A DNA stretch of 64,000 bases, from NCBI GenBank assembly GCA_043228905.1, contig JBHGNT010000012.1, positions 7,564,001 through 7,628,000 of the forward strand, written 5' to 3'. Positions 1 through 64,000 of this stretch are shown one piece after another; position 1 is the first letter of the stretch; each line of letters starts with the position of its first letter. This stretch comes from Azolla caroliniana. Taxonomy: Eukaryota; Plantae; Polypodiophyta. The position numbers and the translations under genes were made by a program. Below the pieces are notes generated by a model. That model had not been told where the DNA came from. It made no database searches and saw only the letters and a program-made list of their open reading frames with translations.

Positions 1-3000
1 GCGTCGAATCGGAGATGTAAATTGCACATAGCCTAGTAGGCCCAGAGATGAATGAGATATGGGCTTTAAAAAGTTCACATCAGCACGAGCTGTCGAACGT
101 AGCAATGCAAGTGCACGTGCAGGTCCCTCGGGAATCATATGAAATTGCTTATTAACCTCTTCATTTTGGATTTGGCCTCTGTAAGGCAAGGCAAGACCTC
201 GTTCACCCCCAAATTTCGCAATCGTTTCTCCACACAGAATCATCATCTCAGATACTAAAACTGCAGAGCGACTAGTCTCATCATCCAAGGTGATGGTAAT
301 TTGGGGATTATCTGTCTCTTCCCCTACAACATGAACATTAGCCTTTGGGATAAGTACATTCGAAGCACCCTGTGTGCATTCATAGAATTTCATAACTATT
401 GTCAGTCAATATGGTTTTTCGATATGCATATGTGTGTAGAAACATCTGGTTGCCATGACTTACTTTAGAAAGGCGCCACTTCTTTCGTAATGCAGCAGCT
501 TCGTACAAAATTGATAACTCTGATTCATCATCCAGATCTAGAGATAGTAGCTCAGATGCAGACTCATAGGAGAGCTGGTATGTTGGGCAGATTAAAGAAT
601 TCTCAACTCTTATTTCTGCCACACTTCACCATTGATATTGTGTCAAAAACAAGGAGATGAAACATATGTTATTCTATATATCTTGTAACAAGATTAGCAC
701 ATATACCTGCCATCATGTGACAGAACCACCGATACACTGATAGCTGCGCAGCATCTTCCTTGCTTAAGGCTCATAAAATCTGTTGCAAGCTCCACAGGGA
801 ACATCGGGATGCTCATAGTTGGCAGGTATATGGATGTACACCTCTTGCTTGCCTCTCTTTACACCAACATAAAGAAATTATAAGATATAATTTTTAAGCC
901 ATTATATTAGGTGAAGATGTTATGACTCAAAACCTTACTTCCGCAATATATTATCCCAGTTTACCCAGCGTGTTGGATCAGCTACATGTATCCAAACCTT
1001 AAGTCGACCATCTGGTAATCTAACAGCACTAAGTCCATCATCGATCTAGCATATAATCAAAACAACCGGCAATAAATATTGATGCCACTTTCCGAAATAT
1101 TTCTGACAACATCAACATGCCTCAAACTGAGGGTCTACTCACTTCATTTGGATTTTCAGTATCAATTGTGTACACTTTCATTGATGTGAGGTCTACTCGT
1201 CTATCCTGCACATGGACAACCAAAAACTTAAGAGCCTTGGCATTTACTATATGACATGATTAATATAAATATGATGTGATCATTAGTTGTTCACAGAAAA
1301 CTTTGAGATTTCTATACCTTGTCCTGGTCCTCATGATGGTTAGTTTTCATTGATTTTGTGACTTCTAAAGCCTCCTTTGAAAATTCGATTGGCACATTCA
1401 GTTTAAGAAGATTTAAGTTCTCATGAATTCCGAAGTAGCCCATCTGGATCATCACGTTTCCCGCACCTTCTGGACTTCTCACAACTCCAAGAGCGTCCAA
1501 TATCTGTTCTTCAATAGGAGAACAACATGTTGAAATCAAGAGCATCGAACTGCGATGAAAGTCATAAACCATAAAGATGTACCTGAACCACATCTTGCTT
1601 TCGTTTGTCACATTCACACCTCTCAAGAGCAAATGCTTTCATCGACTCGAGTTGAGTTTTGAATTCAGATATTGAATCCCATGATTTTTTCTTTGGTCTC
1701 TCTTCTTGAGGCAATTGCATTACTGCTTTCACAAGGCTGACAAAATCAGAATATTTCCTTTGTGTGATTTCTTGACGAAGCTGCTGAAGCCGCAATTGCC
1801 TAACCTTCTCCATGGAATCGAAAACTAGTTAAGTCAGTCTCTAGTTTGTGAACAGTATGAAAAGGTATACCAGAAAGTAAGAGGAAATCAAGAACGGAGA
1901 TAAAATACCTCCAAGAAATAGGCAAAAAATTCAAAGAAGAAAACAGACACAAGCTACAAGTGCAATATCATCATCATCATCATCATAGCTTGCAGACAAT
2001 TATGCCATGCCCATTTGTGTCATTGGTGCATAATATAAGGTTAAAGGTTTGATAAACACAACCAAGAAGATCACATCAGAGTTTGCTATGAGAATATCAA
2101 CTGGTATGAAGATAGATAACAGTAGGAAACCTTCAGCTCCGAAAAAGGAAACAGGGATTAAGAATCAAACAAACAAGATACACACACTCAATCAATCCAA
2201 GGTATCTATTGCCGCATTTTTATGAGCATATTGAAAATTTGTATTATTTGATCAATTAGTTCTGAGATGGTCTCAATCACTGGTATCTAGTTCAACATCC
2301 CATACCATGTGAGGAAAGTGGCAGCAGAACTTGAAGTCCGAAGAATTGGTACTGGTTGTTACAAGGGATTCAAGAACTCTACAAGCAAATAGGTTGCAAA
2401 AACGCATCACAAGATAGACAGCTATACATAAACCAATTAACTTTAGGCCTACGCCTGGGACAGGTCTATTACCTATCTCAGGCTTCAAAGGTTTCATGGA
2501 TGTAAGTTCTGTTGCATGTTTATACCAAACTTATCATGACAGTTTCCACCAAGATCTCCTTTTCGAAGATCAAGCTGTGGGTTAAGACACAAAATGAGAA
2601 TTTCAAAAGAAAAGAGAGGCGAGAATAAATATATGAACCTGTTCCAATGGTCGTGGCTCATAGAGTGGGCAATAGCCCTCCTCCTTGCACGCAAAATACA
2701 TTGGGTATGAAGTTACCAACCGATACGCACCATAACACTTTTCCGGTGACATATTCCCATATATGACCTGAATTTTGTACATCAGTAGGATCATATATCA
2801 TGCATGAAAATCCCAAAATATCTACCACAATCATCAGCTTAAACATACCAATGTCAACTCTTCCAGATCAACTACTTTGCTATTCATGATCATTTCCTCC
2901 CAAGCAACCTCTAGCCGAATTGGGTCCTGAAAGCGTGTTCTCCACATGAGGGAATCAAGCATATGCAAACGGTAAAGTTTAAGAAATCCATATTGGGATA

Positions 3001-4103
3001 ATTGGAAACCAACCTGCAAGACCTCAACCTGACGAAGCATCTCTGACAGGTCTTTTGGCGTGAACTTCTCACCCCCTGGAACAATAACATTGATTTGTTT
3101 TGGTCTAACCGTACATGTTTCTGCATTCTGGTGTTTTAGATGGCTTCATTAGCTTCCATTCTACATAGAGGAACCACCTCAACTACATACAAGAATGTTA
3201 CAACCACAAGATCGACAGAGCACAAACCTGATCGAGTACATTCCAATTTCTCCTGCCTTCACGAGCTTGTGTCACACCGACACCAATTTCACCGGATTCT
3301 TTGGTGTATTCCACAATAAGTCCCTCCTGAAGGTTTATCTTCCGGTGTCTTCTGCCACGGATTTCTGGACTACTCGCGGTGAAATTCAACCTGCAATCAA
3401 TTTATTGAACTGAGATGTGTACACTAACCTAATTCTCTTCATTAAGAGAATTCTGATGCATCATAATTGCTCTTTGTCTACAAGATAGCCTCCCTTTCTT
3501 AAAAGTGTTGAAGTTTTCTTCTTAAACCTTGCACTCGCTATTAAACTGAGAAGTTTGTAATTGACCCTAATTCACTTCATTAAAGAGGTCCTGAAATCAT
3601 TCCAAGTTTCAATGATTATTCTTTGTGTTTGAAAATAGCAACAGCTTGCCTTTGTGGAAACATCTATCCTCTCATTCTTTGAAATTTTAACCTAATTTAA
3701 AAGCTTTCTTACTAGAAAACCTAAACTCTAAAACATAAAGTGAAACGTTAACCCGAAAACAAAAAACTGATACCCCAAATTTCTAAATCTACAATATGCC
3801 CTTCCAATGAACAACATATTCATACCTAACATTCTTGTGGGCAATGGCGGGAAAGGATGGAAGAATGGTGGGTCCTCCTCTAGTCTGCAAGTTTCAATCC
3901 TCCTCTGAAGTTAAATAAGAAAATGAAAGATAACAGATTTTCTAATTTATAGCAAAGCAAAACCCTACACCTTCCCAAAAATAAGAATAAAAGATAAAAA
4001 ATAAAAAACTCAGATTGCTTGGTCGTTTTACCAGGTACACAAATGTCCTCTGCACACAAGAATGTGTCAGACCCACGGTTCTGAATGAAAGGAACTTGGG
4101 CAT
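1..4103 (-). CDS. RNR1: Ribonuclease II (RNB domain), chloroplast/mitochondrial RNR1-like; 3' end outside window
   Basis: Thirteen GT-AG exons join in frame: 4103-4032, 3884-3826, 3390-3228, 3127-3014, 2926-2849, 2767-2639, ~1804-1583, 1503-1318, 1205-1143, 1045-939, 856-707, 623-464, 369-<1. Product has a transit-peptide-like N-terminus (MPKFLSFRTVGLTHSC...) and RNB motifs DLTSMKVYTIDTENPNE|IDDGLS, VWIHVADP, TSIYLPT..PMFP, LVSEMMILCGE, GYVQFTSPIRR. Confidence 0.9.
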
Positions 4104-4175
4104 GGCGAAAAAGGGTGAGATGATGAAGAAGATGATGGTGGTGAAGAAATGGGGTTCTTCCTTCTGCTGCTGCTA

Positions 4176-4190
4176 AAACCCTAAAACCCT
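4176..4190. promoter_or_regulatory. Telo-box (AAACCCTA) pair in the 5' leader of the RNase II gene
   Basis: aaaccctaaaaccct about 75 bp upstream of the inferred ATG at 4103. Confidence 0.45.
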
Positions 4191-6725
4191 CGCTTGAAAA
4201 CACTCATCTCTCCCTCTCTCATGGATCTTCTACAGATAGCTCTACTTCTCATATGTTTTTCTTTTGGGGGGGGGGAGAGAAGAGGGCATTTAGAGATTTC
4301 CCCAAATACCCTCCAAACTTTTTGTTATTTCCAGAGATGCCCCCCCCTTGGTCCACAACCCCTTCCACCAATGCTTCTCTCTCTCTCTCTTGGTAAAACC
4401 ACACAATTATAATAATTGCATGTAAAATCCACTTAGTTACAACACTTCTTAGTCTCCTCTACCTATCATATATGCCTATGTTGGGAGAGGGACATTTTGT
4501 AATGCTATTAAAAAAACCTGAATATGCATTTGAGGAAATGATCCCCACATGCTCTAACATCCAAAAATTCCACATGAGAATACTTTTAAGCTTCTTTATA
4601 TAGGCTTTCACCCCATGTCTATTATCAAACATGAAAGCATTACGCATATTCCAATTGTGTTGTAGACCCCAATAACGTAAAAATTGGAACAATATCTCCA
4701 TCTCATCATCTGACCCATTTTGAACATATTGAGAAAAAACCCATTGTTGAGGTCTCAAACAACAACGGGTTAAAACTTGCCAAATGTCCGATAAGTACTT
4801 CCAATGGTACCCGCTATAGGACATTTAATGAACCTATGTGTACTATCCTCCAATGAAACGGTGCAAAATAAACAAGTGCCAAATCCTAGTCCTCGTCTCT
4901 TTAATGCCAAACCTAATGGGAGATAACCAAGTTAATGATGTCATCTCATGATGATACAATATATTTGTAGTGACCTGTAACAAGCGTGTACCATCTTGTA
5001 ACCGCCAATCCACCCAATGTGCAAAATTTGTTTTCAATGGCAAAGATCCTTGCAACAATAATTTCTCCCAAATAAATCCATAATTTGGGGGAATACATAA
5101 CCATCGCTTGGCATCTTCAAAATCCGACAACCTTTGAGATTCATTATCAACCACATCTCCCAAATGTACAATCCTGAATCGAAATAAACGATTGAATTGA
5201 GATCTCAACTTCTCTTTCCCATGCCAAAACAACACTTGAGAAGAAACAAGCAATTCATTTTGTAATGAATTACAATATTCTCGATCACTTGATGGTCCCC
5301 ATTCAAAAAGAGATAATGCATCTTGCCATGATCTTACCAAATGTTGTCCAGATACAGAATGTCGAATCTTTAGAGGAATACTTCCATTGAGTAATGACCA
5401 CCAGGATGCTTGAATCTTTGTTTTCCCGTGCACCAATCCTTCATGCTCAATAAAATATTGCATCATAGATATCCATGGTTGATGTTGTTGACATATATCT
5501 CGTAATAATGCAAATCTACGACCCATCAAATGCCTTTCCAAATCCAATATTGCTGCACCACCTAACCTTTTAGGAGTAGCCAAATGGTCCCATACAATCC
5601 ATGTAACTCCCATCATTTCTCCCTTCCGCTACAACATGAACCGAATAGGTTGTAAAATGTTTTGCAATGCCTTCTTAGTCCAATGTAGTAAAGGCAAAAA
5701 AAATAATAACATGGGTATCAAGAATAACTTTGAGTCGTACATGAAAGGGCCATAATTGAGACTTCCGATACATAAATTTGTCCTTCAATTTACTACCAAT
5801 CCAATCAATCAATTGAACATTTGTAACATCAACACCCAATGGATCACCCAAATGTCGATAAATTGATCCTCGTGTAATCATTGACCCTCGCCATCCCAAA
5901 CATTCCAAATCACTCTCCGTACAAGAAATAAGGCGAGACTTCCTCCAATTTATATACAACCCTGAAGCCAAAGAAAATTGATCCAAACTTGCATACTCCT
6001 TTCAAGATTTTATTTTGAGACTTGTAAAAACATAAAAGAATCATCATCCAATGCTTGTGCCACCAATTGTCCACCAGAAGGAAGATGCAAACCCACAATA
6101 TCACCATTAGCTGCAATATTTGACAACATTACTAACAAAGGATGTGTAACAATAGCAAATAACAATGGGCGTAGTGGACATCCTTGCCGCACGGATCTAG
6201 TAAGAAACACTTTCGGAGTAACTCCGCCATTAAGCATCACACGCAAGGTCGCATTTTGCGCTAGCAAAAAGATAAGTCAACACATACAAGGGCCAAACCC
6301 CATATTATACATCACACCTGAGAGGAAAGACCAATTAACATGATCATATGCTTTTTCCAAATCTTATTGCACCATAACCATTTCTTGATGTGTATGTCGA
6401 GCATAATCGGTAGCCATTTGAACATTCAAAACATTATGCAATATATTTCTATCTGTAATAAAACCATATTGAGATGGATGAATAAGTTGACGTAAGAACT
6501 TCTGAAGTCTGTTGGATAATATCTTTGCAAACACTTTGTATAACCCTCCCATCAATGAAACATGCATCCATTGATGAAATGACTCTGGAAACGGTACCTT
6601 TCGTATCAATTTGATCAAGCCCACCTTCTAGCTCTTAGTCATGAAACCAGAATCCCAACATTGTTGAAACATTTGTGTGAATGGACTCTTAAGCATGCCA
6701 ACATACTTCTTAAAAACTTCATTTG

Positions 6726-7224
6726 TGTCGAGACTCGTGGGTAGAAGATAGAGTGAGAGCGAGAGCGAGAGCGAAAGAGAGAGGGTGTGTGTGTGTGTGT
6801 GTGTGCGTGAGAGAGAGAGAGAGAGTGAGAGAGAGATAGAGTGGGAGAGATAAGACTTGAAATAGAAATGAGATTATATTATAATGAAACAAGATTACAA
6901 TGAGTAGGCTAAGGGCTAAAGACTGGTGTTGAACCGAATGAGTTGAAACGAATGCATAGACAATTATTTATAGGTCCTTATGGAGTAATCTAGAATGTTC
7001 TAGAATATTTTAGATTTTATGATAAGAAATATAATCATGAAATATTAAAGGATGTTCTAGAATAATCTAGAATGTTCTAGAATATTCTAATATCTTGTAA
7101 TAACTAGAAACATAATTATTATAATCACACAACATATATGTTATTACAATGGTTAAGGGTTCAACACATAGACCAAGAAGTCGTGGGTTTGATTCTTGAT
7201 AACCAAAATGTTGTCTTCATGACA
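6726..7224. mobile_element. Solo LTR inserted in LINE ORF2
   Basis: TGTC...GACA termini flanked by a perfect 5-bp TSD ATTTG (6721-6725, 7225-7229). Removing it rejoins ORF2 as GWDGVTN-EVFKKY. Confidence 0.85.
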
Positions 7225-7379
7225 ATTTGTAACACCATCCCAACCAGGGCTTTTACCATTTGGAAGATGTAACAATACCTTTTCCACCTTAGCTTCTTCA
7301 AAATCAGCATCCAATTCTTGACAAATATTTGTATTCAACTGCACATAAAACATCTCATTCTTTATCGAATAAAGTTTTC

Positions 7380-8193
7380 CATAATATATATTTCTTATGA
7401 GGAGAAGATGCCCCTCGCACATTCCATGATAGCACTTTCATTTAACACCTGTAGTAAGAACTTGCTCTTTATGAGCAAGTGTATTCATGAATGTACTAAC
7501 TACTTGTTCAAGAGTTGCATAAGGATTCGTGTGTACTATATCCCTTCCAACAATATTGGGGTTTTGTTGTCTAGCTCCACGAGAACGAAGTCCTTGATTT
7601 AATCGAGTTCGTACCACCCTTCCTGAATGTGTACTATCTATGTATTGACGGAGTTAAACCCTCGATGTCGTTTGCGAAGTTCGTACCGACGTATACCCTT
7701 TTGATGGCGAATCGGGCGGAGGTAGTTGTCGGATACCTCTGAGCCTCACACTCACTTAATGATTGGTAAATGATTAAGCATGATATCTCTCTCACTCTCT
7801 CAAGCTCTCTCTCATAAACAATAGGTTAATAGATATAGACAATAAGAAGGAAGAGTATGTTTATTAACCCTCTTTGCTAAGAGGTCTAGCACCGACAAGG
7901 AGAGAGATTAGTGTTCTCTAACTAAACACCTCACTAATCTCTCTTAAGCTCAAAGGTTACAAGAAGGAGGAGAGGAAGCTCTAGATCTAATCAATAGGAG
8001 ATCTTTACAAATGGGAGAACCCCCTCAAAGCCACTATTATGTGGTTTATATAGCTTTCACATTTAGGGTATGGGCCTTTCACACTTGAACGTCTCTTTGC
8101 TTTCTTTTCCTCTTGTCGTTTCCTCTTCGTACTACGTCCTTGTTGATGCGCTCTTATTCGTGATTGGTTGTGTTGTTATCCCAACGCTTAACA
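7380..8193 (-). mobile_element. LTR-retrotransposon-like fragment where the LINE endonuclease region should be
   Basis: Non-LINE sequence beginning TGTTAAG on the minus strand at 8193, with a TATA-like ctatataaa and CT-rich tracts. No TSD found; left boundary approximate. Confidence 0.35.
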
Positions 8194-9661
8194 CTGAAAA
8201 ATTGAATTTGAATTGGTTGGATAATCTCTCATTTCACACTTGTTTCTGCCAAGGATTTTTCTTAAACCCCTCATTCAATCTCAAATTATCTTTTGGTAAT
8301 GCCTTACCATTAATATTTTTTGTGTCGCTTTGTATGGCAACACCCTTCCCTTTTATCTTATGCTTCACTTGATGCCACTCTCCATCTTCAACATCCGGGT
8401 CATCATTAATGCATACTCCATTCTCCTCCTCGACACCTCTAACATGACCGTGAACTTTAGGATCTCGCTCTAACCCATGAGATGTTCCCTCATCCATGAC
8501 CATATCAACCATTGAGACAATATCTCTCTCAACATCTTCCTTATTTTTCCCTTTGACATTATTTTCTAGGGATAGTTCACCATGAGATTGGCATTCCGCC
8601 ATAAAATGCCCCAATTTACCACATTTAAAACAATGTCCTGCAAAGGTCTCCCATTGAAGCTTAAAACGAAATCGACCAAATCGAGATGTATCTATATTCA
8701 ATCATCCTGGAAGTTTACAACTTGTATCCCATAACATGCAAAATCTACATTTGTTCAACGAATTAACATGAGGAGCAACCTAAACTTTACCAATTTGAGG
8801 CATCAATCCTGGTAGTAAATCCCAAAAGAATGAGTTACTGCAATCAACGATAACCCAAATTGGATATTGTTGTTTTAATAAATATTTATAATCCACCACT
8901 GGAACCCATTCCATCACATGCACTAATCTTCTATAAAAAAAGATCGGTACCTTTGCCATCAAAGTCGTACGATGTTTTGACGATCGAAAAACCACATCAT
9001 AGAAACCTCTTGGACTCACATTGATATCCTCAACACAATTAGGCATTATGAATGAATTCAACCACTGCTTAATCCATGATACCAAAGGAAGTTTGCTAGT
9101 GAAATACAAAATAACACCACGATCATAGAACCTGTCAAAAGTTGCTAACATAGACTTGGTCTCCATCACCACCTCTACAACATCCTCCTCCACACAATGT
9201 TTATTTAGCATCTTTCTCATTTTTTTCCATAAAATTGGAAAGCAAAGCCTTAACAAAATCACAATGATTGTCAATATTATAATCATCTCCAATAACATCT
9301 TTCCCACCAAGAATAGCAACATATGATGTTTTCTCATGTTCTGTAGAATCGATACACTTTTGCCTCTTGTAATTTTCACAACCATCATTACTACCACATC
9401 CATCAACAATCGTCAACTCACTTCCTATTGTTGTGTCAGCCATCCTAATAGAGATTGAGAGAGCCAACATGAAATGATAACAATTTTGCTTGTAGCTTCT
9501 TGTAATGATAATAAAACTTAGCTTCCAAATAATCCTTGGAAAGCACTCTGAACGAGCTTTGCAAGAGCCAAAAATTATAAAAACCAGAGTTCTGAGTACA
9601 AAGTTACATCAGAAACATGTTTCAACACTATTCTTGGAACGCCATCACTTTTTTTCCTTCT

Positions 9662-9901
9662 CTTCTCTCTCTCTCTCTCTCTCTTGGGTAAAAGCACACA
9701 ATTATACTAATTGTATGTAAAATCCATAGTTAAAACACTTCTTAGTCACCTCATATCCTATGTGGGGAGAGGAACGTCTTGTAATGTCATTACGAAACCT
9801 GAATATGCATTTGAGGAAATGATCCCCACATGCTCTAACATCCATAGAAAATCCACATAAGAATACCTTTCAACTTCTTCATATACGCTTTCACCCCATG
9901 T
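9662..9901 (-). mobile_element. 5'-truncated second copy of the same LINE 3' end (~240 bp)
   Basis: Aligns with 4374-4618 (shared ctgaatatgcatttgaggaaatgatccccacatgctctaacatcca) and has the same (TC)n end. Confidence 0.85.
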
Positions 9902-10299
9902 TTAGTGCCTCCCGTAGAATGCGCTTCATCAAGCTCGATTTCGAAGCATTCCCACGTCTCCTTCTCCCCCTCTATCTTCCACGTGCTTCCTCGAGGCCTC
10001 CACCTAAAGCTACATCAATAACTGAGGTGGGGGCATTCAAAAAAACAAATAACAAGCCTAGGGTATCTATCCATTATTGCCAAGGCCTTGCATATGTCTT
10101 TCATTTACTATGTATGTGTGTAACGATCCCTCTATATGGAGCTTACCTTATTTCTTCATCATATTTTATATGCGTATATTCACAAAGCAACAACACACAT
10201 TCAAGAAAGTCATGCATGTTTATTGTGCAAGAGAGGTGTAAGTGCTTTCCTTTATTTCATTGTTTACTTCTTTATCAACCTCGCCCAAAATTAAACACG

Positions 10300-11700
10300 A
10301 CATCCCATCCCACTCCTACCCCCCCCCCCCCCCCCCCCTCTTGCCTCATAAAATGGTTTGTTCCCATCAAACACCCTCAACCCCTTTAGTTCCCCATTTT
10401 TCGCATCATATATGATAGGGATCGTCTAATTAGTATAGCTCCAACAACTCTCAAATCCCACTCCTAACAAACCACACCAATCCGTCTCGCACAATATTGC
10501 ACACTACTCCCTTTGTTGTCATTAAACAAGAAAAAACTCAGATAGTTGATGTTATTCTTCATAGAACTCTCCCTTTAAACATCACCTTGTCACCCTCCTA
10601 ATACAACTAAAACCATCCAAAGAATGCCAAAGCACATAAACAATTCAACACGGCCTATTCTTGCAACCAGATTGTGGGTGGCTTTGAACTTCAATGGAAA
10701 CTACAAAGAAACCTTCGTGGTTGACCGCATCCTTGTCCTGAAAACCAATGTACAACCCATGGCACATTCACTTTCAAGACACTCCCTCATCCTAACACTA
10801 TTGTAAGGGTTTTACCCTAAATTGGCATGGAAAACAATGTTGATTTTTTCATATGTCCATAAATCCATATGCATACAATGGAGTGATTTGATGTCCATCC
10901 ACTTGAATCCCACATATGGTATCATGAGATGTTAGGTTCACTCACAACTCCCCATTTTGCTGAACCACCATAATGATTACCTTTTTCTGAAGACACAAGC
11001 TATTGAATGAAGTTGGTTGCCTACCCACAGAACACCTTCACCTTCCCAACATTCTTTTCCACACCCTTGAGAATGGTCATCATTTGACTTCGTCACTAGC
11101 CAAAAAACATCTCTGACCTTCTTATTTAAACAACTAACTCTAGCTCAAATGCTTATCAACAAATCTTGAGAGAAACACATGGTCAATACTATGAAAAATT
11201 TCAACAATTATATCAACATCCTTAAGACCTCCCATTCAAGCAACAATCCATATATTACAATTGTTATATATCCTCACGAGTAACCCAATGTTCAAAGCAC
11301 CTTGCTACCACCAATATTGTAACCATCCATCCATGTCAGAGTATTGCTTTTGATCATAATCAGAAACGAACCTAGTAACAACTAGTCAATCTTTGGAGTT
11401 GAGCACAATTTCTCCCATCTTATTTGTATGACTTCAAGGCCAACATGTTACCGACCCTTCTCAAGTCAATGTCATGGGTTTCAATGGGTCCTATTTGTCT
11501 CTCTAAACTCTACATTTTCTTTACACACACACAATTCCTTATGCTTCACGATCACCTATACTCTACATTTTCTTTACATTTATTATGCCAATATATTGAT
11601 GGTCTTGTCCATATCTCTCTATCGCCCATTTATGTGTGTCTTTCTCTAGTGGCTGATGTGCTAGCGAACAATTCAAACCAGCAAGTCAGAGGAGCCCATG
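10300..11700 (+). mobile_element. Highly decayed Ty3/Gypsy pol remnant
   Basis: Only faint integrase-like traces (W..SFDFVT near 11075, GP near 11487, HPVF-like near 11622). No intact ORF; boundaries approximate. Confidence 0.35.
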
Positions 11701-11898
11701 TCATGTTGGTTGCCTTGTAATTTCACCATGATTATACACACACACACACACGTGAATATTAAAGGAAAGGATGAGAAAATAAAAGAAGGAAATGAATAAG
11801 AAGAAATACTGATAACACAAATCAATTGGCTCAGTCGCAGGAAATGGTAATAGATTATCCTTATGTTGTCGAACACAAGATGAGGGTAATCAAATATG

Positions 11899-12513
11899 TG
11901 TTAGGGATTTGTCTCTCCTATGGGAGAAGTCAACAATTGAAGTCAAGGAAGAAGTTGGCAGTCGAATTCACAAGCCAAATATAGTATGGTCGATTGGATC
12001 AACTATCGAGTCAATAGGGTGATCGACTGGTTGAAGGAGATAGAGAGTTGACTATGATAGTCGACTACATTGGATGGATGCTCCAAGTCGAAGACAAGGC
12101 TGACAAGTCAGGACGATTAATTATTATTATAATGTATATAATAATAATAACATATCACTCCTATAAATAGGAATAGTTAGGATAAAACTTATGTGGAGCA
12201 AGAGCTTCTATAGTAGAGAGCAGAAGTGAGTGTAGCAGAGAGTAGGAAGAGATTTGAGAGTGGGCAAGAAAGAGGTAGAGTTTAGTGGAACTCGTCTAAA
12301 CCCTAAGTGGGCACTCTCTTATTCTCAGATACTTGGAAATATTTCTTTTGTACTTCTCTTTATAGTGAAAATCTATTACCCCCGTGGTTTCCCCGTTTTA
12401 GGGTTTCCACGTAAATATTGTGTATTATGTATCTTGTTCGCTATCTTCAGTTTTTTTTTGTATCTTATTTTCAGTCTATACTTTATGTCCATCTACGGTC
12501 CTATTTCACATCA
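11899..12513 (+). repeat. 5' LTR of Copia-A
   Basis: TGTTAGG...CATCA followed by the PBS; homologous to 33544-34147. Confidence 0.9.
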
Positions 12514-12637
12514 ATCTAGTATCAGAGCTTGAGGTGCAAGAATGGAAGGAGGTGTGAGTGGTTTCCCAAGAATGATAGTCCTGAACTCACACAACTACTC
12601 TGATTGGAAGATCAAGATGGAAGATCTTCTGATAGTC

Positions 12638-13305
12638 ACCTCCTCTTCTAATTCGCCTTGAAGAAAGGCGTTCTTTACATCCATCTGATGGAGGTGCCAC
12701 CCTTTCGCCGCTACGAGTGCAATTACAGTTCGCACAGTTGTCATATTTGCTACTGGGATAAATGTCTCTTTGTAGTCAACTCCATGTGTTTGTGCATATC
12801 CCTTCGCTACGAGTCGAGCGTTGTAGCGGTTTACGGAGCCGTCAACGTTATACTTCACCTTGTAGATCCATTTGCAACTAATAGCCTTCTTGTGCGGTGA
12901 GTGGGGAACGAGATCCCATGTTTCGTTCTTGCAAAGTGCCCGCATCTCCTCGTTCATTGCTTCAACCCATCGCGGGTCCTTCACGGCTTCGGAAAAGGTT
13001 TCCGGCTCCCGTATTGTTGCTACCTTCATCATAAAGGCGTAATGGTATGCCATATAATCGTTGTAGCCGAATCGGCTTACGGGGTTCTTTTCACGGGTGG
13101 ATCGGCGGAGCTTCTTGTCCGAGATGTGCTTTGATCGCTCGGGGGCTCATGTGGCCCACTAAGCCTTGTCGTAATCGGGCTTTCTTCGAACATGTACGTA
13201 AGGCGATCTTCATCTTCTATCTCTTGTTCGGTGGATTCCAGGTCGAGCGGAATCGGAGCCGTAGTTGTCTCTGGTGCGTACCAAGATGCGGACTTGTCGA
13301 ATTAC
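12638..13305 (-). mobile_element. Copia RT fragment (Copia-B family) inverted inside Copia-A gag
   Basis: ORF 12595-13053: EPETFSEA..WVEAMNEEM..CKWIYKVK..ARLVAKGY..HQMDVKNAFL. 13141-13290 aligns with 24944-25098 of Copia-B. Confidence 0.85.
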
Positions 13306-14785
13306 CACCTCTTATGTTATCTAAGTTTGTGTGATGTAAGTTACAAAATTCCTAGAGACCATGTCGTTGCATAAGGGAGAAAGGTTACCAATGCTAGAAT
13401 TGATCCAAAATGACATTATTTACTATTTTTAGACAAAGTTGGCGAGATAATTGTTATGATTGAGTAGGCTATCTTTTTAAATTGGGTACCAGTTCACCAA
13501 ATAATTTGATGCTTTTTAATTTGCTTTTTTTCTATGTTGTAAACAAGTTGCAACCACCCATTGGCTTATGATTGGTGCACATTGAACTTAATGGAATACA
13601 TGAATGTTGTTATGATTAGTATGCATATGTATTCAATACAACTTAGTTTCTTGGATTAAGTTGTCAAACATCAAACAATTTTTGTACTCATATACGCTTC
13701 TTCCAGAACACATGAGCATACATAATCTTTCTACTCAAATTGAACTCAAGAAATCTCCAATATAAGATTCTTTGTTTTTTTACTACACAGAACGAACTAA
13801 GTTGTTACAATATAATCTATTGATGTCTATGCTAAGTGGAAAAAAGATCAAGGGAAGCAACAAGGACCACAATCATTTTGGACTTTCTAAAAGTCATTTA
13901 ATGGACGGCCCAATCCAAAAGAAGCAATGGAGAGCATCTCAATCTGTACGAACCCATAGACAGAAGTGAAATAACCATAGGGGTATTGCAGTCTGAGTGG
14001 AAACTCCTAAACAGGAAGGCAGTGGCAGCCATCAAATAGTGTGTGGATGTGAGTGTTCTACAATATGTAGCTAACTGTTACGAGCATGACCATATAATAT
14101 CCCGTGGTAAGAATTTACCGTAGTATTCTATACACGTGGATAAGTGTGAGGGTTAAACGAGAGTGTAAAGAAGGGGAGGATTACTTTTAATCCTCGGGAT
14201 TGAGACAACCCATTAGGTCAAGTGTGAACTTGCCTGGGGGCCTTGGGTATCGCTATAAATAAGAGGCCTAGCTACCCTCATTTGATCATCTTTTGACTAC
14301 ATCGAGACTCTGCTCGTGTGGTGGGTCAACTCTTGTAGCGAGCGCGCCAGCACCAGGTACGACTCGACGCCACGGCGGTGGTATGGGACGCCGATCGAGG
14401 CTCGAGTCCGTCTCGATCCCTTCGCTCGGGGGTGGTCGGGTGGATCGGCACCCTTCTTTCTCTTTCTCCTTTCTATCTATCTTTTCATTATCCTTATCTT
14501 AAGCTTACGTTAGTACCAAGATCTATAATATTTGGTATCAGATTTTTGTACTAATGTTTCTTTGTTTTTCATTTGTCTTTTGATTGATGCTGATCGATCC
14601 TTGTGCGGTTGGCCTTGATCCAGACAACGATCAACAAAGAACTTCGGTAACTCTTTCCAGAATTTTTCTTTCTATTCTCTCTTCTCCCATCTAATCATGT
14701 GTTTAGTTTATATGTAATTTTTTTCATTAAGTCAATGATGTTGTAATGGTCTTTAATTGATTATCTAAAACGTTTACATATGTGC

Positions 14786-15045
14786 ACGAGGTCAATACCT
14801 CGTTTGACATATTAATAATATGTGATGAGTGTCGTTTGCGTACGAGGTTAATACCTCAATTACGTATTACGTTCACGAACATATGTTACGTTTGCGTATG
14901 AGTTTAATACCTTAATTTGTTGTAAACGATATGCGTTTGGTCTCGTATGCGTAAGAGGTCAATACCTCCATTGCGTATTACGATGATCTCTTATTTGTGG
15001 ATGTTTCGTGTGCGTAGAGGTATATACCTCGATTACGTATCTCGA
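14786..15045 (+). repeat. Array of five hairpin units GAGGT-N4-ACCTC in the Gypsy-1 leader
   Basis: Cores start at 14788, 14844, 14900, 14955 and 15017 (spacing 55-62 bp), with divergent linkers. Confidence 0.8.
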
Positions 15046-16221
15046 TCACATCATTTGTGGCTATTTACTATAACGATATGTTGAATATAGGCATATGTGG
15101 TCACATATATACGTATTTGATCGTATATATGTGATAAGTAAACATATGTGTATATTCGTTATTACGTGATTATATCGAAAGTTGTCATGATCGGGAAAAG
15201 GATGTTGGTGGCCGTCCTCACATTTTTGTGAGAATGGCGTTGTCACCATCCCTTTTTCAACATTTTTTTATTGTTGATAACCCCGTTGACGACCTCGATT
15301 TCGTTACGTAAAGAAACGCCAATAGCCAAAATGATGTTGAGTACGTAGGGCTTGACCCACTTCAAGTGAGGTCGCTCCAATGACGCACGTATCCAACATC
15401 CCTCCCTCGTTACATGGATACGATACCACCATGAGCTCGTTCTTACGAGAGGCATTCGTAATGACGTGACCATGTGATGGCCCACATGAGCCTACTACGA
15501 AACGAGGGCTCATTTGGCTTGACCATTAGGTTGCACTTTGGCGCATGCCATCGTAATTACGAGACTTGAGGTTAGGTAACGTACCAACATAGTTTTGGTA
15601 AATGAGGGCGAAATAAGGACCCTTGACATATAAGTTCTTTTAAAAAAACATATATGATCAATTGCCTCGCATATCTCTTATACGCATCAAACATTAAGCA
15701 TTCGAGAAGAGCAACTTACTTGGTTGGCTCAAGTGTTTAATGTATTTGTTCTCGAGGTCTCGAGTTCAAATATGACCAAGACCATACAACATCCTTGATA
15801 CATATGACTATAACACATGTTTAGACTTAAGGTCTAAGTGCACCTCGGGGTCCTCGTAATAGGACTTAAAGAGCCGAAACCACTTATGTGGGCACCGAAA
15901 CATAGTTTATTGTTAACATTTTTTTTTCGTGTATAAACTATTCATGACGCGAACATACATGGTTGAGCCCCGGGGAGCCACCATGAAAAAAATCGATATA
16001 GAGATCAGGGAAAGACATTTATTTGTCACCCCCATGGTTTTTAAAACACCTTTGTGTTACCATAGTAACCTGATCTTGAACCTCATCTCATACGTCTAGA
16101 GGGGTATTGACGTGAGATAATGATATCGATTAATGCTCGCCCATGATATGTTTACATCACGACAAGATGTTATGACTATATCTCTGACCTTATCCTATTT
16201 CTTTTCCAGAAATAATCTTTA

Positions 16222-19200
16222 ATGGCTCAAATTAACGACCCGATGTCATCCGCTCAAGCGGAAGGAACTCAAGGGAATCCTCCTGGACAAATGTCCACTG
16301 AGATGTATTTGGCACAAATAACCCAATACCTTAGTTTCACCGCTCAACAGATGACCGAACTTCGGCAATCTCAGAGTGCTCTTGAGGCACGTGTCATTAG
16401 TCTACAACGTGAGACTAATAGACCTGATGAGCGACAAGGTGAACCATCATTTGTCGTTAAGCCATTTACGGGAGACAAAAAGGAAAGAACCGAAGAAGCA
16501 ATCTGCACATGGCTGGGACGATGGGAGTCTCATTTTGAGCTCTATCCCACGCCAGATAGTACGAAGATTGCATATGTCGGCCGAGAACTCGGGGGTAAGG
16601 CCGCCGCCTGGTGGCGTGGCCTCCGTACTATGGGGAAATTGCCCGATACCTGGACATATTTTGTCACGGTTTTTAAGGGCCAATTTCTGCAACCTCCCTC
16701 TCGAACCGAGGCAGCACAAGCTTTAATGAACCTCTCTAGCAGGAAATTTTCCTCGCTAGAGGACTATGTTCACCATGCTAGAACCCAAATCCAAAAATCG
16801 GGTCTAGAAGGGGACAATTGGTTGATAGCTTGTTTTGTCAATGGCATCCCCAATTCAGACTATCACTGGATAGTGCACGATAAGGATCCAAAATCCTTCG
16901 AAGAGGTCGTTGAAATAGTTCTTCGCTATCAACGCACTTCGAAGAAGGACCATAACAAACCCAACGAAGCGCCCGGGACTAAGCAGTCGCAATTTGTTGG
17001 GAAACGCAAGACACCCAACGAATTCCTGGATCGCAATTGTAAGCGACAACATCCTTTTTGTGTATTCTGCAAAAAGAAGGGTCATACAAAAGATCAATGT
17101 CGAAAGCTCCAACGGAAAGAGCACGACAACAAAGCTAAAGCTGTAGACCATAAAGGTCAGATTCCTAATGTCCTTCAGGTCTATACACACCATTTAAGTA
17201 ATTGTCAATGTTCTTTTCCTCACTATGTATTGGGTCCCAATGATTTACTACGTGCAAACGGGTATATCAATGGATCTCCCGTACAATTTTTATTTGATTC
17301 GGGAAGCTCACACAATTTTGTGAATGATCGTTTGGTTCAGATATGGGGAATCCAACCCACCGTAAGTGATCACACCTACACGGTGCACTTGGCTGATGGA
17401 AGAGTACAATACATCAACGGGGCGATTCATTCATTAGGAATTTCTATTGATACTTATATAGAGGAAGTAGACTTCCATGTAATGAATCTTTGTACCACCG
17501 ATGTAATACTGGGTTATCCCTGGTTTTATAATAAAAACTCTTCTTTATTTATTGATTGGGTTCGTCATTCCATTTCTTTTGTACTGAACGATTGTACGCA
17601 TTTTATTCAATGTGTAAAAAAACAATCCCTCTCGATTGTTTCCTTGTGTCCATCAATATCCGAGTTGTCTTGTTCTACGCTATTTTATTGTGTACTTGAT
17701 CCGGACATTCACGTTTACAATATCGATAATGTCCCGATTCAATTAACATATTTTGAACAACAACAACTTGATGAAATCTTAAATGATTTTCATGATGTTT
17801 TTCCAAGTGAACTACCTGATGGGTTACCTCCTAAACGTAATATAGACCATCATATAGATATTGTACCTGGTGTTGCACCAATAAGTATACCTCTGTATCG
17901 CTTAAGTCGATCCGAAGAAGATGAGGTATCTAAGCAACTCAAGGACTATTTACGAATGGGTTATATACGTTATAGTAAATCTCCATGGGGTGCACCAGTT
18001 CTCTTGGTTAAAAAGAAAGAGGGCACATGGCGTATGTGTATTAATTACCGATGCTTGAATAAAGTGACGATCAAGAATTCGTATCCATTGCCCCGGGCTG
18101 ACGATCTAATTGACCGTCTCCAGGGAGCTCGGTATTTTACGAAACTTGATCTCCGTACTGGCTACCATCAAATACGAATAAGTGAGGACGATGTTCCTAA
18201 AACGGCATTTCGTACGCGCTATGGCCATTACGAGTTTTTGGTTATGCCTTTTGGTTTGACCAATGCTCCGGCTACTTTTCAACAAGAAATGAATGACATT
18301 TTCCGAGAACAACTTGGAAAATTTGTCGTTATTTTCTTGGATGATATTTTAGTTTATAGCCGTACATTACAAGAACATGCTAGACATGTCCGCTTTGTTT
18401 TACAAACATTGCGTGACAAACAGTTTTATGCGAAGATCTCAAAATGTGAGTTCTTCAAGAAATCAATTACTTATCTAGGACATCTCATAACCGAACGAGG
18501 AGTTGAAATTGATCCTTCTCGCATTGAGAAAATCAAGCTTTGGCCCACTCTTCGGAATATTCAAGAAGTTCGATCATTCCTTGGTTTTGTGGGGTTTTTG
18601 CGAAAGTCTCTTCGTAATTACTCCCAATTGATGATGCCGTTTACTGATCTTTTAAAAGGTCAAACGCGTAAGTCTACAAAACCTATTGTGTGGAATGCTA
18701 CACTAGACCTTGCATTTAAGGAACTCAAGGACCTAGTTTGCAAGGCTCCTTCACTTCTTTTACCTGATCCTTCAAAACCTTTTGAGGTTGAAACCGATGC
18801 AAGCGATTATGCTATAGGTGCTGTCTTGTATCAAGATGGTAAACCAATAGCATTCGAGAGTAAGAAACTTGATTCTGCTCAATGTCGGTATACCGTTCAA
18901 GAAAAGGAATTATTTGCAGTTATACATGCGCTCAAAACATGGCGCCATTATCTTTATGGAAATCACTTTGTGGTAACTACGGACCACGAGTCCTTGAAAT
19001 ATTTTTGTGACCAACAAGACCTGAAAGGTCGTAAGGCACGATGGGCTGATCTCATCCAGGACTTTGATTTTTCCATACGATATCGTAAAGGTTCCATGAA
19101 CATTGTCGCTGATGCACTAAGTCGCATCCGTGAAGTTAACACGCTTAGCTTCACTGAAATATCATCAGATCTTTATGATCACCTTCGAAGAAAGTATCCT

Positions 19201-19341
19201 GATGACAGTTATTTCGCAAAATACTGGGCAAGAGTTGAGTCTGGAATAGACACCATCCACATTGCTAACGGTTTGCTCTACCGTAATGGGAAGGTTTGTG
19301 TTCCACATTTACCCGAGGTCAAAAAGAGGATTCTTTTTTAA
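16222..19341 (+). CDS. Gag-Pol polyprotein of Gypsy-1, truncated by a premature stop
   Basis: 1039-aa ORF: [20 protein letters not shown] protease, [22 protein letters not shown] RNase H. TAA stands where sibling Gypsy-2 has GAA. Confidence 0.93.
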
Positions 19342-19409
19342 TGCCATGATGCACCCTCCGCAGGGCACCTTGGAATACATCGTACACTCGTTCTCATCTC
19401 CACTCAATT

Positions 19410-20089
19410 TTATAACAGCTCCAAGCATACGTCAACGGGATATAGTCCTTTTATGTTGATGTATGGTTTTCAGCCACGAGCCCCGATTGATGTTACTATA
19501 CATCATGATGAGTTGCGAAGTACGCAAAACTTTCTTCGGGATATGCAAGATATGTTGCATATTGCACGAGATAATATAAAAACAGCTCAAGATAGAGCGC
19601 GTTTTTATGCCGATCATCATAGGCAACCTCGTGTATTCAGTCCTGGACAGAAGGTATTTTTACGTGTACCTCACAATTCTAAGACATTGTCTACAGGTAA
19701 GTGCGCTAAGTTAGCCCCATGGTTTTGTGGACCTTTTACAGTCCTCAAACGCATTGGGTCATCAGCCTATCGTCTCGCTCTTCCCGATGGTGTCGGAATT
19801 TATCCAGTCTTTCATGTGAGTCGTCTAAAAGAACTTCTAGGTTCTGGCGACAATACAGTTACGACTGAAACTCTGGTTACTTCTGAAGAATTATCTTCTA
19901 AACCACATGTACCAGAAAGAATTCTCGATGTTAAAACAAAAAAATTACGTACTAAAGAAATCCGAGAATTTAAAATAAAATGGCTGGATAAATCAATAAA
20001 AGATGCCACATGGGAACGCGAAACTACTCTTAGAACTAACTTCCCTAACTTTCCATTGCAAGAGTGCAATGTTTTAAAGAGGGGGAGTA
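19410..20089 (+). pseudogene. Integrase C-terminus (GPF motif) and chromodomain of Gypsy-1
   Basis: KLAPWFCGPF...PERILDVK..EFKIKW....DATWE in ORF 19453-20103. Confidence 0.88.
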
Positions 20090-20551
20090 TGTTACGAGCA
20101 TGACCATATAATATCCCGTGGTAAGAATTTACCGTAGTATTCTATACACGTGGATAAGTGTGAGGGTTAAACGAGAGTGTAAAGAAGGGGAGGATTACTT
20201 TTAATCCTCGGGATTGAGACAACCCATTAGGTCAAGTGTGAACTTGCCTGGGTGCCTTGGGTATCGCTATAAATAAGAGGCCTAGCTACCCTCATTTGAT
20301 CATCTTTTGACTACATCGAGACTCTGCTCGTGTGGTGGGTCAACTCTTGTAGCGAGCGCGCCAGCACCAGGTACGACTCGACGCCACGGCGGTGGTATGG
20401 GACGCCGATCGAGGCTCGAGTCCGTCTCGATCCCTTCGCTCGGGGGTGGTCGGGTGGATCGGCACCCTTCTTTCTCTTTCTCCTTTCTATCTATCTTTTC
20501 ATTATCCTTATCTTAAGCTTACGTTAGTACCAAGATCTATAATACTAACAA

Positions 20552-20830
20552 CACAAACGTCTACGAATTGTGGCAAAAACTGTCAGGGTTGTACGAGAGG
20601 AAGAACATGCTCAACAAAACTTCTGTAATGAGAAAGATTGTGAGACTGAAGTACAAAGATGGAGAAAGCATTGTGGTACACATTAACACCTCACAAACGT
20701 CTACGAATTGTGGCACAAACTGTCAGGGTTGTACGAGAGGAAGAACATGCTCAACAAAACTTCTCTAACGAGAAAGATTGTGAGATTGAAGTACAAAGAT
20801 GGAGAAAGCATTGTGGTACACATTAACACC
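20552..20830 (+). repeat. 140-bp tandem duplication in Copia-A gag
   Basis: cacaaacgtctacgaattgtggc...cattaacacct starts at 20552 and again at 20692. Confidence 0.9.
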
Positions 20831-23800
20831 TTCATGGGGTTGGTGAATCAACTTGTAACAACAAAGTTTCCATTAGATGATGCTACACATGCCTTGTTAT
20901 TGCTATGTACCTTGCCAGACATTGGGAGAACCTGTTAGTGTCTCTCAATACCTCATGCCAAGAAGAAAACTTGTCATTGCAAGTGGTAAAGACAAGTATC
21001 CTAAACGAGGAGGCAAGAAGGAAGGACAAGGGCGTCCTGTCCCAGTTAGAGGCAAATGTGGCACAACATCCCGGTAGAGGAAGGAGCAAGCAGAGAAGCT
21101 CACAAAAGAGAGACAAGTCTCGTGAGAGGTCCAATTCTAGAGGAAAGCTCACACTATGGAAAACTTGGACGCTTCCAGAAGGACTGTTGACACCTTAAGA
21201 AAGACAAAGGTGCTTCGAATGATGTTGAACCCATGAAGATTCTTGAGGAGAAGGGCACTTTAGTCCTAGCTACAAGTGAAGAAGAGCTCTTGTTCATTTG
21301 CTAGCAAGCGAGCATAAACCTCGCAAATGAAGAGTGCACTTGGGTGATCGACTCCGGTGCATCGTTCCATATAACCCCCCTGGAGAGAATGTTTCTCTTC
21401 TTAGACAGTCGGTGACTATGGCTATGTAAATATGGGAGATAATGGAGCATGCAAAATAGTCAGCATCGGAAGTGTATGTCTGACAACATCGACTAGTTGT
21501 AGACTGATCCTAAGGGATGTTTGACATGTGCCAGATATAAGGCTGAATCTGATATCGACTAGAAGATTGGACGATGAAGGCTACTATGGTGGTTTTACAA
21601 ACGACAAATGGAAGTTTTGTAGGGGAAATCTCATAGTGGCCCGTGCTCAGAAACATGGCACTTTGTATATGATGCATGCCAAGATGTGCAAGGACATAGA
21701 AAACGTGGCAGCCGACTCGAGGGGAGAGATATGGCACAAGAGGATTGGCCACATGAGCGAGAGAGGCATGCATATCCTAGCCGACCAGAAACGTCTTCCA
21801 AAAGTAAAAGTAGTGCACTTGGAGAGATGTGTCGATTGCCTGGTCGGAACGCAAAGTAGAGTTGTGTTCCACTCAAGACCACCAAAGAGAAGAGAAGCTG
21901 CATTGGAATTGGTACACACAGGCGTGTGCCACGTGGATGCTCCATCGCATCGTGGCGGATAGTACTTCGTAACGTTCATTGACGACTACAGTCGGAAGTT
22001 GTGGGCTTTCACACTAAAGTCGAAGGATCAAGTATTGTCGTTCTTCAAAGAGTTCCAAGCGAGCGTTGAAAGAGAGTTGGGTTGAAAGCTGAAGGTTGTT
22101 CGAACTGACAATGGTGGCGAGTACAGAGGAAAGTTTAAAGAGTATTGCAAGTCCCAAGGTATTCGGCTCCAATATGCAATGCCTAAGACCCTTGAGGTAA
22201 ATGAGCTTGCAAGGAGGATGAATCGAACTATCATGGAAAGAGTGAGGAGCATGTTGCCATATGCAAAGCTGCCAAAATCATATTGGGCCGAGGCAATGTA
22301 CACGAGCGTTTATATGATCAATAGGTCTCCCTCAGTGCCCCTGAAAGGTGATGTCCCACAGAGGGTGTAGACAGGTAAAGATGTCTCCTAACAACTCTTG
22401 AGGGTGTTCGAATGCCTGGCATATATGCATGTTGCAAAAGATCAGAGGTCGAATCTTGACAACAAGTCGAAACTATGCATATTCCTGGGGTACTCAAATG
22501 ATGAATTCGGTTATAGGCTGTGGGATTTACTCGACAAGAAAGTGGTGAGGAGTTGGGACATTGTGTTCTTGGAAGACAAGACAATCGAGGACTGGAAACA
22601 ATAGAAGTCGAAACCAGCTTCCTAGTCAACTCCCACTACTATAAACTCAAGACTAGTTGATCATACACTGTCGACTAAGAGGAGACAACCAGTCAAAACA
22701 ACCGAATCTTAGTTGGTAGACTCGAAGCACTAGACTAATACATATGAGTAAGAGTCAAGAGATGTTACGGGTATGACCATATAATATCCTGTGGTGAGAA
22801 TTTACTAGAGTGTAAAGAAGGGGAGGATTACTTTTAATCCTCGGGATTGAGACAACCCATTAGGCCAAGTGCGAACTTGCCTAGGGGCCTTAGGTCTGGC
22901 TATAAATATGAGGCCTAGTTACCCTCATTTGAAATTTTGACTATGTTGAGACTCTGACATTGTGATGGGTCAACTCTTGTAGCGAGCGTGCCAACACCAA
23001 GTATGACTCGACGCCATGACGGTGGTTGGGATGCCGATCGAGGCTCGAGTCCATCTCGATTCTTTCGATCGACGATGGTTGGGTGTATCGACACCCTACT
23101 TTCTCTCTGTCCTTTCTTATTTATCTATGTTTTATCCTTATCATGTGCTTACATTAGATCATCCCTCTAACAGTTGGTAGCAGAGCTCGTGTTTCTAATG
23201 TTTCTTTTGTTGGTTTTTGTTGTCTTCTTGATGGATGGTGATCGATCGATATGCGATCGACCTTGATCCAAATAGCAATCAACAAAGGAACTTTGGTAAC
23301 TCTTTCTTTTTTTTCTATTCTTTTTTCTCCCAATCTAATAATGTATAATTAATATGTGTTTTCTTTTATTGATTCAATGATGTTGTAGTGGTAATTAATT
23401 GGTTGTATAAAACATTTACATATGTGTACGAGGTCAGTACCTCATTTGACATATATTTGATATGTGATTCGTGTTGTATTTGATAAACATACATATGTGT
23501 TCAATAGTTATTATGTGATTTCTATATCGAATGTTGTCATTTCCGGGGAAAGGATCTTGGTGGTCGTCCTCACATTTTTGTGAGAATGGCGTAGTCACCA
23601 TCTTTTTTTCAACAATTTTTTTGTTGACATCCTCGTTGGTCACTTCGATTTCGATGTAATGAAACGATCATCGTTGCCACAATGAGGTTGAGAACGTAGG
23701 GCTTGACCCACTTCATGTGAGGTCGCTCCTATGACACACATATCCAACATCCCTCCCTCATTACATGGATATGATGCCACCATGAGATTATTCTTACGAA

Positions 23801-24000
23801 AGGCATTCGTAATGATGTAACCATATGATGGGCCACATGGGCCTACTACGAAAAGAGGGCTCATTTGGCTAGACCATTAGGTTGCACTTTGGCTTATGCC
23901 ATCGTAATTATGAGACTTGAGGTTAGGTAACGTACCAACATAGTTTTTGGTAAACCAGGGGGAAATAAGGACTCTTGACATATATGTTTCTTTTAAAAAC

Positions 24001-27000
24001 TGTTAATAATTAGGCAATTAAACAAGGGTTAATTAGTACCTAATTATGTGATTAAATTAAACGAAAGATTAAGTGATATGTGTGTGAGAGGAAGAGAGAG
24101 AGGAAGAGAGAGAGGAAGTTACACTTATGAGCAACACAAGATGGGGGATGGTTAGCTCTATATTAAATTAGCATTATCATCATCAAATACAAAAATACCT
24201 ACAATGAGGTATATATAGATCGCATGTGCAAGGGTGCACATGTGTGAGGATAATATAGGTACAAAAGTGTAAGTCCTATATTAAATGTACTTAGGAGTGG
24301 AGGATCTAGAATATCCTACTTAAGTACATGGTCCTATTTAAGGTGTTATAGTCAACACTTCTAACTAGATTCTATCTAGGTAACTACGAAGTTACATGGT
24401 TGACTAAATAACTAAACTAAGTTGATCTTGATCTCTCAACACGCCCCCTCAAGCTCAAGTGTGAGGCGTTCGACACCCGCTTTGGCTTTCGTCGGCTTCA
24501 TGTGCTTTCGTCTGGCCTTCGGCTTTCTTCGTCGTGGCAATCTCAGTTCCTCCCCCTCAAGCCGGTGACGAAGGCTTGTAGTGTGTGGGTGAAGGTTGAC
24601 TACTTCCACCCATCGTGGGTTATGAGCCGCTTTGGTGGAGCTATTGGGCTCTTGTTTGGCCACTACCTTCATCGCGAAAGCATAGTGATGGGCCATGTAC
24701 TCGTTGTAGCCGAGCCAGGCGACGAGGTTCTTAGCTCTAGATGAGCGTTGAAGTTTTTCGCTCGCCAATGTGAGTGCCTTCTTTGCTCCGGGTGTCCGCA
24801 TGATGGGTACACGGAACTCACTGTCTAGTGAGGGTGCCGACACATCCGAATCACTGTCGTCGGGGTGATCAACTTCGTATTCGGGCATCTTACCTTTGCC
24901 TTTGTCCAAGGTCGTACTTGGCCGCAACGAGCTTGGGTCGCGCGGGGGCTCTTGTGGCTTACTAAGCCTTGTCGAAATTGGACTTTCTTCGAACATGTGT
25001 TCGAAGCGATCTCCATCTTCTACCTCTTGTTCGGCAGATTCTGGTTCGAGTGGAGTCTGAGTCGAAGTTGTCTCTGGTGCGTACCAGGATGCAGACTCAA
25101 TGAGGTTTTGGACTAGGAGAAAAGGAAATTCTAAGGCAATGAAGAATATGAAATATGTTGTAAGAAAGAAAGATATGAAAAACTCGTGAATCCCACGAGT
25201 ATAGTGTATTAGTGAGTACTCAGATTAAGAGAGAAAAAAATAGTTAGCAAATTCGTGAATCCCACGATTATATTATATCAATCCACCCTTGTAAAATAAG
25301 CAACAACCCCCATACATCTTTCTCTCCCCCTTATATAAGGATGGAAGAGGCTAAGCATAGCTTCTTGCTTTTTCTAAAGTGTTCATGCACACTAAATGTG
25401 CATGAGTTGCCTTTTTACACACTGCTTTTATTTCCTAAATATAGTGCTCATGCTCGCTAGATGTGCACGAGTCATTTTTTATTGGTGTACATTTTTCTTA
25501 TAAATAAAGTATTCACGCATTCTAAAAAAATGCATGACTTACCTTTTAACAAATAAAGGTCTTATATGTATTAAATCTATATTTAGAACACTTAGGATAA
25601 GTTAGTACAATGGTAAGGTTGGGGTTTGTCTATGTGGAGGTACAAGGTTTGAATCTTGTCCTTTGCATGTAATAAATATTTTTAATATCTTATTTTATTT
25701 ATTATACGTACTTTAAATCGGATATAGTATTTTACATATTTCACGTAGTGTGTGATTCACACTACGACAACGTCTCGACTTACCCGAACCGCTCAGGTAG
25801 AAGGGTTGTAGCACTTGTATGCCTTCTTCTAGGATGAGTATCCTATGAGGATACATTCCTCCGACTTTGCGTCGGGCTTCTGTCATTGTTCGTTCAGGAT
25901 GCGTACATTCGCAATGCTTCCAAACACCTTGAGGTGCGACAAGATCGGCTTCCTTCCAACGAGGAGCTCGTAGGGAGTTAGCTTATGGACTCCATTGGTG
26001 GTGCATCGATTCATGAGACGGTCGTGGAAGCCGCGTCGACCCAATAGAAGTTCGGCATGTGCTTCTCATGTAACATGGCGCGTGCTACCTCGAGTATTTG
26101 CCGGTTTTTCCTTTCGACTACTCCATTTTGTTGGGGTGTGTGTCAGCATGAGAATTCTCTCTGAATGCCTTCACTTTGGAGGTAGGAGGTGAATTCATCG
26201 GAGAAGTACTCCTTTCCTCCGTCTGATCGTAGGCATCGAATGTGCTGACTGGTTTCTTTTTCGACTTGGCCATTGAGCTTTTGGAAGTGGGAGAGCACTT
26301 TGCTCTTCTTCTTCATCGGGAAGATCCACACATAGCACGAGTAGTCGTTGATGAAGGTGACGTAGAATCGACATTCGTCGATCGTCGACGTTTGAGCCGG
26401 TCCCCATACATCCGAATGTATGACGTTGAGGGGGCCTTTGCTCGCGTAGCTCTCCTTCGGGAATGGGAGTCGATGTTGTTTACCAAGTTGATACGTTTCG
26501 CATACTCAGTCGACTCGAAGATCGGAAGTCCGATGACGACTCCCTTTGTTTGCATAGCTCGGAGCCGTTGGAGGTTTATGTGGCCGATTCTCTTGTGCCA
26601 CAACTTGATGTTTGTTTCGGTTTTGAGACCTTTGGCATACATGGCTGATTTCACCTCATTTTAATCGAGGATGAACATGTGACCATCTCTCCATCCCTTG
26701 GCTATGAGTCGGCCATCTTTCTCGATGAAACAACCTTCGTTGTTGAAGCGAACTTGCATGCCTTGCTCCACGATTTGGCCGACCAAGACCAAATTCTTTG
26801 TTATTGTGGGTACATGCAAAACATTCTTGATGCAAGTTTGTTCGCCTTCTTTTCCGAATGGGACATTGCCGATGTGCCGAATGGGATGTGTGGTGTCGTC
26901 TCCTGTCTCTATGAAACCGGGTCGGTCCGGTGTACACAAGTCATTGAACCACTCTTTGTGGGATGTCATGTGATGTGAGGTGCCGGAATTGACGAACCAC

Positions 27001-28570
27001 ATGTCTTCCAAATTGGAGGTGCTTGCAGAGTTGAAGGCTGACATAGAGTTGACTCTATGCCTCATTACGAATAGTTCGTTGTAGTCATCGTATTCGGAGT
27101 TGCTTGCGTAATTCGTGAGTTGTCGACTTGTCGAAGCCAACTCGTTTCTTCTTTTTCGGCACTCCTCCTCGCAGTGGTTGATTTTTCCGTAATAGTTGCA
27201 CGTTGCGGGCCTCATTTGCCAACCTTATTTGGCATGGAAGCCCCCCCTTCTTCCGAAGGTTCCTTGATGGCTTCCGTGAAGTTTTGAGTTCCCTTCGTGT
27301 GATGGACCGAATTGGACTCTTCTACCGTTGTGACCTCGTCCTTGGCCACCATCCGAATTTGAAAAGAACATTTGTCCTTTCGATGTCTTGGTTTTGGTTT
27401 GGACATGGTTCTCTTCAACCATTATCATTGATTGAAGGTCGAAGAACGAAGGAGGGTTTTCCCTCGCCAAGATTGTCGTCCTCAATGAGTTGAATTGTTG
27501 TGTGAGGCCGCCCAAGCATACTTAAACCATCTTATCTTCATCGACGTTTATTTTGATGGAGCCAAGCGAGTCGCAAATGCTCTTGATCTTGTTAGTGTAG
27601 TCTGATATGGACATGTCTTTTTGCCGAATGTTGTTCAACTCTTGTCGGAGTTAAAGCTTTCGGGTGGTCGTGTTGGCAGCGAACATTTTCTTTAAGTTCT
27701 CCCACGCCTCTTTGGGCGTCTTGGCGTATCGAGTGTGGCTAAGCATGTGGTCATGGACACATGTTGCCAAGGAATACATGACTCGACTCGCCGCTTGCTC
27801 CCATGTTGCGTAGTCGGCGTTCTTTGAGTCGGGTCGATTTTCTTGTGCGTTGTTGATGTAGCTCCAATACCTTTGGCCGACGAGGTATTGGGTCATCTTG
27901 TACTCCCAAGATGAATAATTGCTCTAGTCTAGCTTTTCACTAGGGAGTGAGCTACCCATTTTGGTGTTCATTTTGATGTAGTGTCTTCCTTTTTCGATTT
28001 TTTTCCCTCGATCACGTACTCGTTCTACGTAGCAGCACTACGGTAGTAGATCGCCGAAATTTGTCGTCGGCGTTTCGAACACACAATTATGAAGAAGCGG
28101 ATGGGCTTAGTGGATGTGCTAAACCACGCGCTTTGATACCATGTTAATAATTAGGTAATTAAGCAAGGGTTAATTAGTACCTAATTATGTGATTAAATTA
28201 AACGAAAGATTAAGTGATATGTGTGTGAGAGGAAGAGAGAGAGGAAGTTACACTTATGAACAACACAAGATGGGGGATGGTTAACTCTATATTAAATTAG
28301 CATTATCATCATCAAATACAAAAATACCTACAATGAGGTATATATAGATCGCATGTGCAAGGGTGCACATGTGTGAGGATAATATAGGTACAAAAGTGTA
28401 AGTCCTATATTAAATGTACTTAGGAGTGGAGGATCTAGAATATCCTACTTAAGTACATGGTCCTATTTAAGGCGTTATAGTCAACACTTCTAACTAGATT
28501 CTATCTAGGTAACTATGAAGTTAGATGGTTGACCAACTAACTAAACTAAGTTGAGCTTGATCTCTCAACA
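24001..28570 (-). mobile_element. Ty1/Copia element (Copia-B) with RT/RNase H deleted
   Basis: LTRs 28142-28570 and 24001-24441 (about 10 mismatches plus a 12-bp indel). TSD AAAAC, PBS tggtatcaaagcg 28141-28129, PPT gaggggg ~24450. gag, protease (WFVNSGTSHHMT), LWHKRIGH and LRSDGGKEY integrase fragments. Confidence 0.93.
25101..25769 (-). mobile_element. Probable solo LTR interrupting Copia-B integrase C-terminus
   Basis: TGTCGTAGTG...CCTCA on the minus strand, splitting VSRDV/ESASW; TATA cttatataag. No clean TSD. Confidence 0.6.
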
Positions 28571-31500
28571 AAAACATATGCCTTTGTGGTTTGACCAATG
28601 CTCCGGCCACATTTCAACAAGAAATGAATGACATTTTCCGAGAAAAACTTGGAAAATTTGTCGTTATTTTCTTGGATGATATGCTAGTTTATAGTCATAC
28701 ATTAGAAGAACATGCTAAACATGTCCGCTTTGTGTTGCAAACATTGCGCGACAAGCAATTGTACGCGAAGATCTCAAAAAAAATGCGAGTTCTTCAAGAA
28801 ATGAATTACTTATCTTGGACATCTCATAATCGAACGAGGAGTTAAAATTGATCCTTCTCGTATCGAGAAAATCAAGCTTTGGCCCACTCTTTGGAATATT
28901 CGAGAAGTTTGATCATTCCTTGGTTTTGTCAAGTATTTGCGAAAATCCCTTCGTAATTACTCCCAATTGACGATGTCGTTTATTGATATTCTAAAAGGTC
29001 AAACGCTTAAGTCTACAAAACCTATTGTGTGGAATGCTACACTAGACCTCGACTTTAAGGGACTCAAGGACCTAGTGTGCAAGGCTCCTTCGCTTCTTTT
29101 ACCCGATCCTTCAAAACCTTTTGAGGTTGAAACCGATCCAAGAGATTATGCTATAGGTGTTGTCTTATATCAAGATGGTAAACCAATAGCATTCGAGAGT
29201 AAGAAACTTGATTCTGCTCAATGTCGGTATACCGTTCAAGAAAAGGAATTATTGGCAGTTATACATGCCCTCAAAACATGGCGCCATTATCTTTATGGAA
29301 ATCGTTTTGTGGTAACTACGAACCACGAGTCCTTGAAATATTTTTGTGACCAACAAGACCTGAAAGGTCGTAAGGCACGATGGGTTGATTTCATCCAGGA
29401 CTTTGATTTTTCCATACGATATTGTAAAGGTTACATGAACACTATCGCTGGTGCATTAAGTCGCATCCGTGAAGTTAACATGCTTAGCTTCATTGAAATA
29501 ACATCATATCTTTATGATCACCTTCGAGGAAAGTATCCTGATGACAGTTATTTTTCGAAATACTGGGCAAGAGTTGAGTCTAGTACAAACACCACCACAT
29601 CCTCGAAGGAATCCTTCCACATTGCTAACCATTTGCTCTACCGGAATGGGAAGGTTTGTGTACCAAATTTGCCTAAGGTCAAAAACAGAATACTTTTTGA
29701 ATGCCATGATGCACCCTCACTAGGGCACTCTAGAATACATCGTACACTCGTTCTCATCTCCACTCAATTCTATTGGCCTAAGATGCGTCCTGACATACAT
29801 AGCTATGTGACTAAATGTCACCAATGTCAGGTTAACAAAGCCGAGCAACTTAAAGCTGCAAGACTTTTACATCCCTCGGACATTCCCAATAATAAGTGGG
29901 AAAGTATATCCATGGATTTTATTGTTAGCCTTCCTCGCACCCAAAAAGGCCATGATGGCATCTGGGTTGTGGTTGATCGACTAACTAAAATGGCCAGATT
30001 TATTGCTACTAAAACCGCCGTAACAACTCCTGAATTGGCTTACCAATTCGTTGATGAGTTATTTCGTTTTTATGGGTTACCGATGGATATCGTGAGTGAT
30101 CGAGATCCAAAGTTTACTAATGACTTTTGGACGCAAGTCTTTAAGAAGTTAGAAACTACATTGAGCATGAGCTCCACAGATCATCCTCAATCCGATGGAT
30201 AGAGAAAACGAGTAAATCAAATTATTGAGGGCAAGTTCCGTGCATATGTTGGTACAAAACCAATAAAATGGGAACGTTATCTCCCAAATTTGGAGTTTGC
30301 TTATAACAGCTCCAAGCATACGTCGACAGGATATATTCCTTTTATGTTGATGTATGGTTTTCAGCCACGAGCCCCGATTGATGTTAATATACATCATGAT
30401 GAGTTGCGAAGTATGCAAAACTTTCTTTGGGATATGCAAGATATGTTGCATATTGCACGAGATAATATAAAAACAACTCAAGATAGAGCATGTTTTTACG
30501 TCGATCATAATAGGCAACCTCGTGTATTCAACCCTGGACAGAAAGTATATTTACGTGTACCTCACAATTCTAAGACATTGTCTACGGGTAAGTGCGCTAA
30601 GTTAGCCCCATGGTTTTGTGGACCTTTTATAATCCTCAAACGCATTGGTTCATCAACCTATCGTCTCGCTCTTCCTAATGGCGTTAAAATCCATCCAGTT
30701 TTTCATGTAAGTATTCTAAAAGAACTTCTTGGTTCCGGTGACAATACAATGACAACTGAAACTTTGGTTACTTTTGAAGAATTATCTTCTAAACAACATG
30801 TACCAGAAAGAATTCTCGATGTTAAAACAAAAAATTTGCGTACTAAAATAATCTGAGAATTTAAAATTAAATGGATGGATAATTCTATAAAAGATGCCAC
30901 ATGGGAACGTGAAAATACTCTTAGAACTAACTTCCCTAACTTTCCATTGCAAGAGTGCAATGTTTTAAAGACTTTTAATCCTCGGGATTGAGACAACCCA
31001 TGAGGCCAAGAGTGAACTTGGATGGGGGCCTTAGGTCTGGCTATAAATATGAGGCCTAGCTACCCTCATTTGACATTTCGACCACGTCCAGACTCTGATA
31101 GTGGTGGGTCAACTCTTGTAGCGAACGCGCTAGCACCAGGTACGACTCGACGCCACGACAATGGTATGGGACGCCGATCGAGGCTCGAGTCCGTCTCGAT
31201 CCCTTCGCTCGGGGGTGGTTAGGTGGATTGACACCCTTCTTTCTCTCTCTCCTTTCTTATTTATCTATGTTTTATCCTGATCATGTGCTTACATTAGATC
31301 ATCACTCTAACAAGAGACCTACAAAAGTTGATTGAAACATATGAGTTTGAATCGGTTGACCTTCAGCAACCGATCGACATGTATGAATGCGAGCCAAGTG
31401 AAGTGTCAGAAGACACATCCGAACCTTAGCCGACTATGGGAGGTGGAAATATCCACTCAGACAAAGGAGAGAACCCTCACGGTACGCCAATCAATATGTT

Positions 31501-32635
31501 TTATTGACTAATGAAGATGAGCCAAAAGGCTATGAGGAGGCCGTGGAAGACGAGTGCAAGAAGAAATGGCAAAGTGCAATTCAACATGAGATAGACTCCT
31601 TGCAGGAGAACTACAATTACGACTTGGTGGAACTACCAAAAGGTAAGAGAGCCTTGAGAAACAAATGGGTCTTCAAGCTGAAAAATGGGGAAGATGGCAA
31701 CTCGCCCAGATACAAGGCCCAAATTGTAGTAAAGGGATTTCAACAAAAGAAGGGGGTTGACTTTGATGAAATATTTGCACCACTCATAAAGATGACATCC
31801 ATTCGAACTCTACTAAGTATTGCTACCAATATGAATATGGAAATAGAGCAATTGGATGTCAAAACAACATTCTTGCATGGGGAATTAGATGAAGAAATCT
31901 ATATGCAACAACCCGAAGGCTTTGTGGAGAAAGGAAAAGAGAATATGGTGTGTTGACTAAGGAAAAGCTTGTATGGTCTGAAACAAGCTCCACGCCAATG
32001 GTATAAGAAGTTAGAATCCTTCATGATGGAACATGGGTTCCATAAAACACAAGTTGATCACTATGTGTTTGTCAAAAGGTATGATCAAGGTGACTTCTTG
32101 ATTCTCTTGCTATATACGTTGACGACATGTTAGTGGTCAAACAAGACACCAAGAAGATAGTGAGCTCAAAGAAAGCACTAGGCAAGTTGTTTGCCATGAA
32201 AGATCTTGGACCGGAAAAGCAAATATTGGGGATGCACATAGTTTGTGACATAACTAAGAACATGCTATGGTTGTCACAACAGAAGTATGTGACAAAGATC
32301 TTGGAAAGATTCAACATGTCGGAAGCAAAACTAGTTGACTAATTGGTTGAATGTTAGGCGATTTCCAAAAGGGGAGAAGGACAAGGCCGAGATGAGGAAA
32401 GTACCATATGCCTTGGCCGTCAACAATTTAATGTATGTTATGGTCTGTACGAGACCATACATAACATTTGCAGTTGGAACGGTGGCCAGGGCCGATATAT
32501 GAGTAATCCAAGTCGAGAACACTTGGCAACAGTAAAGTGGATACTCATGTACTTGAAAGGCACCTCAAGGGTGTGCCTTAGGTATGGTTTCAGAAAACCT
32601 ATGCTCAAAGGTTTTGCCGATTCAGACATGTTGGG

Positions 32636-33087
32636 TGTTACGAGCATGACCATATAATATCCCGTGGTGAGAATTTACTGTAGTATTCTATACACGTGGA
32701 TAAGTGTGAGGGTTAAACGAGAGTATAAAGAAGGGGAGGATTACTTTTAATCCTCGGGATTGAGACAACCCTTTAGGCCAAGTGTGAACTTGCATGGGGG
32801 CCTTGGGTATCGCTATAAATATGAGGCCTAGCTACCCTCATTTCATCATATCTTGACTATGTCGAGACTCTGTTTCGTGGTGGGTCAACTCTTGTAGCGA
32901 GCGCGCCAGCACTAGGTACGACTCAATGCCACGACGGTGGTATGGGACGCCGATCAAGGTTCGAGTTCGTCTCGATCCCCTCGCTCGGGGGTGGTCAGGT
33001 GGATTGACACCATTCTTTCTCTCTCTCCTTTCTATCTATCTATCTTTTATCCTTATCTTATGCTTACTTTAGATCATAACTCTAACA
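32636..33087 (+). mobile_element. Solo LTR of the chromovirus family in Copia-A RNase H
   Basis: TGTTACGAGCATGACC...TCTAACA, homologous to the Gypsy-1/2 LTRs. TSD TTGGG/TCGGG (one transition). Confidence 0.92.
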
Positions 33088-33543
33088 TCGGGGATGTAGA
33101 CTCAAGCGATCCACATCAGGTTATGTGATGACCTATGCAGGGGGTGCAATGTCATGGTAGTCAAGACTATAGAAGACTATGGCTTTGTCGACCACAGAGG
33201 TAGAATATATGGCTGTTGTAGAGGCTGGTAAGGAGATGATATGGATGAGGATTGTTCTCAGTGAAATGGGAATGAAGCAAGGAGAATTCTTGCTCCATTG
33301 TGATAGTCATAGTGCCATACATCTAACCAAGAACGTTGTGTATCACTCTCGAACCAAGCACATACATAGAATGTATCACTAGTTACGAGAGAAGGTGGAT
33401 GAGGGAGAGTTTACCCTTGTGAAGATCCATACTAATGATAATGGATCTGACATGCTTATGAAACCACTACCTATGGACAGATTCAGAGTCTGTTGACAGA
33501 AGACAAGACTAGCCAACTTGCCCATAGTAGTGAAGGGGGACTT

Positions 33544-34147
33544 TGTTAGGAATTTGTCTCTCCTATGGGAGAAGTTGATAGTTGAAGTCAAGGAAGAAGT
33601 CGACAATAAAATCGACAAGCCAAATATAGGATGGTCGATCGGATCAACTATCGAGTCGACAAGGTGATCGACTTGTTGAAGCAGATAGAGAGTCGACTAT
33701 GATAGTCGACTACATTGGATGGATGCTCCAAGTCGAAGACAAGGCCGACAAGTCGGGCCGATTAATTATTCTTATAATGTATATAATAATAATAACATAT
33801 CACTCCTATAAATAGGAATAATTAGGGCAAAACTTATGTGGAGCAAGAGCTTCTATAGTAGAGAGCAGAAGTGAGCGTAGCAGAGAGTAGGAAGGGATTT
33901 GAGAGTGCACGAGAAAGAGACAGATTTTAGTGGAACTTGTCTAAACCCTAAGTGGGCACTCTTTGATTCTCAGAGACTTGGAAATCTTTCTTTTGTACTT
34001 CTCTTTGTAGTGAAAATATGTTGCCCCGTGGTTTTCCCACTTTAGGGTTTCCACATAAATATTGTGTATTGTGTATCTTGTTCGTTGTCTTCTGTTTTTT
34101 TTGTATCTTATTTTTAGTCTATCCTTTGTGTCCATCCACGGTCCTAT
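33544..34147 (+). repeat. 3' LTR of Copia-A (terminal bases lost)
   Basis: Homologous to 11899-12504; ends ggtcctat instead of ggtcctatttcacatca. Confidence 0.9.
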
Positions 34148-35180
34148 GTTGATCGCAAATTGTATATTGATCCATCGATAGAAGATATAAGGTCACATTA
34201 GAAGTTGTGGGTGTTGGCTAAACAACTTGTGTTAAGATTAGATTGGGACCTAGTTGATTATCAGTGGATAGATCCATTTACTGGTAAGAACTTTAATTTT
34301 TTCCAATATTGTATATAGTTGGGAAGACATGTGCTCTCAGGTAGATAGGATGTGTTACCAATTGCATTTCAATATTGTAGTCAACAAGGTATTACTCCGA
34401 AGTTTCTTGCTAAAATTTGGGTTAATCTTGGGCAAGAAAACAACCATGATAAATAATGCATGTACAGTGGTTACTTGTGCATCGAGCCTAAGTGCTTGTT
34501 GGCACATGGCTGAGTAAGATGGGTGCATCCTCTAGTTGTGCTCGCTGTCATTTACAAGCCGAAACTCAGAAACACTTTGTATGGGACTGCATTGAGTCTC
34601 AACTAGTATGGCAACACCTCCTTAGAATATTTGCTAACTACTTTCCCCCATCGATATTCACATGGGGCTTGGTGGTTTAGACGTCGCTTGTACGCCCTAT
34701 TTTCCATTGCGATGTCGAATCTATAGACCATGGTGTTCACACCAAATCAGGAAGTGTTTGTGTACTTCCATTAATGTCCATGCAATTTTTAGGGATAAGG
34801 AAGGAGATACAACCATTATGGGAGATACTGAGTAGTACTACTGCATATTACATTTGGAAGGCTCGGTTTTCTCTTATTTTTCATCAAGTTAGAACCTCGC
34901 CAGCCAACTGAATTGGTGAAAAAGTATTTTGGTTGGAGATGGTTCATACTTTGTGATTGTATTGTTCGAGATTCTGGTGATAAAGGTGCTCAGTGCCATC
35001 CGTTTCTTACTTTGTGGACAACTATATCAAAGAATGGCACTCCTTTTTGACCCATTGAGCCACCAAAATGGCTGTTTCCTTATCCTTATCCGCATCACAT
35101 AGGAATCAAAACTTTGTAAATTGTTTAGAAGTAATGAATGGATAATCGTTTAAAAAAAAAAGAAAAGACAAAAAAAAAGG
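34148..35180 (+). mobile_element. 3' part of an old LINE ORF2 with A-rich tail; 5' part lies at ~11820-11898
   Basis: CARCHLQAETQKHFVWDC zinc finger, YIWKAR motif, A-rich tail at 35152-35178. Joins in frame with 11845-11898 across Copia-A. Confidence 0.75.
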
Positions 35181-35436
35181 AGGAAGAATAAAATTTGAGA
35201 GAGTGCACGAGACGTGAAGGAAAAGAAACAAATTCCATACATACATAGCTGCGCGGGTCTTTTTCAATCACTACTTCTTATTTTGCCCAAAATCGTTGTC
35301 GTTGGTTCACATTTTATGGCATCGCAAAAATTGATTGTAAGGCTTTAGATTATTTCAAAGGGTGGCCTAACCTACAAGCAATGAATACGGTGCAAACGGG
35401 GACAATTAGACACATAGAAGTGAAATGAATGGATTG

Positions 35437-35470
35437 GCACACATACACATACACATAGTCACATAGTCAC

Positions 35471-35543
<73 letters not shown>

Positions 35544-35657
35544 TACATAGTCACATACATAGTCACATACACATACTACATACACATACACATACACATA
35601 GTCACATACACATACTACATACACATACTACATACACATACACATACACATAGTCAC

Positions 35658-35742
<85 letters not shown>

Positions 35743-35925
35743 TGCACATACACATAGTCAAATACACATACACATACACATAGTCACATACACATACACA
35801 TACACATACACATAGTCACATGCACATACACATACACATAGTCACATACACATACACATACATATAGTCACATGCACATACACATACACATAGTCACATA
35901 CACATAGTCACATACACATACACAT
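35437..35925. repeat. ~490-bp (CACATA)n microsatellite with TAGTCA variant units
   Basis: Seen directly; lies just upstream of NFXL1. Confidence 0.95.
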
Positions 35926-36110
35926 GTGAGCCGTGTGGGGCGGTTTCGGGACGTCTCTCTCTGTCGCTGAGAGTATATAATAAGAAGAGAGGAATTTTAC
36001 TCACTATATATGTATATATATATAGAGAGAGAGAGACGCTCTCTCTCTCCCCTCCCCTGTTCCCGGCGTCTCTATCTCTGCACAAATCTTCTTCGTGGGC
36101 GTTTTCCCCC

Positions 36111-36152
<42 letters not shown>

Positions 36153-36301
36153 ATCCCATCCATTCATCTTGTATTACATTCGCCCACATACATACATACA
36201 CACAGAGACAGAGACAGAGACAGAGACAGAGACAGACAGAGAGACAGAGACAGAGAGAGATAGGTAGCTCCTCAGAGGTCTCCACCTCCTCTACTACCCC
36301 C

Positions 36302-39300
36302 ATGTCGGAAAGCGCCGCCCCTGCCTCTTCCTCCTCCTCCTCTGGAAGAGGGAGATTGCCACGTCCTCCTCAGAATCGTCGCCCTGCTTCTGCTTCTGCT
36401 TCTTCTTCCTCCGCCCCTGCTAGACCTGAAGCTTCAGGTACGCTGCTACCAAATCCTTCTCCTGTCTCGAGTTTCTCCTCGCAGGATGTGAGGCGGCTTG
36501 ATCCCACACAGATGGATGGTTCCAGAAGATTACAGACATTGAGCGCTGGCAGCCCTACTATTTCCGACCGGCAAGCGAACCCGAGGAGTTATGTGGGGGG
36601 AAGTAACTCTAGGAGTCGCGATGAGCAAGGAGACAGGAATCATAACCCTAGGATTCCTCAGGGGCAAGGAGAAAGGATCCCGAGGAATCAGGACGTTTCA
36701 AGAAACCCTAGGAATCATTCAGAGGAAGAAAACCCTGGGAATCATGGGGCACAAGGAAACCCCCGGAATCACCTGGTACACGAAAACCGGTCTGGCAGGA
36801 GACGAGGAGGCCATACTATACCTGATTACAACAGCACAAACAACAATAATAATAAAGGCGGTGAAGGAACATCCGGAGATAATCAGCCCTTTAGAAAGGG
36901 GAACTATCGGAGGATTATTGTATCCGAAGGTGTTGCAGAAAGTAGTAGTATAGCAGAACCTAGGCATGAAGGTCCCAGTGAGGCAAGGTCTGAACGAAAA
37001 ATTGATGATTATGATAATAATGATAACACATCTAGTAGAATGTCTACCCAAGATGGCTGGGCAAACCACCACCAGCACCCGAGGAGGTCACGAGGAACAA
37101 GAAGTCGAATAGGCGAGGATCAACAGAAAGTGGGCGTTGGTGCACCTATAAGACAACAATGGCTGCCATCAAATTTGAATAGTAGAAGAGATCCATCTCA
37201 TGCTGTTGATCAATCTGAGACTGGCTCGTCCTATCAGGCAGTTTCTCGCGTAGATGGTGTTTCTGATACCATCCGAGATGGCCGTTCTCCTTCTCAGGCC
37301 AATAGCATCAATGTGGATCCTCTCGAGGCACTAGAAGCTTCTCGGGGGGCTGTTGAGGAGGCCCTTCAGAGTATCTCCATATCCCGAATGCAAAGACAAA
37401 ATCCGGAGATCAACATAGCAATGCAACATGTCCAACAATTCGCTCCAGATGTCGCGAAGCTACCAAACCCTCAAGGGATTGGCCGAAATATGGATATGCG
37501 GAGACAAAGAAACACTCTGAAACCTAGGGAAAACCACCGTGAAGATGCATCAATCAATAGAGGCGCAAAAGTAATTACGAAACCAATACCGAACAACAAT
37601 GCTCCTTTGCTTGTCCAAGAGCTTGAGGAGAAGCTGATCAAAGGGAAAGTAGAATGCATGATATGCTATGATAGCGTTAGAAGAGAGGCGGCCGTATGGT
37701 CTTGTGGAGGCTGCTATGCTATTTTTCATATAGCTTGCATCAAGAAGTGGGCTAGGGCACCGATCTCAGCTGATTTTTCTATCACATCTTCGGAACAAGT
37801 GACAACTGGAAATTGGAGGTGTCCGGGTTGCCAAGCTCCTCAATTTCTGGGCGCCGATGAGATTAATTATAGATGCTTCTGTGGGCAAATTCCACACCCT
37901 CAAGTGGATTACTACCTCACACCTCATTCATGTGGTGGTCCTTGCAAAAAGTCTCTAAGCTCAGCTAAGAATCCTCATTGTAGGCATGTATGTACGATGC
38001 AATGCCATCCAGGGCCTTGCCCTCCTTGCAATGCATTGGCTCCCCCTCAGTTTTGCCCGTGTGGGAAAACAAGCTATACACAAAGATGCTCGGAGCTTAA
38101 GAGTCCCAAATGTTGTGGTCAGATTTGTGGCCGGCCATTGCAATGTGGGCGACACTATTGTGAGAAGGTATGCCATGATGGCTCATGTGGAACGTGCAAC
38201 GCTCTATTGACAGTAAAATGTTTTTGTGGAGGTATGAAAGAAAGCATGTTTTGTGGTTCTATGGATTTGCAAGGGGAACTGGATTGGGAAAACGGTGTTT
38301 TCTCATGTCAGAACTCTTGTGTAAAGTATCTCAAGTGTGGGAAGCACACTTGCAAAAAGCAATGCCATCCTGGAGAGTGTGGACAGTGTGAATTGTCTCC
38401 CGAGAGGCTTCATACATGTCCATGTGGCAAAGTTTCGATTCAAAAGCTGTTGGGACCTGGGAGGCGGAGAGACAGTTGCACTGATGAAGTTCCTCTGTGT
38501 GGGAACATTTGCGAGAAGCCACTTCCTTGTGGCAAGCATTTCTGCCAGAGCTTGTGCCACATGGGCGATTGTCCAAAATGTGAAGTCGAAGTTGAGCAAA
38601 AATGTAGATGCCAATCAACATCTCAAAGGATGCCATGTCACAAAGGTTGGACCATGGAGGGTGAGAGGAAAGCATCAAAGGGCAAGGAAGATGATGAAAC
38701 AGAATTGTTTTTATGTAATCGAACATGTGGGAAGAAAAAGAACTGTGGGAGGCATAGGTGTAGCAATAAATGTTGCCCATTAGCCAATAAAGAGAATATC
38801 TTGGAGGAGGATAATCCTCATATTTGCTTATTGTTATGTGGCAAGAAATTAAGGTGTGGTCAACATACTTGCGAAGAAACGTGCCACAATGGACACTGCC
38901 CACCATGCTTAGGCTCGACGTTTACAGAGCTCACATGTGCATGTGGTAAGACATCCATCCCACCCCCTGTACCCTGTGGTACATTCCCTCCATCATGTCC
39001 ACACCCATGCTCTCGTCCGCAACCGTGTGGCCATGCTGCCACTCATCAATGCCACTTTGGAGATTGCCCTCCTTGTATTGTCCTTGTGGCTAAGGAATGT
39101 GTGGGGGGCCATGTTGTCCTAAGGAATGTGCCTTGTGGTTCTAAGGATATAAAATGCAACACATTGTGTGGGAAAACAAGACAGTGTCAATTACATGCTT
39201 GTGCTCGGCTGTGTCATTTGCCTCCTTGCGATGTTGTACTGATGGATGCCCCGGATGGTAAGATAATGAGCTGTGGACAACAATGTGGGGCTCCTCGCCG

Positions 39301-40564
39301 TGATTGTCAACATGTATGTGTTTCCATTTGCCATCCTGGGACACTTTGCCCCGAGACAAGATGCAAGTTTCCAGTCACTATATTTTGTTCTTGTGGTCGT
39401 TTGTCTCAACAAGTGCCTTGTGATGCTGGGGAGAGTTCCAAGAGGAATGATTCACTGGAGCTTGCCTATTACTCTAGTCTTCGATTACAACCTATGGATG
39501 GGAAGGTTAGAATTCCTCTTGGTCAGAGGACCTTGGCATGTGATGAAGAATGTGCTAAGATGGAGAAGAAGCGTATCCTCGCTGATGCTTTTGGTGTAAC
39601 AGAAACAACCATTGATATCTCGGCAGAGAGTATTCATGATGCTTCTGATACTCTAAGAGAGCTACTCAAGAAGGATCCACAATGGGTGCTTTCCGTTGAG
39701 GATCGATTTAAGTATCTTGTTCTTGGTGTAAAGTCAGTTAATGCTGGGCCAATTCGTGTCCATGTGTTCAAAGTTTTACCAAAGGAGATGCGAGAAGTGA
39801 TAAGACAAATAGCTGAGAAATGGAACCTTTCTGTGAGTGGGGTGGGTCGGGAACCAAAAAGATTCCTAACTGTGTACACAAACCCAAAAACAAAGGCTCC
39901 TCCGATGAGAGATCTCTTTGCAAAGTCACCCCTTCCTCTCCCGGGCCAAGCTCAGGCGCCAATGTTCAACCCTTCCTTGGATATGGACCCTCGGCTTGTA
40001 GTGGGTCTTTTCGAGCTACCCAGAGATGCAGACATAAGCTCATTGGTGCTAAGGTTTGGTGGTGAGTGTGAACTTGTGTGGCTGAATGATAGGAATGCAT
40101 TGGCGGTGTTCTCTGACACTGCGAGGGCGGCCACTGCGATACGAAGGGTGGATCATGCCTCAGTTTACAGTGGTGCAGTTAAGATGATGCCTTTTCACTC
40201 TGTGGATAGCAGTAGTGGTCGAGGGAGCAGCAGTTTGAAATGGCCAGCACGAAAGTTTAAGGGTGGCCATGAAGAATCATCATCATCGAGTTGGTCAGAA
40301 GATGCATGGGGAGAAGAGTTGGGAAGTGCTAATCAATTGAGTAATGTTGTTTGGAATAGAGGAGGTCCTGCTATTACATCTGTGAATCCATGGGGAGCTT
40401 TGGATGAGTCTTCGAATACTGTTAGGAATCGGGATAAAGCCATTGTTGGTGGCAATAATAGTACTAATCATCGGGACAAAACTAATAGCGTAGATGCAGT
40501 TGCAACCATTCAGCCAAGGATTCTTAATTCTCCTGCGGACGACTGGGAAGAGCTGGAGGGTTGA
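36302..40564 (+). CDS. NFXL1: NF-X1-type zinc finger protein NFXL1 (intronless, ~1420 aa)
   Basis: ECMICYD..WSC..CYAIFH..CIKKWA..WRCPGC RING/PHD, tandem NF-X1 fingers (CGxHxCxxxCHxGxCxxC), R3H-like region (GREPKRF) and LVLRFGGECELVWLND C-terminal block. First in-frame ATG at 36302. Confidence 0.96.
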   Translation: MSESAAPASSSSSSGRGRLPRPPQNRRPASASASSSSAPARPEASGTLLPNPSPVSSFSSQDVRRLDPTQMDGSRRLQTLSAGSPTISDRQANPRSYVGGSNSRSRDEQGDRNHNPRIPQGQGERIPRNQDVSRNPRNHSEEENPGNHGAQGNPRNHLVHENRSGRRRGGHTIPDYNSTNNNNNKGGEGTSGDNQPFRKGNYRRIIVSEGVAESSSIAEPRHEGPSEARSERKIDDYDNNDNTSSRMSTQDGWANHHQHPRRSRGTRSRIGEDQQKVGVGAPIRQQWLPSNLNSRRDPSHAVDQSETGSSYQAVSRVDGVSDTIRDGRSPSQANSINVDPLEALEASRGAVEEALQSISISRMQRQNPEINIAMQHVQQFAPDVAKLPNPQGIGRNMDMRRQRNTLKPRENHREDASINRGAKVITKPIPNNNAPLLVQELEEKLIKGKVECMICYDSVRREAAVWSCGGCYAIFHIACIKKWARAPISADFSITSSEQVTTGNWRCPGCQAPQFLGADEINYRCFCGQIPHPQVDYYLTPHSCGGPCKKSLSSAKNPHCRHVCTMQCHPGPCPPCNALAPPQFCPCGKTSYTQRCSELKSPKCCGQICGRPLQCGRHYCEKVCHDGSCGTCNALLTVKCFCGGMKESMFCGSMDLQGELDWENGVFSCQNSCVKYLKCGKHTCKKQCHPGECGQCELSPERLHTCPCGKVSIQKLLGPGRRRDSCTDEVPLCGNICEKPLPCGKHFCQSLCHMGDCPKCEVEVEQKCRCQSTSQRMPCHKGWTMEGERKASKGKEDDETELFLCNRTCGKKKNCGRHRCSNKCCPLANKENILEEDNPHICLLLCGKKLRCGQHTCEETCHNGHCPPCLGSTFTELTCACGKTSIPPPVPCGTFPPSCPHPCSRPQPCGHAATHQCHFGDCPPCIVLVAKECVGGHVVLRNVPCGSKDIKCNTLCGKTRQCQLHACARLCHLPPCDVVLMDAPDGKIMSCGQQCGAPRRDCQHVCVSICHPGTLCPETRCKFPVTIFCSCGRLSQQVPCDAGESSKRNDSLELAYYSSLRLQPMDGKVRIPLGQRTLACDEECAKMEKKRILADAFGVTETTIDISAESIHDASDTLRELLKKDPQWVLSVEDRFKYLVLGVKSVNAGPIRVHVFKVLPKEMREVIRQIAEKWNLSVSGVGREPKRFLTVYTNPKTKAPPMRDLFAKSPLPLPGQAQAPMFNPSLDMDPRLVVGLFELPRDADISSLVLRFGGECELVWLNDRNALAVFSDTARAATAIRRVDHASVYSGAVKMMPFHSVDSSSGRGSSSLKWPARKFKGGHEESSSSSWSEDAWGEELGSANQLSNVVWNRGGPAITSVNPWGALDESSNTVRNRDKAIVGGNNSTNHRDKTNSVDAVATIQPRILNSPADDWEELEG

Positions 40565-42826
40565 AGTAGATGAGACGGAATATCGTTTCCAAACTCATAG
40601 AAAATATGCCTAAAAGAGCAAAATGGATCGAAGAGGTAAGACAAGCTAGGTATATTTATATCACCATGTGGTAGTGGTGCTGGAGACTGGGAAAAGATGG
40701 GTCTGGAAGGTTGAAGGAAAATAAAGGAAAAAAGTCTTCTGTAAGTTCTCATAAAATAAGACCAAAACAAATTGTTAAGTATCCAGTTCAATGCATTTAC
40801 ATGTATACCAGTCCTACTGTAGAGAGGTATAGCAGTTTCAAAGTTTGATTGCGGGTCTCCATTTTTTGGAGCATAAAATGTTGGAATTTTGTCTTTTTGG
40901 GTTTTACCTTCTGTTGAAATTTTGATCAGAATCAACTTTGTTGATGTGATGATTTGAGCTTTTGATCAGTATATTGCATTAAGCACTCTATCATGATGCA
41001 TTGATTCAAACTCCTTATTAGTGTCAATTCCCACTATCCAATTCTATTTGTGGATTCTAAGATCGAATTCTGTATCACATGATTCAAACTCTTTATCAAT
41101 TTTGTGTAAATTCAAATCTTTCATCAAAGAATTTAGTCATCAAAACACTTTTGTCGATATGGCTTGGAATTGATGTTGCCCCAAACACAACCTATGTAGC
41201 TTGGATTTTGACATTTTCAATATGTTGATTCAAACTTCATCACATTGACATCACATTTTTGTACTAAAATGGAATCAAGCATTGTGGTTTTTAATTGTTC
41301 TCATTGACTTTCAAGAATGCTTTTATGGTGGTTCAATGCCAGGTTTTAGAGAGTGATCAATTGTTTTGTCTGTTATTTTAATATTAAAATCATACCCATC
41401 TCTTCTCAACTTTCATTCTAGAGCCACTTGTTCTTCTTGTAGTTACTCTTCTATGTAAGTGCATATGATCAAATACCATTATCAAAGAGGGCAAGTTGAG
41501 ACACATCTTAGCAACCAATGGGGAGTGTTTATTAGTATAATGGGCAATAATTTGGTGACTGGTCACTGAAAAGAATAAGTATAAGGTGACTTTGGGTAGG
41601 GCCTACTCAACATTTGCCAAAGTGTTAACAGTGAGGGTGGGTGCGTTGTCTTGGCTCTATGTTTCCTTCCAAATCTTTTCTCCCTTTATGTTTTTACTTG
41701 CAAGTGAGAACTTGCACAAATAGAATTGAAAGAACATACACATTAAGGCAAATATATTGCAAAAGGGACATGTGAAGAAAGAAGGAAAGACATTCATCTT
41801 CTTTGAAAAACACAATGTGATGGGCCAAAATGCTAGAACATTAATATTGATAGTAAATTTAGTTGGCCAACAAAATTCTTCATCCTATATATTTGGGATA
41901 TTCTCATACTTTCATAAAGCTAGCTCAAAATGCTGCCAACAATGTATATTGAGAAGACAATATTCTATTGTAGGTTGAGGTTCTTAAAGCCATTTTGTGG
42001 GCCACTTGGTGATGAAAAATGCATTTGTGTTCTTGTCACAAGAGTGTTAAATGAATGTGCAGTAATAGTTAAGGGACAATAAGTAATCATAGCAAACCAA
42101 AGATTAGTATCGGTATCGAATTGAATGATTCAAATAAATACTTGTGGCCACTAATGAAGTAGGAGCTTCATGTAATAATTAATGTCTTGGTTCATCCTAG
42201 ACTTGCATGTAAATTGGTCATTTGTGCCCTATTGGTCAATGCCACAACCAATGTCCATACTTATGAATGTATCATATATCAAACTCTATCACAAATTACA
42301 ATATGTTTCAAAAATTCAAAAATAATGTCCGAATATTATATACTAGATAATGTATTCACATTCTGATAAAGTTTGGCCTAGGCACTCCTCTAGAAATCCC
42401 ACGTGTTGATCCTGGCTTATGTGAGCTCGACCAATTAGGCAGCAGGATGATTCATATTTGAACAAGCGTTATAAACTTATAAGTAACATTAACTTTCAAG
42501 TGTATGGGAAACCAATGTCTTGGTCATAGATAAGACTAAGTTAGCTATATTATTGTGGCTTTCAAGGACTTGCTAGAAAGATGTGGACCAAAAAACATAT
42601 GCCAAATTTAGCAATACCTTTGTCTTATCTCCACTTGTCCCAAGTTCCAACATTGGAGGCAAAACACATCATATAAAAAGCCCTTCCATTCTCTCATCCT
42701 TTCATCAAATATAATCCAAGCTTCTACTAATCATCCTTGTTGTATCAAGGTTTTTCAGTCATTAATCTTAGTGTTAGGGAGTGACTTAAATCATTAACAT
42801 ATTAGGGACATTACTGGTTTTTTGTT

Positions 42827-44009
42827 ATGGCATTTGCGATCGTGAGCGATGCATTTCGGTCCCCATCGTACACGGAGCTCACTGTGTGTGAGAATGCGGT
42901 GAGCATGAGCGGGGAGGGGTTTCACATCATGGACGCAGCGGGAGGAGTCGTGTTCAAGATGGACGGACATGCCGTCAGCATCCGGGATCGGTGCACTCTC
43001 CGTGATGCTGATGGCCGTGCAATCCTCTCGGCCCGCAAGAAGGTCATCTTAATGAATTCCAAATTTTGGTTTAAAATTCCTCACCCTACATACATAACAT
43101 AAAAGCCCCATGATTAATGGAGCTGTTGAATGATTTGTTGATGAATATGCATATCATTTGCTGATTAGCATTAATGGAGCTGTTGAATGATTTGTCGATG
43201 AATATGTATTATCATTTGATTTGTTGATTGAATATGCATATCATTTGATTTGTTGATTGAATTAAGTATACATATCATTTGATTTGTTGATCTGTTGATT
43301 GATTGAATATGTATATTGAATATGCCTATCACTTGATTTCTTTATTGAATTGATTTGTTGATGAATATGTATGTATTATCTTTTGCATACAGCTGATTAG
43401 CATGCATGAGAGATGGGAGGTGTGCAGAGGGGAAGATTTCAACGATGCCGACATGTTGTTCACGGTGAAGAAGAGCTCAGTTGTGCAGTTCAAGACACAC
43501 CTTGAGGTCTTCCTCAAGGGCAACGAGGATGAGAAGTCGCCCGACTTCGAGGTGAAAGGGAACTTCTTGGACAGGGAAGGCCAAGTTTTCCACAAGGATC
43601 AACTTGTTGCAGAGGTAAAAAAAAGAAGAAGAAGGAAAAAATCATTCAGATCTAATCTCTCTTTGCAATCAATTGAATATATCACTGCATGCAGCGGTTG
43701 CGATTTTCGTAGATCTTATAGTGAAAGAGTGGTTGCGGAGATCTTCGTAGATCTTATAGTGAAAGAGTGGTTGCGGAGATCAGTCGAATGATTGGGATGA
43801 TTTAGTGGTGTGTTATCATTGGAATGGTTTGATACTTTTTTCTTAAAAAAATTTCTTTTTTGTGCACTGCATTGCAGTTGAAGCGCAAATATACTGCGGG
43901 AAATGTGATGCTCGACAAGCATACGTTCCTTGTGGCGGTGCTTCCAAATGTCGATCAAGCTTTCATAGCAACATTGGTGATAATCATGGATCGTATAAAG
44001 GAGGATTAA
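42827..44009 (+). CDS. LURP-one-related (tubby C-terminal-like) protein, 189 aa
   Basis: Exons 42827-43042, 43393-43614, 43878-44009 (GT-AG, phase 0). Motifs GFHIMDAAGGVVFKMD, LRDADGRAILS, DFEVKGNF, PNVDQAFIATLVII. TATA at ~42671. Confidence 0.93.
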
Positions 44010-45617
44010 AGACTTTTGGGCTTCCAAATTCCAATACTGTTAATCGATTTTCTTAGATATAGTAGTGCATTATTATTGGGTTTTTGTTTTGTGTTTTTTC
44101 ATATATGAGGACAAGAGCCCTTGTCCCTAGCTTTTCTTTGTGCATAGAATACCATTGATTGGATTAAATACTAGTGCATTACTCCTGGTTCTCTTGCCTT
44201 CCTCACAGGCCAAGAGCACTTGTCCATAGCTTGATGTATAGAATACCATTGATTGGAAATAGTGTTCAGTCTTATACGATAAGCCTCATAGATTGCCTAT
44301 ACTTAGAAAATGTAGACAAAATAGTAAATTTATACACATTTTGTAATTACATTTGAGTAATGAATGGAGTTTCTTTTTATGAAATTTTCACTGTTTGATA
44401 GTCGTTGCAAGAAAATGTATTAGTAGACAAATAATAAATTCATCGATTGCCACACTCCACAACCTTGTGTAACGAATGGAATTGGGGAGTTTTTTTGTTA
44501 AAATGTGTGTTTCATCACTCTTGATGAAGTCTGCAATGAAGAGCGAGTAATGTATTGACAGGTTTGTTTTGTAATGAATGGAATTTGTTGGTTTTTATTT
44601 ATTTTGTGTTCCTCATTAGAGGAGAATTAAAAATATACCTGTTTAAATGAAATGACATATTTTGCTCATATTGCTCAATAATGAAATAAAATACATGTTG
44701 CTAAACGAGAGGACCCATCAAAACATGGATCTGAAATGTGATGCTCTACTTAGGATTCTATATCCTGTTTATTGAAATGGAAACCATTTATTTCAACATG
44801 CAATTATATGCCATAAAATAATATCGGCTAACAGAGTGGCCATAAAAAGCAAAAGCAAAATATCAAATCCTCACTAGTTCCACCCAGCCAATCCGAAAAA
44901 TCTACAAACCTTCTGGTTTTTGAACATATTCCGGGATGGATAGCTCCTGCTTTTTGAGCATATTCCGGGATGGATTGCTCAGTTGGTAGAGGATTGAAAT
45001 GGATATTTCAGGAATTGCGCCTCCTTATTGTTAGCAGGATCAGCCACAAGATTTGGAAATACGATCTCACTATAAGATTTGCCTGAAGTTGCATTTTGAA
45101 CCTAGCAAGTATATTATAAATTGGGACATCTATTGTGGTTCCTTAACTTTTATTATGTTGGATACAATGGTAGTGCTTGCCTTTGATTCTATTAACCATC
45201 CTCTTATCTTAAGAGTGCTTGTTATAATTGTCACATACAATGACCTCGAATTTGATAACTTGCAGCAAAAAGCCGAGGTGTGTTCCATCAAACAATCATC
45301 CCAGAGAATGTTTAAGTGAGATTTGCTAGAGAGAATTTTAAAAACTTCCATCAATTGTGAAACTTTTGAATCAATCAATATCGATCTTTACTTTGGCAAG
45401 GTGATTATTACAACAGGGTTAACCTAGTTATGTCCTAACAGTATGTAATTATAGCTGCCAACGTGAGTCATGTGAAAATATTTAGACCATAACTTGAGTA
45501 AAGGGTAAATAATCCATCATTCTTAGTTATACAATCAAAAGAGATTTTCGGTGAGCTAATCACCTTCCTTGACAAATACATCAATGCATACCTTCTGAAA
45601 CGTCTAAATGGAGTGAT

Positions 45618-46115
45618 GCTTGTATTTGCTTGATTGTTTGGTTACATAATTCGTTAAAAATTTAATTAAAAATGAAAAGTCAGCAAAATCTCACATAAGA
45701 GTTTGTATTTGCTTGATTGTTTGGTTACATAGTTCGTTAAAAATTTAATTAAAAATGAAAAGTCAGCAAAATCTCACATAAGAGCTTGTATTTGCTTGAT
45801 TGTTTAGTTACATAATTCGTTAAAAATTTAATTAAAAATGAAAAGTCAGCAAAATCTCACATAAGAGCTTGTATTTGCTTGATTGTTTAGTTACATAATT
45901 CGTTAAAAATTTAATTAAAAATGAAAAGTCAGCAAAATCTCACGTAAGAGCTTGTATTTGCTTGATTGTTTGGTTACATAATTTGTTAAAAATTTAATTA
46001 AAAATGAAAAGTCAGCAAAATCTCACATAAGAGCTTGTATTTGCTTGATTGTTTGGTTACATAATCGTTAAAAATTTAATTAAAAATGAAAAGTCAGCAA
46101 AATCACACATAAGAG
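45618..46115. repeat. Tandem repeat, 6 x 83 bp, AT-rich
   Basis: ttgtatttgcttgattg recurs at 45620, 45703, 45786, 45869, 45952 and 46035; near-identical units. Confidence 0.95.
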
Positions 46116-46359
46116 TAAGGTAAAGTTTTGTGTCATTGTACCAAGATTTCTGAACTGAAATTTTCTGGGTAACTTTGATGGATTTTACAATTTGTCGATG
46201 TTTTAATATGTGAACAGTTTTCCAAACAGTCATAATTTTAAAATTTTAAAATTTTTAGACATCATCTTTTACATTTGAGGATGCTTTTCATCTCTGTATA
46301 AAGATCAGCCAGAGCTTCTTTTCAGTTTCATTAGTTGCAGCATCAGTAAGCTAACCTGT

Positions 46360-46990
46360 TTTCCCATTATGTGACCTAGCAGACTTGGTACATTGGGAGG
46401 CCAACCAATAGAAAGTCAATAGGATTTAAAATATTTCTCACATCCTCGACCCACCCAAAATACAAACCTCCAAAATAGGGTTGCAACAATGTCCATTAAC
46501 ATATTTTCTCAAATGTAACCTAGCATTCACTTTGTATTGCATTAGGAGGCCAATGCATTGCAGGTCGTAGCATTCAGTAATATTTCTCTCGTCCCTGCCC
46601 TTGGATGCCCATGGCTTGAATATGTCTCATGTCTCTGCCCTTGGATGCCTGTTTATATATAATACAAACCTCCCCAATAGAAGTTACAACTATCCCAATT
46701 ATCCCAGTTATATGACCTAGCATTGATTTGGTATGTATTAGGAGGCCAACGCATAGGAAGTTGTAGGTTTGGTCATTTTTGTCACGTTCCTGCCCATGTA
46801 TCATAAAAAACCTCCAAATTAGAAATTACAGAAAGTGTCGACCAAATTTCCCAGTTCTGTGACCTTTAGTATCAGTTTGGTATGTGTTAGGAGTTCAATG
46901 CACACCAAGTCATAGACTATCAATGCATATCAGGTCATAGGGTCGGTAGTATTTCTCATGTCCCTGCCCCTGCCTCTGGGTGCCCATGTA
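46360..46990. repeat. Four diverged ~150-200-bp repeats downstream of the PPR gene
   Basis: gacctagca...ttggta...ttaggaggccaa recurs near 46370, 46515, 46712 and 46858. Confidence 0.6.
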
Positions 46991-47133
46991 TCATACGACC
47001 CTCTGAAATGAAATGTTTTGAACACTAATAAGAAGGTATTGACACCCAGTAGTATTAGATGGGTCCTGTGATTCAATTTCATGGCACCTATATATGTTTT
47101 GCAATCTTTTACATGAAAATCGTTTCAACGATA

Positions 47134-50100
47134 TCAACCAGAAGAAGGATATACACTGCAGCACAAGGGGTTATCAAGCTGAAGTATCTGATCAAAAGTC
47201 ATTCTTCCAAGCTCCACATTCAGCCATTTTCTACAAGCACTCAACAATGCAAGCTGAAGATCACAAGATGGCATCATGTTGATAATCGAAAATGCTGCGC
47301 CAAACTGCCCAGCAGATCCTAAACCCACCACCATGCAAGTGTAGTGCTCTAATTTTGGAGTAATATTGTATTTCTTGATCATATTCTCAAAAAGAATTTG
47401 AGTTTCAATCAACAGACCTGAGTGACAACAGGCATTCAAAACGCATAGGAAAGCAACTTCATTCGGTAAGATTCCCTCATTTTGTAGGCATTCAAAACAC
47501 GCCAATGCATTTGCCCCTTGTCCTTGTTGAGCATGCCCTGTGATTAGTGAGGTCCACACTATGACATCCCGGAAAAGAAGTCCATCAAGCAATTCATGTG
47601 CTTTCTGAACCATACCACATTTAGAATACATATCCACTAACGCATTGCAAAGTGCAATATTCTCCTCAAACAAGCCCCTAGTCAAAATTTCCTCATGAAT
47701 TTCCTTTCCCTTGTCTATAGCTCCTATGTTCCCACATGCCTTTAAGATACAAATGAAGGTGACAGCATCTGGAGAGTGACCCTCTCTTTGCATTCTCTCA
47801 AAGCAGTTCAGTGATTCATGAAACTTCTCTTGCTGTGAGTATCCTGTAATTAATGTGGACCAAGTAACTGTATCTCGAGTAGGAAGCCCATCAACTACCT
47901 CTTGTGCTTTTACAAGCACACCACATTTGGCATACATATCCACCAAAGCATTGCCGAGAACAAGATCTTTCTTCAGCAAAGCTCGCACCTCAATTTCCTC
48001 ATGAATTTGTTGGCCCCTGTCTATAGCACCTATAGTGCCACACGCCTTCAAGATACAAGAGAAAATGACCTCATCAGGAGGTATTCCCTCACTTTGCATT
48101 TGCTCGAAACAGTTCAATGCTGCATCGCATTGCCCTTGTTCGGCATAGGCTGCAATTAGAACATTCCATGTGATTGCATCCCGAATAGGAAGCTCTTCAA
48201 GCACCTGTTGTGCTTTGGCAACCAAACCACATTTCCCATACATATCCACCAAAGCAGTACCTAGGACGATATCTTTGTTCTTCATAAAGCCATTCCTCAC
48301 AATCTCATCATGAATTTTTTTGCCTTTGTCTATGGCTCCTATATTACCACAAGCCTTCAAGATGCAGATTAAGGTGATTGCGTCTGGTGAAAAACCCTCA
48401 CTTTGCATTTCCTCAAAAGTTTTCACTACCTCATAGAATTGCTCATGTTCAGCATATCCTGCAATAAGAGTGTTCCATGTGACTTCATTCCGGTCAGGAA
48501 GCTCGTCAATCACTCTTCGTGCATTCACAAGCATGCCACATTTGACATACATATACACCAAAGCGTTGCCAAGCATAGTATCTGTTTTCAAAAGACCACT
48601 CTGTATAATCTTTTCATGAACTTCTTTGCCCTTGCTGAGAGCTCCTATGGTCCCGCAAGCCTTCAAGATGCAAATGAAGGTGATTGTGTCTGGAGAGAAG
48701 CCCTCGTTTTTCATTTGTTCAAAGCATATGAGGGCTTGATATCCTTCTCCTTGTTGAGCATACCCTGCTATTAGTGCAGACCAAGAGACTACATCTCGTT
48801 TTGGAAGCTCTTCAAGAACCTCTTGTGCCTTAACAAGCATACCGCACTTGGCATACATATCCACCAAAGCAGTTCCAAGCATACAATCCGTCTCCAGAAA
48901 GCCCCTAGATACGATCTGTTTGTGAATTTTCTTGCCCTCACTCAGCGCTCCAATGTTGCCACATGCCTTTAAAATGCAAGTAAAAGTGATTGCATTTGGG
49001 GAGAAACCCTTACTTTGCATTTGATAATAACAATTCAATGCTTCCTCCCCTTTTCCATGCTGTACGAACCCTGCAATCAAAGCAGACCATGAAACTACAT
49101 CCTGATAAGGAAGTCCTTCAATGACTTCTTGTGCTTTTGAAAGAGCCCCACATTTGGCATACATATGGATTAAACTGCTTGCTACATAACGACTCCTTTC
49201 CAGTAAACCTTTTCTCAAAATATCAGCATGTAGATTAGTGCCTTTGCAAAGATCCTTGTTTTTGGCACATGCTTTGAGTAAGGTCACAATAGCAAAATCC
49301 TCCTTATAATTTTCAATTCTAATCACCTTTTCATGATTTTTATTCACCTTGGACATCACAATTGTTGTTCTCCTCAACTCTTCATAAACCCATGAAGGAT
49401 TGTACCATTCCCCAAGGTACAAAGACTCGTCAATAATTTTGTGCCCAAAATCTGGGAATTTCGTGCACTAATACAAAGAGCAAAAGAGAGGTTGAATGAG
49501 AGTCCATTTCGAGGTTTTCCTCACATGCGGATGGCTTTATTTTAGTTAGGGAGGCAGCTATGCTATGTCTGATACCAAATGTTATAGCTCAAAGCGTGGA
49601 ACAAAGTTTTTATAATTCATGTTTAACACACTTGTGGGGCAAGCTTATTCAGATAATTATCCATCCTATCTGCATTACTACTTGGATGTTACACTGGGTT
49701 TGTTGAATTATATTAAGCACTGACACCTCATCAATCCATATGGTAGGGTTGCAGAATAGCTACTCATAATTTGCTATTGCAAAATGTACACTCTAAGAAT
49801 ACATGTATGTGGGGATAAACTTACAGCTTGGGGTTGGTCATTGATTCTAACAACCTATGGTGCACCTGAAGTCTTACTGGAGGCAACCCTTTACCAGAAA
49901 TATATTAGCCTCCATTTGGACAATTGGTTGCATCAGCCCTATTCAATTACATAATAGTTATCTTGCTCTCATGCTAATATACTTGTGTTTCGGAGGTGTA
50001 GAGCTCTTACCTTAAGGTATTGCCACAAGTGGGATCATGGTCAAAATTCTGAATTCAACAAGCAATAAGGAGTGCAACATCTACGTATCAATCAGAAATG

Positions 50101-52912
50101 CAATGTGGAAGATCATCCACATAAAACAAATTGATAATGACACATGTAGAACGTTCAAAACAGATGGAGAAATCATTTGTCAAATATTTGTGTTCCCACA
50201 CCTCTATTTCATCAGCATGTAACACTTGCAATTTCATGCAGGGGCATAATATACTCAACCATAGTGAGCGTAGGAAAAGAACAAATTGAGTGCACACCAG
50301 TTCTGCCACCTAGCTGAAATCTAAGGAGATAAAAAAACAAACCAGTATGACCTACAAAAAGGGATTGTATCTCATATGGACACCATACCAGATCCATGTG
50401 GTTGAGGGTGAGGAACATTTCAAGATCAAATGCACCACATCTGTTGATATAGGGGCACAGTTCCACTAACCGATACACAATGCAACAATCTTCAATTTTT
50501 TTGGCAGTCAGCAAGAGGAAACTGTCTCCTGCAATAGATCACAGACCTGATTGACATGGAAATTCTAGTGTCACAAACATAGGAACTGATCTATGCGCAG
50601 AAAAAATCACCCATGAACTACATATCTAAGTCAAATGCTCCCCTTCTTGTCCATCAAAAAGAGAATTCTACCATGTAAGTATTTTCTACTCCAGGTCCCA
50701 TGAGCCGTCCCATTAGGGTCATCACTTGGCAACCATGGTGAGAACCAATGAAAGACAATGAGTTGATTTTTTCTCACCTTTTGATATTGTATTAAGAAAT
50801 CTCCACTGACATTAATAGAGCACAGTTCCACCGCCACGTATCTATGCCCACAGTAAGAGATGCCACCATATTGCCATTGTCGATATCCTAATACTGCCAA
50901 TGGTGCCATTGCCATTGGGCTGTGGACGAGATTTGAGGCACATGATAACCATGCCAATGATTGATAGCCATCAGGCGAGAACCGTGTGGTCATCCAGTCG
51001 AGCCAGGCCAAGTGATAATCGGGTCGATGGTCAATGGTCAATTACCAATATGAGAAAAAAGCCAATAACAAAGAGCCGAGTGATGGCCAATAGTCAGGCT
51101 CAGAATTCCGGATGAGCGAATGAAGGAACAACTATTTTTGCCGATAGACAGGCTGAGGATTCCGGACGAGCGATGGAGGATGAGTATGAAGATGAATATC
51201 GAGGATGACCATAAAGAGGAGAGTGAAGATGAGGGTGAAGAACGGATCAAGAGAGAATAAAGAGCGAGACAATGGAGAATAAAGAAAGGATCATAATATA
51301 AATACAGAGAAGGTGTGATTGACATGCACCCTTAGCCTAATGGGCAAGGCTCATGATGGTGTGTCAAGGGAATTGTGGGATCAAGTGCTTCAAAGAAGTT
51401 ATCCCGCAAACGTATCAGGACTTATCCATCCAACCAACTCTCCCAATGGAGTTGGGACATTGTGTAACTATGAGATCCTTAGTTACCCAGGTATTTTGTA
51501 ATCTATCCCATTCTTAAAGTACATGCAATCAGTCAATTCATCTAATCAAAACTTGGGCAACAGTCAAGACCAAAAGCCTATAAAAAGCCTTTCAGGTCTC
51601 TCTCTTTCATTAATAAAAGTATTATATTGCTCATCTCTCGTTCTCTTTTCGCAGGTTATAATGGAGAAGATTTGGTTTGACGTACAAACATTATACTGGT
51701 GTTTTGTGGATTTCAACAAGGCTTTCACCACATTCCCAATACTAAGTAGAAGAATGGAAGTCGGCAAAGCCCATTACAAGAAGTATTGGAGAACATGTGC
51801 CACTCACGCACAACCGGATGATGGAGAACTCTTGTATATCTAATTGAGGGTTTGGGTGAGACAGTATTTCATCAAGCTCAAGGCATGCAATGGAAAAAAC
51901 AAAAAAAAAGTTTTTCTAAGCCACCATTCATGGGTAGCACAACACTGTTCACCATAATGCTCAAGAAAATGGAAGAGAGCCAATACACTTTTACGCACTT
52001 CACAGAGTTTACAAGCACATATTGAAAGGAGGAACAATGACCCAAAATCACCTCCTCAAGGCCGCATCTGAAATTAGATGCTTACAACGAAAAAACCACA
52101 GAAGCAAATTTCTTTTATCTAGCTGGGTTCAAGACATCCAGAAACGGTCTGCAAAATAGCATGTGGAAGAATGCTTGAATGTGCATGTAGAAGAGAGGAA
52201 AGGAACAGGGGAAACATGAGTCCATGTTTTTACTCAGCACAGATGATTAATTTCTGAATGGTTCAAGACAAGTTAAGCTCTCCACATGAAGTGGGGAATA
52301 GCCCAACCTCGCTGTAAATTTGAATACAAATTTGGGAAATTTACAGAAGCTAGTTGGCCAATGCACAAGAGGATATCCATAGCTAGCATCCGGACATCCA
52401 TACCCAAGAGGGCAGCGAGATGTGCCATCACTCTAACGCTAACACACATGGAAAAAAAATAGGAATCATGGGGTAGCTGAACATTTGTGTGAAAAAAAAG
52501 AGAGATTTTGCTTGACCTATATGTTGCTTCATTTGCAAACCAGAAATATAAGAGCATGTCACACTGGATGATGTGCTGCTCACATATGAGGACAGTAGGA
52601 ATGATTTCCTCAAAAAACACAAGGTTGCCCTAACGTTCGTGAACTCTTAATTATTATGAAGACAGATCCATTACTGGAAAGACTAGGCATGATCATGCTC
52701 TTTTTGGCTTGTCCATTCAAACACAGACATTTTCGAGAACTAGGTTAGTTTTTTTTCATTCTGTTTTCAGGCAGTAAGTACATATGTTTCTTCTTTGGCT
52801 CCACTTGTTTGAGATTCTGACATTACAAGGCTGGGAAGAGCGTGATTGATTGGTTTCATCACCATTAGCATCAGGATCATCATCATCATCTTCTTCTTCT
52901 TCTTCTCTTATG

Positions 52913-52958
<46 letters not shown>

Positions 52959-53080
52959 CACATAGTTCTTACCTTCTTCGTCTTCTTCTTGCTAGAATTG
53001 ATGGTGTGCCAGAGGGAAGGGTCTCTGAAGTAGTGCTTCCACAGGAGGTCCATCTCTCTGCTTCGCTGTGATCTCGCCAT
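47134..53080 (-). CDS. PLS-class PPR protein with an N-terminal OSB-type PDF motif; truncated E domain, no DYW
   Basis: Exon 53080-52973 (AAG|gtaaga) splices phase 0 to exon 49467-47134 (ctttgtattag|TGC), giving 813 aa. Six L-S-P triplets (last P is P2), then L2-S2 and a degraded E1. A further in-frame exon 53274-53223 (with acceptor at 53103) is possible. Confidence 0.88.
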
Positions 53081-53668
53081 GGAATCATAGCCGGTTGATA
53101 TGCCTGACGAACAAGGGACCAAGGGCATACACAGCAAGAGTATCAAGATTCAAAAGCATAAAAAGCATAAAAAGCTAAAATCACCCCTCGCATTTTAAAA
53201 TTGTCAGAATTCCGAAAGCATACCCTTTCGGTTTGTGAAATTTCTCAGACCTACCCTTTCTTGTGTCCCTCCCATTCCAAAGTACTATACTATACAAGTA
53301 AACATCGGAATGCGTTGGTGCAGAGATCGGCAAAAAGCGCACCGATCTCTGTGTTTACAGATTTGCTGCTGCTCTCGCTCTCTTTTAATCCAACCGGAGA
53401 AATATATGGACAGCCCTAGTCGGAGCAGGGAAAACTTCATCATAACTTCTGCAGCGATGGGTGGAATCCGAGTTCCTAGTTAAGATCAAAAGAAATCTTC
53501 ACATTTTTCTATCAAAAACTCAGTCGCAGAGAATGGCTGCGCCATGCTTGCATTCGGACATACCCTACATCCTTACATCCCTTGCAAAGTCGTCTCTTTG
53601 CAGGTTCGCTTCTCACCATGTATTATATAATGTTCTGTTTTTGTATCTTCCACTTTGCTTCCCCTTCA

Positions 53669-53700
53669 AAACCCTAAAAATACAAATCGCTAAACCCTAA
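53669..53700. promoter_or_regulatory. Two telo-boxes upstream of the PPR gene
   Basis: AAACCCTAA at 53669-53677 and 53692-53700. Confidence 0.45.
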
Positions 53701-54049
53701 AACACAAAATCCGAAAACCCAATTCCTAAAAACGTATACCCTAAAATTTCAAACTCTGATAATGCTATATGGGGGGAATGTGATGTTTCGTTGGATAAAG
53801 ATCCATGGAGAGTTTCTGCTATTATCTCGCTCTAATGGCTCTGTGTTGTTCTATGCTTATGCTCTTATCTGCTGCCATTGCCTTCCTCACTGCAAGATTA
53901 TACATTCCTTTTATCTTTGCTCTAATGGCTCTGTGTTGTTCTATGCTTATGCTTATACATTCCGTTAGTTTACAACCCTCTTATTGTATAAATGTACACA
54001 CACAATGGGATGTTCAACCCATCTTTGTTCTGGGTCTAGAAGGTGTGCC

Positions 54050-56700
54050 CATGAAAGCCATTACTTTTCTTAAAAGATAAAGATGGTGAAGAAGTAGAAG
54101 GAAATTCTCTTAAGTTGGATCATCACATGAATGGCACATAGTTGGGCATGATGGGGTCACCATACTCTTGCTTCAGAGAATGGTATAAATGATGCTAGTC
54201 ATGTTGTTCATGATACGAGTGAACTCAGATGCTAACCATGGTATGTATGATGGTATTCATGTTAATATAGGAAGGCGATATCATCATACATGTCAAGAGG
54301 ATCATCGGAGTGGTGCTTACTACAGAAACCAAGATTGGTGGTACCCTAATGTGATTCTGGATGATCTGCCTCCCGACAATGATGGGCCACTGGATGAATT
54401 TAATATGGGAAGGCGATATCATCATACATGTCAAGAGGATCATTGGAGTGGTGCTTACTACAGAAACCAAGATTGGTGGTACCCTAATGTGATTCTGGAT
54501 GATCTGCCTCCCGACAATGATGGGCCACTGGATGAATTTAATATGGGAAGGCGATATCATCATACATGTCAAGAGGATCATTGGAGTGGTGCTTACTACA
54601 GAAACCAAGATTGGTGGTACCCTAATGTGATTCTGGATGATCTGCCTCCCGACAATGATGGGCCACTGGATGAATTTAATCTTCCTTTGTTCTCTGCAAG
54701 GTCAGCCTCTGAAATTAGCAGCATCTCTGATGAAGATCATCATGGCTCTAACCCATCTTTCAAGCAAAGATGGAATATATTGAAGACGATAAACGGTACG
54801 CTCTCGATGTGAGGTGATAGCAGGAGATAATGATGGAGATATTGGCATGGAAATGATGTCATATGAGGCAATTGCAGATAATATAGAAGCACAATTACAA
54901 GGTTCCATGGATAAATAGATCATGTATTCTCAATGACCTTGCTGAAAATGAAGGCTTCGGAAAAGGAAAGTATATGGCATCCCTCTTTGTCCAACCTCCG
55001 CCCTATGTGAACAGCTGACAATGTGTACAGAACAATTAATGGATAATGCAAAAATAGAACAAAATGCATCTTTGTCCAGCATACATGAAAAGATGGAAAT
55101 GACTACTAGTGAATGATTAACGGATAATACATTAAAGAAAGAATAACATTCATCTTCATTATCTACCCTATATGAAGAGGTCCTAATTCATAGACAACCA
55201 TTAATGAACTGTAAGGGGGCTTCAGAAGTGTTAAAGGGAATACTCATGATCCAAATTTACTGAAACAACTAGTATAGACAATTATGGACGTTTGGCTTTG
55301 TAAACTGGAACCATTGCGAGATGTCAAAGAAGAATATTTCTAGTTTGGAAATTTATATTCAGAGTGATGGTGGAGAACAAATCTTCTAGAGCGAGTTCAT
55401 TAACAAATAATGTTTTCCAGCAACTTGAAGGTCAAGAAGGTCAAGACCAAGGTATTAATATACCAAGCCATGTATTCCGATCCAATACTGAAGCTGATGT
55501 TATCCATGGGGGAAATGCAAAGCAAGTGCATCAGAAGAATGGTTTTTTGATGGGGAGCATTCAAACCAAGAAGTTTATCTGAAGAATGTTACTGATGGAG
55601 CTTTTGAAGGAGAAATTTTCTGTTTAAAATTGAGAGGGACAAATTTGCCTCCAAATAGGTGGAGGAGCTCTATGGAGAAATGCTATTTGTCACTGACCAA
55701 GCTGATACTAGGGGAACACACTGCTGAACCACCAATTTTGTCAAATTAGTTTGAACATGAGCTTGAGATCATGAAAACCTTGCATTAGTACAATCAGCAG
55801 TCCAGCTAGGATGTGGAATTTCACCTTGGCTATCAACTACAGAGGCAGCCCATTAGAGAAGGTTTCCCGTTGAACACTTGGACTGACTTCACCAATATTA
55901 AGCAGAGAAGCAAATAACTGTTGCAAGAGATTTCTCTGGATGATAACAAAGGCTCGAATATAGTGTGGGCCGATGAGTATCCATTGAATAATGAGCTTCT
56001 TGAATTAGGTAGACATGGATTGGGGTGTATATTCTCCACTGATAACAAGGAAATGCAATTCATCCAACACTTATGATATTGGAAGAAGAGCTATAGGACC
56101 TTTGGCAAAAGGATGAAAATTTATCGAGCCACACGAAGAAACTCATTCTTTGTTTTACAGTCCATGGGAAACAAAGATTACAACAAGTACTACTAGTAGT
56201 AGTGTAGATCCATGGATTAAGGATGGAGATCAAAATTCAAAGAGCAGATAGATGAGATAAGACATGGATATACACAGTGGAGAATTTTCTCCTATTGATG
56301 ATGCATATGAAGTTGGGACATTGTGTAGAGTGACATACTTTCATCATGGAAAACGTTTTTGAGAGATTGTTTGCAGAAATCTATGTGTCCTAAGCACAAA
56401 ACAATCATTGGGGTTGGTTCTACAGGGCAAGAAGGTCATTCCACCCCTCGACTGAGAATACATGGGATCGGAAGACACTTGTTTCCGTATCCTCTTGTAC
56501 CGAATGATAGATTGCACATGGTGGAGGTGGGTGGTGAGGTTCATGTGGCTTGTGTCAAGGTCTGAAGCACTGGATTCCGATAGCGAGATTTTTGAGAGAA
56601 GGCATCGAAAATGTGAGTTTCTCAAGGGAACCATGCGATGTTTGACACAACTTGGACCAGGCGGGTGTCGAAGAGAACATTTGAAGATGGGCATTTAGTA
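54050..56700 (+). pseudogene. Decayed long acidic ORF of unknown origin (probably TE-derived)
   Basis: Coding-like purine-rich composition across several frames, broken by stops; no domain recognised; boundaries approximate. Confidence 0.3.
54262..54680 (+). repeat. 3 x 138-bp in-frame tandem repeat (46 aa)
   Basis: Units start at 54262, 54400 and 54538 and differ by about 2 nt; within ORF 54189-54812. Confidence 0.95.
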
Positions 56701-58199
56701 GTGGGGTCTGAGTCCACTTTGCAAGCACAGGTATCTCTTCCGAGAAGGTAAAAAGTTTGTTAATGGAAAAACTCCGAAGTTCCCCATGTTTTTCCATTAT
56801 CTCTGCAAATGTCCCTTATGTTTTCGTTATTACCCCAAATGCCCTTGGTCGACCTTGTTTTAAGCAATGATATGCTCTATGTTTTGAGCAAATTATACAT
56901 GCTTAATCCATCCTCCTCTTTTCCTCAATTATATCAAATCATGTAATCGATTCATCTCCTTTTTCTTCCGTAAGGGGGGATTCGCCAGGGACACATTGGA
57001 AAATAATGAAAACGTAGAAGCATACGAGCGCATCGCACAACAAGTGAATTTGGGTTTTTTTGAGCACTTTCTTTTGCAGATTTGTGAGAGTGCTCTCAAA
57101 TGACAATGATATGACTATGGCAAGCTTGGCCGAGTATAATCGATGTTGTTGTAGCACAAAAGCATATAAGCATGGAGATCACTCTCAATGCACATAAATA
57201 GAGAGCTTTAAAACACACCGAACCGTAGTGGTGTTTTCAGAAGTCTTTTTGTTGGAATCGGAAAGCATCAAGAAACACCCATGGTTTTATATAGCAAATG
57301 ATTGGAGAATATAAATGCTATGTGTTAAAGATCAATAAAATTCTCTTGAGCCTAAGATTAAAGGAATATCAAGTAAACAAGCCTTTTCTTGATGATTGGC
57401 CATATGAAGTTGCTATAAGATTTACAATAGTTTCAAGATTTTTCTTCGCTTCTATGAAATGTGTTGCATTGGATGCATAAATTTCGTCAACCAAACTGCA
57501 TGTGTCATCATCATATCATATTGCCACAACAATAAGGCGAACGAAATTATGTTTGTAAGCCATCGCAATATCTTATTACTCTCTCACACATGTATATGTA
57601 TATATATATGTATTTTATATTATAGAATTGCTTTTTGGGACCCTTATTTGGACTCCTCACGTCACAAAGTGAGCCTTATCTATTCCATTTAATTCCTTTC
57701 TCAAAGATGTTTTTTAGCCTTTTTGGGATCTCATGTGGTTGGATTGTGTCAAAGACAAAGTAAAGATCCACATAAAGAATAGAGAAGAAAGTCAAAATGG
57801 CTCTTTCATTTGCCTAAAAAGAGAGTAGAAGACCCACTTTGTATCCCATATGCACAAATCTTTAAATTGCTCAAAAACAATCCAAATTTTCAAAAGGGGT
57901 GGACACCATAACACAAAAGATGTGATGCTGAGCCGAGGTTTAGACATGTAAGACAGATGCCTGAGACAATGAATATAGATTAGATTTAAGAAAAGAACTC
58001 TTGCCCACCTCATGGCAAGAGTTTGCACAAAGATGGAACTTGCAATATACAATGAAATGCGGAACAAAAGCTTTCATGGGGAACAATGCTTCAACCATAA
58101 CAAGGAACTTACTTAACATATGTAGTCATTGGGGGAGCGTTGATGGAACAACAGATAATCACTTACAAGTCATGATATCATGAAATCCGATACGCATTT

Positions 58200-59815
58200 T
58201 CACGAGTGATGGTTGTGCCTCCCAAAGTAGGTGATCGTCACATAACCTTCTTTCTCGGAGGAGAACTCGATTTGCTTCTTGATGGGGCACCCCAATTGAG
58301 CACATCGGTAATAGCTCCTGTCAAAATTTCAAAAAAAAAACAAGAAAGAAAGCTTTGAGAAATGTCTCGAAAATGCGGCACTCATTTTCGGCTGAATCCA
58401 TTCGAGAATGCTAATTTTCGGCTTAATCCATCCTAGAATGCACTAAATAATACTAAACAGCAATTGAAATTTGAAACCCAATATTGCCGAGCATGGATTC
58501 ATGGTGTAGTGGATGATGGATACTTTCATATATCTTTCCCTTAAATTCAATTTTTGGATGAGTGATATTATTGAGAAGAATCCCTCACCTTGGGAATTTC
58601 CTATCCTTGATGACTTTCTGACCATATTTCCGCCATATATAGCCATCATAGATTGAATCCTCAAGTTTCATAGTGAAGCATACGGCTGAATTTTCTTCCA
58701 CATTTGTAGCCTCAGAATGCATGTGGTCACCATTCACCCTATAAAACCAAATTCGAGCATTATGCATCGATTAATCAATCGATCATTAACAATAGGAGGT
58801 CAATCCATCCGCGATTAAGCAAATTCGAACTCATGCATATCGATTAATCATCTATCGCACATTTAACAATAGGTCCTATATCGATATCCCTGCTTAACCT
58901 ATGGTAAAACTAGCTAATGGAAAAGAAAAGAAAGTCTTGATCAAACAACAATTTGTATAGTTTTATATATACCTATAAAAGTCTAGTTTTATATGTATCT
59001 AGATATGAAACTGGCTCTTGGAAAAGAAAAGAAAAGAAAAGAAAGTCTTGATCAAACAACAATTATTTTTTGTTTTTGTGGGTTTGTTGAAGGAATCTCA
59101 CTCACTCCAGTGCATCCAAATCAAGAAGAGATTGTCCTGGAAGAGATGAACCCACGCTCGATTGTTGACATTCGATGCCTTCACCGTCTACAGTAACTAA
59201 CGATTGCATGTTATCGACATAATATATGAGCATTTCATCGGGCGAGGAGGCGGATCCCGAATCATGGTGATGGAAATTCAGTAAATCCCTGTAATAGTCT
59301 TCGATCATCCAAGAAGAAGAAGAAGTCAAGGAAGTAGAAGATCCGAGGACGAGATGGGGATGTGGGATGGGTACGGGTACGGGTACGGGGAAGGTGGGAG
59401 AATCAAGATGGGGGAGATTATGGGGTTCCTCGAGGCTCGATTCGGGCATTATGTCATCGGAGCCGGAGCCGGAGCCGGGAGTAGTAATGGAATGCAAAGG
59501 GGGCGTAATGGCGGGGGCACTATCATTGTCATTGTCATCATCATTGTCGGTATTGGCGAGCACCATCGGGGGCATTCCTCCTCCTCCGAGGAGATTGGAT
59601 TCAGAAGAATCGAAGGCCGGGACGAGGAGGAGGAGGAGGCTCGCAATGTCCGCGGACACGCCAGTGCCAGCGCCAGCGCCAGCGCCAGCGCCATCCATGG
59701 CGGAGAAGGAGGAAGAAGAATTGGATGAAGGATTTGATGAAGGATTTGATGAAGGATTTGAAGAAGAATTTGAGGAGGAGGAGGAGGAGGAGAAGGAGAA
59801 GGCTGAGTTTTCCAT
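58200..59815 (-). CDS. WRKY transcription factor, single domain, group IIc-like, 325 aa
   Basis: Exons 59815-59106, 58738-58589, 58317-58200. DGYIWRKYGQK, R-type intron in FPR|SYYRC, C-X4-C-X23-H-X-H zinc finger. Confidence 0.95.
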
Positions 59816-60605
59816 TGGCAAATAAATGGGTAGAATTATTTAAATGAGTATGTATGTTTTTTTGTGTGTTTTGTGATTTGTATCTCCTGAGAAACCCTCT
59901 TCCTTCCTTCTTGTGTGTTGTATTTCCTTTTTGAATTGTATAATGAATGAATGAATGAATGAATGTATATATATTGATTTTGCTAATATGTGTTTTGAGA
60001 TGGAAGTATGTATGTATGTATGTATGTATGTAATAACAACCCACAACTTTGTTAATGCCTTTATATATGTATGTATACACACACATTTTCAAAAAAATGA
60101 AAAAGAAAGAAGGGGAAAATAAATAAATAAATTCAATTTTCTATAAATTAATAATAATAAAATTTGGAAAAACAAAAAGCCTTTGAGAGATAAAATCCCT
60201 CACAAAACATTTTGGTCTTATTTCCATTTTCAAGCCCCCTTTTTTAAGATTTTATTATTAGATTACCCCCCCCCCCATAAATAAATAAGAAAAAAAAAAA
60301 CAAAAAGGAAAAGAGGAGGAAGTTCAGCACAAAGGAGAGCTTCTTTTTTTCTTTTCAAATCTCGTGCCATGACCACGAAACCTAAGAAAAGAAGCCAATA
60401 GCAAATCTTCTTATTATTATTTGTCATTACTTTATCGATCGTTTGATCGAGACACACACACACACGAGAGAGAGAATCGGGCGATAAAATAGTGTCGTCT
60501 CTACAAAAGTCCAATATGACCATTGGGACCAAAAAGAGGAAGGAAACATTTTGAATGTCATTATGGTGTGCTGCCTGTGGAGAGTTGATGAAGTGACTTG
60601 ATTGT

Positions 60606-61091
60606 TTGACTGCTCTCATCATCATCGTTAGTGGAAATCGGGAAAATGCTCCGAAAGAGTGTCACAAAAGCTTAAATGACCAATCGCGAAAGGGAATAAA
60701 GCACTCCCTCCAAAAGTATAAGTTATAACATTGTCTCCACAAAACGATATAAAACATTGCGTTTGCTTTTATCTTCGTATTTCAGTTGATTCGTTGAACG
60801 TTATTGCCTTTCTAGGCAATCATCGTTGACATTCGCAAAACTTCGTCACAAGCTCTTGGAAACTTCCACAAATACATGAAGGCCAAAACTATCGAGAATC
60901 ATAATAGTTAGATAGTAAATATTCTTTTTAAAAATCATTTTATTATTTATTTATTTATTTATATATTCGGGTATTATCGGAATCCCCCAGATACTTGAGT
61001 CAATTTTTTAAGCCATTGAAAAGTATGTTTAGTCTTTTCGAAAAACCGAGTGCGTCTATTTGGTCAATAAAGTGAGAGCTGAGCCTTGACC
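60606..61091. promoter_or_regulatory. Cluster of four W-boxes upstream of the WRKY gene
   Basis: TTGACT 60606, AGTCAA 60998, GGTCAA 61062, TTGACC 61086. Confidence 0.45.
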
Positions 61092-61299
61092 TCAGTCTCT
61101 CTTAGAAACTCTGCTTCTCTCAAATATTGTCCTTCACTCTCCATTTCCGTGACCCGTATGCCATGTTCCTAGACTCTTGAACTCGTTATATATACATATT
61201 TGATTCTTTTATCGGCTCTCATATTTTGCGTTTCCAAATTTCTTAAACCTATTTTCCGCAAAAGCTTTTGTGAGGATATATAATCACTTTTTAATAGTC

Positions 61300-62070
61300 T
61301 TCAATTTTTATATACTTTAGATCTATGACCTATTCAATCACCTTTTCATGGACATAATTACATGGAACTTCTATGTTTTTCGTCTTCATGTAAAAAACAA
61401 AATTTGCCAACACATTAGAGCTTGTATTATCTCAACATGTTTGAGTGGGGCTTTCCATAGCAACTCCACAATCTCCAAGCAACTTCTCCATCCACAAAAC
61501 TTTGCAAATTCCTTGTGCATTGAATTTGTATTTACATTATGCTTCTTCGACACTCACTCACTGTTGGTTGCATTGGTTGCTTCGTCGACACTCATTCACT
61601 GTTGCATTACTGAATGAGTAAACTAGTTGACAAATGTTTTTTTTTAATGCTTTACCTCATACCCAATCAATAGGAACATTTATGTAACTCAAGCAATAAT
61701 TTATTGTTAACATACATCAACACAAAATTTAGTATATTTTTATATACCAAAAGATTCTCTTAAGTGTAACCATGTGTGCATATTTACGTGCTTGCATAAC
61801 TTTATTGACAATGCTAACAACATATCCAATTTTGGTCTTGAAATGGTAAGAAAAGTAAACTCCCGTACCATTTGATGATATATTTTTTGTGTATTCTGAT
61901 AAAAATTCTTCTTTGCCATGAAGATTCATGCATTTTAATAGGTTTAGAATCATGCATACCAAATTGCTTCAACATAATCAACACATACTTTTTGTAACAT
62001 AACATGAGACACTTCAGACATTTTGTAACTTCCAAACCAAGAAAATACCTTATTTCTCCAGGAGGGTGTG
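61300..62070 (-). mobile_element. Decayed Copia RT/RNase H remnant
   Basis: GEIRYFLGLEV..KKYV..MLKQFGMHDSKP (62060-61940) and FYMKTKNIEVPCNYVHEK (~61400-61345). Confidence 0.65.
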
Positions 62071-64000
62071 CTAATGTGTAGATAGGGGAATGGAATGAAT
62101 GAATGTGTGAGAGATTGGGTGGGTGAATAACTAAGGAATTAGATGAGAGAATGGAGTTGTAAATGAGCAAATGAGAAGATAGACAGGTAGGGTATATATA
62201 TAAGGGGGTGAACAATCGAGACACAATCTTAGGGTTTAGGTGTGAGGAATTGAGCATGATCAAATAAATGAGGAAAACTAGGAAAGATAAGATGCCCAAG
62301 TAGCCAGAACCCACGGGCATGAGGTGAGAGTTGAGAGGGATGCAATGGAGATACAGAGAACTAGACAAAATGACTAGAAAAATGTCAAAACAATGATGAT
62401 TAAGACAATGGCTTGACATCTAATGGCTAACATTAATCTATTTGAGATGACCCTCATTTATACTTGCAAATTACAATGCATGTATCCTCTCATAACTTTA
62501 CAACACCATCAAGCACGACATATCGAATACACTTCACTTAAAATGGTATTATAAATACTTGGTGCACAGTACTTGTTTCGATCCATATAAAGCTTTTTTT
62601 TTAGCTTGCACATAAGATTATCAACACCACATACATATCCTGCTGGATTTTGTTAGTTTATATTTTCATTCAAGCTATCATTTTAAAATGCGATGCTGAA
62701 ATGCATTTGATGGACTTCTAATTTCAGTAACTATAAGTAATTATTATACTAGACAATTCATTAGCATATGAAATGTTTCCTTGTAATCCAAAACCATAAG
62801 TTTGAGGATAGCCGTTTGCAAACAGCTCTAGACGCATATTTGTAATTATATTCCATTCAAGCTTTATAAACTATATGCAACCTTTGTTTTGGACCATGAT
62901 TTCTAAACACGAATTCATATGTGCTTACAATAAATGAATTTCTTCATGCACTTCTTCTTGTCATTTGTATTTATTTTTACTAAATGGAACCTCATTAGAA
63001 CTTAGTTTTATGCAATATCCAAACGTTTGCATAAATGAGCACTAAACGTATCCACATGTTTTCTTGATTGTTGTGATCTACACATGTGGCTCAAGGACCA
63101 CTTCACGATTGTTATCAAGGTCAACAACTTTTGTTTTTAGGCCTTTGTTTTTTTCTTGTTTAGCTTCTGAATTCCTTTCATAGCTTCTTCTTATGTTTGG
63201 TGTACTTTCAACTTATACTTCATTCATGTCTTGGAAGCGACATCACGAAAGACATAACACCATTTCCTTCTAGATCATAGCACTGACATGCATTTCTATA
63301 TTATCAAATCCCAAAAGTATAAATACAATTTATGTTTTTCCATGGAGCTTATTTCCTAACATGACCAATGCACATGCACATGACATACACATTCAAACTC
63401 TTTTTAACCATGAGGTCAAAACTTTCTTCATTACTTACATTGAGCATCATTCTTAATGATTATAGTTGGCATTTTGTTACCCCAGCCTACATTCAATGCA
63501 TAAAGTTATGTATATGCCCAAGAAACACCTTTTTTACATTCACCATATTGTGGCTCTCACACACTCTAAGATATGTGAATTTGTTTTGTTTGTCGACTCT
63601 ATCCATATGAGGAGTATACGTTGGTGTTATTATTTCGTTCATTTTCAAATAAATGCAAATTTATCCATTTGGGACATTTTCACCATTAACATCACTTCTC
63701 AAACCCTTCAAATTTTCTGCATCCGTCAATTTTTTTGCTATGGATTCTAAATAAAGAAACTGTTTGAAACATGACACCTTTATTTCTCCTGAAGCACATA
63801 TAGAAATCACGCAAGAAATATTTTCAATATGTAGCAAAACACCTGGATCTTGCAAATACTCAAGTTCTCGTGATGGGTATCAAATATGTGTATGCACATG
63901 CTCAAGAGAATGTTTTGCAAATGTAACTTTTTAACGACTTCATATTTTTATGTGAGTTTAGCTTTAGAACATGCTTCACATGTATTGATTACTTTGACTT

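What the first reader, a model, noticed from the sequence alone, without database searches (positions are those of the whole stretch)
49375..53080. OSB-type PDF (ssDNA-binding) motif fused to a PLS-PPR array, hidden across a 3.5-kb intron
Seen: the 762-aa PPR ORF is called from a TTG and is closed upstream by a polypyrimidine AG acceptor (49468-49490). An exon at 53080-52973 with a strong donor splices in frame and gives LWKHYFRDPSLWHTINSSKKKTKK|CTKFPDFGHKIIDESLYLGEWYNPSWVYEEL. Established: this follows the PDF motif of plant organellar ssDNA-binding proteins (OSB1-4/pTAC9), LW-x3-F-x-[ND]P-x2-W...K...PDFKHK-x3-E-x-LWL...P-x-W-[VI]-x3-L, which in OSBs lies C-terminal to an OB fold and mediates ssDNA binding. 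Inference: an exon-shuffled chimera joining an ssDNA-binding module to a sequence-programmable RNA-binding PLS array. It could act where RNA meets ssDNA (R-loops, transcription bubbles, nucleoids) or use the motif as an interaction tag. I do not know of a functional description of this architecture, but it may already be present unannotated in non-seed-plant proteomes.
Basis: partly seen in the sequence, partly recalled or inferred. Interest (0 to 1): 0.88.

Follow-up and report, generated by a model that had tools for sequence, protein, structure and literature searches.

The report
Fern PPR gene with OSB-type motif
This fern gene for an RNA-reading PPR protein really begins, across a 3.5-kb intron, with a worn copy of the small motif that plant organelle DNA-maintenance proteins (OSBs) use to hold single-stranded DNA. 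The pairing is an old, apparently undescribed gene family, not a one-off.

Summary
A profile built only from PDF motifs of OSB proteins, run over all 3,193 six-frame segments of the window, picks the two proposed exons as its top two hits (E 8.8e-5 and 6.6e-4; next best 1.4). They cover complementary halves of the motif (positions 28-54 and 4-28).

- **Splice sites:** transcript-like contigs of relatives about 95% identical end exactly at 49467 and 52973. No listed contig bridges exactly 52973 to 49467.
- **Homology:** the exon-2 half alone retrieves NCBI-named OSB3 proteins from 1.84 billion proteins.
- **Family:** N-terminal PDF plus a PLS-PPR array also occurs in Adiantum, Ceratopteris, Sphagnum and several transcript contigs.
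- **Intron:** the phase-0 intron lies where it does in a Sphagnum PDF-PPR gene and in the PDF repeats of a Lupinus OSB3 gene.

This copy is worn. Three of eleven conserved PDF residues are replaced, and the protein ends in a frameshifted E1 motif with no E2 or DYW. One relative carries a 15-nt deletion in the motif and an out-of-frame splice. The PPR frame is still under purifying selection.

What the motif does here is untested. Four literature searches found no paper on the architecture. The scan reported this architecture before on other DNA of this genome.

The parts
52973..53080 (-). Exon 1 coding part: ATG plus 36 codons. Residues 11-35 (53050-52976) form the first half of the PDF motif (LW-x3-F-x-DP-x2-W, then a K-rich loop).
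   Evidence: sequence. (OSB-only profile, E 6.6e-4, profile 4-28). (X1 record 8 covers 52973-53139 and starts exactly at 52973).
52967..52972 (-). Splice donor GTAAGA, immediately followed by a (GA)n microsatellite (52914-52955).
   Evidence: Contigs end at 52973.
49468..52972 (-). Phase-0 intron of 3,505 nt. It holds no Pfam-recognisable ORF. By eye it contains a reverse-transcriptase-like fragment on the + strand (51523-51843).
   Evidence: Depth is near zero across 50000-52799.
49468..49495 (-). Pyrimidine-rich tract and acceptor. The AG is at 49469-49468, and the TAG at 49470-49468 is also the in-frame stop that closes the ORF upstream.
   Evidence: X1 record 6 ends exactly at 49467.
49375..49461 (-). 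Second half of the PDF motif, at the start of exon 2: P-D-F-G-H-K, S-L-Y-L, N-P-S-W-V.
   Evidence: E 8.8e-5, profile 28-54. (this piece alone retrieves OSB3 proteins from 1.84e9 proteins).
47134..49467 (-). Exon 2: 777 codons plus stop. It comprises the PDF second half, a linker of about 25 aa, a PLS-class PPR array (DNA period 306 nt, 5.2 copies) and a partial E1 motif.
   Evidence: PPR 1.3e-87, 15 stretches; PPR_2 3.5e-95. (period 306). (19 synonymous and 19 non-synonymous differences; codon positions 11/6/21).
47134..47181 (-). Damaged C-terminus. After Q-L-D the homologous reading continues in another frame (C-A-A-V-Y-I-L..., matching L002 and P0001). The used frame stops after 13 more codons. 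No E2 or DYW remnant lies downstream.
49354..49356 (-). First internal ATG of exon 2 (residue 38). It is a possible alternative start that would give a PPR protein without the motif.
   Evidence: Unspliced contigs cross the acceptor, and there is a 52973-to-49399 join in a relative.

Best explanation
**Shown**
- This is a two-exon nuclear gene for a PLS-class PPR protein of 813 aa (36 + 777).
- Its first 70 residues carry one divergent PDF motif, the roughly 50-aa module otherwise known from organellar ssDNA-binding (OSB) proteins. The motif is assembled by removing a 3,505-nt phase-0 intron.
- The gene belongs to an old family. Members from the moss Sphagnum to the ferns Adiantum and Ceratopteris have a short leader, one to three PDF motifs and a PLS array ending in an E-type tail without DYW.
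- The intron lies at the place where PDF-coding units are split in a Sphagnum PDF-PPR gene and a Lupinus OSB3 gene. This fits a PDF exon pair that was moved as a unit.

**Inferred, about 0.3 for the specific mechanism**
- The PPR array reads a specific organellar RNA.
- The PDF module holds the protein on single-stranded nucleic acid of the nucleoid, such as the non-template strand or replication and recombination intermediates. RNA processing or editing-site recognition would then happen next to the DNA.
- With no DYW domain, any editing would need a deaminase supplied in trans.

In this copy the motif is worn: D to T, R to N and W to Y at conserved positions. Its nucleic-acid affinity may therefore be weakened or changed.
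For: - **Profile test:** the two exons are the top two hits of an OSB-only PDF profile among 3,193 segments, with complementary halves. Profiles from PPR-linked and OSB-linked motifs give the same two top hits.
- **Retrieval of OSBs:** the exon-2 half alone retrieves OSB3-named proteins of Chenopodium (P0012), a Lupinus cluster (P0004) and an SSB-domain protein with two PDFs (P0011). It also retrieves a 3xPDF-PPR transcript, P0010.
- **Family:** PDF-PPR proteins in Adiantum, Ceratopteris and Sphagnum score 48-70 bits on the OSB-only profile, all at the N-terminus, and all lack DYW.
- **Intron:** it is shared with Sphagnum PDF-PPR and Lupinus OSB3, and L002 has it too.
- **Transcripts:** contig ends lie at both splice sites.
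- **Selection:** half of 38 listed differences are synonymous, and 21 fall at third codon positions.
- **Literature:** the PDF motif of OSB1 is reported sufficient for ssDNA binding (PMC6963530, citing Zaegel 2006; PMC13393729).
Against: - No listed contig bridges exactly 52973 to 49467.
- One relative's contig joins 52973 to 49399, out of frame, and lacks the five codons P-S-L-W-H. Others read unspliced through the acceptor.
- Two of seven invariant and one of four near-invariant PDF positions are replaced. The two halves together score about 36 bits, against 48-70 for canonical PDF-PPRs.
- The leader before the motif is only 10 residues, short for an organelle presequence.
- The C-terminus is frameshifted and truncated.
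- No experiment or structure links PDF in a PPR context to DNA. The PDF model has no solved structural relative.
Confidence: 0.7

Rival explanations
1. Relic motif. The gene descends from a PDF-PPR ancestor, but in this lineage the motif no longer works. The active product is the PPR array alone, translated from the internal ATG at 49356 or carrying an inert N-terminal tail. Exon 1 then acts mainly as a 5' leader.
For: - Conserved D, R and W are replaced, and the profile scores are low.
- In a relative about 95% identical, a 15-nt deletion removes P-S-L-W-H, and the only bridging contig is spliced out of frame to 49399. X3 record 22 and X9 record 31 read through the acceptor.
Against: - Both halves remain in frame, with an intact donor and acceptor.
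- The second half is about as conserved between the window and L002 (P-D-F, H, S-L-Y, N-P-S-W, E-E-L) as the PPR array, which is 55-59% identical.
- In organism A the contigs end at the in-frame sites.
Confidence: 0.25
2. The motif is functional but is not an ssDNA anchor. In PPR proteins it would serve as a protein-protein contact (for example to OSBs, editosome partners or a deaminase), as an extra RNA-binding surface, or as part of targeting.
For: - It always sits at the extreme N-terminus, where PPR proteins carry targeting or partner-binding segments.
- The family lacks DYW and so would need partners.
- The model is a small helix-hairpin-helix unit with no known DNA-binding fold match.
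Against: The only reported activity of the motif is ssDNA binding in OSB1 (PMC6963530). Canonical PDF-PPR motifs keep all residues that are invariant in OSBs.
Confidence: 0.3
3. Transcribed pseudogene. The whole locus is decaying after losing its E2/DYW end.
For: There is a frameshift and truncation inside E1 with no E2/DYW remnant downstream. The motif is worn.
Against: - A 777-codon frame is intact.
- Differences from relatives are half synonymous and enriched at third codon positions. The rough dN/dS is about 0.3, from a listed subset only.
- Other family members also end just after E1/E2.
Confidence: 0.1
4. Chance resemblance and a false exon.
For: Each half is short and scores only 17-20 bits.
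Against: - The halves are the top two of 3,193 segments.
- They are complementary in the profile, on the same strand, in the right order, flush with a GTAAGA donor and a pyrimidine-AG acceptor, and in matching phase.
- Contig ends lie at both sites.
- The same architecture occurs elsewhere.
Confidence: 0.02

Closest known systems
OSB proteins (OSB1-4 of Arabidopsis; OSB2 = pTAC9), organellar ssDNA-binding proteins
   Same: They share the PDF motif, including the P-D-F triad, the leading W, the K-rich loop and the P-x-W-V end. A Lupinus OSB3 gene has the same phase-0 intron 5 residues before P-D-F.
   Different: This gene has no OB-fold or SSB-like domain. The motif is N-terminal rather than C-terminal, and a PPR array replaces the OB fold. 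The conserved D, R and W are replaced.
PLS-class, E-type PPR proteins (organellar RNA-editing site-recognition factors)
   Same: It has a PLS triplet array of about 102 aa period and an E1-like end. Its nearest relatives are ordinary-looking PLS proteins (P0001 54%, L002 55-59%).
   Different: It carries an N-terminal PDF motif, its E1 is truncated by a frameshift, and it has no E2 or DYW. L002, the nearest relative with DNA in hand, continues into E2 and the start of a DYW-like domain.
Unnamed PDF-PPR proteins in public proteomes: Adiantum capillus-veneris P0028, A. nelumboides P0030, Ceratopteris richardii P0033, Sphagnum compactum P0034, transcripts P0010 and P0025
   Same: The layout is the same: short leader, PDF, linker, PLS array, no DYW. 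The Sphagnum gene has the same intron position.
   Different: Those motifs are canonical (48-70 bits), whereas this one is divergent (about 36 bits summed over two halves). Identity over the PPR array is only 28-35%. The two Adiantum genes are intronless. P0010 and P0025 carry three motifs.

Membership tests
OSB (organellar ssDNA-binding) family | Central OB-fold or SSB-like domain | tested here: not met
   Pfam finds only PPR and TPR-type families in exon 2 and nothing in exon 1. By contrast P0011 hits SSB at 9.1e-10.
OSB (organellar ssDNA-binding) family | One or more PDF motifs | tested here: met
   An OSB-only profile ranks the two exons first and second among 3,193 segments. The reverse search retrieves OSB3 proteins.
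OSB (organellar ssDNA-binding) family | High-affinity ssDNA binding and organellar location | not testable with these tools
   This needs gel-shift assays and localisation. The leader before the motif is only 10 aa.
PDF motif (as a module) | Positions that are invariant or nearly invariant in 34 canonical motifs: W, D, R, K, P-D-F, K, L-W, W | tested here: inconclusive
   Eight of eleven are kept: the leading W, the loop K, P-D-F, the K after H, the L, and the W of P-x-W. Three are replaced: D to T, R to N and W to Y. L002 shares the W to Y change.
PLS-class PPR proteins | Tandem P, L and S-type PPR motifs | tested here: met
   PPR 1.3e-87 with 15 stretches and PPR_2 3.5e-95. The DNA period of 306 nt fits one PLS triplet.
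PLS-class PPR proteins, DYW or E+ editing subclass | E1-E2 motifs and a DYW deaminase domain | tested here: not met
   The frame ends inside E1 after a frameshift, and no E2 or DYW is found in any frame downstream.
PDF-PPR family (unnamed) | N-terminal PDF motif directly followed by a PLS array without DYW | tested here: met
   The layout matches P0028, P0030, P0033, P0034, P0029, P0031 and P0032.
PDF-PPR family (unnamed) | Phase-0 intron 4-5 residues before P-D-F, in the members that have an intron | tested here: met
   In the window it lies 4 residues before P-D-F, in L002 5 and in Sphagnum L006 5. The Adiantum genes are intronless.

The most novel reading that the evidence does not exclude
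PDF-PPR proteins may be a non-seed-plant device that couples sequence-specific RNA recognition to the DNA template. The PDF module would hold a PLS-type site-recognition factor on single-stranded DNA of the organelle nucleoid, so that editing-site or processing-site recognition occurs co-transcriptionally. The family would have arisen by moving the split PDF exon pair from an OSB-type gene onto a PPR gene before mosses and ferns diverged.
Probability: 0.2. Interest if true: 0.8.

Novelty: new variant of a known kind. Interest (0 to 1): 0.55.

Why it matters
PPR proteins are the main sequence-specific RNA readers of plant organelles. OSBs are guardians of organelle DNA stability. A conserved natural fusion of the OSB nucleic-acid module to PLS arrays would suggest that some RNA-site recognition factors are tethered to DNA or nucleoids. 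That idea can be tested in Ceratopteris or in a transformable moss if it carries a family member.

No Pfam model matched the motif in any protein scanned here, so domain annotation did not flag the architecture. Public records name these proteins plain PPR or hypothetical proteins.

This copy is a poor first test object because its motif and C-terminus are worn. It does, however, show the family's ancestral split-motif gene structure.

Tried and rejected
- **Word-indexed protein searches:** the exon-2 N-terminus as a region of the 777-aa frame gave one hit without the motif. As a 110-aa query of its own it gave no candidates. These are blanks of that index, not evidence of absence.
- **Solved structures:** sequence searches with the exon-2 N-terminus and with a 34-motif profile gave nothing meaningful. 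The only hit was a chance CP29 match at E 0.75.
- **Fold searches:** an AlphaFold model of a canonical PDF (pLDDT 86) matched nothing in Foldseek pdb at E <= 0.001. The wide VIA search gave a best Z of 2.9. No fold relative was found.
- **Lineage test:** I asked whether the halves fit PPR-linked PDFs better than OSB-linked ones. The scores are similar, so there is no discrimination.
- **Literature access:** supplementary tables of the 2026 OSB survey are not held. The primary OSB1 paper (Zaegel 2006) is not held, so its claims are cited through PMC6963530 and PMC13393729.
- **Literature on the architecture:** searches combining PDF motif or PDF domain, or OSB, with pentatricopeptide or PPR found no paper on it. 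The run id of P0010 is named in no held paper.
- All tests were done exon by exon, by reference.
- **P0002:** this top hit is a low-complexity repeat protein matching the linker, not the motif, and was discarded.
- **Not attempted:** no complex prediction was run, because the report makes no protein-protein claim.
Full report
**What is in the sequence**

On the minus strand an open frame runs from 49467 to the stop at 47136-47134, 777 codons. ORF-listing runs it from TTG 49422. The in-frame TAG at 49470-49468 ends a pyrimidine-rich tract and provides an acceptor AG.

Upstream, ATG 53080 opens 36 codons that end at 52973, directly before GTAAGA. Both boundaries are phase 0, and the intron is 3,505 nt. 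The wording of the finding is therefore correct at the given coordinates. An in-frame stop lies at 53152-53150, so 53080 is the first ATG of the frame.

**Is it more than chance?**

Simple patterns for the two motif halves each occur once in all six frames of the 64-kb window, at these two places.

For a proper test I needed real OSB motifs. A phmmer search of the first 57 residues of exon 2 against 1.84 billion representative proteins gave 11 hits at E <= 0.001. They include:
- P0012, named by NCBI 'protein OSB3, chloroplastic/mitochondrial-like' of Chenopodium quinoa.
- P0004, whose cluster holds Lupinus OSB3-like isoforms.
- P0011, which has a Pfam SSB domain (9.1e-10) followed by two PDF motifs.

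From the 12 PDF motifs of these three OSB proteins I built a profile. I ran it over all 3,193 stop-to-stop segments of the window.
- The exon-2 segment is the best hit (E 8.8e-5, profile positions 28-54, residues 3-31).
- The exon-1 segment is second (E 6.6e-4, profile 4-28, ending one residue before the donor).
- The third hit has E 1.4.

The two halves are complementary, on the same strand, in the right order and in matching phase. Profiles built separately from PPR-linked and OSB-linked motifs give the same two top hits. Chance is excluded for practical purposes.

**Splicing evidence**

Only assembled contigs of public runs were available, and their record does not say whether they are RNA. 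They behave like RNA. The exons are covered and the intron between 50000 and 52799 is almost empty. The best pieces are about 95-96% identical to the window, so they come from relatives or homeologues. Organism C is about 99% identical over part of the ORF but has no coverage of exon 1.

- In run X1, a 455-letter contig matches 49043-49467 and stops exactly at the predicted acceptor, with 30 further letters unplaced.
- Also in X1, a 171-letter contig starts exactly at 52973 and runs to 53139.
- In run X2, one contig joins 52973 directly to 49399. That is 68 nt inside exon 2 and out of frame. The same contig lacks 15 nt that encode P-S-L-W-H of the motif.
- X3 record 22 and X9 record 31 read unspliced across the acceptor. 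X2 record 15 overlaps it by only 14 letters.

Both splice sites are therefore used as boundaries in transcripts of a close relative. The exact in-frame junction was not displayed, and at least one relative has a damaged version.

**The architecture elsewhere**

P0010 is a 1,371-aa product of a single 4,755-nt transcript contig, L001. It carries three canonical PDF motifs (68-70 bits each on the OSB-only profile) followed by a PLS array and an E motif.

Using its PDF region as query, with the length filter favouring long proteins, I found PDF-PPR proteins in several annotated genomes plus transcript-derived proteins:
- Adiantum capillus-veneris (P0028).
- A. nelumboides (P0030).
- Ceratopteris richardii (P0033).
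- Sphagnum compactum (P0034, a cluster of 25 members).

Each has one PDF motif of 48-70 bits near the N-terminus, starting at residue 10-50, or at 111 in Sphagnum. Each ends shortly after an E1/E2-type tail without DYW. Public names are 'hypothetical protein' or plain pentatricopeptide repeat protein.

The window's PPR array is only 28-35% identical to those proteins. Its nearest relatives in hand are P0001 (54%, no motif in the model) and contig L002 (55-59%). In L002 the same second half of the motif again starts right behind an acceptor.

**Intron position**

| Gene | Exon junction | Residues before P-D-F | Phase |
|---|---|---|---|
| Window | ...K-T-K-K / C-T-K-F-P-D-F | 4 | 0 |
| L002 | acceptor / N-D-C-K-L-P-D-F | 5 | 0 |
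| Sphagnum PDF-PPR (L006) | ...H-R-S-E-K / V-N-A-R-Y-P-D-F | 5 | 0 |
| Lupinus OSB3-like (L005), PDF repeats | ...N-R-S-N-K / K-N-E-K-G-P-D-F | 5 | 0 |

The one-residue difference in the window lies in the length-variable loop. There exon 1 ends in an AAG-rich run.

The Chenopodium OSB3 gene has no intron inside its motifs. The two Adiantum PDF-PPR genes are intronless, because their gene ranges equal the coding length. A split PDF unit shared by OSB and PPR genes fits an exon-borne module that was moved between genes, with later intron losses. That is an inference, not a demonstration.

**State of this copy**

An alignment of 34 canonical motifs has seven invariant positions: the D of W-W-D-N-R, P-D-F, the L-W of A-L-W-L, and the W of P-x-W-V. 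Four more are near-invariant: the leading W, R, K and K.

The window keeps eight of the eleven. It replaces D by T, R by N and W by Y. L002 shares the Y. The two halves sum to about 36 bits, against 48-70 for canonical family members.

At the other end, the reading frame leaves the homologous frame just after Q-L-D (47181-47173). The sequence matching L002 and P0001 continues in another frame. The used frame stops 13 codons later, and nothing like E2 or DYW follows. L002 continues into E2 and the beginning of a DYW-like domain.

The 777-codon frame is nevertheless intact. Of 38 listed differences from the relatives' contigs, 19 are synonymous and 21 lie at third codon positions. This indicates purifying selection, with a rough dN/dS of about 0.3 from a listed subset only. 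I therefore read the gene as functional, with a worn motif, rather than as a pseudogene.

**Mechanism**

What is shown is the architecture and its age. What is known from the literature is that the PDF motif of OSB1 suffices for ssDNA binding and that OSBs restrain recombination in organelle genomes.

The most likely reading is that the PPR array recognises an organellar RNA, while the PDF module holds the protein on single-stranded nucleic acid of the nucleoid. I give this specific mechanism about 0.3.

The rivals are a relic motif in this lineage (0.25), a partner-binding or RNA-binding role for the motif (0.3), and a transcribed pseudogene (0.1).

A canonical PDF folds with confidence (pLDDT 86) into helix, hairpin, helix. 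It has no solved relative by sequence or by fold, so structure gives no functional hint.

The leader before the motif is only 10 residues, so organelle targeting of this copy is not evident from the sequence.

**Novelty and context**

Four literature searches combining the motif or OSB with PPR terms found no description of the architecture. Pfam matched no family over the motif in any protein scanned here.

The scan's own notes list at least five followed-up PDF-PPR loci elsewhere in this genome, which they call a fern genome. I used them as leads. I re-derived the family's spread and the intron conservation independently here. I did not test the species assignment.

Noticed in passing
P0003 (Effrenium voratum), P0005 (Sanguina aurantia), P0027 (JGI), P0026 (Kingdonia uniflora): Proteins made almost only of 5-13 tandem PDF motifs, with no recognisable OB fold in Pfam. 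They occur in a dinoflagellate, a chlorophyte snow alga and an angiosperm. The motif is therefore wider than the 'plant-specific OSB' label and is not tied to the OB fold.
   Followed up: partly
window 16222-19341 (+) and 28937-30202 (+): Ty3/gypsy-type retrotransposon reading frames: one with gag, protease, reverse transcriptase and RNase H, and a second with RNase H and integrase.
   Followed up: partly
window 36095-40564 (+): A long ORF of 1,489 aa with NF-X1-type zinc fingers and an NFXL1 RRM-like domain. It is probably an NF-X1-like transcription factor gene or its large exon.
   Followed up: partly
window 45618-46115: A tandem array of an 83-nt unit, 6 copies at 97% match, about 1 kb downstream of the PPR stop codon. 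The lost E2/DYW part of the gene would have lain upstream of it.
   Followed up: no
window 51523-51843 (+), inside the intron: An ORF containing a reverse-transcriptase-like stretch (C-F-V-D-F-N-K-A-F) but no Pfam hit. It is possibly a decayed retroelement that helps explain the intron's length.
   Followed up: partly
window 52914-52955: A perfect (CT)21 microsatellite, (GA)n on the gene strand, starts 18 nt into the intron after the donor. It is followed by GAA and GAT repeats. Read mapping was reported as cut there.
   Followed up: no
window 53006-53020 and 49399-49467, in run X2 (organism B): A relative's transcript contig lacks 15 nt encoding P-S-L-W-H of the motif. It joins exon 1 to a site 68 nt inside exon 2, out of frame. 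This may mean the motif is being lost in that lineage.
   Followed up: partly
L002 2700-2966: The nearest relative with DNA in hand continues past E1 into E2 and a DYW-like start. There the usual H-S-E triplet reads N-E-E, so it may be a degenerate or variant deaminase domain.
   Followed up: no
Gene ranges of P0028 and P0030: The two Adiantum PDF-PPR genes are intronless, whereas the window, L002 and the Sphagnum gene keep the intron inside the motif. The family therefore has at least two gene-structure lineages.
   Followed up: partly
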